Source: Pseudovirgaria hyperparasitica
Lineage: Eukaryota
Direction: 5' to 3' (one strand)
NCBI GenBank assembly: GCA_010093815.1
Contig: ML996577.1
Length of the DNA stretch: 64,000 nt
A program made the position numbers and the translations under genes. Positions 1-64,000 of this stretch are shown here, piece by piece (position 1 is the stretch's first letter; each line of letters starts with the position of its first letter). The notes under the pieces are model-generated. The model was given only the letters and a program-made list of their open reading frames with translations, was not told the origin of the DNA and did not search any database.

Positions 1-621
1 CGCCAATCAAGTCAGATCGGACATATCTGGTGTAAGAGGGGGTGTCGTCTCACCACGTTGAATGAAGCAGGTTGCAAATATGTTCGAGGTGAGAAGACGG
101 ATATTCGAAGAAGTGACAAAGTGGTTGTATATTAAGAAGAGCACTGAGGTGACCGATCGCATGAATTGACAAGTCACCCCGGCGTCTTTATAGTATCATG
201 TCATGAGACTCGCATCGAGGCACAGTTTGATTCCTCTGCGGACGAAATAATGATGCAACATGCAGGAAAAGAGAAAGCTATTGGTGTGTTGTGATGCGGT
301 GCCAGCGACAGTCGTTGTTGTTGATGTTCCATGCCCCGCGTCCCCGACACATGTGGGTCAGTCATATCATATATCCTTGCGCAGTGGACCAGAATCGATG
401 TCTGTGATGGCGCTTTCTCCTGCATGGTTGCATCCCTCCAAGCTCTGACTGCATCTTATCGTCGATCATGTGCAGGCCATCCTTGAGTATTGGCCTGCAT
501 CTGTGCTCCCTGCATACCTTTCTCCCTAGCCTACATACGTAGCACCATGTTCTGCGCGTGTGGGCCTCGTGTTCTTCGCGCTGTAATAAGCATCAATGCG
601 TATTGTTACACTTTGTTCCTC

Positions 622-2712
622 TCAGGGTCGCGGGGTTATGTTGGTTTGACGTGTGGCGGCGATACCATGAATATTGGGCGGAGGTCCACTCGAAGACCAA
701 GTATTGGCCATAGGTCCGCCGACCTTCTTCTTCAGAACCTCGATGATCTTGGTTTCAGGCCCTTCTCTGATGGCAAACCGAAGTATTGTGTCTTTCTTCT
801 CCGCTATCTTCTTGTCGATGCCCACAGCATTACGGCCTGCTGGTCCGTAGAATCTGGTCAGTGTGGCATGCGCATGCCATTTTGCCATTGCTATGTTGTG
901 GTAGACGCCAATAATCTCCGTATTGGACTCCTTCTTGTGAGGGTCGAAATGTCCGTCATCATGCATTAACGTTACAATGTAAACAATGTCCAACTTGGCT
1001 ACACCAACATTCAATGTCACATCCGGGACTGTCATGGGGGTGACTTGAGCTATTAGCGAGCTTCGAGAACGCGCAGCTAGCATCTCTGGTGTTTTCGGAT
1101 CTTCTTGTAAAGGTCTTAGACCCTTTATTTCGATCCTGCTACATCCATCGGCCATGCTGTGTTCGCAGTTGAAGTCAGCCTTGGCAAAACCTTGTAAAAG
1201 ATGAGACCATGCTGCCCCATTCGCGGCCGGCTTTGTTGCGTATGTTCCAGCGCAATATACTGTTTGTATCTTGACCTCGTCAGACGGCGAGTCATGGGGC
1301 TCGATGTCCGCAACTACAACCGTATAGACTATCTTGTATTCCTCTTGTTTCGCGCGTTTCGGGGCTGGGCTTGCGTTTTCGAGCGTAGAGGCAGGAGTTT
1401 CTGCTTTCGCCTCTGCAGACCTTTTACGACTTTGCGATGGGGCCGTGGCTTCAGGCTGCAGTAGGTCGGAGCTTGCAGTGTCCTGTGCAGTGGAGGACGA
1501 CGAAGTTGCGGGGATGGCGTAGCCATCGTTGGAATTGCTCGAAGTATCCGGTTGAGGGGGCTCAGACCGGCTTTCATTGTCAATGCTCTCGCGTAACCGA
1601 CTAGCGAGATTTTCTTCTTCAGCTTGTTGCAAGCGTGCTTGATGCATCTGCTGGCCAGGAGTATTAAGATGTTGGACGGAAGGACTCATGTGCTGGTTCT
1701 GAGCACTGATATGCTGATTAGGAGAGCCCATGTGTTGGGCTGACTGTTGCAAGTGTTGTGCCGATGCAGTCAATGGTTGACTGCTCGTGCTCATGTGCTG
1801 ACTCGATGCATTTATTTGATGGGCAGTTGGGTTAATATGTTGGTTCGACGCGTTGTTTGGTAATCCATGACGAGGACTACTCTGGTAACCAAGACTAGGT
1901 GGAGTCTGTGTATTGTTTTGACTGTTACTCTGGTTCAACGAAGTCTGGATTGGCGTATGTGTATCTTGTCTAGATCGTCGCTGTGGCTGGGGCTGAGGCT
2001 GCTGTTGCTGCTGTTGCTGCTGCTGCTGCTGTTGTTGCTGCTGTTGCTGTTGCTGCTGCTGTTGTTGCTGTTGCTGCCCAAGCATACTACTTGGCAGGCC
2101 ACGCGGGCTCTGGGTAATAGACTCGTTGGCACGATGTTGCTGCATGTTTTGAGGGTATATGAATTGTGGCATTTGCTGCATTCCAGAGGGGGCACCAGAG
2201 TAATTGTTAAATTCCATCGGGAGCTGCGGCGGTTGTTGATGGTGCTGTGTTTGTTGTGGCGGCTGCTGCTGCTGTTGTTGATGCTGCTGTTGGGTATGGG
2301 TTTGGGCGTGATTCTGTCCATGTGCCTGCGTGTGGGTTGACGAATGACTCTGGTGACTTGAGGCATGATTCTGAGGATGGTTCTGGACGTGATTTGGGGC
2401 GTGGCCCTGCGCGTGATTCTGCGGATGGTTCTGAACATGGTTCTGAGGATGACTGGGATGAGTCTGCCCGTGCGTCTGGGTATGGCTTTGCTGATGATTT
2501 GAGGCATGGGACTGAGGAGCCGGCTGCGCGTAATGGGAGTACTGGCTGTGACCATACCTTTGAGGCATATGAGGTGGCAGCGTGCTGTAGGCAGTTGGCG
2601 GAGCGTGGCCTTGGGGATGGTCATTCTGCGTGGAGAAGGGTGGGAATTGAAGTTGATTTGCATTCGCGTTCGCCCTTGGTGGTATCGCACCGCGCTGGGA
2701 CGGAGCTGGCAT
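622..2712 (-). CDS. Hypothetical protein with Q/H/N-rich low-complexity N-terminus and a folded-looking C-terminal domain
   Basis: Long single ORF (622..2787 in the track); first ATG at 2712 (MPAPSQRG), 696 aa; polyQ tracts; no recognised family. Confidence 0.8.
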   Translation of the reverse strand: MPAPSQRGAIPPRANANANQLQFPPFSTQNDHPQGHAPPTAYSTLPPHMPQRYGHSQYSHYAQPAPQSHASNHQQSHTQTHGQTHPSHPQNHVQNHPQNHAQGHAPNHVQNHPQNHASSHQSHSSTHTQAHGQNHAQTHTQQQHQQQQQQPPQQTQHHQQPPQLPMEFNNYSGAPSGMQQMPQFIYPQNMQQHRANESITQSPRGLPSSMLGQQQQQQQQQQQQQQQQQQQQQQQQQQPQPQPQRRSRQDTHTPIQTSLNQSNSQNNTQTPPSLGYQSSPRHGLPNNASNQHINPTAHQINASSQHMSTSSQPLTASAQHLQQSAQHMGSPNQHISAQNQHMSPSVQHLNTPGQQMHQARLQQAEEENLASRLRESIDNESRSEPPQPDTSSNSNDGYAIPATSSSSTAQDTASSDLLQPEATAPSQSRKRSAEAKAETPASTLENASPAPKRAKQEEYKIVYTVVVADIEPHDSPSDEVKIQTVYCAGTYATKPAANGAAWSHLLQGFAKADFNCEHSMADGCSRIEIKGLRPLQEDPKTPEMLAARSRSSLIAQVTPMTVPDVTLNVGVAKLDIVYIVTLMHDDGHFDPHKKESNTEIIGVYHNIAMAKWHAHATLTRFYGPAGRNAVGIDKKIAEKKDTILRFAIREGPETKIIEVLKKKVGGPMANTWSSSGPPPNIHGIAATRQTNITPRP
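1999..2076 (-). repeat. CAG/CAA trinucleotide tract encoding polyglutamine
   Basis: Continuous ctg/ttg run on the + strand. Confidence 0.95.
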
Positions 2713-4793
2713 CTTTGAAAATGCGCAAAAGGCTCGGCTGCATAGTTGATCGAATATGTGAGGGTTTTGGCGATGGCTGGCTCTCACACGCGTGAAGAGG
2801 CCAGAACCGCTACCGCTGCCTCGATCGCCGCTTACCTAAGGCCAACTCAGGTTGGATTGCCAAGCCAGTATCGATCTCTCGCCCCCGTGTCCCGGTCTTC
2901 CATTTTACTACCTTAGGCAGGACGTCCGCGCCGACACAACATGATGAATATTCGACAGCGCTCATCAGTCTTTCAAGTCTGACTCTATATATGCTCATAG
3001 CTTTCTGTCTCCGTTAATGCTAATCCTTGACATCAACTCCCTTCTAATCAGCTAGGAGTAGAGTCACCTGTATGCCGCCATATATTGAGAATAGACAGAT
3101 TTTATATACGGACTGAGTTCTCCTGAATCATCGACAGATCCCAGAATGTCTCAGAGTAAGTACATATTTCTTGTGGTAATGACTGATCTATACTGACCTG
3201 TTCAAGAACCAAGACAACTCATCGAGGCTGGATATTACGTACTCACCTGAGAAGTTGTTTGGACTACAAAACAATGCATGACATGAAGCACTCAATAATA
3301 GCAACTAGTCGGTTTCTTGAAGCTCACAGTGAAATAAGGGAGGATCGTGTGCGATCACTCTGTGGACTTTGGTCTTAAAGCCTTACTTCGGTTCACATGG
3401 GAGGGAGACGGGAGAACACAATGGCAATCTAACCTCCATATGAATATGGCACCATAAAAGAAGCTAGTTCTCCGATTGTGAGTCGTCGACGGCCAGGTCA
3501 CTTGCTATCGTTCGCTACCAGCGCACCACTGTTGGGCGCGTTCATATCTGATGTGACCATGAACTCTCCAGTCTTTTTCCAAGCATCAAACCGAGACTAT
3601 TCTCGTGATGGCAGGTTCTAGCAAGGCCGCGCTAAATACAGCTATACAGTCGATATCGAGGCATGGGCTGATAGGACAGATGCAATGTTGGTTGTCAATC
3701 TGAGGCTACAGCCGATAATTGCTTATAGAGCTTCATTCTCGGTATCTGATCACAGCTTGACACGCGCACTTGTCCTCGAATGATGTCGTAAAGTACAGCT
3801 CGGTGTGGTCCTCGTAAGCGAGACAATGTTCGAATCAATAGTCTGGCTACCATCTGGAACTGTGAGCTATATTTACTTGAATTTCAAAAGCGGTTAGGTT
3901 ATGTCCATCTATCCATCCATCCATCCATACATAGCACAGCCACTCCAGGCTCCTTGGATTACCTAAGCTAGTAAGGTATCCGCTCCACCGGTAAGATGCC
4001 GTCTTATAATACTGATATTTATTCTCTACAGACGAGTCTGTATTTTGTATGATGGTCGATATACTGCTAATAGACAGACTTGAGACTAGCGAAAGCTGTA
4101 ATGAAATTGATGGTAACAGATAGTCATGTCCGTGTTTACAGGCAGCCACAATAGGTATTATCGGTCCTAGGCCATCGAGTACTAACTAGCGTGCATCATC
4201 CATGAAGCGTCATGGTGGCCCACTACGGTGTTGCTTGCGGGTCCACTGGGGGCTTGTCGGCCAGCCTGCCATTCAGTATTAAATGTCAGGTAGCTATCCA
4301 TATTTCTTCCTTTGTCCACCTCCACACACTCAAATAAACGCCATTGCATAGCCAGCGCCCTCCGCTGACATCCTTTCGTTCGGCTGAGCTTGTTCATCAT
4401 CATCATCATCAATCTCTCCGTCTCCGCCCGCTGTCCTTGCTAGGTACTTCGGACAGCCGTCCCACCTCACGCGTCGATCTACTTGCCATATCCCGTCAAT
4501 ACACGTATCATACAGTCACTTATCGAACCACCTCCAGCTATAGTCAGCTCTAGCAATGTTACTTGCCTAGACACCAAACGCCGGCCCTGTGCTACGGTTC
4601 AGCTTGATTGTCACGAAACATCTGTGCCGTACGCCTACTCACATTACCTTCAAACGTCCATCGATACCTTGTTCGCTACTTCACGAGGCCAAAGAACATA
4701 TCTTGCGTTATCGCAATCCTTCCCATACTCGGTCACATCCGTACAACATTAGTATTACAGAGGGCAGCGCATAATGCTGGACGGACTGCTAAC

Positions 4794-7700
4794 ATGGAGA
4801 CTACGGAGACCAATTTCGAGCACAGCTTCCAGAGCGTTACCACCCCTCGAAGGCTACGTTTCAAGAGAAGGGCATACCATTCTGGGTCTCTACAATGGGC
4901 TTTCTGCCTTACGTTCTTAGCCACATGCTCGTCAATCCTTTCGACAGTGTCTGCCGCCTTTATAAACTTCGAGAACTGCTTGTCTCGAGGCGTCACACAG
5001 TCCCATCCGCTCCTATTACAGTTCATACCTACCAACGTATCTGTACATCTGAACACGACAGCGACGACACCAAGCTTGAACTTCACAATTTACGGAAATG
5101 TATCCGGACAGACCACAGATGAGCCATATCGTGGTGCCAGTGACCCCAGGTGGCTCGATGCAAACGACACGTTCGGCAAGATCATAGATTCCTCGGGCGG
5201 TAAGCGAGCGACGCTCTTTTCGAGGTTCAATGTTCTATCTTACAGGGCTTATAATGCTCCGCCCAGCGCCTTTTGCGAAAATGTTCTGAACGAGCCCTGC
5301 CCGCTGAGACCTGCCTTCAATGTCTCTGGGTCAGACCTGAGCGCCGTCCCGGGCTTCACGGTCTCACTACCTTTGTACAGCACTTACGCCTTTGCGACCC
5401 TCGCTGGAACTATCTCGATACAAGCTGCTGGATCAGGCGACACCGTTGCTTGCGTCTCGGCGAACGTTACGCCTGACTTGGGTAACACTATAGCCTCCGT
5501 CTTGACGTATCTACCTGCCGCTATTCTGATTCTGGTGGCTATTGCTACTGTATCTGCGGCAATATTTAGTCCCTGGGGTACTTCAAATATCTTTCGATGG
5601 ACAAGTAATTACGGCCGCGATGAGGATCTTCTGCGCCTTGTCACACCAGGATTTGGTGACTGCTTGCAGTATATTCAATTCATCGTTCTGTCTGGAAGTC
5701 TGAGCTTGAACTACCCTGGATTCTACCAACCAGTCGTCAGCCAGGCGGCGTGGTCTATGCTAGCCTTCAACAACAGCTTCGTTAGCCATGGTGATGGATA
5801 CCAAAGCCTTGAAGATGGAATGTATAACGTGAATGGAACTCATGGTCTTACCCGACTTCGACAGTATGTCGGTCAAACCAGAGATGACGACTTGTGGGCC
5901 GGATTTGCAGTATACCTTCTTGGTATCTCCCTCGCCGTTGTGATCCTCAGCCAGCTTGGCTTCCTTCTTCGTTGGGGCGCCCGCGCAGTCTCGCGTGTCC
6001 AGGATGGAGATCTACGCAGTATGAATGTTCCGTTCACTTTCGGCAACTTGATTAGAATCTCCTTCAACTACTTTTTGCTACCAATTGTGGCACTATCACT
6101 ATATCAGTTGGTTATCGCTCCAGACTCCAAAGCCGCCGTGGTCGCAACTGCCACCATCATGCTCATAGCAATATTCGGAGCTGCGGTCTGGATCTTCCGG
6201 CTTATATTTACCACTCGGCCACGCGCTCATCTGTTCGATGATCTTCCCACTTTGCTCCTGTACGGTCCCCTCTACAACACTTATTCTGACGATGCTGCTC
6301 CGTTCGCATTCATTCCCGTGCTCCTCACCCTCATCCGAGGCGTCACCATCGGCGCCGTGCAACCGTCAGGCATAGCTCAGCTTGTCGTGTTGGCAATCTG
6401 CGAGGTCATTTTGATGCTAACTTTACACGCATTCCGCCCCTTTCAAGCTCCAACGTCCATGAACGCTTACCACACTTTCTTCGCAGTCGTCAGATTAGTC
6501 GCCGTCTTGCTTTCTGTATCGTTCGTCCCGTCGCTTGAGGTTTCGGAGGCTATAAAAGGATGGATAGGCTATGTTGTACTGTTACTGCATGCCATAGTAC
6601 TGATTTTTGGCTTCTTCTTGAACGCTTTGCAGACCATCATTGAGGTTGTCGCAAGACTCCTGGGTGCCGGTGGCGAAGCTAGGGGCGGATTGGCCACCGT
6701 GTTTGGCAAACGCCAACTCTCTAAACGCGGAAGACATCGACGAAACCAACGGAGTAGCATGAGCTCTCAAGCGGCTATGCTTACAGCAGAACGTGACATA
6801 AAGTCTCCTGGAACTGATGGACGAACGAGGAGTCTTTCTGCTAGTTCGGCAATTCTACTCGGAGGTCGAGCCAGCAGTGGCTTCGACCAGTTCAGTCAAG
6901 GTGGCGACTATGGCACACCTCGCAGAGTCAGCCCTGGGGGTACGGCTAGTCCCCTCCCGTCTGCCATGAGCGGCAGCATATCAGCGCGTACTTCTCGCAG
7001 ACCAACCATGGGATCAATTCCAGGCGAAACATCCGACACTTTCTACCGAACTCCGAGAATGCGGCGTCCGACGATAGAGATGATAACTGGTGGGGATCCA
7101 GATGGTGAATCTTGGGCCCACGGCGAACAACATAACCTGTCTTCCCGAGACGGGGAAGAATATACAGGGACTGGAGATTTGGCAGATGCAGGTGAGGGCT
7201 CTTCGACCCGCGATGGGGTCGCTCCGGCATATCTGAGAGTGCAGAGAGAAGATTCCGATGTGAACCCACCGGAAGGCCTGCGGACTACTGACTATGCCGT
7301 GCGAGAATCAGACTTCTATTACGGTGTGAGCAGAGGCCCTGCGCTGTCAAGCCAGCCAACACGACGGTTGAAGACGGGGCCCGCAGACCCGACAGGTCCC
7401 GTGGCATCTGCCACTGGATGGATCAAAGGCTTCTTTGGAACGAAGAGAAGAGATAAAGGCAAAGGCTTCGAAGTGGTGCGGTCTACACGAGCACCTCCAG
7501 AGATGACTCCTCTCGAGGAGGTCATTTCTCCAGGCGAACGTGAACCTTACCGAGATGAACCAGAAGCCGCCAGCCGGGTTCGTGAAGGCGGGACGGATAC
7601 GTCTTACAGTGGTGACGTTGAGCAGAACGCTCTTCCAGTCATTCGCGTACCTGCGAGTGCGCCAGCCCTAGCACCCATTGAGGGTATTGGTGGACTAGAT

Positions 7701-8180
7701 CTACCAAGCAAGTGGGGATCCCAGGTCAGTTCAAGATTTCCAGGAGACCGGGGTGCCTTTGAGGTTGGCATTCCAAAAATACCTCGAAGGAGCTCAAAAA
7801 GAAACTCCTTCGCCGATGCAGCCATGATAACCGATACGGTCGATCTACGTCCCACCGCAAGTCAAGCCACGATTCCCATTCATCTCCCCTTCCGATCAGA
7901 CGATCTTTCGCCTTCTCCAGAACGAGGTCCTTCGAATGCATCCAGCTATGGTGGTGTGGGCCAGGAATATACAGGTCAACCAGTGTCCCCAATCGAGGGA
8001 GATATCAGTACAACTGTATTGCCATCTTCTGATCGTCCCGTCAGTACGGGCTATGTCCAACATCACGTCGCTAGCGACAATATCCGTCCTGGCATTTATC
8101 GGTTGAGTTCGGGAACACAAGCCGAGCTTGTTGATTATACAGCAGGAAGAGATCTAAGCCCTGATCATACGCGCGGCTGA
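4794..8180 (+). CDS. FLC/TRP-like family membrane protein (N-terminal ML-like domain, multiple TM helices, disordered C-tail)
   Basis: Intronless ORF; motifs TPGFGDCLQYIQF, LSLNYPGFYQP, LLYGPLYNTY typical of fungal TRP/Flc proteins; ATG at 4794 is the most likely start. Confidence 0.85.
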   Translation: METTETNFEHSFQSVTTPRRLRFKRRAYHSGSLQWAFCLTFLATCSSILSTVSAAFINFENCLSRGVTQSHPLLLQFIPTNVSVHLNTTATTPSLNFTIYGNVSGQTTDEPYRGASDPRWLDANDTFGKIIDSSGGKRATLFSRFNVLSYRAYNAPPSAFCENVLNEPCPLRPAFNVSGSDLSAVPGFTVSLPLYSTYAFATLAGTISIQAAGSGDTVACVSANVTPDLGNTIASVLTYLPAAILILVAIATVSAAIFSPWGTSNIFRWTSNYGRDEDLLRLVTPGFGDCLQYIQFIVLSGSLSLNYPGFYQPVVSQAAWSMLAFNNSFVSHGDGYQSLEDGMYNVNGTHGLTRLRQYVGQTRDDDLWAGFAVYLLGISLAVVILSQLGFLLRWGARAVSRVQDGDLRSMNVPFTFGNLIRISFNYFLLPIVALSLYQLVIAPDSKAAVVATATIMLIAIFGAAVWIFRLIFTTRPRAHLFDDLPTLLLYGPLYNTYSDDAAPFAFIPVLLTLIRGVTIGAVQPSGIAQLVVLAICEVILMLTLHAFRPFQAPTSMNAYHTFFAVVRLVAVLLSVSFVPSLEVSEAIKGWIGYVVLLLHAIVLIFGFFLNALQTIIEVVARLLGAGGEARGGLATVFGKRQLSKRGRHRRNQRSSMSSQAAMLTAERDIKSPGTDGRTRSLSASSAILLGGRASSGFDQFSQGGDYGTPRRVSPGGTASPLPSAMSGSISARTSRRPTMGSIPGETSDTFYRTPRMRRPTIEMITGGDPDGESWAHGEQHNLSSRDGEEYTGTGDLADAGEGSSTRDGVAPAYLRVQREDSDVNPPEGLRTTDYAVRESDFYYGVSRGPALSSQPTRRLKTGPADPTGPVASATGWIKGFFGTKRRDKGKGFEVVRSTRAPPEMTPLEEVISPGEREPYRDEPEAASRVREGGTDTSYSGDVEQNALPVIRVPASAPALAPIEGIGGLDLPSKWGSQVSSRFPGDRGAFEVGIPKIPRRSSKRNSFADAAMITDTVDLRPTASQATIPIHLPFRSDDLSPSPERGPSNASSYGGVGQEYTGQPVSPIEGDISTTVLPSSDRPVSTGYVQHHVASDNIRPGIYRLSSGTQAELVDYTAGRDLSPDHTRG

Positions 8181-9173
8181 CAATGGTGCAAAAAAACGAG
8201 GCAGCACACCTACATTGAAAGCGGACCACGCCTCACACCTATACTCGGGGCGTAACGAGACGAATTCCATTGAGTCACAATACGAAGCGATGGCGTTGGT
8301 GAGGTGGCATTTACGATGAGGGTATGGAGTAAAACAAGGTGTATCAAATACAACGGGTGTGCAGGGCATAATACCCAAGAACAAGATTTAGTAATGGTCA
8401 GATGTAGCAGGCTTCTGCAAAGAAAAGGGCTGCTACACATAAAATAGCTGTAGGATATGCCATAATAGTGAATGAGTTCTCAGTCAAGCATGAGCTTTCT
8501 TCCTACATTTTTATTAGTTTCCATCAGCCAGGAGACTGTAACTAGCCATCATGACCTAAGTGGTAAGTTTAAATAGTTTGGAGTAATCACAGGCCTGTCA
8601 GTTTGTCACTTGGTGGGTCGATTGGCGAGTCAGTCAGGTCGCCGGGAGCGGGGCCGAGAGACAGGGCTAGGTACTGTAGTGATACCTGGTGATCCACAGA
8701 TAAGGCAGTACCTCAGGCAGTAAGTATTAGCTCGATTCTCTACTCTCCACTCCCATAACCTTCCATGGGCTTCAAATCACTTCATGAACTTCCTCTTCAC
8801 TTATCTTTGTCCATATGCTTAACGTCACTCTTACCGACTGTGCCCTTGTTGGGATCTGGTATACTAGTGTCGTACCGAACTGCACAGCATAACCCATCAA
8901 TACGCTTGACCGGTACGCGCGGATTTAGCAAGTTCAAGCCATTGTGAGTGTTTATATGATGAAGCCATACCACTTTCTCCCATGCACTGCCACTGATATG
9001 CTCCCCATCATAGTCTATGAAACCTGAGCTCTGTTTAATACGCTGAGAACGGATACCTCTTACCATCCTCCTCTCGTTCCATAGAATCGGTCCTCACTAC
9101 ATCACACGACCTATCCACCCACTCCCGTGCTCGTCACTGACAGCCGCCCCCCCCTGAGCAATCGTCCCCACCT

Positions 9174-11328
9174 ATGCACAGAAACTCGCAGAGTAGCTAC
9201 ATTCCACATACAAGTGCCTCTTCGTCACGTAACGCTACGACTGGCTCGCCTCAGAGCCGGGACGACCAACGTCGCCTGAGCGTAAGAGAGGGCTATGAAC
9301 ACTTTAGGCGAGCCGATGTGGACTCCAGGGCCATATACCATCCCCAAACCGGTGGCTCCTACGCAGATGAGCGTAACGGAGAGACTTGGCTAGATTTTAT
9401 AAGGAACAGAGAGGAGCCTGAAGCTAGTGAGCGAGTGTCGAACCCTGCGGCTTTACGAAGCAGACGTCCAGCTGCTCCGGCTTACTTAAACACTTCTGGT
9501 CACCGTGAAGGGACTGATGCACGCAAGAGACGTTTGACTGCTCCAGAAAGTCCAGGCAGAAGACACGGAAACGGGCCACCGCATAGTGAAGATAATCGCG
9601 CCCCGGGAGTCATTTCACGATACAGGCCTTCTATTCCACTGTCATACAGCAGTAGGGAAGAGTATGTTGGTCGTGATCTTCAAAATCCATCGGCCATGGA
9701 AATTGTAGACTCCATGCCACAAAACTCGGATATTGCAGACCAACCTAGCTCCATGTCTACAGATTTCAGTGCACTCGAGCCTCCAGGTCGCAATGATGTT
9801 ATACTTCCTCTTTGGCAACCGGATCATGAAGTTTCCAAGTGCCCTATATGCGGAAATTTCTTTGGTCTGTTCTACAGGCGACACCATTGCCGGTACGTCA
9901 ACATCGAGACACGCTTCCACATTCACCCCAAAGATGACGCGCTTGGCCGTTTCCAGCCCCTTGCTTGCTGAATGTTTGCGCATAACGCATGGCCTGTGCC
10001 CTGATACTGACCTTCTTTTTAATAGGAAATGCGGCCGTGTCGTCTGCGCAAATTGTTCTCCCCATCGTATAACGATACCACGGCAATTCGTTGTACACCC
10101 ACCTTCGCCTACAAGCGGCGGTTCCTATTTCAATTCTGATCTGGATGATATTGGAGGCAATCCTACAATGACGAATCCCATGAACAATCCAGCGCTCGGT
10201 GGAGGCGATGAGGTTAGGGTGTGCAATCCTTGCGTCCCAGATCCAAATCTAAGCCCACCGCCTCAGCAGCATCGCTTAATTGATGGCTCGACATTTCCAA
10301 ATTTCTGGGCAGAAGATCGGGTAGCACATCAGCAGCGCGAAAACTCGCATACAAGCACGAGGCACGATAACAGTGGCAGCTCACCTATGCCTTCGCGTTC
10401 TTCGCTTCATAGACCTTCCTATTCCATCAGTGGACCGTCGGTGGTACCACCAAACATTCACAGTCGCCCACGCAATTATGATGGACGTACTGGGCTCTAC
10501 CAATCATCACCAACAAACAGTCAGAATTCCACCTCTCAGTTACTTACTTCATCGCTGCCTCAGATGCACCGGTATCAACACATGAATCGTCAGCTCGACT
10601 CCATGCGAGCGCAGAGAAGACCAATACAACGCCAGTCGTCAGACGCAAATGCCTACTTTAACACCACGTCCGCCTACAATACTGGACCAGATATCACACC
10701 CAACCCGTTTCTACCAGACCCTTCGTCTCCTCTCCATGCTCATACAAGTCATCCGATGCCCGCCCAACAGCGACCGCAGATTGCGGAAGAAGACGAGTGT
10801 CCGATATGCCAGCAAGAACTCCCACCCAAGGGCCCGGATGGGAGCGAGACTGAACGCGAAGCACACGTCATGGACTGTATCGCATCAAACTTCGTGCCAT
10901 CTTCTACACCATCTGGCAGTGCTGCGGCTATGCCGTCCCCTTCTATTCTAGCAGGCACGGCTGTCGCTCCACCAATGCCGTCACCGAGGCAGAATGCTGC
11001 TCCGGCCCGGTCGTCTTCAACAAGTGATGCAGTCCCAAGCAGCTCCTCACGGCCTCGGCGGCAAACAGCAAGTCGGATGCTGCTGTATCGTGCGACGGAG
11101 AAAGACTGTTTCGACAAGGATGGAGATATACAAGAGTGTGTCATCTGCTTCGAGGAGTTTGCAGAGGGGGATGAAATGGGGAGGCTGGAGTGTTTGTGCA
11201 AGTTCCATAAGGTATGTTAGTCTAGGTAGCGTACGACTTGGGTGAACTAACAGCGATAGACGTGCATTCGCAAATGGTGGGAAACGAAAGGCCAGGGGAG
11301 CTGTCCTACCCACCAGCTTCATGGCTAG
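9174..11328 (+). CDS. PIB1: FYVE + C-terminal RING domain protein (Pib1-like E3 ligase); exons 9174-9892, 10026-11211, 11260-11328
   Basis: WQPD..C-P-I-C..RRHHCRKCGRVVCANC FYVE motif rebuilt across intron 1; ECVICFEEF..RLECLCKFHKTCIRKWW..CPTH RING-H2 rebuilt across intron 2. Confidence 0.85.
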
Positions 11329-12586
11329 ATGTCGTCGTGGAAGGCGTTTGGGATTGTATAACTGGAGTTCATGGCATTCTGCAGTACACTCCAGCGAGTT
11401 CTAGCATCGATCGCTTCGAATGCATGATTGAAGTCATCACACTAGCTCACTTGCTTACTTGTCGTGCCTTACTACGTGCAATTGCGCTGACTCGGTGTAT
11501 CTAGCTTTACTGTCCGCAAGCCCATTGTCTGTTAATTGGCGTTAGTATTACTGATCTATGGTGATTAACCTTCGTTCAAATGTTCTGAAGGCAATCATGA
11601 TTACCTATAGAGAACAGTGAGCAGTGGCTACTCTCTCTGCGGCAATATAAGCCTGATCGAAGTCCCGTGTCTGCAGCTGACATGTATAACTGGGATGGTA
11701 ATAAGCGGCGAGACTGCCAATTATCGTGTCGAGCCTTTCCTGGTTGTTCACAGGTCGAATGATAGCTTCCTCACTGGGCTTGGGCTTACATTCATGAGGC
11801 CGATCGACATGACAAACAAGCACAAGGAATGACGTTCGTCTGCATGAGACTATATCTTGGTGGTCATCTTCGGTGGCCAACTCCGAAAGGACACACTACA
11901 GTGGTAGTAGTGACGTAGTTATCTGTCTTTGGAATATCCAGAATGTTACGCATTCAGGCATGGCTAGAGGCTAAGCCGCGCATCCTTCGCTTCTATGTGC
12001 TAGGCCTATTTCTTCTGGCTGTCTGTTGATAGATTTGCAGATCTACGCTTAATTAGTAGATCCAAGCTTCCATCATTAGCAAATAGTATGGCTAGTACAA
12101 GTAAGTGCCGGAGCTAAGTACTACTTCTATAGATGGTAGAAGGTTTTGCGTATCTTAGGCCAAAGTATAAAAACACGTAGAAGTACTCTGTAGCGGTCTA
12201 GCTTCTCCCTCTGCTGCGCAGTACTGTACACGACTCGTAGACATGAGCGATTTTTGAGAGCGCAAGGACGTCGCATGTTACTGATCAAACCGCTAAGATG
12301 TATAAGTAAAAGGCTATGATAGAACATCAACAAGTCGCACAGACCTGACTCGTTAATTAAGCTTGGACATTGATCATTAATATGATGTTACTGGCGCTCG
12401 CTTATGTCAAGCGAAAGAAATGTCGCCAATAGACGGTCATCACAACTCGATTATTGGACGTCAGTCAGACATGGTGCCAGATGCTGACATGCGCTGCACG
12501 CTCATATATTTTCTGATTACCAGTACTTAAAGTAGTGAGTGCCGCAACGAATATCGCGCCAGCGAAGATCCTCGACCGTTTGCAAG

Positions 12587-14567
12587 ATGCATATGTTTGA
12601 TCTTTTGGCCTGCGTTTGCTTTGCTCTTGTGCCAGTTGCGGCACTTTCCAGCGACGCCGACATATTGGCTACGGCCAACACAAAACTCAGCACAATCGTT
12701 TCTCGTAGCGACCAGAAATACAGCTGTAAATGCTACCCTGGCGACCACTGCTGGCCAGCAGCAGATAAATGGAACGCTCTCAACACAACAGTTAATGGTG
12801 CTCTGCGTAGTGTAGTTCCAGCGGCGGCTGTGTGCCATGAGTCGTTTCAAGGGAGTCCAACATACAACGCCGAAGCATGCGCAGAAGTCAACAAAAATAT
12901 CCACAGTGAATCCTGGTGGTAAGTCCTTCCCAGATACCTGCAATTCCGAGCTCAGCTAGACAATCCACAGGACCGACCAGCCCATCGAGACAATGTGGAC
13001 ATACTGGAGTAACAACACCTGCACCCCCGACTCCCCCAAAGAGAGACCTTGCACTCTCGGCTTCTCGCCCTCGTACGTCATCATGGCCACCGAGATCGCG
13101 CACATCAAGGCCGGTATAGACTTTGCGCGCCAGCAGAACGTACGTCTCATCATCCGCAACACCGGTCATGACTTCATGGGCCGCTCGAACGGATACGGTG
13201 CGCTGGCCATCAACACGCATAAGTTCAAGGATATCTCCTTCACCGGGAGCTACGCTGGCCCGGGAGACTGGAAAGGCGGCGCTGTGACTGTCGGCGCAGG
13301 CGTCCAGCTTCGGGAGCTGTACACGGCGGCTCACTCGCGGAGTCCGTCGGTGTTGGTCATGGGCGGCGAGTGTCCTACTGTCGGAATCGCGGGCGGATAC
13401 ATCCAAGGCGGCGGCCATGGCATCATGGGGACGTGGTTTGGGATGGCAGCCGACAACGCTTTGGCCTTCACAGCCATCACTGCCGAGGGCGAGTACGTGA
13501 CAGCCAACGCAAACGAGAACGCGGATTTGTTCTGGGCGTTGAAAGGAGGTGGACCGGCGAGTTACGCCGTGATCACATCGCTGACGCTGAAGACGTTCCC
13601 GGAGATGCGTGCTGCAGGTACAATTCTGAACATCAATGCCACTCACACGAATGACTCTGCGGTGATATGGAAGGGCGTCGAGATTTTCCACAGCTTCGCC
13701 AACCTCTATGTCGACAATGGGTTCTTTGTCTATTATGAGTATGTTTCGGCCCACACTTTTTCCCCACACTTTCCCCAGTCCCGCAGCGGAGAATAAAACT
13801 GACATCCCATCCAGACTCCTCGGAGGCAGCCTACACGTGCAACCCTTCGTGGCACCAAACATGGATGCCGCCGGCATCAAAGCCGTCCTTGCACCCCTCT
13901 TCGCCGCCCTGGACGCCGCATCCATACCCTACAGCACGGTAACAAAGGACTTCTCCTCCGTCTACGACCTCTACATCGACCTCTTCGAAGACGAACCCCC
14001 CTACCAAAACACCTACATCGGCGGCCGCATCTTTACACGCGACGACATCTCGTCGCGCAACCCCGAAATTATCAACTCGTACAAGGTCGCCGCCGCCCCT
14101 GCGCCGGGCTACGTCGGCGGCATCGTCGGCCACATTGTCGGCCCCGGCCACAACGTCTCGCAGGCCGACAACGCTATCCATCCGGCATGGCGCAGCGCCA
14201 GCAGTTTCTCTATCGCGCTGCTGGTCGTGGACCGCGACGTCTCGTTGGCACAGCGGCAGGCGGCGCAGGATGTGTTGACGCACAAGACGGGTGATGCGAT
14301 GAGGGCGGCAAGCCCGGATGGCGGCGCGTATGTGAATGAGGTAATTTCATATGCTGCCTGATCGTGACGGACAGTGGCTGACTCTTGACGTAGGGCGATT
14401 TGAATGAGCCGGACTGGCAGCGTGCGTACTGGGGCGATAAGTATCCGCGGTTGCTGGAGCTGAGGCGCAAGTGGGATCCGAAGGGCGTGTTTTACGCCAG
14501 AACCACGCCCGGGACGGAGGAGTGGGAGGTGCTGGAGGAGGGGACTAGGCTGTGTAAGAGGAATTAG
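12587..14567 (+). CDS. Secreted FAD-linked oxidoreductase (berberine bridge enzyme-like); introns 12919-12970, 13739-13814, 14341-14393
   Basis: Signal peptide; CKCYPGDHCWP; RNTGHDFMGRS (flavinylation His); GECPTVG; LFWALKGGG; BBE C-terminus GAYVNE..YWGDKYPRLLELRRKWDP. Confidence 0.92.
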
Positions 14568-17500
14568 GAAGGAGTATGGATGTATCGATGGTGTACAGCG
14601 ACTGTAAGGTATATGGCGGATTGTCCTGGGTGGTGAGCTGTATCATGGTGACGGGCTGTATCATGGGTAAAGACGTAGGTGTTGGGTGAGGGGGCGTAAG
14701 ATGGATTGGGACTTGAATGATGGTGGACGGCGTCCTGTGCAATGACAGGCGGGTTGTATAGAGTATAGGTTTCGTTACGCTCTCGTTAGTATCAGTCATA
14801 CAAATGAATATAGTGTATTGTAGTATCATGAAGGCTGAGAGCACTGTACCAGATACCCCAAACATCACATGCGTCTTCCCTTCTAGACGACGACGCTCTG
14901 GACACAGTTGGGAGGAAGGATACCTCAACCAGTCCAAACGGTCAGACCACATTGCAGTGCGGGTATCTTTGCCAACTGCTATGGATATGGATTACTATCA
15001 CTGAGCATAATATCATCAATGCGCAGTATCGCACGCAATGCATGAGAGCATCACTATAACCAATACTGTGGCCATTTGCGTTCCAGCGCTTCCAACCTCT
15101 AGCCTCGTATAATAGGATATCCTTGTCGGAAAAACAGCAGTAAACTTCCACATTATATGCTGAGATACTCACATGTCAAACGTTCCCCTTCTTCCAGTCC
15201 ATAATCTCCGCATGTTTCTGAGGGTGTGCCCTCGAATAGTAGTCAGACCACAGTATGTTCCAGCACATAGCTGGAGTCTACATGTGCATACCACACACAT
15301 GGCGGTTTCAAGAGTGCACAGCGCATACGACATGTGATAGATATAAGCAGTACTGAGATGATTGGACATACTCTGTGGGAGAGTGGGCGCTATGGTTTGT
15401 TTGATGTTCAGGTTCGATTTTTGAAGCTTTGAGATTTGTCAGGAGACGTGGTGTTCAAGGTTTTAGGATCTGGTACTTTTATGTACCACGTCGCTGGTAA
15501 CGGCAATGTCCGGCGCACGTGGGTTTGCGATGGATGGATCGATAGAAGTGTGCGGAGTCCGAGCTTGGCTTGTGTTTGACGGGGAATCAACGATCCGAGG
15601 GCGTGTTTTAGGCAGCATAGAGTTTGACGTTGACGTTTGACATTGAAATGAACATGTGAAAGAGTTTAACGCCCGACGATAGTATCGAAATTTGACATCC
15701 ATCATCTATTATCGCTATCAATAACGATATCGATACGAAGAGCGCGAGAGTACGGTGAGAAATGATAAACACTACCGTTTCAAACCCCAACGCGCCGTCT
15801 ATGCACCCATGCAGATCTCGAAACAGCCGTGACGGACAGCACATGCCGTGTAATTACCCACCCATCCACAGCCACAGATTTGTAGATCCGTCTACACAGG
15901 CGCTTCTGTCCATACTGGGTTTGAGTGCTCGTTCCGGGGTATGTGGACCCTTTCTTTCGAGTCATGATAGAACGAGAAGTGAAGCTATGACTCGTGGTGG
16001 ATAGATGCTGAGATGAGAAACTGGTGTGCATGTGCTCGTTGCATGTCACTATACCTCGTAACGTGATAATGGCTAGTTCATGCGATGCGCAGCCATTACT
16101 CGCGCTCTTCACGACCTCCTAAACGGCCTCCGCAACGAACTCTAGGCAATACCTACTGCACATGTCGGATAAGAGGATCCAGGCGAGTATGAACGATGCA
16201 TTAACGGACGCAAGATGTAATATGCGAGCCAGCATGCGTCCGCTGCAGAGCCATGATGGTGCGTTCGTGCAGGTTTTATTATCTTGTGTTGTCTTGTCTT
16301 ATCCAGTATCAAATGATATAATCATGCTGCGCGAGTCAGAGTAACGATAAGGCACACACCTTGGGAATAGTGTCGGAGAGATTTACCCTGAGAGGGTGAT
16401 GGCATGGGAGGGGCGTGTTATGCTTGTTATAGCGTCGTGGTGTAGAGAAATGAAATGGCGAATGGTGATAGAGGGCATGCTGTGCAATACACTGTTCTGA
16501 TATATACTAGGCCGGAGTAAAAGTGGCTAGCTGAGGTTACTAGATCGCTAAAGCCGGTAACGCCTCCTCCGCACTGTAGATCCACAAGTTCACAAGAGTC
16601 TCAGATTGGCGGCTTCAGCTTCTCCGCAGCACGCAAGATTAAATAGTTGGCACATATCACATGTTTGCATCCAATAGAGCCTAGCAGAAGCCATAGATCG
16701 CCCTATTGAGGCAACGATTGCACTAAGCAAACAAGCACAACCAGGCTGGGATATTCTCCACCATCCCCAAGCCATCACAAAGCAGTAGTGTCTATCAAAG
16801 TACTAGTAGTCTGGGCGGCAGAGTTACTGGCCTATTACAAGCTCTCTGTCCTGTGATATCACCTTTCATCAAATTAATGCACCTCCTGTTCACTCCCAGA
16901 AACTGAATTACTACAACAGCGACAACAATAGACGTTGCATCCGGCAGTTGTTCCAGTGACACGTTCCACCGGCCCGCGTTCGGCAGGTGGCCGCGTGTGT
17001 GCGACAGTACTTTATGTACCAATACCGGTATTAATACCTGATATACGGCAGCCCTGTAGTAGCGCAAGTGCCAAGCACCCAGCCTTTTTGACACGCGCGC
17101 GCGGGGTATTATTGTTAGTAGTAGGTCCGAATGCGATCGTATGCTCGCATCCATGTCATTCAGTCAATCAGCCTAGCCCCTGAGATTTTTTATATCCGAC
17201 AGCCGGAGAAGACTGCTGAGCAGGGATATGCACACATCACCGATCGAGAAATGCTTGCGATGATGCATGGAAGGAGGACCACATTTCTTTGGCGATCCGG
17301 AAGCCCTTCCGACTGTGACGACTGGACTGACGACAATGAGAATGAGGATGAGACACCACGATTTGACGTGATGATCAATGTTTTTGGTTCAATAAGGATG
17401 TAGAAGTGGTTATTGTCAAGCTTTTGAATATGGACATGAAAGTCGTCATGCTGAAACGCCGCGGTACAGCTGATGACGGCAAAGACAAAGTGAGAGCGCC

Positions 17501-17679
17501 TGGAAAACGCTCGATCAGACCACCTCCTTCACCACCATCCACTGGGCCCTAAGCCAACCCAACAAGTTGCAACGCCATTCGCCATCGAATTCCTAGGTAG
17601 TTGCTCTATGGCCTCGCTCAATCATGAAGCAGCAGTAGCATCGTCATCATCATCAACACCCAACCCCTGATCCGCCTCC

Positions 17680-18606
17680 TCATGGAGACTCATACAGCGG
17701 CCCCCGACTGTCCGCCCGACTCAACTCATTGCTATCCGATACCACAAGCTTGCTCTCCGCGGCCCTCCTCACGCGACCGGGCACATACCACATCGCCCAC
17801 ACGCCCATGACCAGCACCATCTGATACCCATCAAACGCATAGCTCGTCCACTCATTCAAGCTCAGGAACCCGTCGGGCCCCATGCCATAGCGCGTCAGCA
17901 CCATCAAGTTGCGCCCGCAAATGATCATGATCCCCAGGCCGAACAAGCTGTTCCAGCGCTTCCAGCGTGGGAACACCTGCGCCGCGGCTGCGGTGCCGTG
18001 ACGTGAGAGCCGGAACTGCACGACGAGGCCGTCTGCGAACACGAAGAGCCAGAAGAACATCTGCATGATCAGCGATGCGATGATGACCTGCGTGGCGGCG
18101 CGGATGCTGCGGATCGCGTTGTCGGTTTCGCTGAAGGCCAGTCCAAAGGCTTGGACCAGGAGGCAGAGCACGGTGAAGGAGAGGTAGATGAAGCGTTGGA
18201 AGCGTAGCGGGACGAGCGTGAAGCGGCCGGCGTCGAGCGAGGCGATGTAGGCGGTCTGCGTGAGGACGATGGTGACCATGAGCAGGGACGGTCCGAGGAG
18301 CAGGAGGATGCTCATGCCGTTGTACAGTGCGGACGAGGCGGGGGATTGAGTGAGTGCCGTGCGGAGAGCGTAGCCGGTTGTTTGTGCTGTGAGATGTTAG
18401 TCTAGAGACTTGATATTGTACAATGGCAATGAGAGAAGGAAACACGCACCTATGCCGCCAAGCACAAAAGGAATGTTATCCCATGTTGATGTCTTCAGCG
18501 TGCGGAAGATATGTAGAGTAGTCATGACAGTGTACAGACTCAAGGCCACCGCCGCCAGCGGCAGGCTCGGAGAGTATGACAGAAAGTCGTGATGCTCAGA
18601 CGACAT
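17680..18606 (-). CDS. RTA1-like multi-pass membrane protein; intron 18387-18449
   Basis: Y.PS..AA N-terminus, GY..R motif, LLGPSL, and NEW..YAFD C-terminal motif of the RTA1 family. Confidence 0.75.
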
Positions 18607-20274
18607 GATGGCGACAGGGGATGGATGATGAATTGTGAGGACGAGCGTGCCAGATGTTGAATGGCCATGGCTAGCGGTCGGCCATGAATGTTATCTTTAT
18701 ATCGACGACCTCGGGGGCGTTTCAAAGCACTAGAATATCGGATGGGCATTACGCGTACTTGCATGCCGTCACGTAGGCGGTGCTTGGGCATGGGTGTGTA
18801 AGTACAACAAAACACACAGTCCACAGTAATTAGTCCTGAACGTCTGCCCATGATTCACCCGCCAAGTGTTTAGTCCACGCAACCTCGCTCCAGCATCGGG
18901 CTAGTAACTATAAAACGCTCTTAGCAGGAAACACAGATTATACCACTCGAGCAAGTGCACCGCTGGATCGCCATGCCATGCAGGCCAATTCTCTCTCCGT
19001 TTGGTTGTGTCTAATCAATTGCATACGAGAGCCTGTCAATCCGGCACTCGAATTAGCAGGGAACAAAAATGCCATATAGACATCTAAGGGGATCTGGGTA
19101 TGTCGCACGCAGGGCCTGTATCTACATCGGAGTTCCGTGGACTACTACTGCTATTACACACTTCGGAACACAAGTGCACGCATGCAAGCTAAGGTTCCGT
19201 TGTGAGAGACTGCCGCTTCAGGAAAGGCGCGGTCAAGACTTCGTACTCGGGTACGTTTACGAGGCTCGTTTCGAGTACGTCGCGATTCGGACTGGACAGG
19301 CAAACCATGTCCATTCTTCCATCGGACCAGTAGGATTGCTGCCTTTGTTCATTTAGCATTCCCTCCAGATAAGCTTAACGGAATGTGCCAGGGCAAAAAT
19401 ACAGGGATAGGGTGCTTGCATTCCTGTCGCACACACTCTTTTGTGTTCTTCAGCCTGGCGGCTTGGAGGCTTGTAGGCTTGGGGGCTTGGACGTTGGGAA
19501 CTTGAGTATCGTGGCGCTTTGGCTATAAGAAAACGAGAAACAGCATGCTTGCCTGTGGGGTAGGGCTGGTCAGTGGTTGGGCTCCCCTATGCCCAGACTG
19601 ACTTGATGACTGCGACATACATAGTAATCACATCTTATAAATTACCTTCCCATCAGTCATGCCACCGTCTATATCACTCTGTGTTTATAGCATCTTGACA
19701 GTCTATCTGAAGACACGATAGATTTTAGCTCTGCTTAGCGCGATCACATCAGTTCATGAACTGTAATGAAACGTGTACGTGTGTTATGAAGTAATCACAG
19801 GCATGCCATGAGTGATTAATTTCTACCAATCACTAACACCTCTAATATAAAAGTCTCTAGCATTGCTAGGCCCAATGAACATGCAGTGCTACGTACGCAG
19901 GCGCTCAGCCTTCTACGTCATGTTGCAATAATTGATCGTATGAGTAGCAATGTTGCATACTACTGATCGCTCGGAACCTTCCACAAACCCTGTCTGAGGA
20001 GATACTTACTACTGGACATCTTTGTACGTCGCTTACTGTATCCAATAAACATCTGGTCTTGCCATAAGTTTCACACCTGTCGCAGATCACCAGATGTGTT
20101 CGCATGTTGATCGTCTCGCACATGTGGGCCATGCAGTAGTAGTGTGTTTGGTATATACAAGGCGGCCTATGGCGTACAATTATTTACAACACCAGCAACA
20201 ATGCTCGAGCGCATGCAAGACATGCCTCCGACGCCATGGCTATAAAACCGAAGGCCATGTCCGCTCCGGCAAAA

Positions 20275-23200
20275 CTAGCTGTCACTGAAGAACTCGTCCC
20301 CGTTGAATCCTTCCCGTGCCGGCTTCCATTTCTCGATCAGCCGGATCGGAGTCAGCGTGATCAAGCCAGAGTATTGCTCAACTCGAGCAATCTCGCATTC
20401 CCATATATCTCCAGCTTGTGGCCTGACTTGATCAACATTGGGATAAACCGTCCGACTGATGTCGCATCGAGGGTCCATCATGCTTGCGTGAAGCTCAAAT
20501 TCTCTGACGGAGACCTGGATCTTCTGAACTGTTATCAAGTTCGTCATGACCATGCACGTTACAATACGTGGGAACTCTGGACACTCGTTGAAGTGAAGCG
20601 CGCGCCGCACTAATTCCCTTTTCCAAAATTTTCCATATCCACCATTCAGCATCGATATCTGCTTAATGCGAGCCGCGACGCGGACGAGTCCACTCTCCAA
20701 CGTTTCTTGACTGTAGGCAAGACCCGTCACTGCTGCGGGCATCTGGGCGAGACTTTTGCCAGCTCTAGCTTCTGCTCGGAGCGCGGATTCTATTTGCCAG
20801 TGCGCTATCATGTCTGCATACCGACGAAGCGGGCTTGTCACATGAGTGTATGCGTCTGCGTTTAGACCAACGTGAAAGACTGGTGTGGTCGATATGTATG
20901 TTCGCCCAATAAAGTCCGTTGACTTGACTGAAACATGTAAAGGTGGAATCCCATTCTCATCAAGCGAAGGCTCCCATACATTTTTGACAAAGCGTTGGAA
21001 CTTTTCCTGATCCGCATATGGATGTGTGCCGCGAAAATACAGCGGAACATTCCGGTCCCGTGCCCAGCGTGCTCCAATGGTACATGCGGCGACCATACTT
21101 GTCTCAACGATGGCTTTTGCAACATGGCCCTTGTCTCCGTCGCCAATAGGGGCGTATTGCGTAGACCATGGCCTTGAACGCATTTCAATTACCGGGTCCC
21201 CCTGCGAGAATATTGCTCTGTCTGGCTGTGTTGATGAGTTTGGCAATGGCTGTCCAGTGCTTGACGAAACGTTTATCGAGTACAGATCACAATTGACGAA
21301 GGTGGACCTCTGGAATTGCTTGCTTTGGTTTTGAGTGGCCTTGTCCAGGGCTTCAGCGACGTTCCACAAAGCCTGCAGATCTTTGACTTGAGAAGGACTG
21401 AACTTTGTCTGCAAAGGACGCGTTACCTTAATCTCTGGAAGTGCGCCGCCAACAGTCCATTTATTTGGAAAAATGCTTGGGTGCCCGCCCAAAGTTTCGT
21501 CAACAGCATGGCGCGTGGTCAAGATGACGTTCCGAATAATCCCAGGTTGAACCTTACTCTCCAGAATCGTTCCACTGCTATCAATTCGGCCACTAAAAGT
21601 CAAAACCGGTCGATTCGACTGGAGACTGAACCAGCCTTGTGTAACCCATTTGGGCAACAATGGCACACTGTGCGACCCAGAATATACAGTCTGTATCAAG
21701 TGGCCTGCCAGTCGCGCCAGAATATGATTTCTTGGTATGAAGGCCGTCGGGTTGGCTACATGCACATGAAGCCACCACTGTGCAGTCGCTCCTCCCTCGA
21801 TTACTTCCACCGATATGCCATCGTCAATCTCTGAAGCTGATGCGTCATCGATGCAGTAAACAGGGAGCTGTTCCCAATCCTTTCGCAGATCTGCCATCGT
21901 ATCGACCAGGTCCTTCTCGTGCATCTCTGGATGAGAAGCACTGGCAGACGCACTATCAATCAGATTTGAATAACCATATCCGGGCAGCATAAGACTCGGT
22001 GTGAAATTGTGGTGATCCTCGTAAGTTGTTAAAACTCCAATTTCTTGGAGGAATAAGAACACCGTAGCGACCCCAATATTATGGCCATCGTACCTCCCAA
22101 CTTCGTGCATCAGGGTCGGTAGGAGAGCTGCTATATCTTGTTTTGCGTAGGTTGATCGTTCTACAGCGTACGAACGTAGCGCTCTGATTATGAGGCGTTC
22201 ATTGCTGTCAAAAGTGGCCTTTACAACGCCTCTTTCTACCGGCAAAGGTTTGTTCGCTGTCTGTCTGAGTTTGCTCGGACCCAGCCCACCCAAAATCGGG
22301 ACGGCACCGAAGGTTATATTGGAAGGTGACCTTACTGAACGACTATGAGAGACCAACCCCTTGGCTTTGGTGACGAACCTTTCAATGATTGATACCCCTG
22401 GAGGGGCTAATTGTGACTTGTTTCCTGAAGCCTGAGAAGCACGCCACGTCTTGTAGTTGCGGATCCAGCTTATAACGGTTTCTATCTCGGTCAAATTTGC
22501 TTGCGCTTTAACATAATACTGCTGTGTCATATTGAAGGTGGAATACGAATAGTCAATGCCCGAGCCTGCTCTTTCGAGTGCTAGATGAACTGCGGAGAGT
22601 TGCTCAAAGCTGTTGTCTGCATGTTCTTCCAACAGATACTTGATAGCCTTATCAAGTGACCAGATCTTGTCTTCAGTAGGATGTGCGAGAAGTTCGTACG
22701 CAAAATCCAGTCGGCGGTGGTGTTCCCGGTAGATGTCAAGATATCTTTGTCTAAACGCCGAGAGCGCTTCAAGCATGGGAGCGCAGACTGTCAGAGAAAC
22801 ATGGGAGGTGTCTTTCTTCTGGACGTCTAGGTAATGCGTATTCGGCGCATCTACTGAAGACTGATTCATGATGGTCATACATGACTTGACTTTCATCACT
22901 TCATCCTGGCTGACGAATGCAGGGTATCGAAGTAGGATACTACCGAGGTAGCAATCTATGATCGCCCCCTTCGAATTCAGAAATTTGCCATGGCCTGTAT
23001 CTCCTGGGGACACGTATATGGCCGCAACAAGATCATTGGCGGGGGATCGAATCTTGTTACTGAGAAGTTATCAGCAACTATACATGATATGAATGGCATG
23101 CGGGGCTTACGGAAGCATGCATAGATCACCAGGCTGTACTTTTGAGGCAAGACTTAGACCAGAGCCATAGATATCTTCTACCTCGTCCGGGTCATAATTT

Positions 23201-23710
23201 ATTGCCATGTATCCGTCTCTCTCGTCTGCGGCTTCTTCTTCCATACCTAATTGGGCCGCTGCATTCGCATCGCCCAGCGCAGGAATGAGATTCTCGAGGC
23301 ATTCCTCCGCATTCGGCGTACCGTTTTGTTCTTGCCATAGCTTCAATTGATCGCGAATTCCTTGCGGGGGCGGACCTTTGGGGTTGTGCGTTGATTGGTC
23401 GTGCGTCGACTGTGCCAGCTACACATATCATTAATATTGTACCAAGGGATCAAGAATATCATGTTGAGAATACCGATGTGGATTGACTGAACGCGAGCGC
23501 AGGCTGAGATTTTGGTATGGTCGAGGAGGAGTTATATTTGCGCAAGCGTGTAGGTCTTCGCCCACGTTCTGGGGACGTCGTAATTGCCCGGCTCTGTAGC
23601 AATCGTCTCGAGCGATATGCGCTCTTTTGTAGGCCAGCTGTCGTAGAGACGACGGTTCTCGAAACGCAGGCCCAGCAGAACCTTGGGAACTCACTACTAG
23701 GGCTCAACAT
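20275..23710 (-). CDS. DSS1: Mitochondrial exoribonuclease II (RNB family; cyt-4/DSS1 homolog); introns ~23419-23473 and ~23060-23110
   Basis: LRKDW..VYCIDDASASEIDDGIS catalytic motif, HVHVANPT, YTHVTSPLRRYAD; R/S-rich N-terminal presequence-like region. Confidence 0.9.
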
Positions 23711-24068
23711 GGCAGAGGTTGTAGCTCCCTAGGTAATTATTGAAACAGGCATACCGTAGCCTGTTGAGCAATCGTAGACGAAACACGCTGAATATCAATA
23801 CGGAAGATGGAGAAGGGAAGACAAAGACGTATTATAACAAGCACGAGCGCGTCGATTTGCCTCTGCCTGGTGCAATGACTATTCATGAATTTTTGAGCAC
23901 GGACCCGCACCGTCCTCCGAAACTCCGCATTTGCCTATTTATACAGACAGCATATTAATACACTTTACACAGTACTTTGCCACGCTTCAATCGCATTCCA
24001 CAACCCTTTTTGTTTATCTCATATTTTAGGTATGGAACACCCAGATTCTCTTCCTATGATCTTCCCAC

Positions 24069-24146
24069 ATGATGCGTTTATCATAGCATGTATTACCCGA
24101 AAGCAACCTTCATGGTTGCTCTGTGTGGATACTTCTACTTTTCTGA
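24069..24146 (+). ncRNA. Candidate intronic C/D-box snoRNA (SNORD45-like 18S guide)
   Basis: Box C ATGATGC 24069-75; guide TAGCATGTATTA 24084-95 complementary to conserved 18S UAAUACAUGCUA; D' CCGA 24097-100; perfect stem AGCAACC/GGTTGCT; box D CTGA 24143-46; lies in predicted intron 24030-24216. Confidence 0.75.
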
Positions 24147-24231
24147 CTCCCTTACGCGACGAACCAGTTCCTGTTACTGCATTTACACCACCGAATTAGT
24201 GCTAACCATCACATAGGACTGCTACTGTAAA

Positions 24232-24528
24232 ATGTCTATATCGAGCTCAGACACTCCATCTACCTATTTCACCATTCTGTACTTCGCTGCTGCATCGGAC
24301 ATCACCAAGAAGCGATCGGAGACTCTCACTGCTCCAGTCCACGTGTCCCAGCTCTTCACACTGTTGGACAAGAAATATCCTGGTCTTAAAGATAAAGTGT
24401 TGTGCAGCTCTGCGATCACTGTTAATCTTGAATATGTCGACGTCGATGAATCGATGTCAGATGAAGAGGGCCTAGTTATAAAGGCGGGCGACGAGGTCGC
24501 TATAATACCACCAGTTAGCTCTGGATGA
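24232..24528 (+). CDS. MOCS2A: Molybdopterin synthase sulfur-carrier (small) subunit, MoaD/ThiS fold
   Basis: ILYFAAA N-terminal motif; GDEVAIIPPVSSG C-terminus as in fungal CnxG. Confidence 0.93.
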   Translation: MSISSSDTPSTYFTILYFAAASDITKKRSETLTAPVHVSQLFTLLDKKYPGLKDKVLCSSAITVNLEYVDVDESMSDEEGLVIKAGDEVAIIPPVSSG

Positions 24529-24898
24529 AACCTCATATCGTCTCGCAACTTGGGAAAAGTGCTCAAACAAGTGCTACTAAGGTGCGACTGCCGTCGTCAT
24601 TTCATGTCCAGACCTCCTGACTGCACTGTGCAAAGGGCTGCAAGTAAGGTGGTATATTCAATCCGTAGGTCGATATTGTGTATGTAGATTGGGCATTGTC
24701 ATCGTCTTTACGCCATTCCTCAACAAAGCAGACAACGCACTCAACCCACGCTATGAGGAGCATACACTCCTTGTTAGTCATGTCATCTCCCAAATAGGTA
24801 ACATATTTGCCGCGTCTCACCAATTGAGCGGTAGCCAAGGCACATATGACAGGCTTCCAGGGGGAGAGGCCCATGCTTTGCACTATATACATCTGCAA

Positions 24899-26715
24899 TT
24901 ACGTCGCTTCCATCTTCTCCGTACTCTCGTTCTCTTTCGTCTCGATGTCGCTACCAGTTCCTACAGCCCTACTTGGTCTCCTGAACTCCGAATCATCGCC
25001 AAATCCGCCAGCCTTCTGAATCTGAATACTTTCCTTCACTGCTCCTTTCTTAAGGAACAGCCAATCGATCTCCTCAAGTGTGAGGTTAGTGGTTTCCGGA
25101 TAGCAGAAGTAAATGAGTGGAACGAAAGAGAAATTTAGACACATAAAAATAAGGTACCCTTTCCACTTCAGATTTTGAATCAGCGTAGGCGTCACCATCA
25201 CAACGAAGAAGTTCCACCTTGATCAAACCAATTAGCAAGCTTCATGTACCGCCGCCACATCGAGAAACTTACAGCCAATTACTCGAAATTCCAACCGCAG
25301 AACCTTTTGCTCTTACGTGCAAGGGCAGAATTTCGGGGACGTAGACCCATGGAATGCAATTCGCTGTCGCTCCGAATATGAGCATGTAAGTGAAGAAGAA
25401 AGTAATACTGGCGGAAGCCGTGGGCTTTTCAACCGATGTGCCGGCGAAACTCAACAGAATCGCAATGAGCATCATGGAGATGCCCAAGCCAAAGCTACCC
25501 CACATCATGGGCTTGCGTCTCCCCATGCGATCGAGGAAAAAGGTCGGGACCAGAGAGCCGAAGAAGAACATTGCGTTGATACAGCCCCCAAGAATGAGAG
25601 CCAGATTGCGGTCAAGCCTCACGTTATTCTGATGACATCAGCGCCAGCACTGTTTATGAGTCCTGGTCTCCCTTACCTGTAACACTGATATAATATAGTA
25701 CTATTCATGTGTCAGTAATCCATACACTTCAGCAGCTTAATGGTACTTACGACAACTAAATTGATGCCTCCCATTTGATTCATAAATTGCATACCATATG
25801 CGAGGAACACTCTGCGCCCGGTCTGTACATGATCACGCTTAAACAGCTCCGACCACTTGTACGCGCCGTTCTCCTCTTCCATGGCGATGGCATCCAGTAC
25901 TTCATTTTGCTCCTTGACAATCTTGGGCGCATCGGGTGGGAGATCATACACATCGCAAAGCACCTGCAGCGCTTCCTCATGCTTCCCATGCTTATACAAA
26001 TACCGTGGACTTTCCGGCAGCCCAAAGACCAACCCAATGACCACCTACACAGGCTATCAGTTCGCATCTCGATCGCATGATTGTTTCACAGACTCACAAA
26101 GGCAAAAATAACCTGACACGCAATCGGAAGCCTCCAAGCAATACTTCCCTCGGCAAAATTCATCCCGTAGTCAAACCAATACGCGATCTCGATTCCAACG
26201 CCCACAAACAGCGGCTCACTACTCACCAGCCGCCCCCTTTTCTCTGCCTCACACAGCTCGCTCTGATACATTGGCACCGTGCTCGTCTCGATGCCTGTGC
26301 CAATGCCCGTGATGAATCTTGCAATCATGATATGCGGTACGCTGAACGCACACGCCTGGAGAGCGCCGCCCACGATGATCCAGCACATGGCGATCCACAT
26401 AGCCAGGCGACGACCCGTACGCTCGCAGAAGATGAAGGACAGGATGCAGCCTGTGAAGCAGCCCAGGTTATAGATGGACACAATTATGCCTTCGAGGGAA
26501 GGGTTAGGGTGATTGAACTGGGCACGGAAGCTTTCGTTGCCGACGATGCCACTGAAAACTCCTTGATCGTAGCCTTTAGGGTATGTCAGTGGTTTGGTGA
26601 GATTGTGTAGGAAGAAGACGAGTTAGATACCGAAGAGCACGAATGCCATCTGGCAAGCGACAGTGATGGCAGCACGCAGCTTGAAGCCGCGACCATACAT
26701 GTTGAACTTGAACAT
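24899..26715 (-). CDS. MFS sugar porter, Stl1-like (multi-exon)
   Basis: FVLFG-YDQG, PMYQSE..RG.L, WRLPIACQ, PESPRYL, DRMGRR, PWVYVPEILPL, PET motifs; start at 26715 or 26700. Confidence 0.92.
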
Positions 26716-27106
26716 GGTAAACACAGCCTCAAGATGCGTTTCTGGGCTTATCGAACGCAAGGAGAATGTACAGCTTGCAGAGCGTAGGAGACGATGCTCG
26801 GAAGACTGCGACGAAGTTTGTACTGCCACAAATACAGGACAACAGTCGCCCTTAACACGAGACAGTTCGCCGGAATCGGGACCTAGCTATCCTCGCTCTA
26901 TCAATACCACGAGGCCATCGGAGATGGTGGGCCGTAAAGCAAGGGATTTACACGCCTTAATCTAAGTTGAATGGCGGATGCATCTGCAACGGCAAAAACA
27001 TCGCTCGGCTGACCTGCATCAAGTCGCAGCTCTGGTGAGCCACAACGTCAACCGGCACATTTGATCGCTCCGTTGCGCGGGTATCTTTCTACGGGATGGG
27101 GCGGGT

Positions 27107-27234
27107 GCGGGGATTCTGGGGTAACATCAACAGCCATTTATCTGGGGTTGATGGTTTTAGTTGTATGGACAATGATTCGTGCCCCACCAAGCTAAGCTGG
27201 ATGGAATACCAGGGCTCATTGACTCAAAGTGGAG
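27107..27234. promoter_or_regulatory. Cluster of CreA/Mig1-type SYGGRG sites upstream of the sugar porter
   Basis: GCGGGG 27107, CTGGGG 27116, CTGGGG 27142, CCCCAC 27182, GTGGAG 27229. Confidence 0.55.
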
Positions 27235-27490
27235 TTTCCCATTACGACCACGTGTCCTAGTAGACTATTTGAGACGATCAATGCTAGATCATGTGCTAAG
27301 AAAGTGGACTTTGAAGAGTTGCTTTCGATTGAACTAATAGTTCCATGTGGAACAAGGCTGCGGGATATACTGGATGGGCAGCAGCAGCCATATGTTTATA
27401 CCATAATGGAACCTTTACGCCATAACTACAATTAACCACCAACTCCTCGGAGAGTGCAACCGATGGGAAACGAATAAACATGTCCTCTCG

Positions 27491-30309
27491 CTAAAAGCCA
27501 CTCAGCGCCTGGGCATTGGGATCCATGTCACCATTATATGGAGGATACATCCAACTCGCGCCAGTCGTCATCATACCCGAAAAGTCTGTGTTGATCATCC
27601 CTAAGCTGCCGAAATCGATCATACTGACATCGAGATTTGGGTCAAAGGTGATATCTGAGAAGTCGGTGTATGTCTGCTGATTGTCATACCATCCGTTCTG
27701 GCCAGGCATTTGGCCATGTTGAGCCTGCGGTTGTTGCGGGAATTGTGCCTGTGGTATCGACGAACGCTGCTGCGTATGGGGTGAATTGCCCATTGCAACC
27801 TCTGATAGTAGTCGTAACCTTGTGGCTTGGTTTTGCGTATGTGGCGCAGAATTAGAGGATGCAGATACATTTTGTTCTTGGGGATTGGTCTGCGGAGCGT
27901 CATCGCCGGCTGGACAGAAATTGACAGAACCGTCAGGATTTCTGGCACCGCCATCTTTGATTTGCTTGAACTTGGTACGCAGGCGCTTGGAAATAAAGAA
28001 GAACTTTCCGTGGGGCGCTTGTCCCTCGTTTGCGACATACGTCTCAAAGGTATCGACCACTCGATCGAGGTAACTGTCAACCTTCAAGTCCTTTTGGTCG
28101 ATAACAGAGCTGATATTGCCGGGCCCATTGATAGCGACCCACATCTTCATGAGACAGACAATTGAATATACGATGCGTACACCTATGATTCGGTCAGTGG
28201 AGGGAGCTAAAACTTCGTTACATACTCACAGAAAATGACAGGCATTGTGCAGCGTTGAGCAAAAGTCATATCAATGAAGCTATCCAAGATACCATGGCAA
28301 GAGTCTAGACACTGGCCCAAAGCTTCGACATGCGCTGGGCCATGGATCTGATGCGCTTCATGTGCCCTGAGGTTGTCACCCATGAATGGTGGGCGAAAAT
28401 CTTCGGTATTTTGAGTTGTGTGCAAAGCAACTTCGTGAATATACAGATTCAGTACGTGCTCTGATAGTGTGACCAATGCTATAAATGTCAGTCTCGCACA
28501 GCTTTGTGTAGAGATATGACTTACGGTCAGTAGCGTCTTTACTGCGCTGTGACTTCAAATCCTGTAAGTGCCGCTTGAAACCATTTACAGCGTACACCAC
28601 TTTCGAATCTTGCATTGTCACAGCAGCGGTAGGGTCGTCCATGGAAAATTGTGTCGCGATGTCTTCCGCGAGTTTCATCAGCTTCACGTGATAGCAGAGC
28701 AAACGATCTGTAGCCAATGCGTCCGGAGACGTCTCCAACATCTCTATACTCTCGTCCATGAATTTCGACCATCGAAGAAGAATCGGCCGGCGCATGACCA
28801 TTGTGATGCTGAGCGCAAGATAGTAGCATATAAGCAGTGCTCTCCGAGCTTCTGGTGAGCCAGAGTCTGGTACTACTCTTCGAAATGGTCCTTGGTTCAT
28901 CTTCATCTGATGAGCATTCACCTTCTTACCCAAGCCTAAGTCAAGGGACATAACAGTCGCTGTATTTGCCATGAGGTAGAAAGCATGCTGCTCAAAGTGG
29001 GGAGGTGGCCTGTACCATAATACTCCTACTTGAAGCGCCTGTACGATTTCCAAAGACTTTTCTCCGTTGCGCCATATGATGTCGGCGCATTGATCTTTGA
29101 AGAGTTGTACAAGTTCATTTTGTGTCGTAGGACTGACGGCTTTTTTTGTGAACGAGAAGGACGCCGCGGTTACTATAGAGAGGAATAACAGCGGTTTCTT
29201 TTCGCGCATCTCTTTCGCGGAGGTACCTGGTGCTAAGACAACTGCTGGGAAATGCGTGGTGATGTCTGTTTTATAACGTTCAAACACCACCTCGGCCATT
29301 GCGACCCCCAATATTTCATCAATACGTTTTATGATATTCGAATGATCGAAGACCAAGGGCTTCTGTGCTCCAGGTGCCATAGAGGGAGGGTCTGGTGGCG
29401 AGGATTTTGCTGACGAGCCATTGTGCGGATTGCCCTCTATCCGCCTTTTCTTGTGCCCAGGACTTTGAGGGGAGTCTTGGCTTTGTCGTTCGGACCAGGT
29501 TCTTGCCGGTGTTGCAAAAGTCTGGGCAGAGGGAGTCTGGTGAGCGCTTGAGTTGTACGACAGACTCGGTGCTGGGAAGTTCGGAGTGGAACCAAAGGTC
29601 GGATAACTCGGGTAACTACTTTCTTGCGATGCTTGAGTGACTTGCTGCGCAGCTTGAGCGCGTACAACAGCACTAAGCTCGTCAACTTGCTGCTTGAGTT
29701 GCGTTATCAAGCTCACGTCCTTCTTCTGTCGCTTCTTTGAAGCTGGCGTTGTGACGCTGTCGTTACAAGGTCAATATCCATCTTGAGGTTGTGGCTCTTA
29801 GGCTCTCACCAATTCTTCTTCGTCCGTCTACATCGCTTACACAGGGCATCATTCGGATCATCCGCAGGTTCACATCGCACCTGCTTGCTGTTAGCCCAGA
29901 TCTGGAGCATCTTAGACAAGGTATACCTTTAGAGTTCTGCAGTTATCGCATGCGCGAGATCGCTTCGCATCATCGCCGCCGTGCTGTTGGGCACTATGAT
30001 CTCCAATCAGCTAAACATCCTGACTATAGTCCTCTAGCAGCTTTTGCCATACCTAACGGATCCCGGATCACCGCCATGCTCCTCCTCGTCGTCATGGTCA
30101 TGTCTCTCGCCGTGGCTTGCATTCGAAGCTCCGCCGGGTGTAAATTGATTCAGGCCAGGATCTATCGGGTTGTTGGCATTCATAGGTGGGAGGAAATAGG
30201 GGTGTGAGTCATTTCCGCCGCTGGTAGTTGCGGGCGCGGAGGGTCGGTTGTCATACTGCTGCGAACGGCCTGAAAACAGTTCAGGGTCGATCGAGATGTC
30301 CGTCGACAT
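27491..30309 (-). CDS. Zn(II)2Cys6 transcription factor with fungal middle homology region (War1-like), multi-exon
   Basis: Binuclear cluster rebuilt across small exons at ~29720-29995: RSRACDNCRTLK/VRCEP..CKRCRRTKKN/CVTTPASKKRQKK; MHR motifs PLLFLSI, KSLEIVQAL, EARRALL. Confidence 0.9.
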
Positions 30310-32013
30310 ATCCAGACTGATTTAGATAAGTTTTATGTCGGTGTCGGGCATCGGTCACGATGCAACTTCCGATGCGGGCGCGGAGACGCGGAGTAGGTGC
30401 AACCTTGTGCTCGGCCAAACTAGTGGCTTAAATACCCGAATTAGCCCCGAATCCATATACGACAATGGCCGAGTCATATTCGTGTCTGATACTTTCTAGG
30501 TTGTAAGCTTCTGCGGATGCGAAATTGGTGTGCTCCGATGTTCGAATAACATTCATATTGCAGGCAATGGACGTCTATGATGCGCAGACAAGGTCGTGGA
30601 TGCCCAGGTACGCTCCTTGTCGGGCCTATTCCATGCACCTACGGCGTAGCCTGCATGAGCTCAGATCAAAACCCTTTGTCTCTTGGTAGCCTTAATTAGA
30701 TGAAGCATTGATAAAGGCATTCGACTACAGAAGGGCCGACATTCGCATACACCGCTCTCACAAGGCTGGCTGCGCGCGGGGAGGAAGGGCCCGAGTCATT
30801 TCTACAATGCACGAATATGGCCTCCTACTCCATTCTGTCCTCCTCCAAGAACATCGTTAACCAGAGCTGTCTTCAACAGTCCTCAGGCTAACTTCTGCGC
30901 GGATTAGCTGGCTGGCGTGGACATGTTTAACAGCAGGCACGCCTGATCAATATGGCATCACCCCTTGGACTATAACACTGTTTAATGTTCAAAAGCATCC
31001 CAGGCCTCACAACTAGAGCGGTGTTGAGATTGCGCAGACGAAATGCAGCGTCAAACATTCGCTTTGCAGGGTGATAGCATGATGCTAGATCACGGTAGAT
31101 CTAGCTACCTCATACCTCTCGGGCTGACTCTTCAGGCTTGCTGAGAGCTGGGTCGAGGAGTAGGCATATTCAGAAGGCTAAAGGCTTCGACGGAATGGAA
31201 ATGAGGATCAGCGGAAGTCCGTGAAATCATCTGGCTCCATTATTCGCAGCCTCGCTCTACAATATTGAATGACGTTTACTAGCATCCACCCCAGATTCAC
31301 GTCAGTAATACCCTCAAACTGCTTCATATGCTCCAAGAAACGTTTAGACGTGGTACGATTGGTAGCCTTGTTAGGTGCAGCAAAACGATGTGGACTTCTA
31401 GCAAGGTCTGTGGTTTGATATTGCCCTGGTGAGCTGGACCAGCGATACAAATGTATGCGAACAATATGTAATACGTACGATGATTTGAGATGTACAAGAT
31501 ATTGAGTTCCGGCAGGCACCGTTTTTTAGACATTCCAATGCTCGCCATGATTTACATCGTTTGACAGAGTATGCAGGGAGGTAGTCACATGCGAGGTGGT
31601 AGCAGACCCCTTACTTGGCCTCAACCTTTCGACACTGGTAAGGTCGCTCAAATGTGCCGGGAACATTTTCCACGTTGAATTCAAGCGATGTCTGGGGTGC
31701 TCGGATTTTGCTTGCGACTCTTAATTTTTGCAGTATATTATATGCTGGATCTAATGCAGCCATGCAAGGGCTTTAGCATCAATGCCTTGACACATATACA
31801 ACACATAACTCATAAGAGCTCCGACCTCGAACATGTGCTGCAGATCCTAGTTCCCGCGAAAGGTCTTATAGCGCCTAAGCAACATTATACCATCGTAGCA
31901 TGTAATCTGATGGAGCTCCAAACTTTTGGGCGTCCTGTATCGTACAATAACAGCCTTGCGCCTCTGAAAAGCACCACCCTCCAAAACGCCAAACCTATGT
32001 GCCTTTGCTATGC

Positions 32014-33094
32014 TTACGCCCTGGAGAATGCATATCTGGGTAACATAGCACGCTTCTCTTCCGGAGAAGTCTCATTGTCGCTGTAGATAAGTTTGATAGC
32101 CTTAGTGTCCTTCTTAGGCTTCCTCTCCGGGTCGTCTGCCAAAGCTTTGGCTACTGTGGCCTTGCGTGCAGCATCTGCGATGAGGTCATCGATAGAAGTT
32201 CCTGGACCTGATCCATCTGGCGGATTTGAAACGACACGCACACCTGGCGGAGGAGCTGGCAATGAGGCTGGTGGACCTTGACCGTTAAATGGTGCTCCAG
32301 GGTATTGGACCGAGGGTGCACCCCCAAATTGCGGCTGACCGTATGGTTGTTGCGATTGCGGCTGGCCGTATTGGAACTGACCAGGCTATACGGCATTAGC
32401 AAACAGTTTAGTATTCCGAAGAATTTGTAGAGCCAACAAGTTCGATGATTAGACAAGCTGGTAGATAGAAACAGCTTGACAACCAAACGAGCTCGACCGC
32501 TAACAAGCTCAGAGACAAGACTTACAACTCCAGGACTATTACTCGCGGGCGGCGCGCTCACCGGCGCATTCGCTCGTTTCACTCTGTGCTCAGCTAGCCT
32601 CTTCTTCAGTTCTTCCACGGTCGGTTTCCTTCGCGGCTCTTTCTGGGGTCCACCCTGACCAGGAGGAGGGTTTCCCGTATTTTGCCTGCGATCTGCTTCT
32701 GCCTGGTAGAAATTCTGCAAGACACGCTGTTGATGTGCCTGCTTGATGTCGTCTGGAATTCCTTCCATGCCGAAAATCTCCACTTCCAACCCCTTACGGT
32801 TTTCCAATGCATTCTCGACGAAATGTAATTGTTCTTTGTGGACTTGGTTCATATGTACAGAAAGACCTAGCTCGATCTGTGAGTATGCATACGATTAAGG
32901 TAGTGAGAGGTTCAGAAGGACATACCACCAGCGGTGTTTAGTCTCCGGCCACATCGCTCGCACTTGAAGTGCTTCGCTTTTTGATGTCGTATCAAATTCA
33001 ACATGTCTGTGAAGTCGCGCTCGCAGTAGTAGCACCACGGCTTCCCAAGCTCATCCTCAACAGTCGGGAAGTTCTTTCTCTTTTTACCACCCAT
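32014..33094 (-). CDS. C2H2 zinc finger protein, ZNF207/BuGZ-like (3 exons)
   Basis: KPWCYYCERDF..HQKAKHFKCERC.RRLNTAGGLSVHMNQVHKE, EIFGMEGIP and C-terminal SPEEKRA.LPRY motifs. Confidence 0.9.
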
Positions 33095-33409
33095 CTTGAT
33101 GGTGTTTCCGGTCTATAGAAGCTAAAGAACGTGATGAATGCGAAAATATACTGGAAACAACGTGCTGAAGTTCTTCGGATTATGAGTCGTCGTGCTGGCG
33201 CGTAAACCGAGGGTTCGCGATCGTGAACAGAGAGCTTCCTGGAAAGCTTCATGGGTAAACCGCGGCAGTCGGCTCGCTACCTTATCCATACAACTTTCCA
33301 CCCGCGCGCGTTCAGTTCAGTCTTTCATACTACGACTTGGCAATAATTACCAACGATCTTTCTCCGCCTGTTCTCTCTTCCCCAAATCCTCAGCTTCGTA
33401 TTTTCCACC

Positions 33410-33888
33410 ATGTCGATGTACCCAACCTCCACGAAGTCCTTGCGCGCGTGCATGATCTGCAGCATCGTGCTCCCAAACACGACCTTCGTAAACCAAGGCT
33501 GCCCAAACTGCGAGCACTTCCTCGAACTTCAAGGTTCATCCGAAGCCGTTCATGAAAACACATCGTCCGTATACGAGGGCCTGATCACGCTGGCTGACCC
33601 GACGACGAGCTGGGTTGCGAAGTGGCAGCGGCTGGATAGTTATGTGGCGGGCATATATGCTACAAAGGTTGAGGGCATTGTGAGTGTTGCTTGACACCCT
33701 TGGGTATCACATGGCTATGATAGAGTGCTGATCTTGTGCAGTTGCCCCCAGATTCGAAAGCAGCAGCAGCGAGGGCAGGTGTACAGTATATACCGTATGA
33801 GCCTCCACCAGCCATGGTTATCAATACTAACATACCTAGGCGCGACGGAAGCGCAACGGAAGATAGTGGCGAAGTTGATGAAGATTGA
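33410..33888 (+). CDS. SPT4: Transcription elongation factor Spt4 (3 exons)
   Basis: [50 protein letters not shown]. Confidence 0.95.
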
Positions 33889-34136
33889 GCGCACATAGGG
33901 AAGATTCATTGAATTAGCGACGGCGTTGGTTACAGGTACACGAAACACATAGAAGCAAGTTGCGAAATAGGGCAGAGGGACACTTCCTATACGTCTAGTC
34001 GACGGGTATCATTGAGGATTCTCGCCATAGTATGGACATCTGGAATCTAGGCCCCGATGCGCCATTGTAAAATGCAAAATCCCAGGCATGCCTCTCGTAA
34101 ACCTATAAACTCCAAGCAACACCGGAACCTGACGCT

Positions 34137-35957
34137 TTATATGCAAAATATTAGGGCTGTGGTTATGAGCGTAGAAGCGAGTGCAGTTACAGTCTTCGCG
34201 TGCAGTTCAATCCCGGAGTTGAGGACGAAGATCGATAGCGGATCGTTGCACTGGTCGTCGAGCCCATAGCTCTGAGACATCATCTTTCCTTCAGTCGGAC
34301 AGCCGAAGCCCATTTTGGCTGGACAGCTTCGTACGAGGGCGTAGCAAAGATCCCGACAAGGAAGCAACTCTTTGTACGGGCCCGGCTTGATCTGGTCATC
34401 AATCATGGCATTCCTCGAGCTATTTGTCGCGATTCTGTCTTTTAAAGTCTGGTTTGAATAGGGGCTGTCGGCAGCGATCGGAGTTCCGTTGAAGAAGTTA
34501 TAGCCGAGGCTGCGAGGTTGCAAAAATCCGATTGAGCTGTACAGGTCGTAACAGCGTGGGATCGTGACTGCACAAAGCCAATGCTTGTAGTCGTTGGCGC
34601 AATCTGTGCAATTTCGAGCTAGCGAGTATTGATCCGTGACACGTGCCTCACATGGCGTTTGCTGTAGAGAGTAGTTGAATCCAGTATATAAGTTCTTCGC
34701 AGTATCATCGTAGAGCTGCGCCAAAGAAGTCGCATTGAATGAGTTGGGATTAGTGGGGACGGCGTATGCAACCTCCGAGCAAAAAGAAAGTCCAAATATG
34801 ATTTGGCAGTTTCCATCTTTACAAGTTAGTATGGCGACCGATGCAGACAAGTCTGATACCAACTTACCTGGCTTCGTCTCAAATGTCTTGCTGGGCCATA
34901 CTGTGCCACCGCCTCCTATTACCGGCACCGCAACATCATCTGATTGACTATTGCCTTTGCGGGCCCAATATCCTACGAAGCTGGAACTTGAGTTGAGCCC
35001 CTGCACAAAAACTTGCTGCTGGGGCGTGCGGTTTTTCGACCCGCGAAATGTTGTAGCCGTTGTAATGTTGAGATTCAAAGTCTTTATTGATGCATCTCGA
35101 ATGGCACAGTATGACTTCTCCATGCCCGTCACAAGAGACGAGTTACTCGGCATCGGATAGACGGTATAAGGGGGGTTACCATCTTCAAACTGGCGCCAAT
35201 CCGCTACGTCCGTTGTGTTCGTAATGAATAGCGCAGCTTTGGAATCCGTGTCCATTACAGCCCATGGATACTCCTGATCCGACCACGAGTGATAGGGGGC
35301 GTCTCGTGAAGCTCCCACAGAGACAGTATATCCTCCCTCCATCCCGTCTGGTCGCTCTGGGGCGCTGATGCCGATATACACTATCTTCTGCGAAGAAACG
35401 TTATAGCTCACAAAGCCTTGGTCGAATGCCCTCATTTCGCTGTTGGCTGTGTTCGTTGGACCCGGCGTCGTGTTACTCTCATCAGTTGAGAGGTAAAGAG
35501 TCAGCTGCGGCGCCTCCGCACTGGATGTGCTATTCGCAACTGGCTGAGAGCAAGTATTCACAGTGACATAGACATCCGAGGCCTCAGCTTCAGCCGTGCC
35601 AAATTGGAAGAATATGCTGCTACCTGGCTCCACAGACGTATCATAACCCAGATTATTGGTTAGACCACTGGCCTGTCTCTTATCTTGTCGGCCTGTTATC
35701 CATCTGTTCAGCCCCAAGAATTCTGCCTCATACATATCATTGCTCTTGTCTCCGACCTCCACACCATCCCCTTGCAGATTGAGTTGCGGTTCAGCTATCC
35801 GATGGTGATTATGGTCTTGGTTAAGTATCGAGTCCAGCTCGGCGGCATATGCGAATTGTGCTTGGGTGATCGGGGCGCACATCATGAGTAAAAGAGCGAG
35901 TTGTGTGAGGACCGCGGATCTACGCGCCCGTAAGGACGTGAGGTATATGAACTGCAT
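34137..35957 (-). CDS. MID1: Calcium influx channel subunit Mid1; probable intron 34817-34867
   Basis: Signal peptide, DHNH motif, DTDS, Cys-rich C-terminal domain (FCSEVAYAVP, CANDYKHWLCAVTIPRC, PC.DLCY.LVRSCP..GF.CP), hydrophobic tail. Confidence 0.92.
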   Translation of the reverse strand: MQFIYLTSLRARRSAVLTQLALLLMMCAPITQAQFAYAAELDSILNQDHNHHRIAEPQLNLQGDGVEVGDKSNDMYEAEFLGLNRWITGRQDKRQASGLTNNLGYDTSVEPGSSIFFQFGTAEAEASDVYVTVNTCSQPVANSTSSAEAPQLTLYLSTDESNTTPGPTNTANSEMRAFDQGFVSYNVSSQKIVYIGISAPERPDGMEGGYTVSVGASRDAPYHSWSDQEYPWAVMDTDSKAALFITNTTDVADWRQFEDGNPPYTVYPMPSNSSLVTGMEKSYCAIRDASIKTLNLNITTATTFRGSKNRTPQQQVFVQGLNSSSSFVGYWARKGNSQSDDVAVPVIGGGGTVWPSKTFETKPGKLVSDLSASVAILTCKDGNCQIIFGLSFCSEVAYAVPTNPNSFNATSLAQLYDDTAKNLYTGFNYSLQQTPCEARVTDQYSLARNCTDCANDYKHWLCAVTIPRCYDLYSSIGFLQPRSLGYNFFNGTPIAADSPYSNQTLKDRIATNSSRNAMIDDQIKPGPYKELLPCRDLCYALVRSCPAKMGFGCPTEGKMMSQSYGLDDQCNDPLSIFVLNSGIELHAKTVTALASTLITTALIFCI

Positions 35958-36665
35958 CCTCGTAAAGCGGTACGCCGTCGAAAACTACGCGCCGCAGCGC
36001 AAAGATTCCAGGCTACTTCCACTTGTGGACAAGCTCTCGGGGGACCATTAGCGAAAGTACCAGAGCTATCAAATTCGTTCGATCCTGCGCGGAAAACAAG
36101 GTCTTGTAGATATAGTTATTTGTTGAGGTAGATTCAAGGTGTGAGGTGGAGAATGAGACATCGGCCGACAAGATGCATCGGGCTATGCCTGATAATGCCA
36201 AGACATGGATATATCTTGGCAGGTACTTAGGTAAGTACGTCTGACTACGCCGCTGGTCTGCCTCCAAATCTTGTCACATGCTATTGTTATATAAACGTAT
36301 TTTACGTACAAGACCGTGGTCTCTTCCGGGCGTTGACATAATTCAATCTCAATGACTTTCGTGTACCAGCCTTCTTTTCGCGCAATACCATAATCCGAAG
36401 GTCCATTGATAGGGGTCTATCGCTCCCGGGGCTATGACAATCATACTGCCCAAATACCCCTTTTCGCCCCTGTAAACATCAAGCCCAAAGACCCGTAACA
36501 CGCCAATATCCGTTGTACGCGTCCACTTTTTCAATACTATGTAAGCATCTCCTTTTGCTCACTTGCCTCAAACCCTTCGCCAGTTACCGTATTCGCATAC
36601 TTGAAATTGGTCCCTAAATGCAAAAGATCGTCTTGTGCATTGCTCAAAGGCTGTTCCTCGGAGTG

Positions 36666-39600
36666 TTAGGAGGTAGTTTTGTCGTCATCATCTTCGTAAT
36701 CCGGCAGTGACGAAGCATCATCTTGGGAATTTCGGTGGGTCTCTATATCCGGGCCCTTATTGGAAACTGAGGTGCTTGAGAAAGAAGGAAAGAAATCGCC
36801 ATTGATAGAGACGGGTGGTTTATCCGCCGCTTTGGTCGATTGTTGTTCCTCGGAAGTAACTCCTGTTGTTTGCAGGCCAGTCTTGAATTGGGGCAATGAC
36901 GTACTGCCGAATGTGAATGTTGAAGGGGCAGATCCGTCCATGAAACTCACGAACGTATTTGGTTTGTCTGTCTGCTGTGCAGATTGCTCTTGCTCAGAGA
37001 CCCCGACGTTGGTGCGTTTCTCAGAGCTAGCGCCAGTCCCTGGACGAGTCGCTCTATGCTTCTTCGGCTTGATTGGTCGCGCTGGAGGATTGTTTCCGCC
37101 TGTATAATTCAGACAGATGGGATTCTGCTCAACATTGATGTTCAAGCGCTCTTGTTGCTTCTCAAGAGCTTCTCTTGCAGCTTTCTTTTGAGATTCAAGT
37201 TCTGCCTCCAAATCTCGGGCTCTCCTTGCATCATCCTCCTGTGTAAGGACGTCAAATATTTCGTTCTCCAGATCCCTGATGATCTCGAAAGTATATCCAA
37301 ATTCATCTAGCTTTCGTTCGAAATTATCCAAGGCTATGCAAAGTTGCTCTGGGTCAGTGAATTCCATCCGGGGGGCTCTGTCTTCAAGATTGACGATGGT
37401 TGTTTTTAGACGCTTGAACATTCTAGTAACCTTGCGAGATAGCTCTCCGGAGTCCTGTGCGTATTCTATCCCTTGTCCATGACGTCCAACGAATCTCTTC
37501 GATACCGTAGTTGCTAGATGCACAAAAGCCAAGCGTCGAGTCACCTTCTCAATGTCTGCCGTGCCAAGTTGTATGATCTTAAGGTCCATCTCGTGCCTAC
37601 ATTCGCTCAAAGTAGTAAGGACGTAGTTCAACTCTGTGGCATCCTCCCTGCCAGGTATCACACGAGTGACCATATCCCGTGCTCTCGTAATGCTAGCGCG
37701 TAGCTCGTCCAGTTCAGGCTTGTGTAGCTGCTCGAATGGCTCGAATATTGCGTGAAAGTGCATACGGAAGAAATCTTCTATCAAGGTTACGAGGCAGACT
37801 GACCTCTTGTCGTCCGAGATGCGCGCTTTTGTCCGAAATTTAACATTACTTTCATACCACTTGGTTTTCGAGTACCACTTTGCTCCTCCTCGAAATATTT
37901 CTTCCTCAGGCCAGTCGGCAGACCATGTCCAGCTATTGGTTTGGTCATGCACTCCCGGCGGTGGCTGAATATCCAGCTCTGCTGCCCAATCTTGCACCAA
38001 CTGGAGACACTCATCCATCATTTCTGCCAGCTCGGTTTGCAGAGATTTTCTTAGCTTATTTGTGATTCTGGACCTTGCTTGATGTTCAACGGTACTGGTG
38101 TATTGTGTGAGCAATTTGACTACTGCCTCAGTATAGTGCTTCATTCGTCTTCGGTATTCCTCTATGTTTGCGAGTTTGTAGATTGCCGTATCAATATAGA
38201 CGAGTCCTTGTCCAAATTCGGCTTCGAGAATGTCAACTTCTGCTCTGCTACATACGACGACCAAAGCATGAAGGACCGACTTGAAGCTCTTCAAGAGCAT
38301 ATCTCGACCATCAATAGTGTTGTTGTTCGCTGCACACATCTGAGGCCCGGAATCATTGCCGAATCCTAGCTCCTCGAATGACGATGCCGGTAGGTCTTCA
38401 TCAGTCGTTAGTTCCCGTACTCGTGTTTCTGGTAATCTGTAGTCAACCCAGGAAACCATGTTCCATGCAGGCGCCTTAACCTGATTCATGTTTGTTAATC
38501 GCCCAGAACCGCCATCCATTGCACTTGAACCTGTCGTTCTGTCCTTTTTATCGCTTAACAACTGCTTGTTCATGGAGACAGGAGTGGATGATTGAACATC
38601 TGGTAGGTCCCCAAGTCGCCCCGGCGGCTCATGCCTATCCACAATCTCACCTGTGGGTTCGACCACGAGAGGGGTTTGCTCAGCTATATGGGGATTTGCC
38701 TCAGTCTGGGAAGCGACAGATTCAATATTTAGCACGATCTGGCCATCAATACGTCCTCTCTTGGCCTCCTCAATGTCTTCTGCTCCACTCTTGTTCTCGT
38801 CATCGTCCTCATTGTCGTTCTTGTCCGACCCCTTCACCGTCTCTTGGCCTTCGTACACTGCTTCTTCGACTCTCTCCTCAATCTCTTCGCAGGCCTCCTC
38901 TTCGTGCTCTATCGCTTTCTCCGGTGAGTTGATATGCTCTTGCAATACATCCTCCCGCGATGCCCAACAGCGAACTTTCGCGATCATGCCTTCGAAATCG
39001 GGCTTAAGAATTACTTCGAGTGTACAAGGGGACGTACTATCCATAATCGCTTGGCCGGGGGTCGCGATTGGACTGTTCGAGGACGAGGCTTGGCCGTCCG
39101 AAAGTCTGGGATTCTCAACTTCGAGTTGGGTCTCTTTGACGTGTCCTTGGGTTTCTATAGCGTTGGACTGAGAGTCCTCGGCCCATGACTGTACTTCTTC
39201 GACTTGAGGCTGTGCGCTTTCGCCTTGAGCCTGACCTGCTGCGACTTGCGGCTGCATTGTCTGCAAGTTCAGTTGTGACTCCTCGACCAGAGGCCGTATC
39301 CGTTGTTGATGTGTATCACCAAATCCCTCCGAATTCTCAGGGCTTCTCGACTCTCTCAAAACCCCTTTCCGACTGCGCTTGAGCCACTTCTGCAACCTTC
39401 TTCTCCGTTGCGTCTTAGCTATTTCCTCCTGACCACCTTCATTCTGGCCGCTGTTCGCCGAGGAAGCGCGTGTAGATGGATCTTTCACGCAGGTGTGGGA
39501 TCCCGTGGTGGTAGAGACAGGCTTGTTTGTAAAAGCATGATCTGAGACTGGGTCTGCTCGTTTATGCGTGTGCACAAGAGCCGACCATTTATGTTTGATG

Positions 39601-39674
39601 GCACTGCGGATGCTACGGTGCGTTGTGGATGAAATCGCGGGACGGTCACGGTCTTTTTTTCGGGAGAAAGCCAT
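36666..39674 (-). CDS. Hypothetical ~1000-aa protein (acidic disordered N-half, helical/coiled-coil C-half)
   Basis: 3-kb uninterrupted ORF; ATG at 39674 (MAFSRKK); no family recognised. Confidence 0.75.
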   Translation of the reverse strand: MAFSRKKDRDRPAISSTTHRSIRSAIKHKWSALVHTHKRADPVSDHAFTNKPVSTTTGSHTCVKDPSTRASSANSGQNEGGQEEIAKTQRRRRLQKWLKRSRKGVLRESRSPENSEGFGDTHQQRIRPLVEESQLNLQTMQPQVAAGQAQGESAQPQVEEVQSWAEDSQSNAIETQGHVKETQLEVENPRLSDGQASSSNSPIATPGQAIMDSTSPCTLEVILKPDFEGMIAKVRCWASREDVLQEHINSPEKAIEHEEEACEEIEERVEEAVYEGQETVKGSDKNDNEDDDENKSGAEDIEEAKRGRIDGQIVLNIESVASQTEANPHIAEQTPLVVEPTGEIVDRHEPPGRLGDLPDVQSSTPVSMNKQLLSDKKDRTTGSSAMDGGSGRLTNMNQVKAPAWNMVSWVDYRLPETRVRELTTDEDLPASSFEELGFGNDSGPQMCAANNNTIDGRDMLLKSFKSVLHALVVVCSRAEVDILEAEFGQGLVYIDTAIYKLANIEEYRRRMKHYTEAVVKLLTQYTSTVEHQARSRITNKLRKSLQTELAEMMDECLQLVQDWAAELDIQPPPGVHDQTNSWTWSADWPEEEIFRGGAKWYSKTKWYESNVKFRTKARISDDKRSVCLVTLIEDFFRMHFHAIFEPFEQLHKPELDELRASITRARDMVTRVIPGREDATELNYVLTTLSECRHEMDLKIIQLGTADIEKVTRRLAFVHLATTVSKRFVGRHGQGIEYAQDSGELSRKVTRMFKRLKTTIVNLEDRAPRMEFTDPEQLCIALDNFERKLDEFGYTFEIIRDLENEIFDVLTQEDDARRARDLEAELESQKKAAREALEKQQERLNINVEQNPICLNYTGGNNPPARPIKPKKHRATRPGTGASSEKRTNVGVSEQEQSAQQTDKPNTFVSFMDGSAPSTFTFGSTSLPQFKTGLQTTGVTSEEQQSTKAADKPPVSINGDFFPSFSSTSVSNKGPDIETHRNSQDDASSLPDYEDDDDKTTS

Positions 39675-40129
39675 GATGATGCTATGATGTATGTGATGTA
39701 CTGAAATTTGCAAGGCTGGCTTAAGTGTTCACTGGTGACTCGTGTCAGGGATAGAACTGATGTTGCAGCTGATGCATGGCTCGGGATATGCTAGGGCTTA
39801 CACTGGTTTACTGCGAGAGCATTTGGAGATGCTTGTGGGTGGGATAGAGAGAGTGGACAGTTCATAGGAAGATAAAGGATTTGGTGTTGAGAACAGACTG
39901 TGGAAAGTAAGTGGAAATGTTGCTATAAGTAAAAATTGCATTACAAAGCGATTGTACGATGTGTTTGGGGCGTTTGCTGATCACAGAGTGCACAGTCCCT
40001 ATCCCAAGTGAACGACGTTGACAGCAGAACCTTGATAGTATTGTGAGGAGTGAACAGAGACAGAACAAAGAAACTCGCGCAGTCAAGGCTGTGTCTCAAC
40101 CCGAGAACAATGGTTGTTCGTTCGGGCAT

Positions 40130-41533
40130 TTATTCATCTGTATCCTCGTCTGTTCCAGGCCACATAATGTCTTTCTTGATGTATGCACTGATATTGTGGT
40201 AGAAAACGAAGATCCAGACACAGACAAGTATGCCACTCAGACCACTGCCCATCCACTTCACAATCTCACTACCTAACTCTTCCCCAATGTTGATTGTAGC
40301 AATCACAAACCCGGTATTAGGAAAAACCATTGCCCACCAGCCCAGCGTAAACCTTCTCGGTGGTCTAAGAACGACCAAACTGAATGCGAGGCACACCAAC
40401 CAAAAAGAGGGAAGCCAGAGAAAGATTGCCTGAACGAATGAAGTGAATTTTACGGTCGAAACTTCGACGATATTACCACGGAGAGAGAGGGGAGTTGCGG
40501 TCGGTACAGCGTCAGCCATCCGGATGAGAGCTGAAGCAGTAAACGATAGAGGTGCACCACTGATGAACATTTCCGGGCGGTGATCGCGTCCAGGCAGGCC
40601 CGCTTGCATGAGTCGCCCAATAAGCTGGCCATACATGAATATTGCAACCCAAAAACCTAGACCTTGAGCAGCAAGACCAACTATTAACAGTGGTGCCCTG
40701 GATATTTCCTCGATATCTGGCCCGATCACGCCAGCGACGGTTCCGGTTAGCATGATTGGAAACATAGGAAGCATCCAGGATGGGGTCATCTTCGCAAGCG
40801 GATATGTGTGTGCGGCGAATAGGAATGTGTATTGACTGATAGCCATGAGAAAAGAGCAAATGAAGTATGAGTAGAAAAGGATTTCGACTGTACGAACGAG
40901 CTCATCCTTAGTTGACTCGCTAGCAAGGTGGATTATGTAGGTGCGAGTGCCAGTAAGAAGGGAGGCGGTGCTGAGGAGGCACGTTGGCACGAACAGACCT
41001 TCACGATGATGCGAGATGGATCGCTTCATGGTGGATGGAAACATTATAAAGCGTGCGAGCATGACTGTACATGCGGAGAGGAAGAGGAAGGCCGTGAGGC
41101 AGTAAAACGCAAGTCCCGTCTCGAAGAGGCCTGGAAATATGTGTGGCTGCATTTCCAAAATTATTGCGATGCCTCCAGTGGACATAGGAAGGCTGAACCA
41201 AGCCCATGTAAAATGTCGAATGCGTTCTTTGAGACTGACGCTGGACTTAGCAGACTTGTTGATAGGCTTTTCGATGCCCAGTACTGCATTTTCGTCATAG
41301 GCTGCGTTTGGTACTGTTCCGGTCTCTCTGGACAATGGCTTTAGAGACTGCTCCAGAAGTTCGTACGTGCTTTCTCCTGATTTTTGTTGTCCAAAGGCTG
41401 CTGCCACGGAAGGAACCAGTGGTATTCTTGGAGGCTGCCTGGGGTTGTTTTCGACCGATGGGTATAGCCTATACTGAGTTGGCTTCCTCTCGACGTCAAG
41501 GAGGTATGGCCGAGGGCGATAGCCATGCGTCAT
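40130..41533 (-). CDS. TDT/SLAC1-family C4-dicarboxylate (malic acid) transporter, Mae1-like
   Basis: RIRHFTWAWF..MSTGG, EGLF.P, P.WMLP.FP.ML.G, F.LGWWAMVFPNTGF, MWPG.DED motifs; start codon uncertain. Confidence 0.88.
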   Translation of the reverse strand: MTHGYRPRPYLLDVERKPTQYRLYPSVENNPRQPPRIPLVPSVAAAFGQQKSGESTYELLEQSLKPLSRETGTVPNAAYDENAVLGIEKPINKSAKSSVSLKERIRHFTWAWFSLPMSTGGIAIILEMQPHIFPGLFETGLAFYCLTAFLFLSACTVMLARFIMFPSTMKRSISHHREGLFVPTCLLSTASLLTGTRTYIIHLASESTKDELVRTVEILFYSYFICSFLMAISQYTFLFAAHTYPLAKMTPSWMLPMFPIMLTGTVAGVIGPDIEEISRAPLLIVGLAAQGLGFWVAIFMYGQLIGRLMQAGLPGRDHRPEMFISGAPLSFTASALIRMADAVPTATPLSLRGNIVEVSTVKFTSFVQAIFLWLPSFWLVCLAFSLVVLRPPRRFTLGWWAMVFPNTGFVIATINIGEELGSEIVKWMGSGLSGILVCVWIFVFYHNISAYIKKDIMWPGTDEDTDE

Positions 41534-43138
41534 GCTATGAGCAACCGAGAAGTATCGAATCGAAGGTAGGGACAACGTTCTTCATGCAGATGGAATGTCG
41601 CGTTCAATTGGTAGGTAATTGTAGGAGTAGGTACAAGGAAGTCAGAGAAACCATAGGTGAGTAGAATCACAATGGCTGAGAGTATCTTATTTGACTATGC
41701 ACAGGAGAGTCAGATGGACTGGATGGAAGTTGTGGCAAACGCCTTGGGTAGCGACACAAGGATACAAGGGCGAGGTAGATTAAGTTATGATTCGTGTCCA
41801 GTACAGATACAGCGCGAAATTTCCAAAGAGTAGGAGGACAGAAGAGTGCAAGAGCTTCGTTTGGACCGGCAGCAAGCGAGTCATTGGATGTTACCAGATA
41901 ACCAGACAATTACTCGACGTCATAGCTCGAGGAGAAGAAAACCTATATCACTAGGTAGCGGCGTTGGATTAAGGTTGATACATACTCGTGGCTGCCAGGA
42001 TGTCACTACGGAACGGAGCCTGCACTGGATGATGCCTGATGGTGTCTCAGCAAGCGTTTGTTAACGTACGAAGCGTTTCAAGCATGCCGAAAGACTCCAA
42101 GGCGTGGAATCTAGTATTAGGGAGACCCATCCATGTTTCAATGTATGATGCCGTCTTGATGGTGAGGACGTCTCAATGGGGGGTCGTGCACTTTCCCTCT
42201 CCCTGTGTAGTTTTTGCCATGCTTAGTGACTGAGTGTTACCGTTAAAGCGTCACAGAGAATAGACTTAAGCCAGAGAGAACGATGCAACAATGGATAGTG
42301 TGCTTTGTCACTCTGTGGACTGGTTACTGGTCTTGCCATAGTCGTGTGCTATTCGCAGAGTGCTGTCTGGAACAATGCTATCGCAAATCACTACCAAACA
42401 TCTCGGAGAATGGTAACGGACCGGAACAGATAATTAAGCTGGGCACCAATAAAGCTGAATAACTTGGGCGAGGCTGATCTTCAGGGTCTGCAGGATGGCC
42501 GATTGGAGGAGAAGGGCTGGTAAGGTTCGTGTGGACAAGTGAGGTGTCGTGAAACGACCAAAATAAGACATTGACTTTCGGCCTAAACACGTGACTCAAC
42601 CAAACCTAATGATCCGATGTATCATGATGTATGCAGGTTCAATTTCTATTTTTAGTCTGGTCTCTAAAGTTCTAGAAGGTTGACTGTTTTACACTACTGC
42701 TGCCTATACTATACAAAATTGCGAACATATGTGACTTGACCAGTATGTCCTGTGTTTTGTTTCAAAGAAATGCACGCGGAAGGAAGAATTAGAAGTTTTA
42801 CTACAGCATCTTCTCTTGCCTTCCTTAGGATTACAACGACGTCCCAAAGGACGACGAGCATGAGAAGTTTCGAGACTTCTTGGGTATCTGATGTATTTAC
42901 ATATGTACGTGATCTTCTGCGCTACAGATCGACCATGGTCTGCTCTCCTAGAAGCATATTTTGGGCCATTCTCTGGATGGCCAGCATGTTCTAGGAGGTA
43001 ACGAGATTGTGATCTCTATACGGGCGGGAATGATACCAATCGCGAATTGGGACCCGAGGATTAGCAAGAAGTTGAGGCCAGACTTTCTCGGTGATTTTGC
43101 TGGCTCTCTAATATGGCTTGTGTAGTATTCGATGGGTA

Positions 43139-44701
43139 TCAACGAAAACGATGCTCAGAACGCCCCCCGATATTTCTCTCTTTCCTTTTTCGGGAAGTCT
43201 CAGATCCGATTTCAGACTGCTCGCCGTCGGCCTCGTCATAGTCCTTTTCAAGCGCTGGTTTCCGTTCGTTATACCGATCTATTAGAGCTTCGATAACATC
43301 CATGGGCAAGTTCTTGAAATTGTCGCTCACTGAGGGACAGCCTTCCATCAACCTTAGGTTCTCCACCGCTCTCTCCTTGAGCATCCTTATGACATTTGCA
43401 TCGTTCTTATTCTCGTGGTATTTACCTTCGATATTGTCAAGCGAGGGATAGAGCTTGTTGTTCCCATTACCCTCTCCATAAAAAGCTTTGGCGTAAGGAA
43501 CATATTCTGGGAGCTCATTGCTCAGCGTAGCATCTACGCACACAGCAGTTTCGTGGCACCAGGTACGTGCTACGTTCCGTGGTGTATATCCACCACCACC
43601 AAGGATCATCAACGGAAGATTATACCTCTTCACAAACTCGACACAAGCACCATGGGACTTGATATTGAGGTTGAACTTCCCCAGTCTGTCCCCACCCAAG
43701 GAATCAGCACCACATTGGAGAACGATTGCTGTAGGTTGGTATCTCTGGATTGTTTCGGCTGTCACATATTCAAAGAGGTCTTTATATTGATCGTCTTCTA
43801 TCCCATCGTCGATCGGGATGTTGAGTGCATGTGCCGTGCCAGGGTTGCCTCTGTAAGTGGGACCGGTCTCGTGGATGTCCCCTGTGCCAGGGAAGAACGA
43901 GTCGCCAAATTTATGGAATGAAAGAGTGAAGACTCGAGGGGTCGAGAAGAATGCTTGTTCAACGCCATCACCATGATGAACATCAATATCGATGTACAGA
44001 ACACGTTGATGATACTTTAGCATGTGATGGATTGCCAGGACGATGTCGTTGATGTAGCAGAAGCCAGAAGCTGCATTCTTCTTGGCGTGGTGAAGACCGC
44101 CAGACCAGTTGATGGCAATATCAGAAGTTTGATTACAGAGATGTCGCGCGGCTTCCATGGTCGCGCCTGTGTATATAGTGACGTAGTCCCAGAGGCCGTC
44201 GAATACTGGGCAGTCGTTGTATTCGCCGCCGAAGCCGAAAGTTTCCAAATCTTCCCGATTTTCGTCTGCTTCTTTAGTATCTACCCTTATACTGTTTCAA
44301 GTCAGTGTACCGGCTTACAAAATGTCTGGGGGTACATACCGTTTCAAGAAATTGAGATAAGGCCGCCCATGAAACGCATTCAAATCGTCTAGCGTGGCCT
44401 GTGGCGACTCATAAAGGTCCATCGCATTGTGAAGCCCATAAGCCAGTATTAGTTGCTTCGTCAACGTCAATCTCCAAGGTTTCATTGGATGTGATCTGCC
44501 GAAATGATGATATTCTACTCGAGCGTTGTAGTGGAAGGAAACATTATGTCCCTTGGGACGTTCGATACCATTTTCCTCTGTAGTTCTGTCGAATATGGAA
44601 TTCTTTTCTGCGTCGCTCAGTTTGGTCCACTGCAGGGGTAATTCCGCAGCTTCTTCCTGTGACACCCATTCTTTGACGATATCGTTGGCCCTGAAAGCCA
44701 T
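43139..44701 (-). CDS. HOS2: Class I histone deacetylase Hos2; intron ~44292-44339
   Basis: HFG.SHPMKPWRLTLTKQL (Hos2-type), DCPVFDG, NWSGGLHHAKK..ASGFCY, YIDIDVHHGDGV, GGGGYTPRNVAR. Confidence 0.93.
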
Positions 44702-45201
44702 GGCTTCCTTGGTGCAAACTTTCTGCGAGTTGTCGACTATCGGCGCGTCGTAAGGACGCGAGCAGGCCTCTTTAGATACAACATCCGCGCAAACTGAGAG
44801 TAAATAATGTCGGATGTCAGTATGTGCGAGGAGGAAGGCGATAGAGAGATGTTTGAGGTTGGGTGTACTGCAATCGCGAAAGCACGTGATGGCACGCCCG
44901 ACGATCTGTACCTACCTCTATAAGTGGGGCAACTGTCAGCCTTACAGACCTTGGGGAGCAGACACGGTACCGACGTAACTTCATGCTGCTGAGATTGCGT
45001 CCGTCCACCATTCACCCTTCGCATGAGCGGCCATGACACTTATCACCGAAGGATTATTCATCTTTCTCCTCTCTCTGGCGCGCACGTAGCCTTCACTATA
45101 CTGCCCGCTGGTCTTCGACTCTTCCCAAGCTCTGTCCCACACTCGGCGACCCAAATCAAAAGTGCGATCGAGTAGAAGAGGTCACGGCATCCGCGTAGGC
45201 C

Positions 45202-46670
45202 ATGGCTGTGCCAGATGACCCTGCTGCTGTCTTGGAGCACTTCATCAACGATGTGGCAAATCTGCCCGCGGAGATAGCACATCTATACGAAGAGATGGAG
45301 GCAAAGGAGCAACTGATAGCGGAGTGCAAAGCTACTATCGCGTCGCGTGATGCCAGTCTCCAAAAGTTCATCAAGCTTAACGGCTGCATACCCACGAATC
45401 CGAAAGAAGAGCTGTATGAAAAGGTGATCATGGAGTCATATGCCAAGGCTGAGGTCTTGATGCGCGAGAGACAAAAGCTAGCAGAGAAAGCAGAACATCT
45501 GGTATCGTACTTGAAACCTCACACGAAGAACGGACTGATAAAAGTGTAGTTGAACCGCCATGTCAAGAAGCTGGACACATACTATCGAAACATGCAAAAT
45601 GAAGGTTCCGTAACCCTCGATCCAAACCTCCCATCGCTGCTACGTGACTCTCCGAACTATACAGGCGGGGCCGACTCGTCGCTGTCAACCGGGGTCAATA
45701 CACCCCTGAACCAGCTATCTGGAAATACTAGTGGAGGTGCAATAAATGCAGCACACCAGGCAATAATGTCACGGATTGCAGCTACCGCGAGCGCACGAGG
45801 GAATTCTCCTGCTGTAGCCACGACTCCACAGGCTCACCCAGTCGGGGGGCAGCCGGCACAAGCTGTTGCAGCAGTAAATCGCAGCGTACGAGAATTGTCG
45901 GTCAGTAGTGATACGAAGCGTCGCCGTCCACACGGCAGTCTGGGCGCACTTCCACCGCCAAGTTCCAACCTTGCACGGCAATCATCACTCGGGCCAGGAA
46001 CGCCTAAAGTCAACACGCCAGGTAGTCGTCAAGGGAGCGCAGGACCTCGACCGGCGAAGAAAGGCGTGATCCGAAAGGTACCACCAGGACAACAGCTCAG
46101 AAAAAAGATGCACAGTGGTGGTATCCGAGCTGGCAACATGTCACAAAAGAAAGCACGAACTAAAGTGCCCGGGGTGAATCGAGCTTCTCCTTCTACCACG
46201 GCGGATGACGAGAGTGTGCTGAGTGGCGAACAGACAGATGACGAAAATGCTTCGGCGGGAGGCCCAGATGAACATGGTGCCGAAGAGATGGAAGCAGACG
46301 ATGAGGACACGACGAAGTACTGCATATGTCATAAAGTCAGCCATGGCGACATGGTTGGTAGGTACAAGGTGGACTGATTGAAATGGATTATGCTAACAGG
46401 ACGGCAGCCTGTGACAACGACACGTGTCCGTATCAATGGTTCCAGTCAGTATTCGCATGATGCAGTAGAGAACGTGAACTAACGCAGCTTGACAAAGTTG
46501 GGGATGCGTTGGAATTACAGAGGAGCCTGCAGGTAAGTGTCGGTTTGTCTAGCTCTGGCTCGTCGCCTTGATATGCAATACATGGACTGACTGTCTCAGG
46601 CGAGTGGTATTGCCCGTCGTGCAGTGAAACGATGGGACCGAAGGACAAGAAAAAGACGAAGAAGAAGTAG
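45202..46670 (+). CDS. YNG2: ING-family PHD finger protein (Yng2-like); exons 45202-45501, 45550-46357, 46408-46444, 46498-46532, 46600-46670
   Basis: ING N-terminus DPAAVLEHFINDVANLPAEIAH; spliced PHD finger YCIC..[31 protein letters not shown]. Confidence 0.88.
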
Positions 46671-47196
46671 GAAGTGGCCATGGGCTTGAGGATGATACAT
46701 GAGATACCCCTTTGACTAACGGTCTTAAATTTTGATAGATAAAACTGGATAGACAACTAAAGCTGGATTGCAGTGACCTCGACACATGGTGTCATCGATG
46801 CCGTGAGCAATGTCTGGTCAGTTGCCATGTATGGAGACATTAAGCCACGTTCATGCAGGGGACGGCGGGTATGTATATGCAAGTTGAGTAGGCGAGAGAG
46901 TGATGCGCAGATCAGGAACGGGGATTGGCACGTCATTTCGACGGAGTATAAACCATCAGCTGTGCTGTGAGATGAGATGACGGCGGAAATAGCAAAGGCA
47001 TTCATTGCTCAAATCAACCAGCCTTGCACCAAGAAGGATTGAGGAGATGGTAGTAATAGTAGTAGTGAGGGAGTACCTGTACCTACGCACACCTCAGTGT
47101 TGATGAGCATGACAGAGCCGCTGCCGTTCTTCCTGACGAGTCTGTACGCGTTCCACGGCCGACTTCTACACGTGATGTGAGGAAGATTAAGAATGA

Positions 47197-47232
47197 GAAG
47201 AAGAAGAAGAAGAAGAAGAAGAAGAAGAAGAA
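47197..47232 (+). repeat. (GAA)12 microsatellite, intergenic
   Basis: Perfect GAA run. Confidence 0.95.
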
Positions 47233-47793
47233 GACGAAGACATCGTCAACCAGCTACCATTCGTTGATCTCAGCGACCCGTGGAATCAGCATGTCTATGC
47301 AATGTGCATGTGCAAGGATGATTTGGAAGAAAGCATTGTTGCGGAAAATAAAGGCGATGTAATGATATTCACGCACTGCAGAAGGAAAGGCTCCTAAATC
47401 AACACGAACTATTTATCATATATGTAATTAGCAAGCCCATCTCAATGTAACGGTGAGTTTTGCAAGTTTGTGTTTAATGAGACGATGAAGAGGGGTCAGC
47501 AAAAGGTTTGATAATGAGGCGAGTGAATAAGTGAGAGTGTTGAGTGTTGATCCATTGACGCGGCCGATCGATCGAGCGAGCGATTTAGCCCCCGCGCTTC
47601 CTGGCGTTCTGGCTGGTCGAGCGGGCGGAGACTGGAAACACTGGCGGCCTCTTGGGGAAGAATCAAACTTTCATTCTGCACAAGCGACCGCGCAACCTTA
47701 GATTGATGATAGATAGACTGATAGATATATATTATTGGGCCTTGATGCCAACTAAATTCCCGGCGCGTTCGTGAGCAGGTTAGGCCAGAGCTG

Positions 47794-47828
47794 ACACACA
47801 CACGCACACACGCACACACGCACACACA
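47794..47828 (+). repeat. Imperfect (CA)n microsatellite
   Basis: acacacacacgcacacacgcacacacgcacacaca. Confidence 0.9.
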
Positions 47829-48436
47829 AACCCTAACCCAACTGCCTACTGAGGTGTAGTTTAATACAAAGCCACTCATCACCGACCGACCGAAAGGGGT
47901 CCCGCTCTCACCAGCTTGTACCTAATTATCTTCTCCCTCACACGCTCTCTTTTCTCTCTCACCGTCATTCTTCATCTTCTTCTCTTCTGCTTTTGTCGCT
48001 CTTTTGCTCGCGCACCGCTGTTATCGTCCGAAACTTCTTCTTCGATTCTGCACCCACACTCCTTTGACTCTGACTCTTTCTCTCTCTCTCGCTCTACTTG
48101 TTGCAGCCTGTCTGGCTTTCCCGCCTGCTGCCCTCCTTGACTCCTCCTGCCTCAGCCAGCCCCGTCCATTCCAGCACGCTACGGCAACCGCGCGCGATTT
48201 GTCTGATCACGAACAAACTCATTTCTCACTCCTGACAACATTTGTCTCACTCTCACTTCCTGTGCGCGAATACGTCCAAAAGTCGCCTGCAACGCTCCTT
48301 GTTCCGCGATTCCTCCATAGCGTCTCCTCTCCTGTCTTACCTGGGAGCCAAGACCTTGCCGGACCCTTGCAAGCGCGCTCCTGGTGTCCTCGTAACAGCG
48401 TGCCCAGATTATTCTCACCTTTCCTTCCGCTGAACA

Positions 48437-51207
48437 ATGAACGGCCGTAATGACACTTTGTCTCCCGTCAGCATCGACAGTAATAGTAATAGCGAGTGGT
48501 CTCCCATCACCAAATACCAGAGCCTGAACGGAGCAGACAGCCCAGCATTCTCACCGGGCATTCCGTCTGCCGGCCGACCCCCTGTCATAACACCACCCCA
48601 AAGCGTGCACACAAGCGGTGCCTCCACCTCGGATGGGTCTTTGCCCAACGGAAGGCCACCCATGAGTACAGGAAATCCGTCCCCGCCCAGCTCGATCGCG
48701 CGCTCCAGCGATGGCACTGGTCTATATGCCGCCAGCGTGGCCGAAAGTCTATCGAGTCGCAAGCCGCTTATGCGAGAGGAGCACATGCATGAACACTATG
48801 TGGTTTTGAAAAGATATCTAGGCGCCTATCTTCGGGATGAGAAGGGCAATCCAAGGACAAACAAAGCAAGAGATAAACTGTTAAGGCTTTCACAGGCTCA
48901 ATTTCAAGAGCTTAGCACAGATGTCTACGACGAGTCCCAGCGACGAGAAGATGAACGAAGGCGAGGTGGTCGAGGTGCTCCCAATAACCCTGTCCCCCCG
49001 TATCTTCCCCCGAAAGGCAACTTCCATCCGAAGAGAAATCAGGCACGACAGAAGCTAGCTACCCTACCCCTGGAACGTTTTCAGCAGCTTGCTACCGATG
49101 TCTTCTATGAACTGGAGCGTAGGTTTCCACGCTTCGTCGGCGGAGACATGGATCGATCCGCCAGTCCTGCTCTAAGTGTCGCAAGTAATCGATCGCGTGG
49201 GCCTGGTAGAGGGCCACCACCTCCTGGAATGACCGGTCCACCTGGAGGTTATCGTGGAAGAGGCGGTCCTCCAGGTGGCCCAGGACGCGGAGGCCCACCC
49301 TTTCGCAATGGTCCGCCAGGTAGTCCTGCTTTAAGCGCTCCAGGAAATGATTATGGTCGCCCGCTACCGAAGACTTTCCAGCAGAATACCATCGTACCTA
49401 ACAAGAGTACTCTTGTCGAGGATGACGATGACCAGAGCGGTATGGACGATGATGATGATGACCAAGATGCCTTTGGTTTGGAAGGAGCAGCACGGCGGCA
49501 AAGTAATCGCAATACGAACAAAAGCCTTAGAGGATACAATGTATGTGATATGACACGTCTATTGAAATCATTCAATAACCTTGATTATAGGACAAACGAG
49601 TCACTCAGCTTCAGGACGAGGTCGCCCAGTTACAAGCTAAGATCGCCGACAAGGATGCCGAGTCTGAGAAGTTCCAGACCCTTGAGAAAGAAAAAGAAGA
49701 GGCAGCGTCCAGATCCGCTGAATTGGAGCGCAAATTGGAGGAAAACGAGGCTGCAGCCGAGTCAATGCGAGAGGAGCTTGAGAAACTTCGTCTCGAAAAC
49801 ACAACCATCGAACGTGAACTCCGGGCTCAGCTTGACGAAGCATTACAAGATGCTGGCTCCGAGGACTGGCAGGAACGTTACTCTCAGCTTGAAAAGCAAC
49901 TTGAAGATCAAGAACGTCTAACAGAGGACGTTCGCCAATCAGCGACAGACTCTCTCAGAGAGATGCGAGACATATCGATCCGCAGCGAACAAGCTATCGC
50001 GAGAGAGGAATCTTTAGGGCGCCGAGTCACTCAACTGGAATCCGAACTGAAAGACTGGAAATCACGATACGCGCGTGCCAAAACTCAATTACGTGCTTCA
50101 CGATCCTCATCAATAGGTCTTCCCATCCTTTCTCCGAATGCCGCAAAATTCGCGCGCGATCAGAACTTCATCCAAGCGGACGGTATGGTCAAAGACGTTT
50201 ATCTTGCCAAGTTTCAGATGAGCATTGATGAACTCCTTCAAACCGCCCGTGCTGTAGATGCCGAAGCTACAATAGGCAGTATGAAGAGTGTTGTTTTCGC
50301 TGTGCGAAACATTACAACGGCTGTCGATACTACGGATCCCGAACGTGCTAATAGGGCCGACACAAAACAGCTCATAAAACTCAAGTCTCGTGTTTCTGCC
50401 ACCGCAAACAATATTATAACTGCATCGAAGAATCACGTATCGGCGGCTGGCTTGGCACCCGTCTCCCTCCTAGATGCGGCAGCTTCCCATCTGTCAACAG
50501 CAGTTATCGAACTCGTGCGTTTAGCCAAAATCTGCCCGACCGCGCCTGAAGAGCTTGAGGAGGAGGACGCATTCGCAGAAAAACCCTTACCACCGCCAAA
50601 GACGTTTTCAGGCCTGCCAAACAACTATGCCCACATACGGAACAGCCCGAGGGGCAGTGGAGATTCGACTGGTCTTTCAGGCTACAGTGCAACAAGCTCA
50701 CCACGACAAATCAGCGGAACCTGGGCTTCTCGACGATCTGATGCCTTTGCAAGTGCAACTGTCAATGGAATCCCAAGTGTGCGGACGAACGGCCTCGCGG
50801 AGTTCAAGAACTACTTGGATGATCAAACAGCGGTGCTCGTTCACAGCATCCAGCCGTTGGTTCACAGCATTAGATCCAAGCCCTCGAACATGCCTCTGAC
50901 TACAGATGAAGAAGAAGCCATCATCGATCACGTTAACAATATAAGCCGCAATGTCATAGATACTGCAGCAAGGACGCACCGCACAATGGAGACTTCCAAC
51001 AACGCAGCTCTATCCAAGCATGCCCCTCCTGTAATCAACGTACTCGAAGATTGCAAAGATCTTCTCTTGGATGCCGAGGGCCAGAGAGAGAAAATTCCTC
51101 CACTAGCCTTCAAGATCGCGAGAGCGATGAAAGAACTCGTACTCAGAGTCGAGCGCATTGAGAGTGGTGAGGTCACGGCCGACCAAACACTGACAACTGA
51201 CTTCTAA
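48437..51207 (+). CDS. SPA2: Polarisome scaffold Spa2 homolog; intron 49541-49590
   Basis: Two SHD/GIT repeats (ARDKLLRLS..QFQELSTDVYDE; RNQARQKLATL..RF..LATDVFYELERR), coiled coil, C-terminal FKIARAMKELV. Confidence 0.92.
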
Positions 51208-51973
51208 TTCTCCACTCATAATACCGTGGCTTTGTTTTCTGACTTGGGATGAGCCTTCAGCTTCATTCGGCGCTTTTGGATACCGCCAGAGTACGGAAAA
51301 CTTTTTCTTTCTTCGCACAAATGGTGTTGGCATTGTTAAAAGCAGGGTTCACGTCACGACCCCTTGTACCTACCCTTCGTTCATCATGGTACAGTCCCAT
51401 GTGTTTCGGGGAATCGGTCCAGTCCTTTCGCGGAGTTCTTTAACGATGCTACGTTATGCTGTCTACGGTTGCTTATATTTGAAGCTGGGTTTGATATAAT
51501 TTCTATTACTAGAGGGAAGAGCCTATGAGCGGGTCACAGACAGATCAGCCTTCCTTGTATATAGGTGAAAACTTCCATACAACAGAGTGGTCGTTGACTG
51601 TCAAGAATATTTCATTTATCGTTCATTTTGTCCAGTGCGTGCTAGACCGATGAATATAGACATTTATAAGGTGGTGGCGAGACGTTGAATGTCGCCGCAT
51701 TTCAATCATTCAGAAAATTGACATTCCTTGAACCTCAGGTGACTAATATAGGCTGTAGAGATTTTTTATTCTGTATGCCAGGACCGTTGCACGATGATGG
51801 TACGAGTGGATTGAGACCAGGGCGCTAGCTAGCGCGACTCGGCGTGAACTTCTCGCTTATTATGTCAGCAATCTTCGCACACCACCAGGAAATCCCACTT
51901 GGAGGCTCTAACAACATCACGACCAACGACAATCCCACGATCCTCAAAATCTACGTACCCAACAACCGACAAA

Positions 51974-52639
51974 ATGGGTGGAGTCAGTGTTAGAGATGTC
52001 GAGGTACATATCTGCTCTTCGCCTTGGATACTCCAGGTTCATGGAAGATTCGCTAACTTCTCTTTTCCCTCTAGGCGCAAAAGTTCATCAATGCCTACGC
52101 CGCCTTCCTGAAGCGCCAGGGAAAGCTCCCCATCCCAGGTTCGTGAGAGACATAAACTCAATCTGAATCCCGTCATGGGGGGATGAATGCACATCGCGAC
52201 GCTCAGCTCGCTGACTTGCCATCTACAGGTTGGGTCGACACGGTCAAGACTTCGCACGCCAAGGAGCTACCGCCCCAGGACATTGACTGGTTCTACATCC
52301 GCGCCGCTGCTGTCGCTCGTCACGTCTACCTCCGCAAGACCGTTGGCGTTGGCCGGTTACGCAAGGTCCACGGTGGCACCAAGAACCGCGGCTCGCGCCC
52401 CTCGCACCACGTCGATGCGTCCGGCAACGTCGACCGCAAGATCATGCAGGCACTTGAGAAGATTGGCGTGTTGGAGCAGGACGAGGACAAGGGTGGCCGA
52501 AGAATCACACAGTCTGGAAGCCGTGATTTGGACCGTATGTCAAGTTTAGAACGGCGTATGGGATTGGATGCTAACATGAGATATAGGTATCGCTATGACT
52601 ACGCTGGAGGCCGACGAGGAAGAAGACGACGACGAGTAG
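51974..52639 (+). CDS. RPS19: 40S ribosomal protein eS19; exons ~51974-52003, 52075-52138, 52230-52534, 52587-52639
   Basis: MGGVSVRDV..FLKRQGKLPIPGWVDTVKTS.AKELPPQDIDWFY..GGRRITQSG.RDLDRIA. Confidence 0.97.
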
Positions 52640-52891
52640 ACGATCTCTTGTGCGGTTGGCTTAGCATGATTCTCATACGGTGTCTGGCATAGGGTTTACG
52701 GCGCCGATTAATGGCACGAAAATGTGACACTACATATGCACTTATAGTAGAAATGCATACCCTTGAATTAACTACCGTGCATCTCCTTTTTGTGACCCTT
52801 CATACGTGAGTATACCTGCTTTAGTCGACCCAACATGGCCGCAATTCCAGGCCCGGGATCTGAACAGGAACCAAAAGTGTACTAAATATAA

Positions 52892-52903
52892 TATCACGTG
52901 ATA
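52892..52903. promoter_or_regulatory. Palindromic E-box TATCACGTGATA (bHLH-type site)
   Basis: 12-bp perfect palindrome ~130 bp upstream of the ATG at 53036. Confidence 0.4.
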
Positions 52904-53035
52904 CCGCGCCCTGCACTCAATTCCCTGTTTACACCCACGCGCCAAACGCGCACACCCCACTCAGACTTCACCACCAAGCCATCTCCACCGCGCAGCACGC
53001 CCCGGAGAAAGAACTCCCCTTACCCTCCTCACTTA

Positions 53036-54703
53036 ATGGACGCGCCGAAAACCAAACAAACCCTCAAGCAAGCCAAAGCCGCCTACAAAGCCCACGGGCC
53101 ACGCATCTCATCACACGAAGCACGCCTCGCCGAGCGCAATGCCGAGCTCGAGGCGCGCGCACAGCGGATCCGCGAGGCGGAGCGAAGGCGCAGGGTGCTG
53201 GGCAGGCAGCGGGCGGAGAAGGAGAGGCGGGAGAGGGAGTTGCGGGAGCGGGAGGGGGTGGGGCTGGCGACGCAGTTGGTTGGGTTTAGTCATTCGCAGC
53301 GGGCGATGAAGAGTGGGATGGAGGGGTGGGTTCGGAGGGGGGGTGGTGGTGGTGGTGGTGATGGTGGTGATGATGGGTGTAAGAGGGAGAGTGGGAGTGG
53401 GAGTGGGAGTGGGAGTAAGAGTGAGGGTGAGAAAAAGGGACGTGGCGAGGAGGAAGAGGAAGAGGAGGATGAGATCTTTGTTGGGATTGTGACTGGTGAT
53501 ACTGCCGATGGGAAAGAGAGAGGAGTGGGGTCGCATAGTGGAGCTGAAGCTGAAGCGCAGGCGCAACGCAAAGATGGAGATCAAGATGAAGACGACGACA
53601 TATTTGCTGAGATCGAGACTGAAGGCGCGCATAGTACGGCGAGGCAGAAGGGTAAAAGCTGTCCTGTCGCGAAGGACCCTTGGAGCGAGGACGACTTGGA
53701 TGAGGAGTCATTGTTGAGTATTGCGGTTACACCAAGGCATAAGCCTCAATCTTCGATGATCGCTCCGCCGACGGAGCCTCTTGACCAAGTCAGGCCTCCG
53801 GGTAGCGATCTTGGAAGCGAGGAGCAGAGAGAGAAGTGTATCCCGGTAATACAGCCTGCATTGGATCACATCACAGCAAAGAATGCGAACGGAAAGAGAC
53901 CACGGGCGCCAGCGCCAGTACGATCTCCCTCACCCAGAGAACCAAGCAAGGACCTTCCACCGCGCATGTCAGATGCTCCCAAGCCAATCGAAATCAAAAC
54001 CCACAAAGACCACCCAAACAAGATAATATCCGAAACGACACGAGCCATCGCAGACAACCCTGTGCGCAAGACCATGCTAGACAGAGCCATACGCAAACCC
54101 AAGCCACCACCCAACAAGACAGACTGGAAGCCGCCAAACGCATCCACAGGAGGCGTACCGTTCATAAAAGCCAGCGTGTACCAAAAGATACCTCAGCGGG
54201 ACGAATGGGATGACTTTCTGGACAGCAGCACGCAGATTGCTCGCGAACTGTCTGGTCCGAAACAGGCAGCGAAACCAGCTGAGATACCGCTCGACGTGTT
54301 CATCTGCACGCAGGATCTCAATCTGTCACTGAATGATTTGGAGGAGCTTGGTGTGCCTCATGCTCCAAGCTTCTCGAGAGAAGATGCACTGTTCAAAGCG
54401 AAGACAGTCTCGGCGCCGGCACCTCCGGCAGAGAAAACAGTTGTAAGTACAGGGGATGGGACTGCTCGTCTCGGCCTTCAGAAAGCACAACTGCCTGCCC
54501 GGAATGTGAAGCCACCCGTCTCCAATCCGAACATGCTGCCTCCCCCACGGCCACCTCCGAAGACTGTTGTTGAGGCGCCGAGAATACAGGCGGTGCCGGT
54601 GATGCAGGCTGGACGATGTCCTGCGTTGAAGGACGATTTTGGATTCTCCACGCAGGATATGCGATCGTTTGTGGATGATGATATCACGCTGTCCCCTGAT
54701 TGA
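53036..54703 (+). CDS. Hypothetical low-complexity protein (charged helical N-terminus, acidic TQ motifs)
   Basis: Long ORF; first ATG at 53036 (MDAPKTK). Confidence 0.75.
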   Translation: MDAPKTKQTLKQAKAAYKAHGPRISSHEARLAERNAELEARAQRIREAERRRRVLGRQRAEKERRERELREREGVGLATQLVGFSHSQRAMKSGMEGWVRRGGGGGGGDGGDDGCKRESGSGSGSGSKSEGEKKGRGEEEEEEEDEIFVGIVTGDTADGKERGVGSHSGAEAEAQAQRKDGDQDEDDDIFAEIETEGAHSTARQKGKSCPVAKDPWSEDDLDEESLLSIAVTPRHKPQSSMIAPPTEPLDQVRPPGSDLGSEEQREKCIPVIQPALDHITAKNANGKRPRAPAPVRSPSPREPSKDLPPRMSDAPKPIEIKTHKDHPNKIISETTRAIADNPVRKTMLDRAIRKPKPPPNKTDWKPPNASTGGVPFIKASVYQKIPQRDEWDDFLDSSTQIARELSGPKQAAKPAEIPLDVFICTQDLNLSLNDLEELGVPHAPSFSREDALFKAKTVSAPAPPAEKTVVSTGDGTARLGLQKAQLPARNVKPPVSNPNMLPPPRPPPKTVVEAPRIQAVPVMQAGRCPALKDDFGFSTQDMRSFVDDDITLSPD

Positions 54704-54861
54704 AAGATGTGAGGTTATTGGATCAGTCGAGTATGTCAGTATATACCCCTTGGTTTTTGGCGCTCCTGTGTGTTGCTTTTGGATAGACGTCCGCAATCTA
54801 CTCAGATGATCGGTTTCGACTGCACAGGTCTTTCTATTGTAGCTTTGGTCTAAGACAGTCC

Positions 54862-56106
54862 TCATAACTGTTGGGTATCTATTGCATCGTTTGCAGCCTG
54901 ATCTTCTCCTTCTTCTTCTTCTTCCTCTTCATCGAGGTCTTCCAACGGGTACGTCAGTATCGCGGCAATGTTCCCTAGACTCTCCAGCCTCTTCCCGCTC
55001 TCGTGCATGCTGCTCAGTTTCCGCACCTCACCGCCTCCACTTGCTACCCGATCTACCAAGGAGACCCATCTCTTCCTCTCAGCAACGTTATTCGCCCGGA
55101 AAAGGGTGTCGTTAATCAGTAAGATACCACCACCGCTTCCCACCGCGCCTTGATCCACAGCCCTTTCAATCTCCCTGGGCCCATACCACGCCCGTCCGTC
55201 ATCCAGCCGCAGCATAGTGAAGAACTTATCCATCAGCCCCGTCTCCCGAGCAAACTTTGTATCCGCAAGCCTCGTCTTGATCGCCGGACTAGCAAGAACC
55301 TCGTTCAGCGCATGCAGATGCCCACTGCTCGCATACGTCACAATCACATTCTTCTGCAGCAGCTGCAGCAACGGCCTATTCCCCGTCCGCACCGCCTGCT
55401 TCTTCATATACCCCTGAAACGAACTCGCCACGAACCCGGGACTAGCAAGCAGCAACGGCGTCCCCGCCGCCGACACAGACAGATCAATATACCGCAGCAA
55501 CGTACCCAGCAACATCTCAAAGAACCGCTCCATCCCCTTCTCACTCTCCCCAGCAGCCCCACCCACCCGCTTCCGCGGCACACTAACCTCCACACTCGCC
55601 TTCACCACCGTCTGATGCTCAGTAATATGACAAATCTGCGCCTTGCCCTCCTGCATCACAACAGCCCACACCACAGCCTTGTGCGCACTCTCCGTGCTCT
55701 CCGCCAGAATCTGCCGCGCGACACTGTCCCAGCCGCCACCACCCGGCTTGCTGAGCGTGAACGCGCGCTGCAGCTCCAGGTCGAGCGTGTGGTGGCTGCC
55801 CAGCGGCACGTGCTCGTTCTCCTCGACGACTTGGCCGTTGACGTGCAGCTGTGCGGCCGCGGGGTCAAAGTCGATGCTGCGCACGCGGATCGTGAGTGTG
55901 ATGTGGACGCGCTTGTTGCGGCTGCTGCCGTTGTTGTCGTCGTTGCTGTTGCCGGCTGAGAGGTTGACTTTGCGGATGGCGGATGCGCGGAGCAAGTCGG
56001 ACGGTTGGATGAGGTTGTAGCAGTGCCACATGTCTTCTGGGTCTTCGGGGATGAGGGTTGCGTAGGGGGCGTCGCGCGCGTTGAGGTCTTTTTTCGGGTT
56101 GCGCAT
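54862..56106 (-). CDS. DOM34: Pelota/Dom34 ribosome rescue factor (eRF1 family)
   Basis: PEDPEDMWH.YNLI, G.HHTLDLEL, VVMQEG.A.IC, LLASPGF, RAWYG, SSMHESG.RL..LG.IAAILTYP. Confidence 0.96.
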   Translation of the reverse strand: MRNPKKDLNARDAPYATLIPEDPEDMWHCYNLIQPSDLLRASAIRKVNLSAGNSNDDNNGSSRNKRVHITLTIRVRSIDFDPAAAQLHVNGQVVEENEHVPLGSHHTLDLELQRAFTLSKPGGGGWDSVARQILAESTESAHKAVVWAVVMQEGKAQICHITEHQTVVKASVEVSVPRKRVGGAAGESEKGMERFFEMLLGTLLRYIDLSVSAAGTPLLLASPGFVASSFQGYMKKQAVRTGNRPLLQLLQKNVIVTYASSGHLHALNEVLASPAIKTRLADTKFARETGLMDKFFTMLRLDDGRAWYGPREIERAVDQGAVGSGGGILLINDTLFRANNVAERKRWVSLVDRVASGGGEVRKLSSMHESGKRLESLGNIAAILTYPLEDLDEEEEEEEGEDQAANDAIDTQQL

Positions 56107-56917
56107 CGTGCTTGTCGTTGGGAGGAGGAGGAGGTGTGGTTTTTTTTGGCGGGGGTTGATGAAGTTGGGGTTCTGTCGTGTGTGTAGGAGGAGAAGGAGG
56201 GTCGACGATGGTGGAATTTGGACGTGGGATAGACGTAGTTTATAGGTAGACGTGTATGTGAGGGAGACGAAATATAGGAAGAATGAATGTAGGTATGGGT
56301 AGATAATTTAGAAGTCGTCTATCGGTTCATTACATCAGAGCTTAGGGTGCTTGTGAATGGTGGGGTTTGGTGGGGCACTTCTTTTTCAACGACAGCTTAT
56401 CTACATCCATAGATTTGCGAGATAAAAAGCATCGTCTTCTCTGATATGAAGGTAGTCCCACTCCTCGTATATCTTGATTTGTATCTGATGTGCTTCGAAG
56501 ACGGCTGCATAAAGTAGGATGCATACTATTTCCATCACTGTTAGACAGCATCGGAGGACTACAGCACAACCCAAGACCGGAGAAGTGCCATGTACATGAC
56601 TGAAGGGCTTCGTGGCAATAAAAAAAATCCTCTCTTGGAAGGACTTGTCGGCTGACTGTTGAACCAATCAGTCCGTAGCTTTCGGAATGTCGCATTCCTG
56701 CCATGCACTTTTATTAAGACATGTTGATATTCATGATTGGAGTTTTAACGCGGATATCTACCGAATCTCATCGTACACACGCCCAACTATACTGTTCCAA
56801 CAACTCGTTATAGAACATCTCTCTTTCATGTCATTGCGCCAACCATCTATGTGTCATGAGTCGAAAAGTGAACGCTGACTCGAAGTTCTAAGCAAGTCAT
56901 CTTTGATTCTTAACATC

Positions 56918-59335
56918 TCATTCGCTTATACGCCAAGTCGAGAACCATTTAAGGTGCGCCCACTGCTTGTGGCTACCTTCCATACCAAAGCTGATCGCTC
57001 TGAAGAGCCAGAACAGTCCGATGACTGCGGCATAGAGGACGGCGTAGATCCCCCACTGTATCTGCTTATTCAGGCGGCTCGTCGTCCAGTCTGTCACGAA
57101 ACCAGCCGAGAGAATAGCAAAATACAGCGCTGGGTAGTAGTGATGTACATACGTGACACGTGCCATGGCGATGAACGGGAAGTAGTGCAAGAACCAGCCG
57201 ATGACTGGGTAGATACCGGAGTAATGGATGTGGTCGATGTCATATTGCTTGAGGTCGTTGTAGCCTCGTTGCCAGCGGACAAGATACCAGGCGACGAGAA
57301 GCACAGTGGCACCTAGAGACGCGGTACTACCCCAGTACACCAGTGGGTTACCAAGAAGGAAGTATTTGACGATCTTGTCATCCCAGCCACACATGCGGAG
57401 ACCGACGTTGAGGATAGGCCATTGCCAGAATTGGGAAGCCAGGTCGTCCTGTTTGTCCGGGTCTGGAACGAGCGCATTGTTAGATGTCATCATAGCCACA
57501 TTAAGGTGGATGAAGTCCTGGAGGAAAGGGGACTTGTAAGAGCCAGGATCACCCTTCGGAACTTTTTAATGTTAGCATCCCCAATAATAGAAAGGATCGG
57601 TCGACTTACGCTTTTCATTTGTGTGGCTCTCGACATTCCAATGAGTATATACGTCACGTGGCTTGTTCTGCTTGACACAAGTTGTTTCAATCTGCTTGAA
57701 ACCCCATTGTGGTAGGTTCACGTTGCCAGCGCGGAGATAGCACCCCAAGTCTGCATGCTTCAATCGGAAAGAGGTGGTCAGAGTGCGAAGCCTCGAACGA
57801 TCGCTTGATGCAGCGTCACGTACGACCTCGATAATCCAGTGATCTTTAGTGTCGCCAACTGTAGTATTGCCATAGCAAGAGACCTCCCAATCGGCTTTGG
57901 TGACTGGCGCAGCAATAGCATGAGAATGAAGGTTACGGCCAGTCTGAGCATGAATGAGGCGGATAGTGTCCTTGTCTCCAGGAAAGCGAAGTTCGCCTTC
58001 AGGGTTGTAATCAGGTTGTGCGCGGTTAGGATAGACAAACCAGTCGTTGTTTGCATCTTTGTGGTGGTAGCAAGTGATCTGCTGCTGCTGAGAACCCTCT
58101 GGGAAAGTCTGATGATGGGAATGAAGAAGTCCACCACCGTAACCCATGTTTTTCAATGTGACCCTCGAACCAATGGCGACCTCCAAGGGGCTGTCTTTAC
58201 CAACCTCGGTGCCGCGCAAATTCGCCTGGAACAATGAACTCATCTGAGCGTCCCCAGGTCCACTGTTCTCAAGGATCAGGAAATGGATCCAGAAAGAGAA
58301 CATGTACACCATGAGTGGAATAAAAATCAAGCCGAAGACTCTAAATCCGAGATGAGCTCCGAGTTCAGCCTGTGATATCGATTAGCGAGGAGAGAACGGA
58401 ATGGACTGGCAGCCATACCTTGGGCATCTTGAGGTCTCCAAACTTGTTCCATAAATCCTCTGCTGTATAAAGGCCAACCATGGCAGTCACGAAGAATCCA
58501 ACCCACTTGACAGAGCAAACACATCCGATAGACACACCGCACAGCATCAACCAAAGTCCCCACTCAGGCGAGAAGGGGTCAATCTGCCACCTATGGAATT
58601 TGGACCAACAGAATACCGTCGTGAACGTAAAGAACAAAAGCATAGAGTCAAGGAGGATGAAGCGGCTGATCGTGGTGTATGAGTTCTCGAATAGAACCAT
58701 CATGGTAACAAGCCATACAGTGTTCCTCCGCAAGTTTAATTCTTTCGCCGTGAAGTAAGCCAGTGGGACGCACAGGGCTCCGAATGTGGCATTAAATGCG
58801 CGCATAAAGGTATAGTTGAGTTCTTCAGGATACGTCTCGCCGGATTTGAATTCGAAAGAACCATTGTAACCAGCCATGTAGCCCGAGAGACCGACGAGCA
58901 TTTTTCCCAGAGGCGGATGGACATCGAAGTAGAACTCGCGCTTCAGGTAATGGGACCCGAATTTACCAAAACTGTATTGGCTCAATTAGGGATCGCCTTC
59001 TAACCGCCAACTTCTGTCATACGTACTGTGCTTCATCCCAGGTCACAATCGGCGAGAGACCAATCTTCCACAAGCGGGTGAAGAATGCGAGCGCCGTGAA
59101 TATGATGGGCGCAATTATAAATTCATAATCATCGAGGATCGAGAGGAAAGTTGTTGCCTGCACGCCGACTTGTTAGTAGATCGCCTATATGTGTAACGTG
59201 TTGCTTCAGGAGATTCCGAACCTTCTGCTTCGACTTTTCTTCTGCGTCGCGCGGCCTCGCGATTTGCGAGGCCGGCTCAGGGACTCTCCTTCGCAGCCCA
59301 TCTGCTTGAAGGTCGGCACCAGTTCTGGATGCCAT
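56918..59335 (-). CDS. PMT2: Dolichyl-phosphate-mannose:protein O-mannosyltransferase, PMT2 subfamily (multi-exon)
   Basis: [42 protein letters not shown] domains, [18 protein letters not shown]. Confidence 0.93.
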
Positions 59336-60034
59336 GTTTGGTAGCGAAACTTTGATAGGGGCGTCAAATGCGCAGCCTTGGTAGGAGGTTGGTCCTTGCG
59401 GACTGGATATGGGGGCTCAATTAGCCTGCGAGAGCAAGGTAAGGAGAACCACAACAAGGAAGGGAAAGAATTAAACTGCGATATAGAGCAGAAAGAGAAG
59501 AAAGAACGAAGTGGGTGTCTCCAAGTGCGTGGAGAGAGGTTGGCAATGAATTATTCCAGCTGACACTAGCGGACACGAATACATCTACGATAGATTTGAG
59601 GACGCGCAGGTCGCTCCAGCCCGCCGCCCTAGTTAGCCCCACTTTCAACCGCGATGTTCAGGGGATTGCTGGGAGTACAGAACGACGTTAAGTCGCTGCG
59701 CAACTAGCCATAATTCTGAATTAAAAAACATGTACCACATCCATGTTGCAATTTAAATAGACCAGATTCGGGGACTGCACATGTATTACCGGTATAATAC
59801 CATTATGATTATTCAGTAGGAAATAACGACAGCCTGAAGATATGTACATATCTTCCAAGCTGTGAAATGGGTTTGTCGTCTGATGAATTATTATACAGGC
59901 TACCTGCTGGAGCCACTCTATAGAGATTGATCTCAACTCACGGTATCATATCAATAGACATCGCCGTGGAGAGAATGTGCCGTGACGTAAGGAGAAAATG
60001 CTTTGCGCCCGCTTGTCTAGATGATCGTTATCAC

Positions 60035-61917
60035 TCAATCCTCCTCTTGGTCAACTCTCTTATATCCTTTGCTACTCTCTCCATCGCCACCTTTGCCACG
60101 GCTTACGAGATTAGAGATCCATCCGCCCAAACCCTCACCGTTATCGTTGCCCTTGCTGGATTTGCTTGTGCCGACATTTGGAGGGTTGATGTCGAGACCT
60201 GGAATCGCATGATCTGCCCCAAGGCCGCCTGGTAACGAAGGCACGGGAGATCGATTGCCACTAAATAGAGACTCTGCCTCCGCCAGAGTTGCTGGAGTAG
60301 GCATGGCGGTTGTGGCATCGCCAAACAAGGAATTCATATCCTCGAGACGAACATTTGCCGTTTCGGGATAAATGAACCATACTAGAGGAACATTAGTAAC
60401 CTGAGCAGGAGTAAACAAAATTTTGACTGACCAACGACGAAGCTGACTGCGCAGAAGAACGCGTGTAAGAGATAAAGTCGCCATTGGATCCACTCTTGCA
60501 GAATGGGTGTCATTTCACCGACCAGCCAGTTAAACGCCCAGTTTGTAGCCGTACTCAAGCTGGCACCCTTCGCTCTGATGCTCAATGGAAGGATCTCTGG
60601 TGGGTATAGCCATGGAATGGGTCCCCATGAAAACCCAAATGCGGCGTTGTATATCATAACAAAGATCACGACCATAGTCGGGGTGAAGCTAGCTTCCAAA
60701 TAGATGAAGTACGATACTGCAGATAGCGAGATGATCATCATGATAGCACCGCTAAGGAGAATAGGGCGCCTTCCAAGGGTGTCGACGACATACCATGGTG
60801 GAATGGTGGACGCGAAATAAGTAAGGGAGTTTATACCAGTCATGAGAATAGCTCTGCGGCCGACCCATCCTGCTTGTTCGAAAACAAGCGGAGCATAGTA
60901 GCTGATGACGTTTATGCCGTTTAGTTGGGCAAGCGCTTGAGCAGACATGGCGATGAAAACACGCTTCCGATAGCGCTTAAACATATCAGAATAAGATCGT
61001 TCTCCTTCCTGCCGTTGCAGAAGAACATTCATTTTGATCTCTCGATACTCGTCACGAGCTTTTGGATTGTGGATATCACCTTTGCCATAGAGGTTAGCAA
61101 TGACGACAATGCCCTCCTCGTCAAAGTCATTGTCAAGTAGCCATCTGTGAGGGTAAGCTTCTTATGTTTACGCAAGTACTTGGGTCCACATACCTGGGAG
61201 ACTCGCAAATGACCAAACTGCCCAGGGCCAGCAATCCACCCATGATACACTGCATAAGCAGAGGTACTCTCCACGACCAATGGCTTGGTATGAAAGTGCA
61301 GATATAGTCTACCCACACACTCGCAGCGTAACCGGTAATGTTGCCGGTGAACTCGATACATGCAAGCTTGCCGCGGTTGTGTGGCGGAGATATCTCCGAC
61401 TGGTAGACTGGAACGATTGTGGACAACGCGCCCACTCCCAGACCTGCTGTGATCCTGCCAAGGAGCATCATAGGCATGCCGTTTGCAAAGCTTTGCAGAG
61501 CTCCTCCGATTACAAATATTATAGCGCCGTATAGAATTGTACGTCTTCTTCCAATAACATCTCCAATTCTTCCAATGCATAGCGAAGCTATGAATGCACC
61601 AACCTCGAGGATAGCCACCATGGTACCAATTTCGGCTTTGGAGGGCTGGTCAAAGTAGTCTTTAAAATAGTGGCCACTGCATTGAGAACGTCAGCTTGAG
61701 AATGGCTTGCCCTTATCGGTGGTCACCTACGTGATGATGCCTGACATGACACCTTGATCGTACCCAAAGAGGAACACGCCCAAGGACACAAAGACGCTTG
61801 TAAAGTATCTGCAGTGATGAGTTAGCCACCTGCTCCTGTCTTGATATCAGGCTGTCCATACACCAGTTTTTTCCCATGTAGCCCGTGAATTCGGGACGGT
61901 CCATCGTTAGGCGCCAT
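60035..61917 (-). CDS. MFS monosaccharide transporter (sugar porter), multi-exon; true start may lie further upstream
   Basis: HGLHGKKL-YFTSVFVSLGVFLFGYDQGVMSGIITG, PVYQSEISPPHNRG, ESPRWL, WGPIPWLYPPEI, YPETA. Confidence 0.9.
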
Positions 61918-64000
61918 TATGGCAGCAAGGATCTTCTCTCCCTTGCTGATTGTACGAGGACCTGGATCTGGTATCTCAATGTCCTCCTTTCTCCTGGTGG
62001 CACCACTCCGACTGTCCTTTTCTCGATAAGAGGGTGACCGATATCGAACCTGCTTCCGGTGACGATAAGATCTGACAGAGCCTCCAAATTCCCCTTCAAG
62101 CTGTATGCGTAGGGGGTCTTCCTGGTCGGCGAGTTGATCTACCAAGTCCCCAGTTTCCCAATCGTCGGACGAGTCCGACTCTATCAGGGCGACCGAGTCG
62201 GTCTCAACGTCGTCTACGGCGTGCCTTGAGGGTGTTGATAGCGTGTGCAATGGGATGTTGGCAGGCCGGCGGTATGAAGATGAGTGAGGAATTTTGGCAG
62301 GTGTCTTGAGCGAGCTGCTGGTATACAGCTGCCGCCCCGCTATTTGATTGTTCTTGTGAGGTTGGGTTGAACGAGATTCGCCGACGCGGAGCCTGCTTTA
62401 CTAGCGGACGGAGGTGGTTAGAATCAAACCTGGTGCATGGTGCAGCATGCGGGAAGAGCTTAGGTAAGGATCAAAGTGGAGCCGCGCGCGAGGTTCTGAT
62501 GTCTCTGATCGCAGTCACAAGAGCAAAAGCCAGAATCAAGGAGTGTAGCAATCACCAGCAGTCATGGATTAAGAAGAAGAAGAAGAAACAAAGAATTGCT
62601 GTGGGTGTGGCTGCTGCTGGTTGGTCTAAAGGGGCCGCTCGTCGATCCTAAACAGTTCCAAAGCCGAATCCTCGCAGCCTCCAGCGTGGTCATCTTTGAT
62701 ACAGAATGGTGAATATTTACGATTACGCACCTTTGGACCTTGGATGCTCATGGTTTGTGTATACGAGCTCGAGCAAGTTTTCGACAAGACTTGCCATGAA
62801 AACTCACTACCCAGATTCAACGGGTAGGCCTGTGGGCGATCTGGTCACTGGTGGAGCTCCCCGCACTATCGTGTCAGCAGACAGTGAGCATGAGGCATAA
62901 GGGTCATTCTAACACTGATCGCGTGATACTAGTAGACAGCTGTATATAGAGACCGATACAGGTGTAGTAGCAAGCTTCGTATTTGTGTTGTTTCTTGTAG
63001 TGGAGCAACGGGAACCAGGGCGGCGTTCCTGGAGAAGACCGTTCCCGCGAAGACGCAGCGGGCGCTCTGCCACATCGACATAATGCCCACTGGCCCACTG
63101 AGTAGAACGTTTTCGAGTTGAACATGCCTAGACTGCTTCACCAAAGCATTTCTACTCGGTATTACTGTTTCTTTATATGACCACAAATTATATCATGGTA
63201 AAAGTCGCATCGGGAGCAAACGGACAGCGATGTTATTGACATGTTTTTCTTCGGTCACCGGAGCAGTCTGTGCGGACGGCAAACGAACTGTAATAGTGCT
63301 AGCATACAGTCAAACAATCGGACCAGCACCAGCACAAACCGCAAACCATAAAGCACAAAGCACAAAGCACAAGTGAAGCGGAGATCGTGTGAGATCGAGC
63401 GTCAAAACATGGAATTCACGTGACAAAGTGTGAAACGCTTTACCTACAACACTTCATCGAGGTTTGTGTTTGTTGATTGGCTGACGAGAGTTCCAGCCAC
63501 CCCCGAGTGCAATTTCCCTGGCGCGCTGCAAGAAAGCCGTCATGTAACCATTGATGGATACTACTACATAGTAAGGTAATGCATAGTTCCAGGTTTACAG
63601 CCTCCAGTCTCCAGTTGACTCTCTCTGTGCGCCTTCCGCCCTCTTGATTGACCAAAAAAAAAGAATAATCTGCCAACACACATAGAAGCTCACTTACTGC
63701 AGTATCAGCATCATCGGTCTGCAGGCCAGCGTCACTCGTGTGTCGATCAAGGTCCGTCCCTCTCTGCAGTTTGCGGCGTCTAGCCCAAGTTGGTGAGGCA
63801 GTCTTCCTAGTTTGGGCTCAAGTGGTGCCCACCGCACTACAATCACCGGATTTCCGCGCCAGACTGCTGCAGCGCGCGCCCTCGCCCTGCCAACCTTTCG
63901 CTTGCACAACTCGTTCGTTACACTTCACCTGCGCAATCCTCACAACCTCACTGTCATCCTCTTCCCTTGACTTCCTCCTCTCCGCCCAATTGTCAATCTC

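Follow-up and report, generated by a model that had tools for sequence, protein, structure and literature searches.

A predicted intron-encoded box C/D snoRNA for 18S U167 in the 5′ UTR of a fungal molybdopterin synthase small-subunit gene

Introduction

The 64,000-nt stretch of Pseudovirgaria hyperparasitica DNA analysed here (the window) carries an unusually long intron directly ahead of a gene for the small subunit of molybdopterin synthase. What does this intron contain, and is it kept for its contents? A sequence-only reading of the window had answered with a box C/D snoRNA directed at the 18S rRNA and hosted by a gene of Moco biosynthesis.

An RNA of this kind would in itself be ordinary, since an intronic location is the rule in Neurospora crassa, where it applies to 45 out of 55 snoRNAs (PMC2780460). 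The assignment of the target is not new either, as a fungal guide for the 18S Um167 site was cloned in 2009. This RNA, N. crassa CD32 (EU780956), is 82 nt long and intronic, and carries a D′ guide for 18S-Um167 and a D guide for 18S-Am161, both of them predicted (PMC2780460). We therefore asked what the locus adds to this picture.

Results

The host intron is transcribed and spliced out, at exactly the coordinates that had been proposed for it. In contigs of two runs, one joint omits exactly 187 nt with GT..AG ends, corresponding to positions 24,030–24,216 of the plus strand, just ahead of the ATG. The 5′ splice site GTATGG (24,030–24,035) lies 40 nt 5′ of the TGATG of box C, and the branch-point motif GCTAAC (24,201–24,206) lies 54 nt 3′ of box D. 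The acceptor ends at 24,216, which leaves 15 nt between the intron and the ATG at 24,232. The two runs belong to one sample of one study, for which the library type is unrecorded; since all seven joints in the region 22,800–26,400 are intron-shaped, we take the contigs to be transcript-derived. The six other joints omit only 48–55 nt.

Spliced contigs start at 23,974 (X1) and 23,991 (X2) and are joined to the exon that follows the intron. They delimit a non-coding 5′ exon at 23,974–24,029 (plus strand), the true start of which may lie slightly further upstream. Neither the covered 5′ exon nor the 15 nt ahead of the start codon contains an ATG, so this spliceosomal intron belongs to the 5′ UTR. 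Its interior is covered by zero contigs, and the contigs are uninformative on small RNAs.

The reading frame downstream (24,232–24,528, plus strand) encodes a 98-aa molybdopterin synthase sulfur-carrier (small) subunit, MOCS2A/CnxG. The identity first given to this gene was upheld by the Pfam family ThiS (E 6e-9) and by its named relatives, which are molybdopterin synthase sulfur-carrier subunits or CnxG proteins of about 55–65% identity, nearly all from Dothideomycetes. The source organism is therefore probably a Dothideomycete itself. On the minus strand, a CYT-4-like gene of the RNase II family (20,275–23,849; RNB, WH_CYT4 and OB_cyt-4 domains), which is context only and not part of the snoRNA, is covered by spliced contigs up to 23,849. 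Its transcript contigs and those of the host gene stand head to head, 124 nt apart (23,850–23,973), and to judge from the sequence this layout leaves room for shared regulation. On the other side of the host gene, a convergent multi-intron gene (approximately 24,900–26,890, minus strand) reads like a sugar transporter when its ORFs are viewed by eye. Its contigs extend into the 3′ end of the host gene, which suggests overlapping 3′ UTRs.

Within the intron, all of the proposed elements, like the donor and the branch motif, were found at their positions, each of them on the plus strand. Box C (ATGATGC, 24,069–24,075) agrees with RUGAUGA in six of seven bases and departs from it in the final one. 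It is followed by a 12-nt antisense guide to the 18S 5′ domain (24,084–24,095), one spacer base and box D′ (CCGA, 24,097–24,100). A 7-bp hairpin then separates D′ from C′ (24,102–24,120; its stem, 24,102–24,108/24,114–24,120, is formed in the computed fold). Further downstream lie a degenerate, C′-like word, GTGTGGA (24,123–24,129), and box D (CTGA, 24,143–24,146), with no conserved guide in the 15 nt before it. The predicted mature RNA of approximately 85 nt would span 24,064–24,148, its 5′ end being set 5 nt ahead of box C and its 3′ end 2 nt past box D, following the convention of PMC2780460. The distance from box C to box D is 78 nt, within the 70–100 nt expected of a box C/D snoRNA; a terminal stem was not predicted by folding. 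Box C, box D, an internal D′/C′ pair, an antisense element directly before D′ within the customary 10–21 nt and a spliced intron with constrained splice distances were thus all found together. Judged on its sequence, the element qualifies as a box C/D snoRNA on all features open to a conclusive test.

A check against known families did not back the candidate, as no Rfam family was matched anywhere in the window at the gathering score. The sole match by E-value in the region 23,800–24,400, Afu_264, had an E-value of 4.7 and lay off the element; it was rejected as a chance match.

Might short motifs simply have come together by chance in an ordinary intron? The boxes are short, and the combined C..guide..D′..D pattern, with one match in the window and none in 100 shuffles, was derived from the element itself, which makes the shuffles a weak control. 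In the 35-Mb genome, guide plus D′ is present a single time, as is a reversed-pattern control, so that at genome scale the motif alone is not above chance. The full pattern was even matched 31 times in 596 Gb of prokaryote genomes. What speaks against chance is the company that the pattern keeps. We searched metagenomes with a pattern that combined the cores of box C and of the guide with D′ and D and made no use of the host gene. It gave at least 118 matching loci, with flanks of up to 2.5 kb for 80 of them and of 300 nt for the other 38. In 69 of the 118 matches listed, a MOCS2A ORF, recognized by a profile built from 120 related proteins, follows on the same strand 64–137 nt 3′ of box D; these represent 55 distinct RNAs. 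The expected synteny with cnxG is therefore present in relatives, and the same gene of Moco biosynthesis, with its spliced 5′-UTR intron in the window, can be regarded as host of the predicted snoRNA. Such conserved synteny at fixed splice geometry refutes a chance arrangement, the probability of which we consider next to nil.

The splice geometry is as regular as the choice of host. Among the 55 distinct MOCS2A-linked RNAs listed, a donor-like motif lies 33–57 nt 5′ of box C in 53 (one of the misses has only 23 nt of flank), and a branch-like motif begins 44–60 nt 3′ of box D in all 55, ranges that include the window's own distances. At random positions in the same loci 21% pass each of these tests and 5% pass both; the distance windows were chosen after viewing the data. 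Two bases that the pattern leaves free, and which lengthen the pairing with rRNA, are present in 43 of the 55 relatives listed vs. 1 of the 31 prokaryote matches, which served as the control set. One of these 31 controls itself carries the fungal-type snoRNA with a MOCS2A gene 88 nt further on. It lies on a 5.5-kb contig (L158/L180, G001:C295) of a metagenome-assembled bacterial genome, and the contig is probably a fungal contaminant.

The boxes and the guide core are invariant in the relatives by construction of the search, so variation can be read only at free positions. The last base of box C is A in 27 of the 55 relatives listed, T in 15, C in 12 and G in 1; the departure seen in the window thus recurs in 12 of them, and a like departure is found in N. 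crassa CD47 and CD51, as given in PMC2780460. Box D′ reads CCGA in 36 and CTGA in 19, though any second base was allowed. C′-like words, from a list picked after seeing the data, occur in 45 of the 55 vs. 4 of the 31 controls. The hairpin is weakly supported in the relatives listed, with a median z of −0.91 and z < −1.5 in 14 of 55 vs. 4 of 31 controls.

The listed matches without MOCS2A number 49. Seven of them end no more than 250 nt from box D, 3 of these with a CYT-4 neighbor, and the remaining ones, sorted by eye, include eukaryote-like snoRNAs and bacterial coding matches. Among 30 host proteins looked up, cluster members gave an organism name for 7: Alternaria, Paraphoma, Cenococcum and an unplaced Dothideomycete; Cadophora and Hyaloscypha; and Apiospora. 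These three groups represent Dothideomycetes, Leotiomycetes and Sordariomycetes, respectively; no named host is from Eurotiomycetes or Lecanoromycetes. Across these assembled loci, the MOCS2A host layout is conserved in filamentous ascomycetes of three classes or more.

Linkage as tight as this invites another explanation, since the CYT-4-like neighbor also recurs, in 15 of those 23 distinct related loci, among the matches listed, that extend 2 kb or more upstream. The motif might act in cis, as an intron or promoter element for the MOCS2A/CYT-4 pair, its likeness to a snoRNA being incidental. Such an element would predict neither the same guide in a snoRNA-shaped context away from MOCS2A, as found in L033, L091 and L126 and in eight LisH/CTLH loci, nor a second, unrelated rRNA guide right before box D, as found in 20 of the 55 linked RNAs listed. 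Both observations count against it and make it highly improbable, and we continue with a box C/D snoRNA as the preferred reading.

The loci away from MOCS2A deserve a closer description. L033, L091 and L126 share one sequence, a double-guide RNA of the CD32 type. Its setting is intron-like, and a long ORF is missing nearby. MOCS2A was not found downstream of them (2.5 kb of flank for two of the three), and their host is possibly non-coding. The same D′ guide was noted in apparent first coding introns of other eukaryotic genes (L022, L039, L040, L129, L041). In a further eight loci (L023, L056, L067, L071, L093, L101, L102, L128), the Um167 guide stands at the apparent D box of a double-guide RNA within an intron of a LisH/CTLH (GID8-like) gene, an assignment for which Pfam was run on one of the eight. 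At D′ they have the guide known from N. crassa CD14/U79, and the 5′ base of their Um167 guide differs from the ascomycete form. Presumably, these eight loci belong to Basidiomycota.

We then considered what the guide would pair with. Eleven of its 12 nucleotides are identical to the D′ guide of N. crassa CD32, and against the N. crassa 18S target shown in PMC2780460 it forms 11 Watson–Crick pairs; the Rfam SSU consensus agrees at this site. To this extent, the claim that the guide is the reverse complement of a conserved 18S sequence stood. The sole assembled 18S 5′ domain differs from the guide target at two positions, both RIP-type, and because of these changes it pairs with the guide over only 8 nt. 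The exact 13-nt target has zero matches in the source genome, and a search for further 18S 5′-domain copies in the assembly gave only the RIP-mutated one. Compared with a partial copy on C122, the assembled 18S-bearing rDNA shows 87 differences, 72 of which are CpA>TpA or TpG>TpA. To judge by this RIP signature, the assembled copy is not the functional one. As no intact 5′ domain is assembled, we infer the pairing with the species' functional 18S. The sole full rDNA unit in the assembly (L001/L003, G000:C40) is heavily RIP-mutated and unsuitable as an rRNA reference for the species.

In the assembled copy, the position selected by the D′+5 rule is U167 (Neurospora numbering). In N. crassa, 18S-Um167 is the predicted target of CD32, listed with the homologues snoR122 and U45A/B, and the same table lists no S. 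cerevisiae or S. pombe homologue for this guide (PMC2780460). The predicted placement of the methylation on the U of the SNORD45 site agrees with this listing. According to two further papers, human 18S-Um172 is a measured Nm site (PMC8677024), and the 18S of C. thermophilum has 33 Nm sites vs. 18 in yeast (PMC12723226). The accessible parts of the literature surveyed yielded no measured Um at the U167 site in a filamentous fungus, and those of the T. rubrum and A. fumigatus snoRNA tables hold no 18S site near 167. Human Um172 is taken to be the U45A/B site of the table in PMC2780460.

Pairing does not by itself imply methylation. The snoRNP might pair with pre-18S and serve chiefly to chaperone the folding of the 5′ domain, with little or no methylation. 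This would fit the non-consensus box C and D′ of the window's RNA and the status of Um167 in N. crassa, which is predicted and, in PMC2780460, not listed as mapped; the mark also seems dispensable in some fungi, as both yeasts have no Um167 guide listed there. However, the one-base spacer between guide and D′, which fixes D′+5 on U167, is common to CD32, and the cloned or northern-confirmed N. crassa RNAs CD32, CD47 and CD51 share such departures in box C. Plants and humans, moreover, have this site listed as a target of methylation, and human Um172 has been measured (PMC8677024). We thus hold a mainly chaperoning role to be very unlikely and retain the reading of a guide for 2′-O-methylation.

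The other half of the RNA is more variable. In 35 of the 55 MOCS2A-linked relatives listed, the stretch of 15 nt leading up to box D shows no conservation, and in the window this sequence is pyrimidine-rich. Candidate rRNA targets for it gave best runs of 8 nt in the 18S and 10 nt, rich in G–U pairs, in the RIP-mutated LSU, and were rejected. The second guide of the 20 linked relatives mentioned above is of the U24 type and directed at the LSU; PMC2780460 assigns it to 26S-Cm1418 (N. crassa CD50).

We placed these RNAs on a MOCS2A tree of 66 rows and 97 columns (45 rows for complete-ORF loci and the window, 21 for named references). All 14 rows with the U24-type guide fall within one clade (support 99/94) together with Cadophora, Hyaloscypha, Ciborinia and Apiospora, and no guide-less row lies inside it; the window's own protein is unplaced. 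The predicted D-side guide differs by lineage: the window and Dothideomycete-type hosts have none, Leotiomycetes and Apiospora have one of the U24 type for the LSU, and CD32-type RNAs have one for 18S Am161. As the host is fixed, the locus offers a clean record of guide exchange. Guide switches as such have already been described for other fungal snoRNA families (PMC5824354).

Elsewhere in the source genome, the U24-type guide occurs on the D side of another intronic snoRNA-like element (L162; G000:C20, approximately 61,335–61,400, minus strand). The Am161 D-box guide gave 7 one-mismatch matches vs. 27 for the reversed control; none was snoRNA-like by eye, and these candidates were rejected. 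A looser pattern gave 11 matches, one of the 8 viewed being CD15-like. An intronic element resembling N. crassa CD15, a guide to the 18S near A159–A161, lies on the minus strand at approximately 732,590–732,659 of G000:C15 (L174).

How does the window's RNA compare with known snoRNAs? With CD32, as described in the available part of its source, which leaves the host gene unnamed, it shares the intronic location, a non-consensus last base of box C, 9–10 nt from there to the guide, an identical 11-nt stretch of D′ guide, one spacer base, D′, a 7-bp hairpin, C′ and D. CD32 is a double guide, whereas the window's RNA has no D-side Am161 guide and so matches only the 5′ half. Canzler et al. 2018 (PMC5824354), in their main text, confine the CD_32 family (equal to Nc CD32) to Sordariales. 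On its predicted guides, the window's RNA does not count as CD_32 if that family is taken strictly as one of double guides.

For the equivalent 18S uridine, the guides listed in PMC2780460 are snoR122 of plants (RF02407) and SNORD45A/B of humans (RF00279). Two of the 20 related loci searched scored 27–29 bits against snoR122 and 24–25 bits against SNORD45, below the gathering scores of 36 and 42, and the window itself matched neither model. Window-type RNAs and snoR122/SNORD45 share a predicted target, which need not mean common descent. Three relatives with a U24-type guide, among the 20 loci searched, match U24/SNORD24 (RF00069) weakly and below threshold, two of them also matching snoR122 and SNORD45; in the window's RNA the U24-type guide is absent.

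Discussion

Taken together, the element would be a single-guide, intron-encoded box C/D snoRNA that directs 2′-O-methylation of 18S U167, a reading to which we give a probability of about 0.9. The MOCS2A small-subunit gene would be transcribed with its non-coding first exon and 187-nt intron and then spliced. The core C/D proteins Nop1, Nop56, Nop58 and Snu13 would assemble on the C/D and C′/D′ motifs, while the lariat would be debranched and then trimmed, leaving about 85 nt of RNA, a step that we infer from what is established for snoRNA biogenesis and from the constant spacing to the splice signals. The D′ guide would then pair over 11–12 bp with the 18S 5′ domain in pre-18S, and fibrillarin/Nop1 would methylate U167. 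The D side would be without a target in the source species. The snoRNA is likely the reason why this long UTR intron has been kept across filamentous ascomycetes.

The additions made here are the conserved MOCS2A host, a wider taxonomic range and the swap of the D guide, each as predicted from the loci. The conserved host seems to be unrecorded: a link between MOCS2A/cnxG and a snoRNA was not found in the literature searched, a scope that lay outside most subscription journals, and in that literature snoR122 was linked with fungi only in PMC2780460. Some of the MOCS2A-linked RNAs may already stand under the CD_32 or U24 family in the supplement of Canzler et al. 2018.

A more far-reaching idea is that the host is not passive. 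One short bidirectional promoter might serve a gene for a mitochondrial CYT-4-like RNase II in one direction and the Moco gene with its snoRNA in the other, so that Moco demand would tune 18S Um167 and, in Leotiomycetes and Xylariales, the U24-type LSU mark as well. We consider this regulatory coupling unlikely. If it were true, it would mean condition-dependent ribosome heterogeneity in filamentous fungi.

These findings leave the understanding of C/D snoRNA function unchanged. They fill a gap in annotation, as neither protein annotation nor Rfam reveals the RNA. They also bear on genetics: deletions of cnxG/MOCS2A that take the leader intron with them would also delete a predicted rRNA modification guide. 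By the same token, the locus would offer a single-copy handle on a methylation that is present in plants and humans and absent from the model yeasts.
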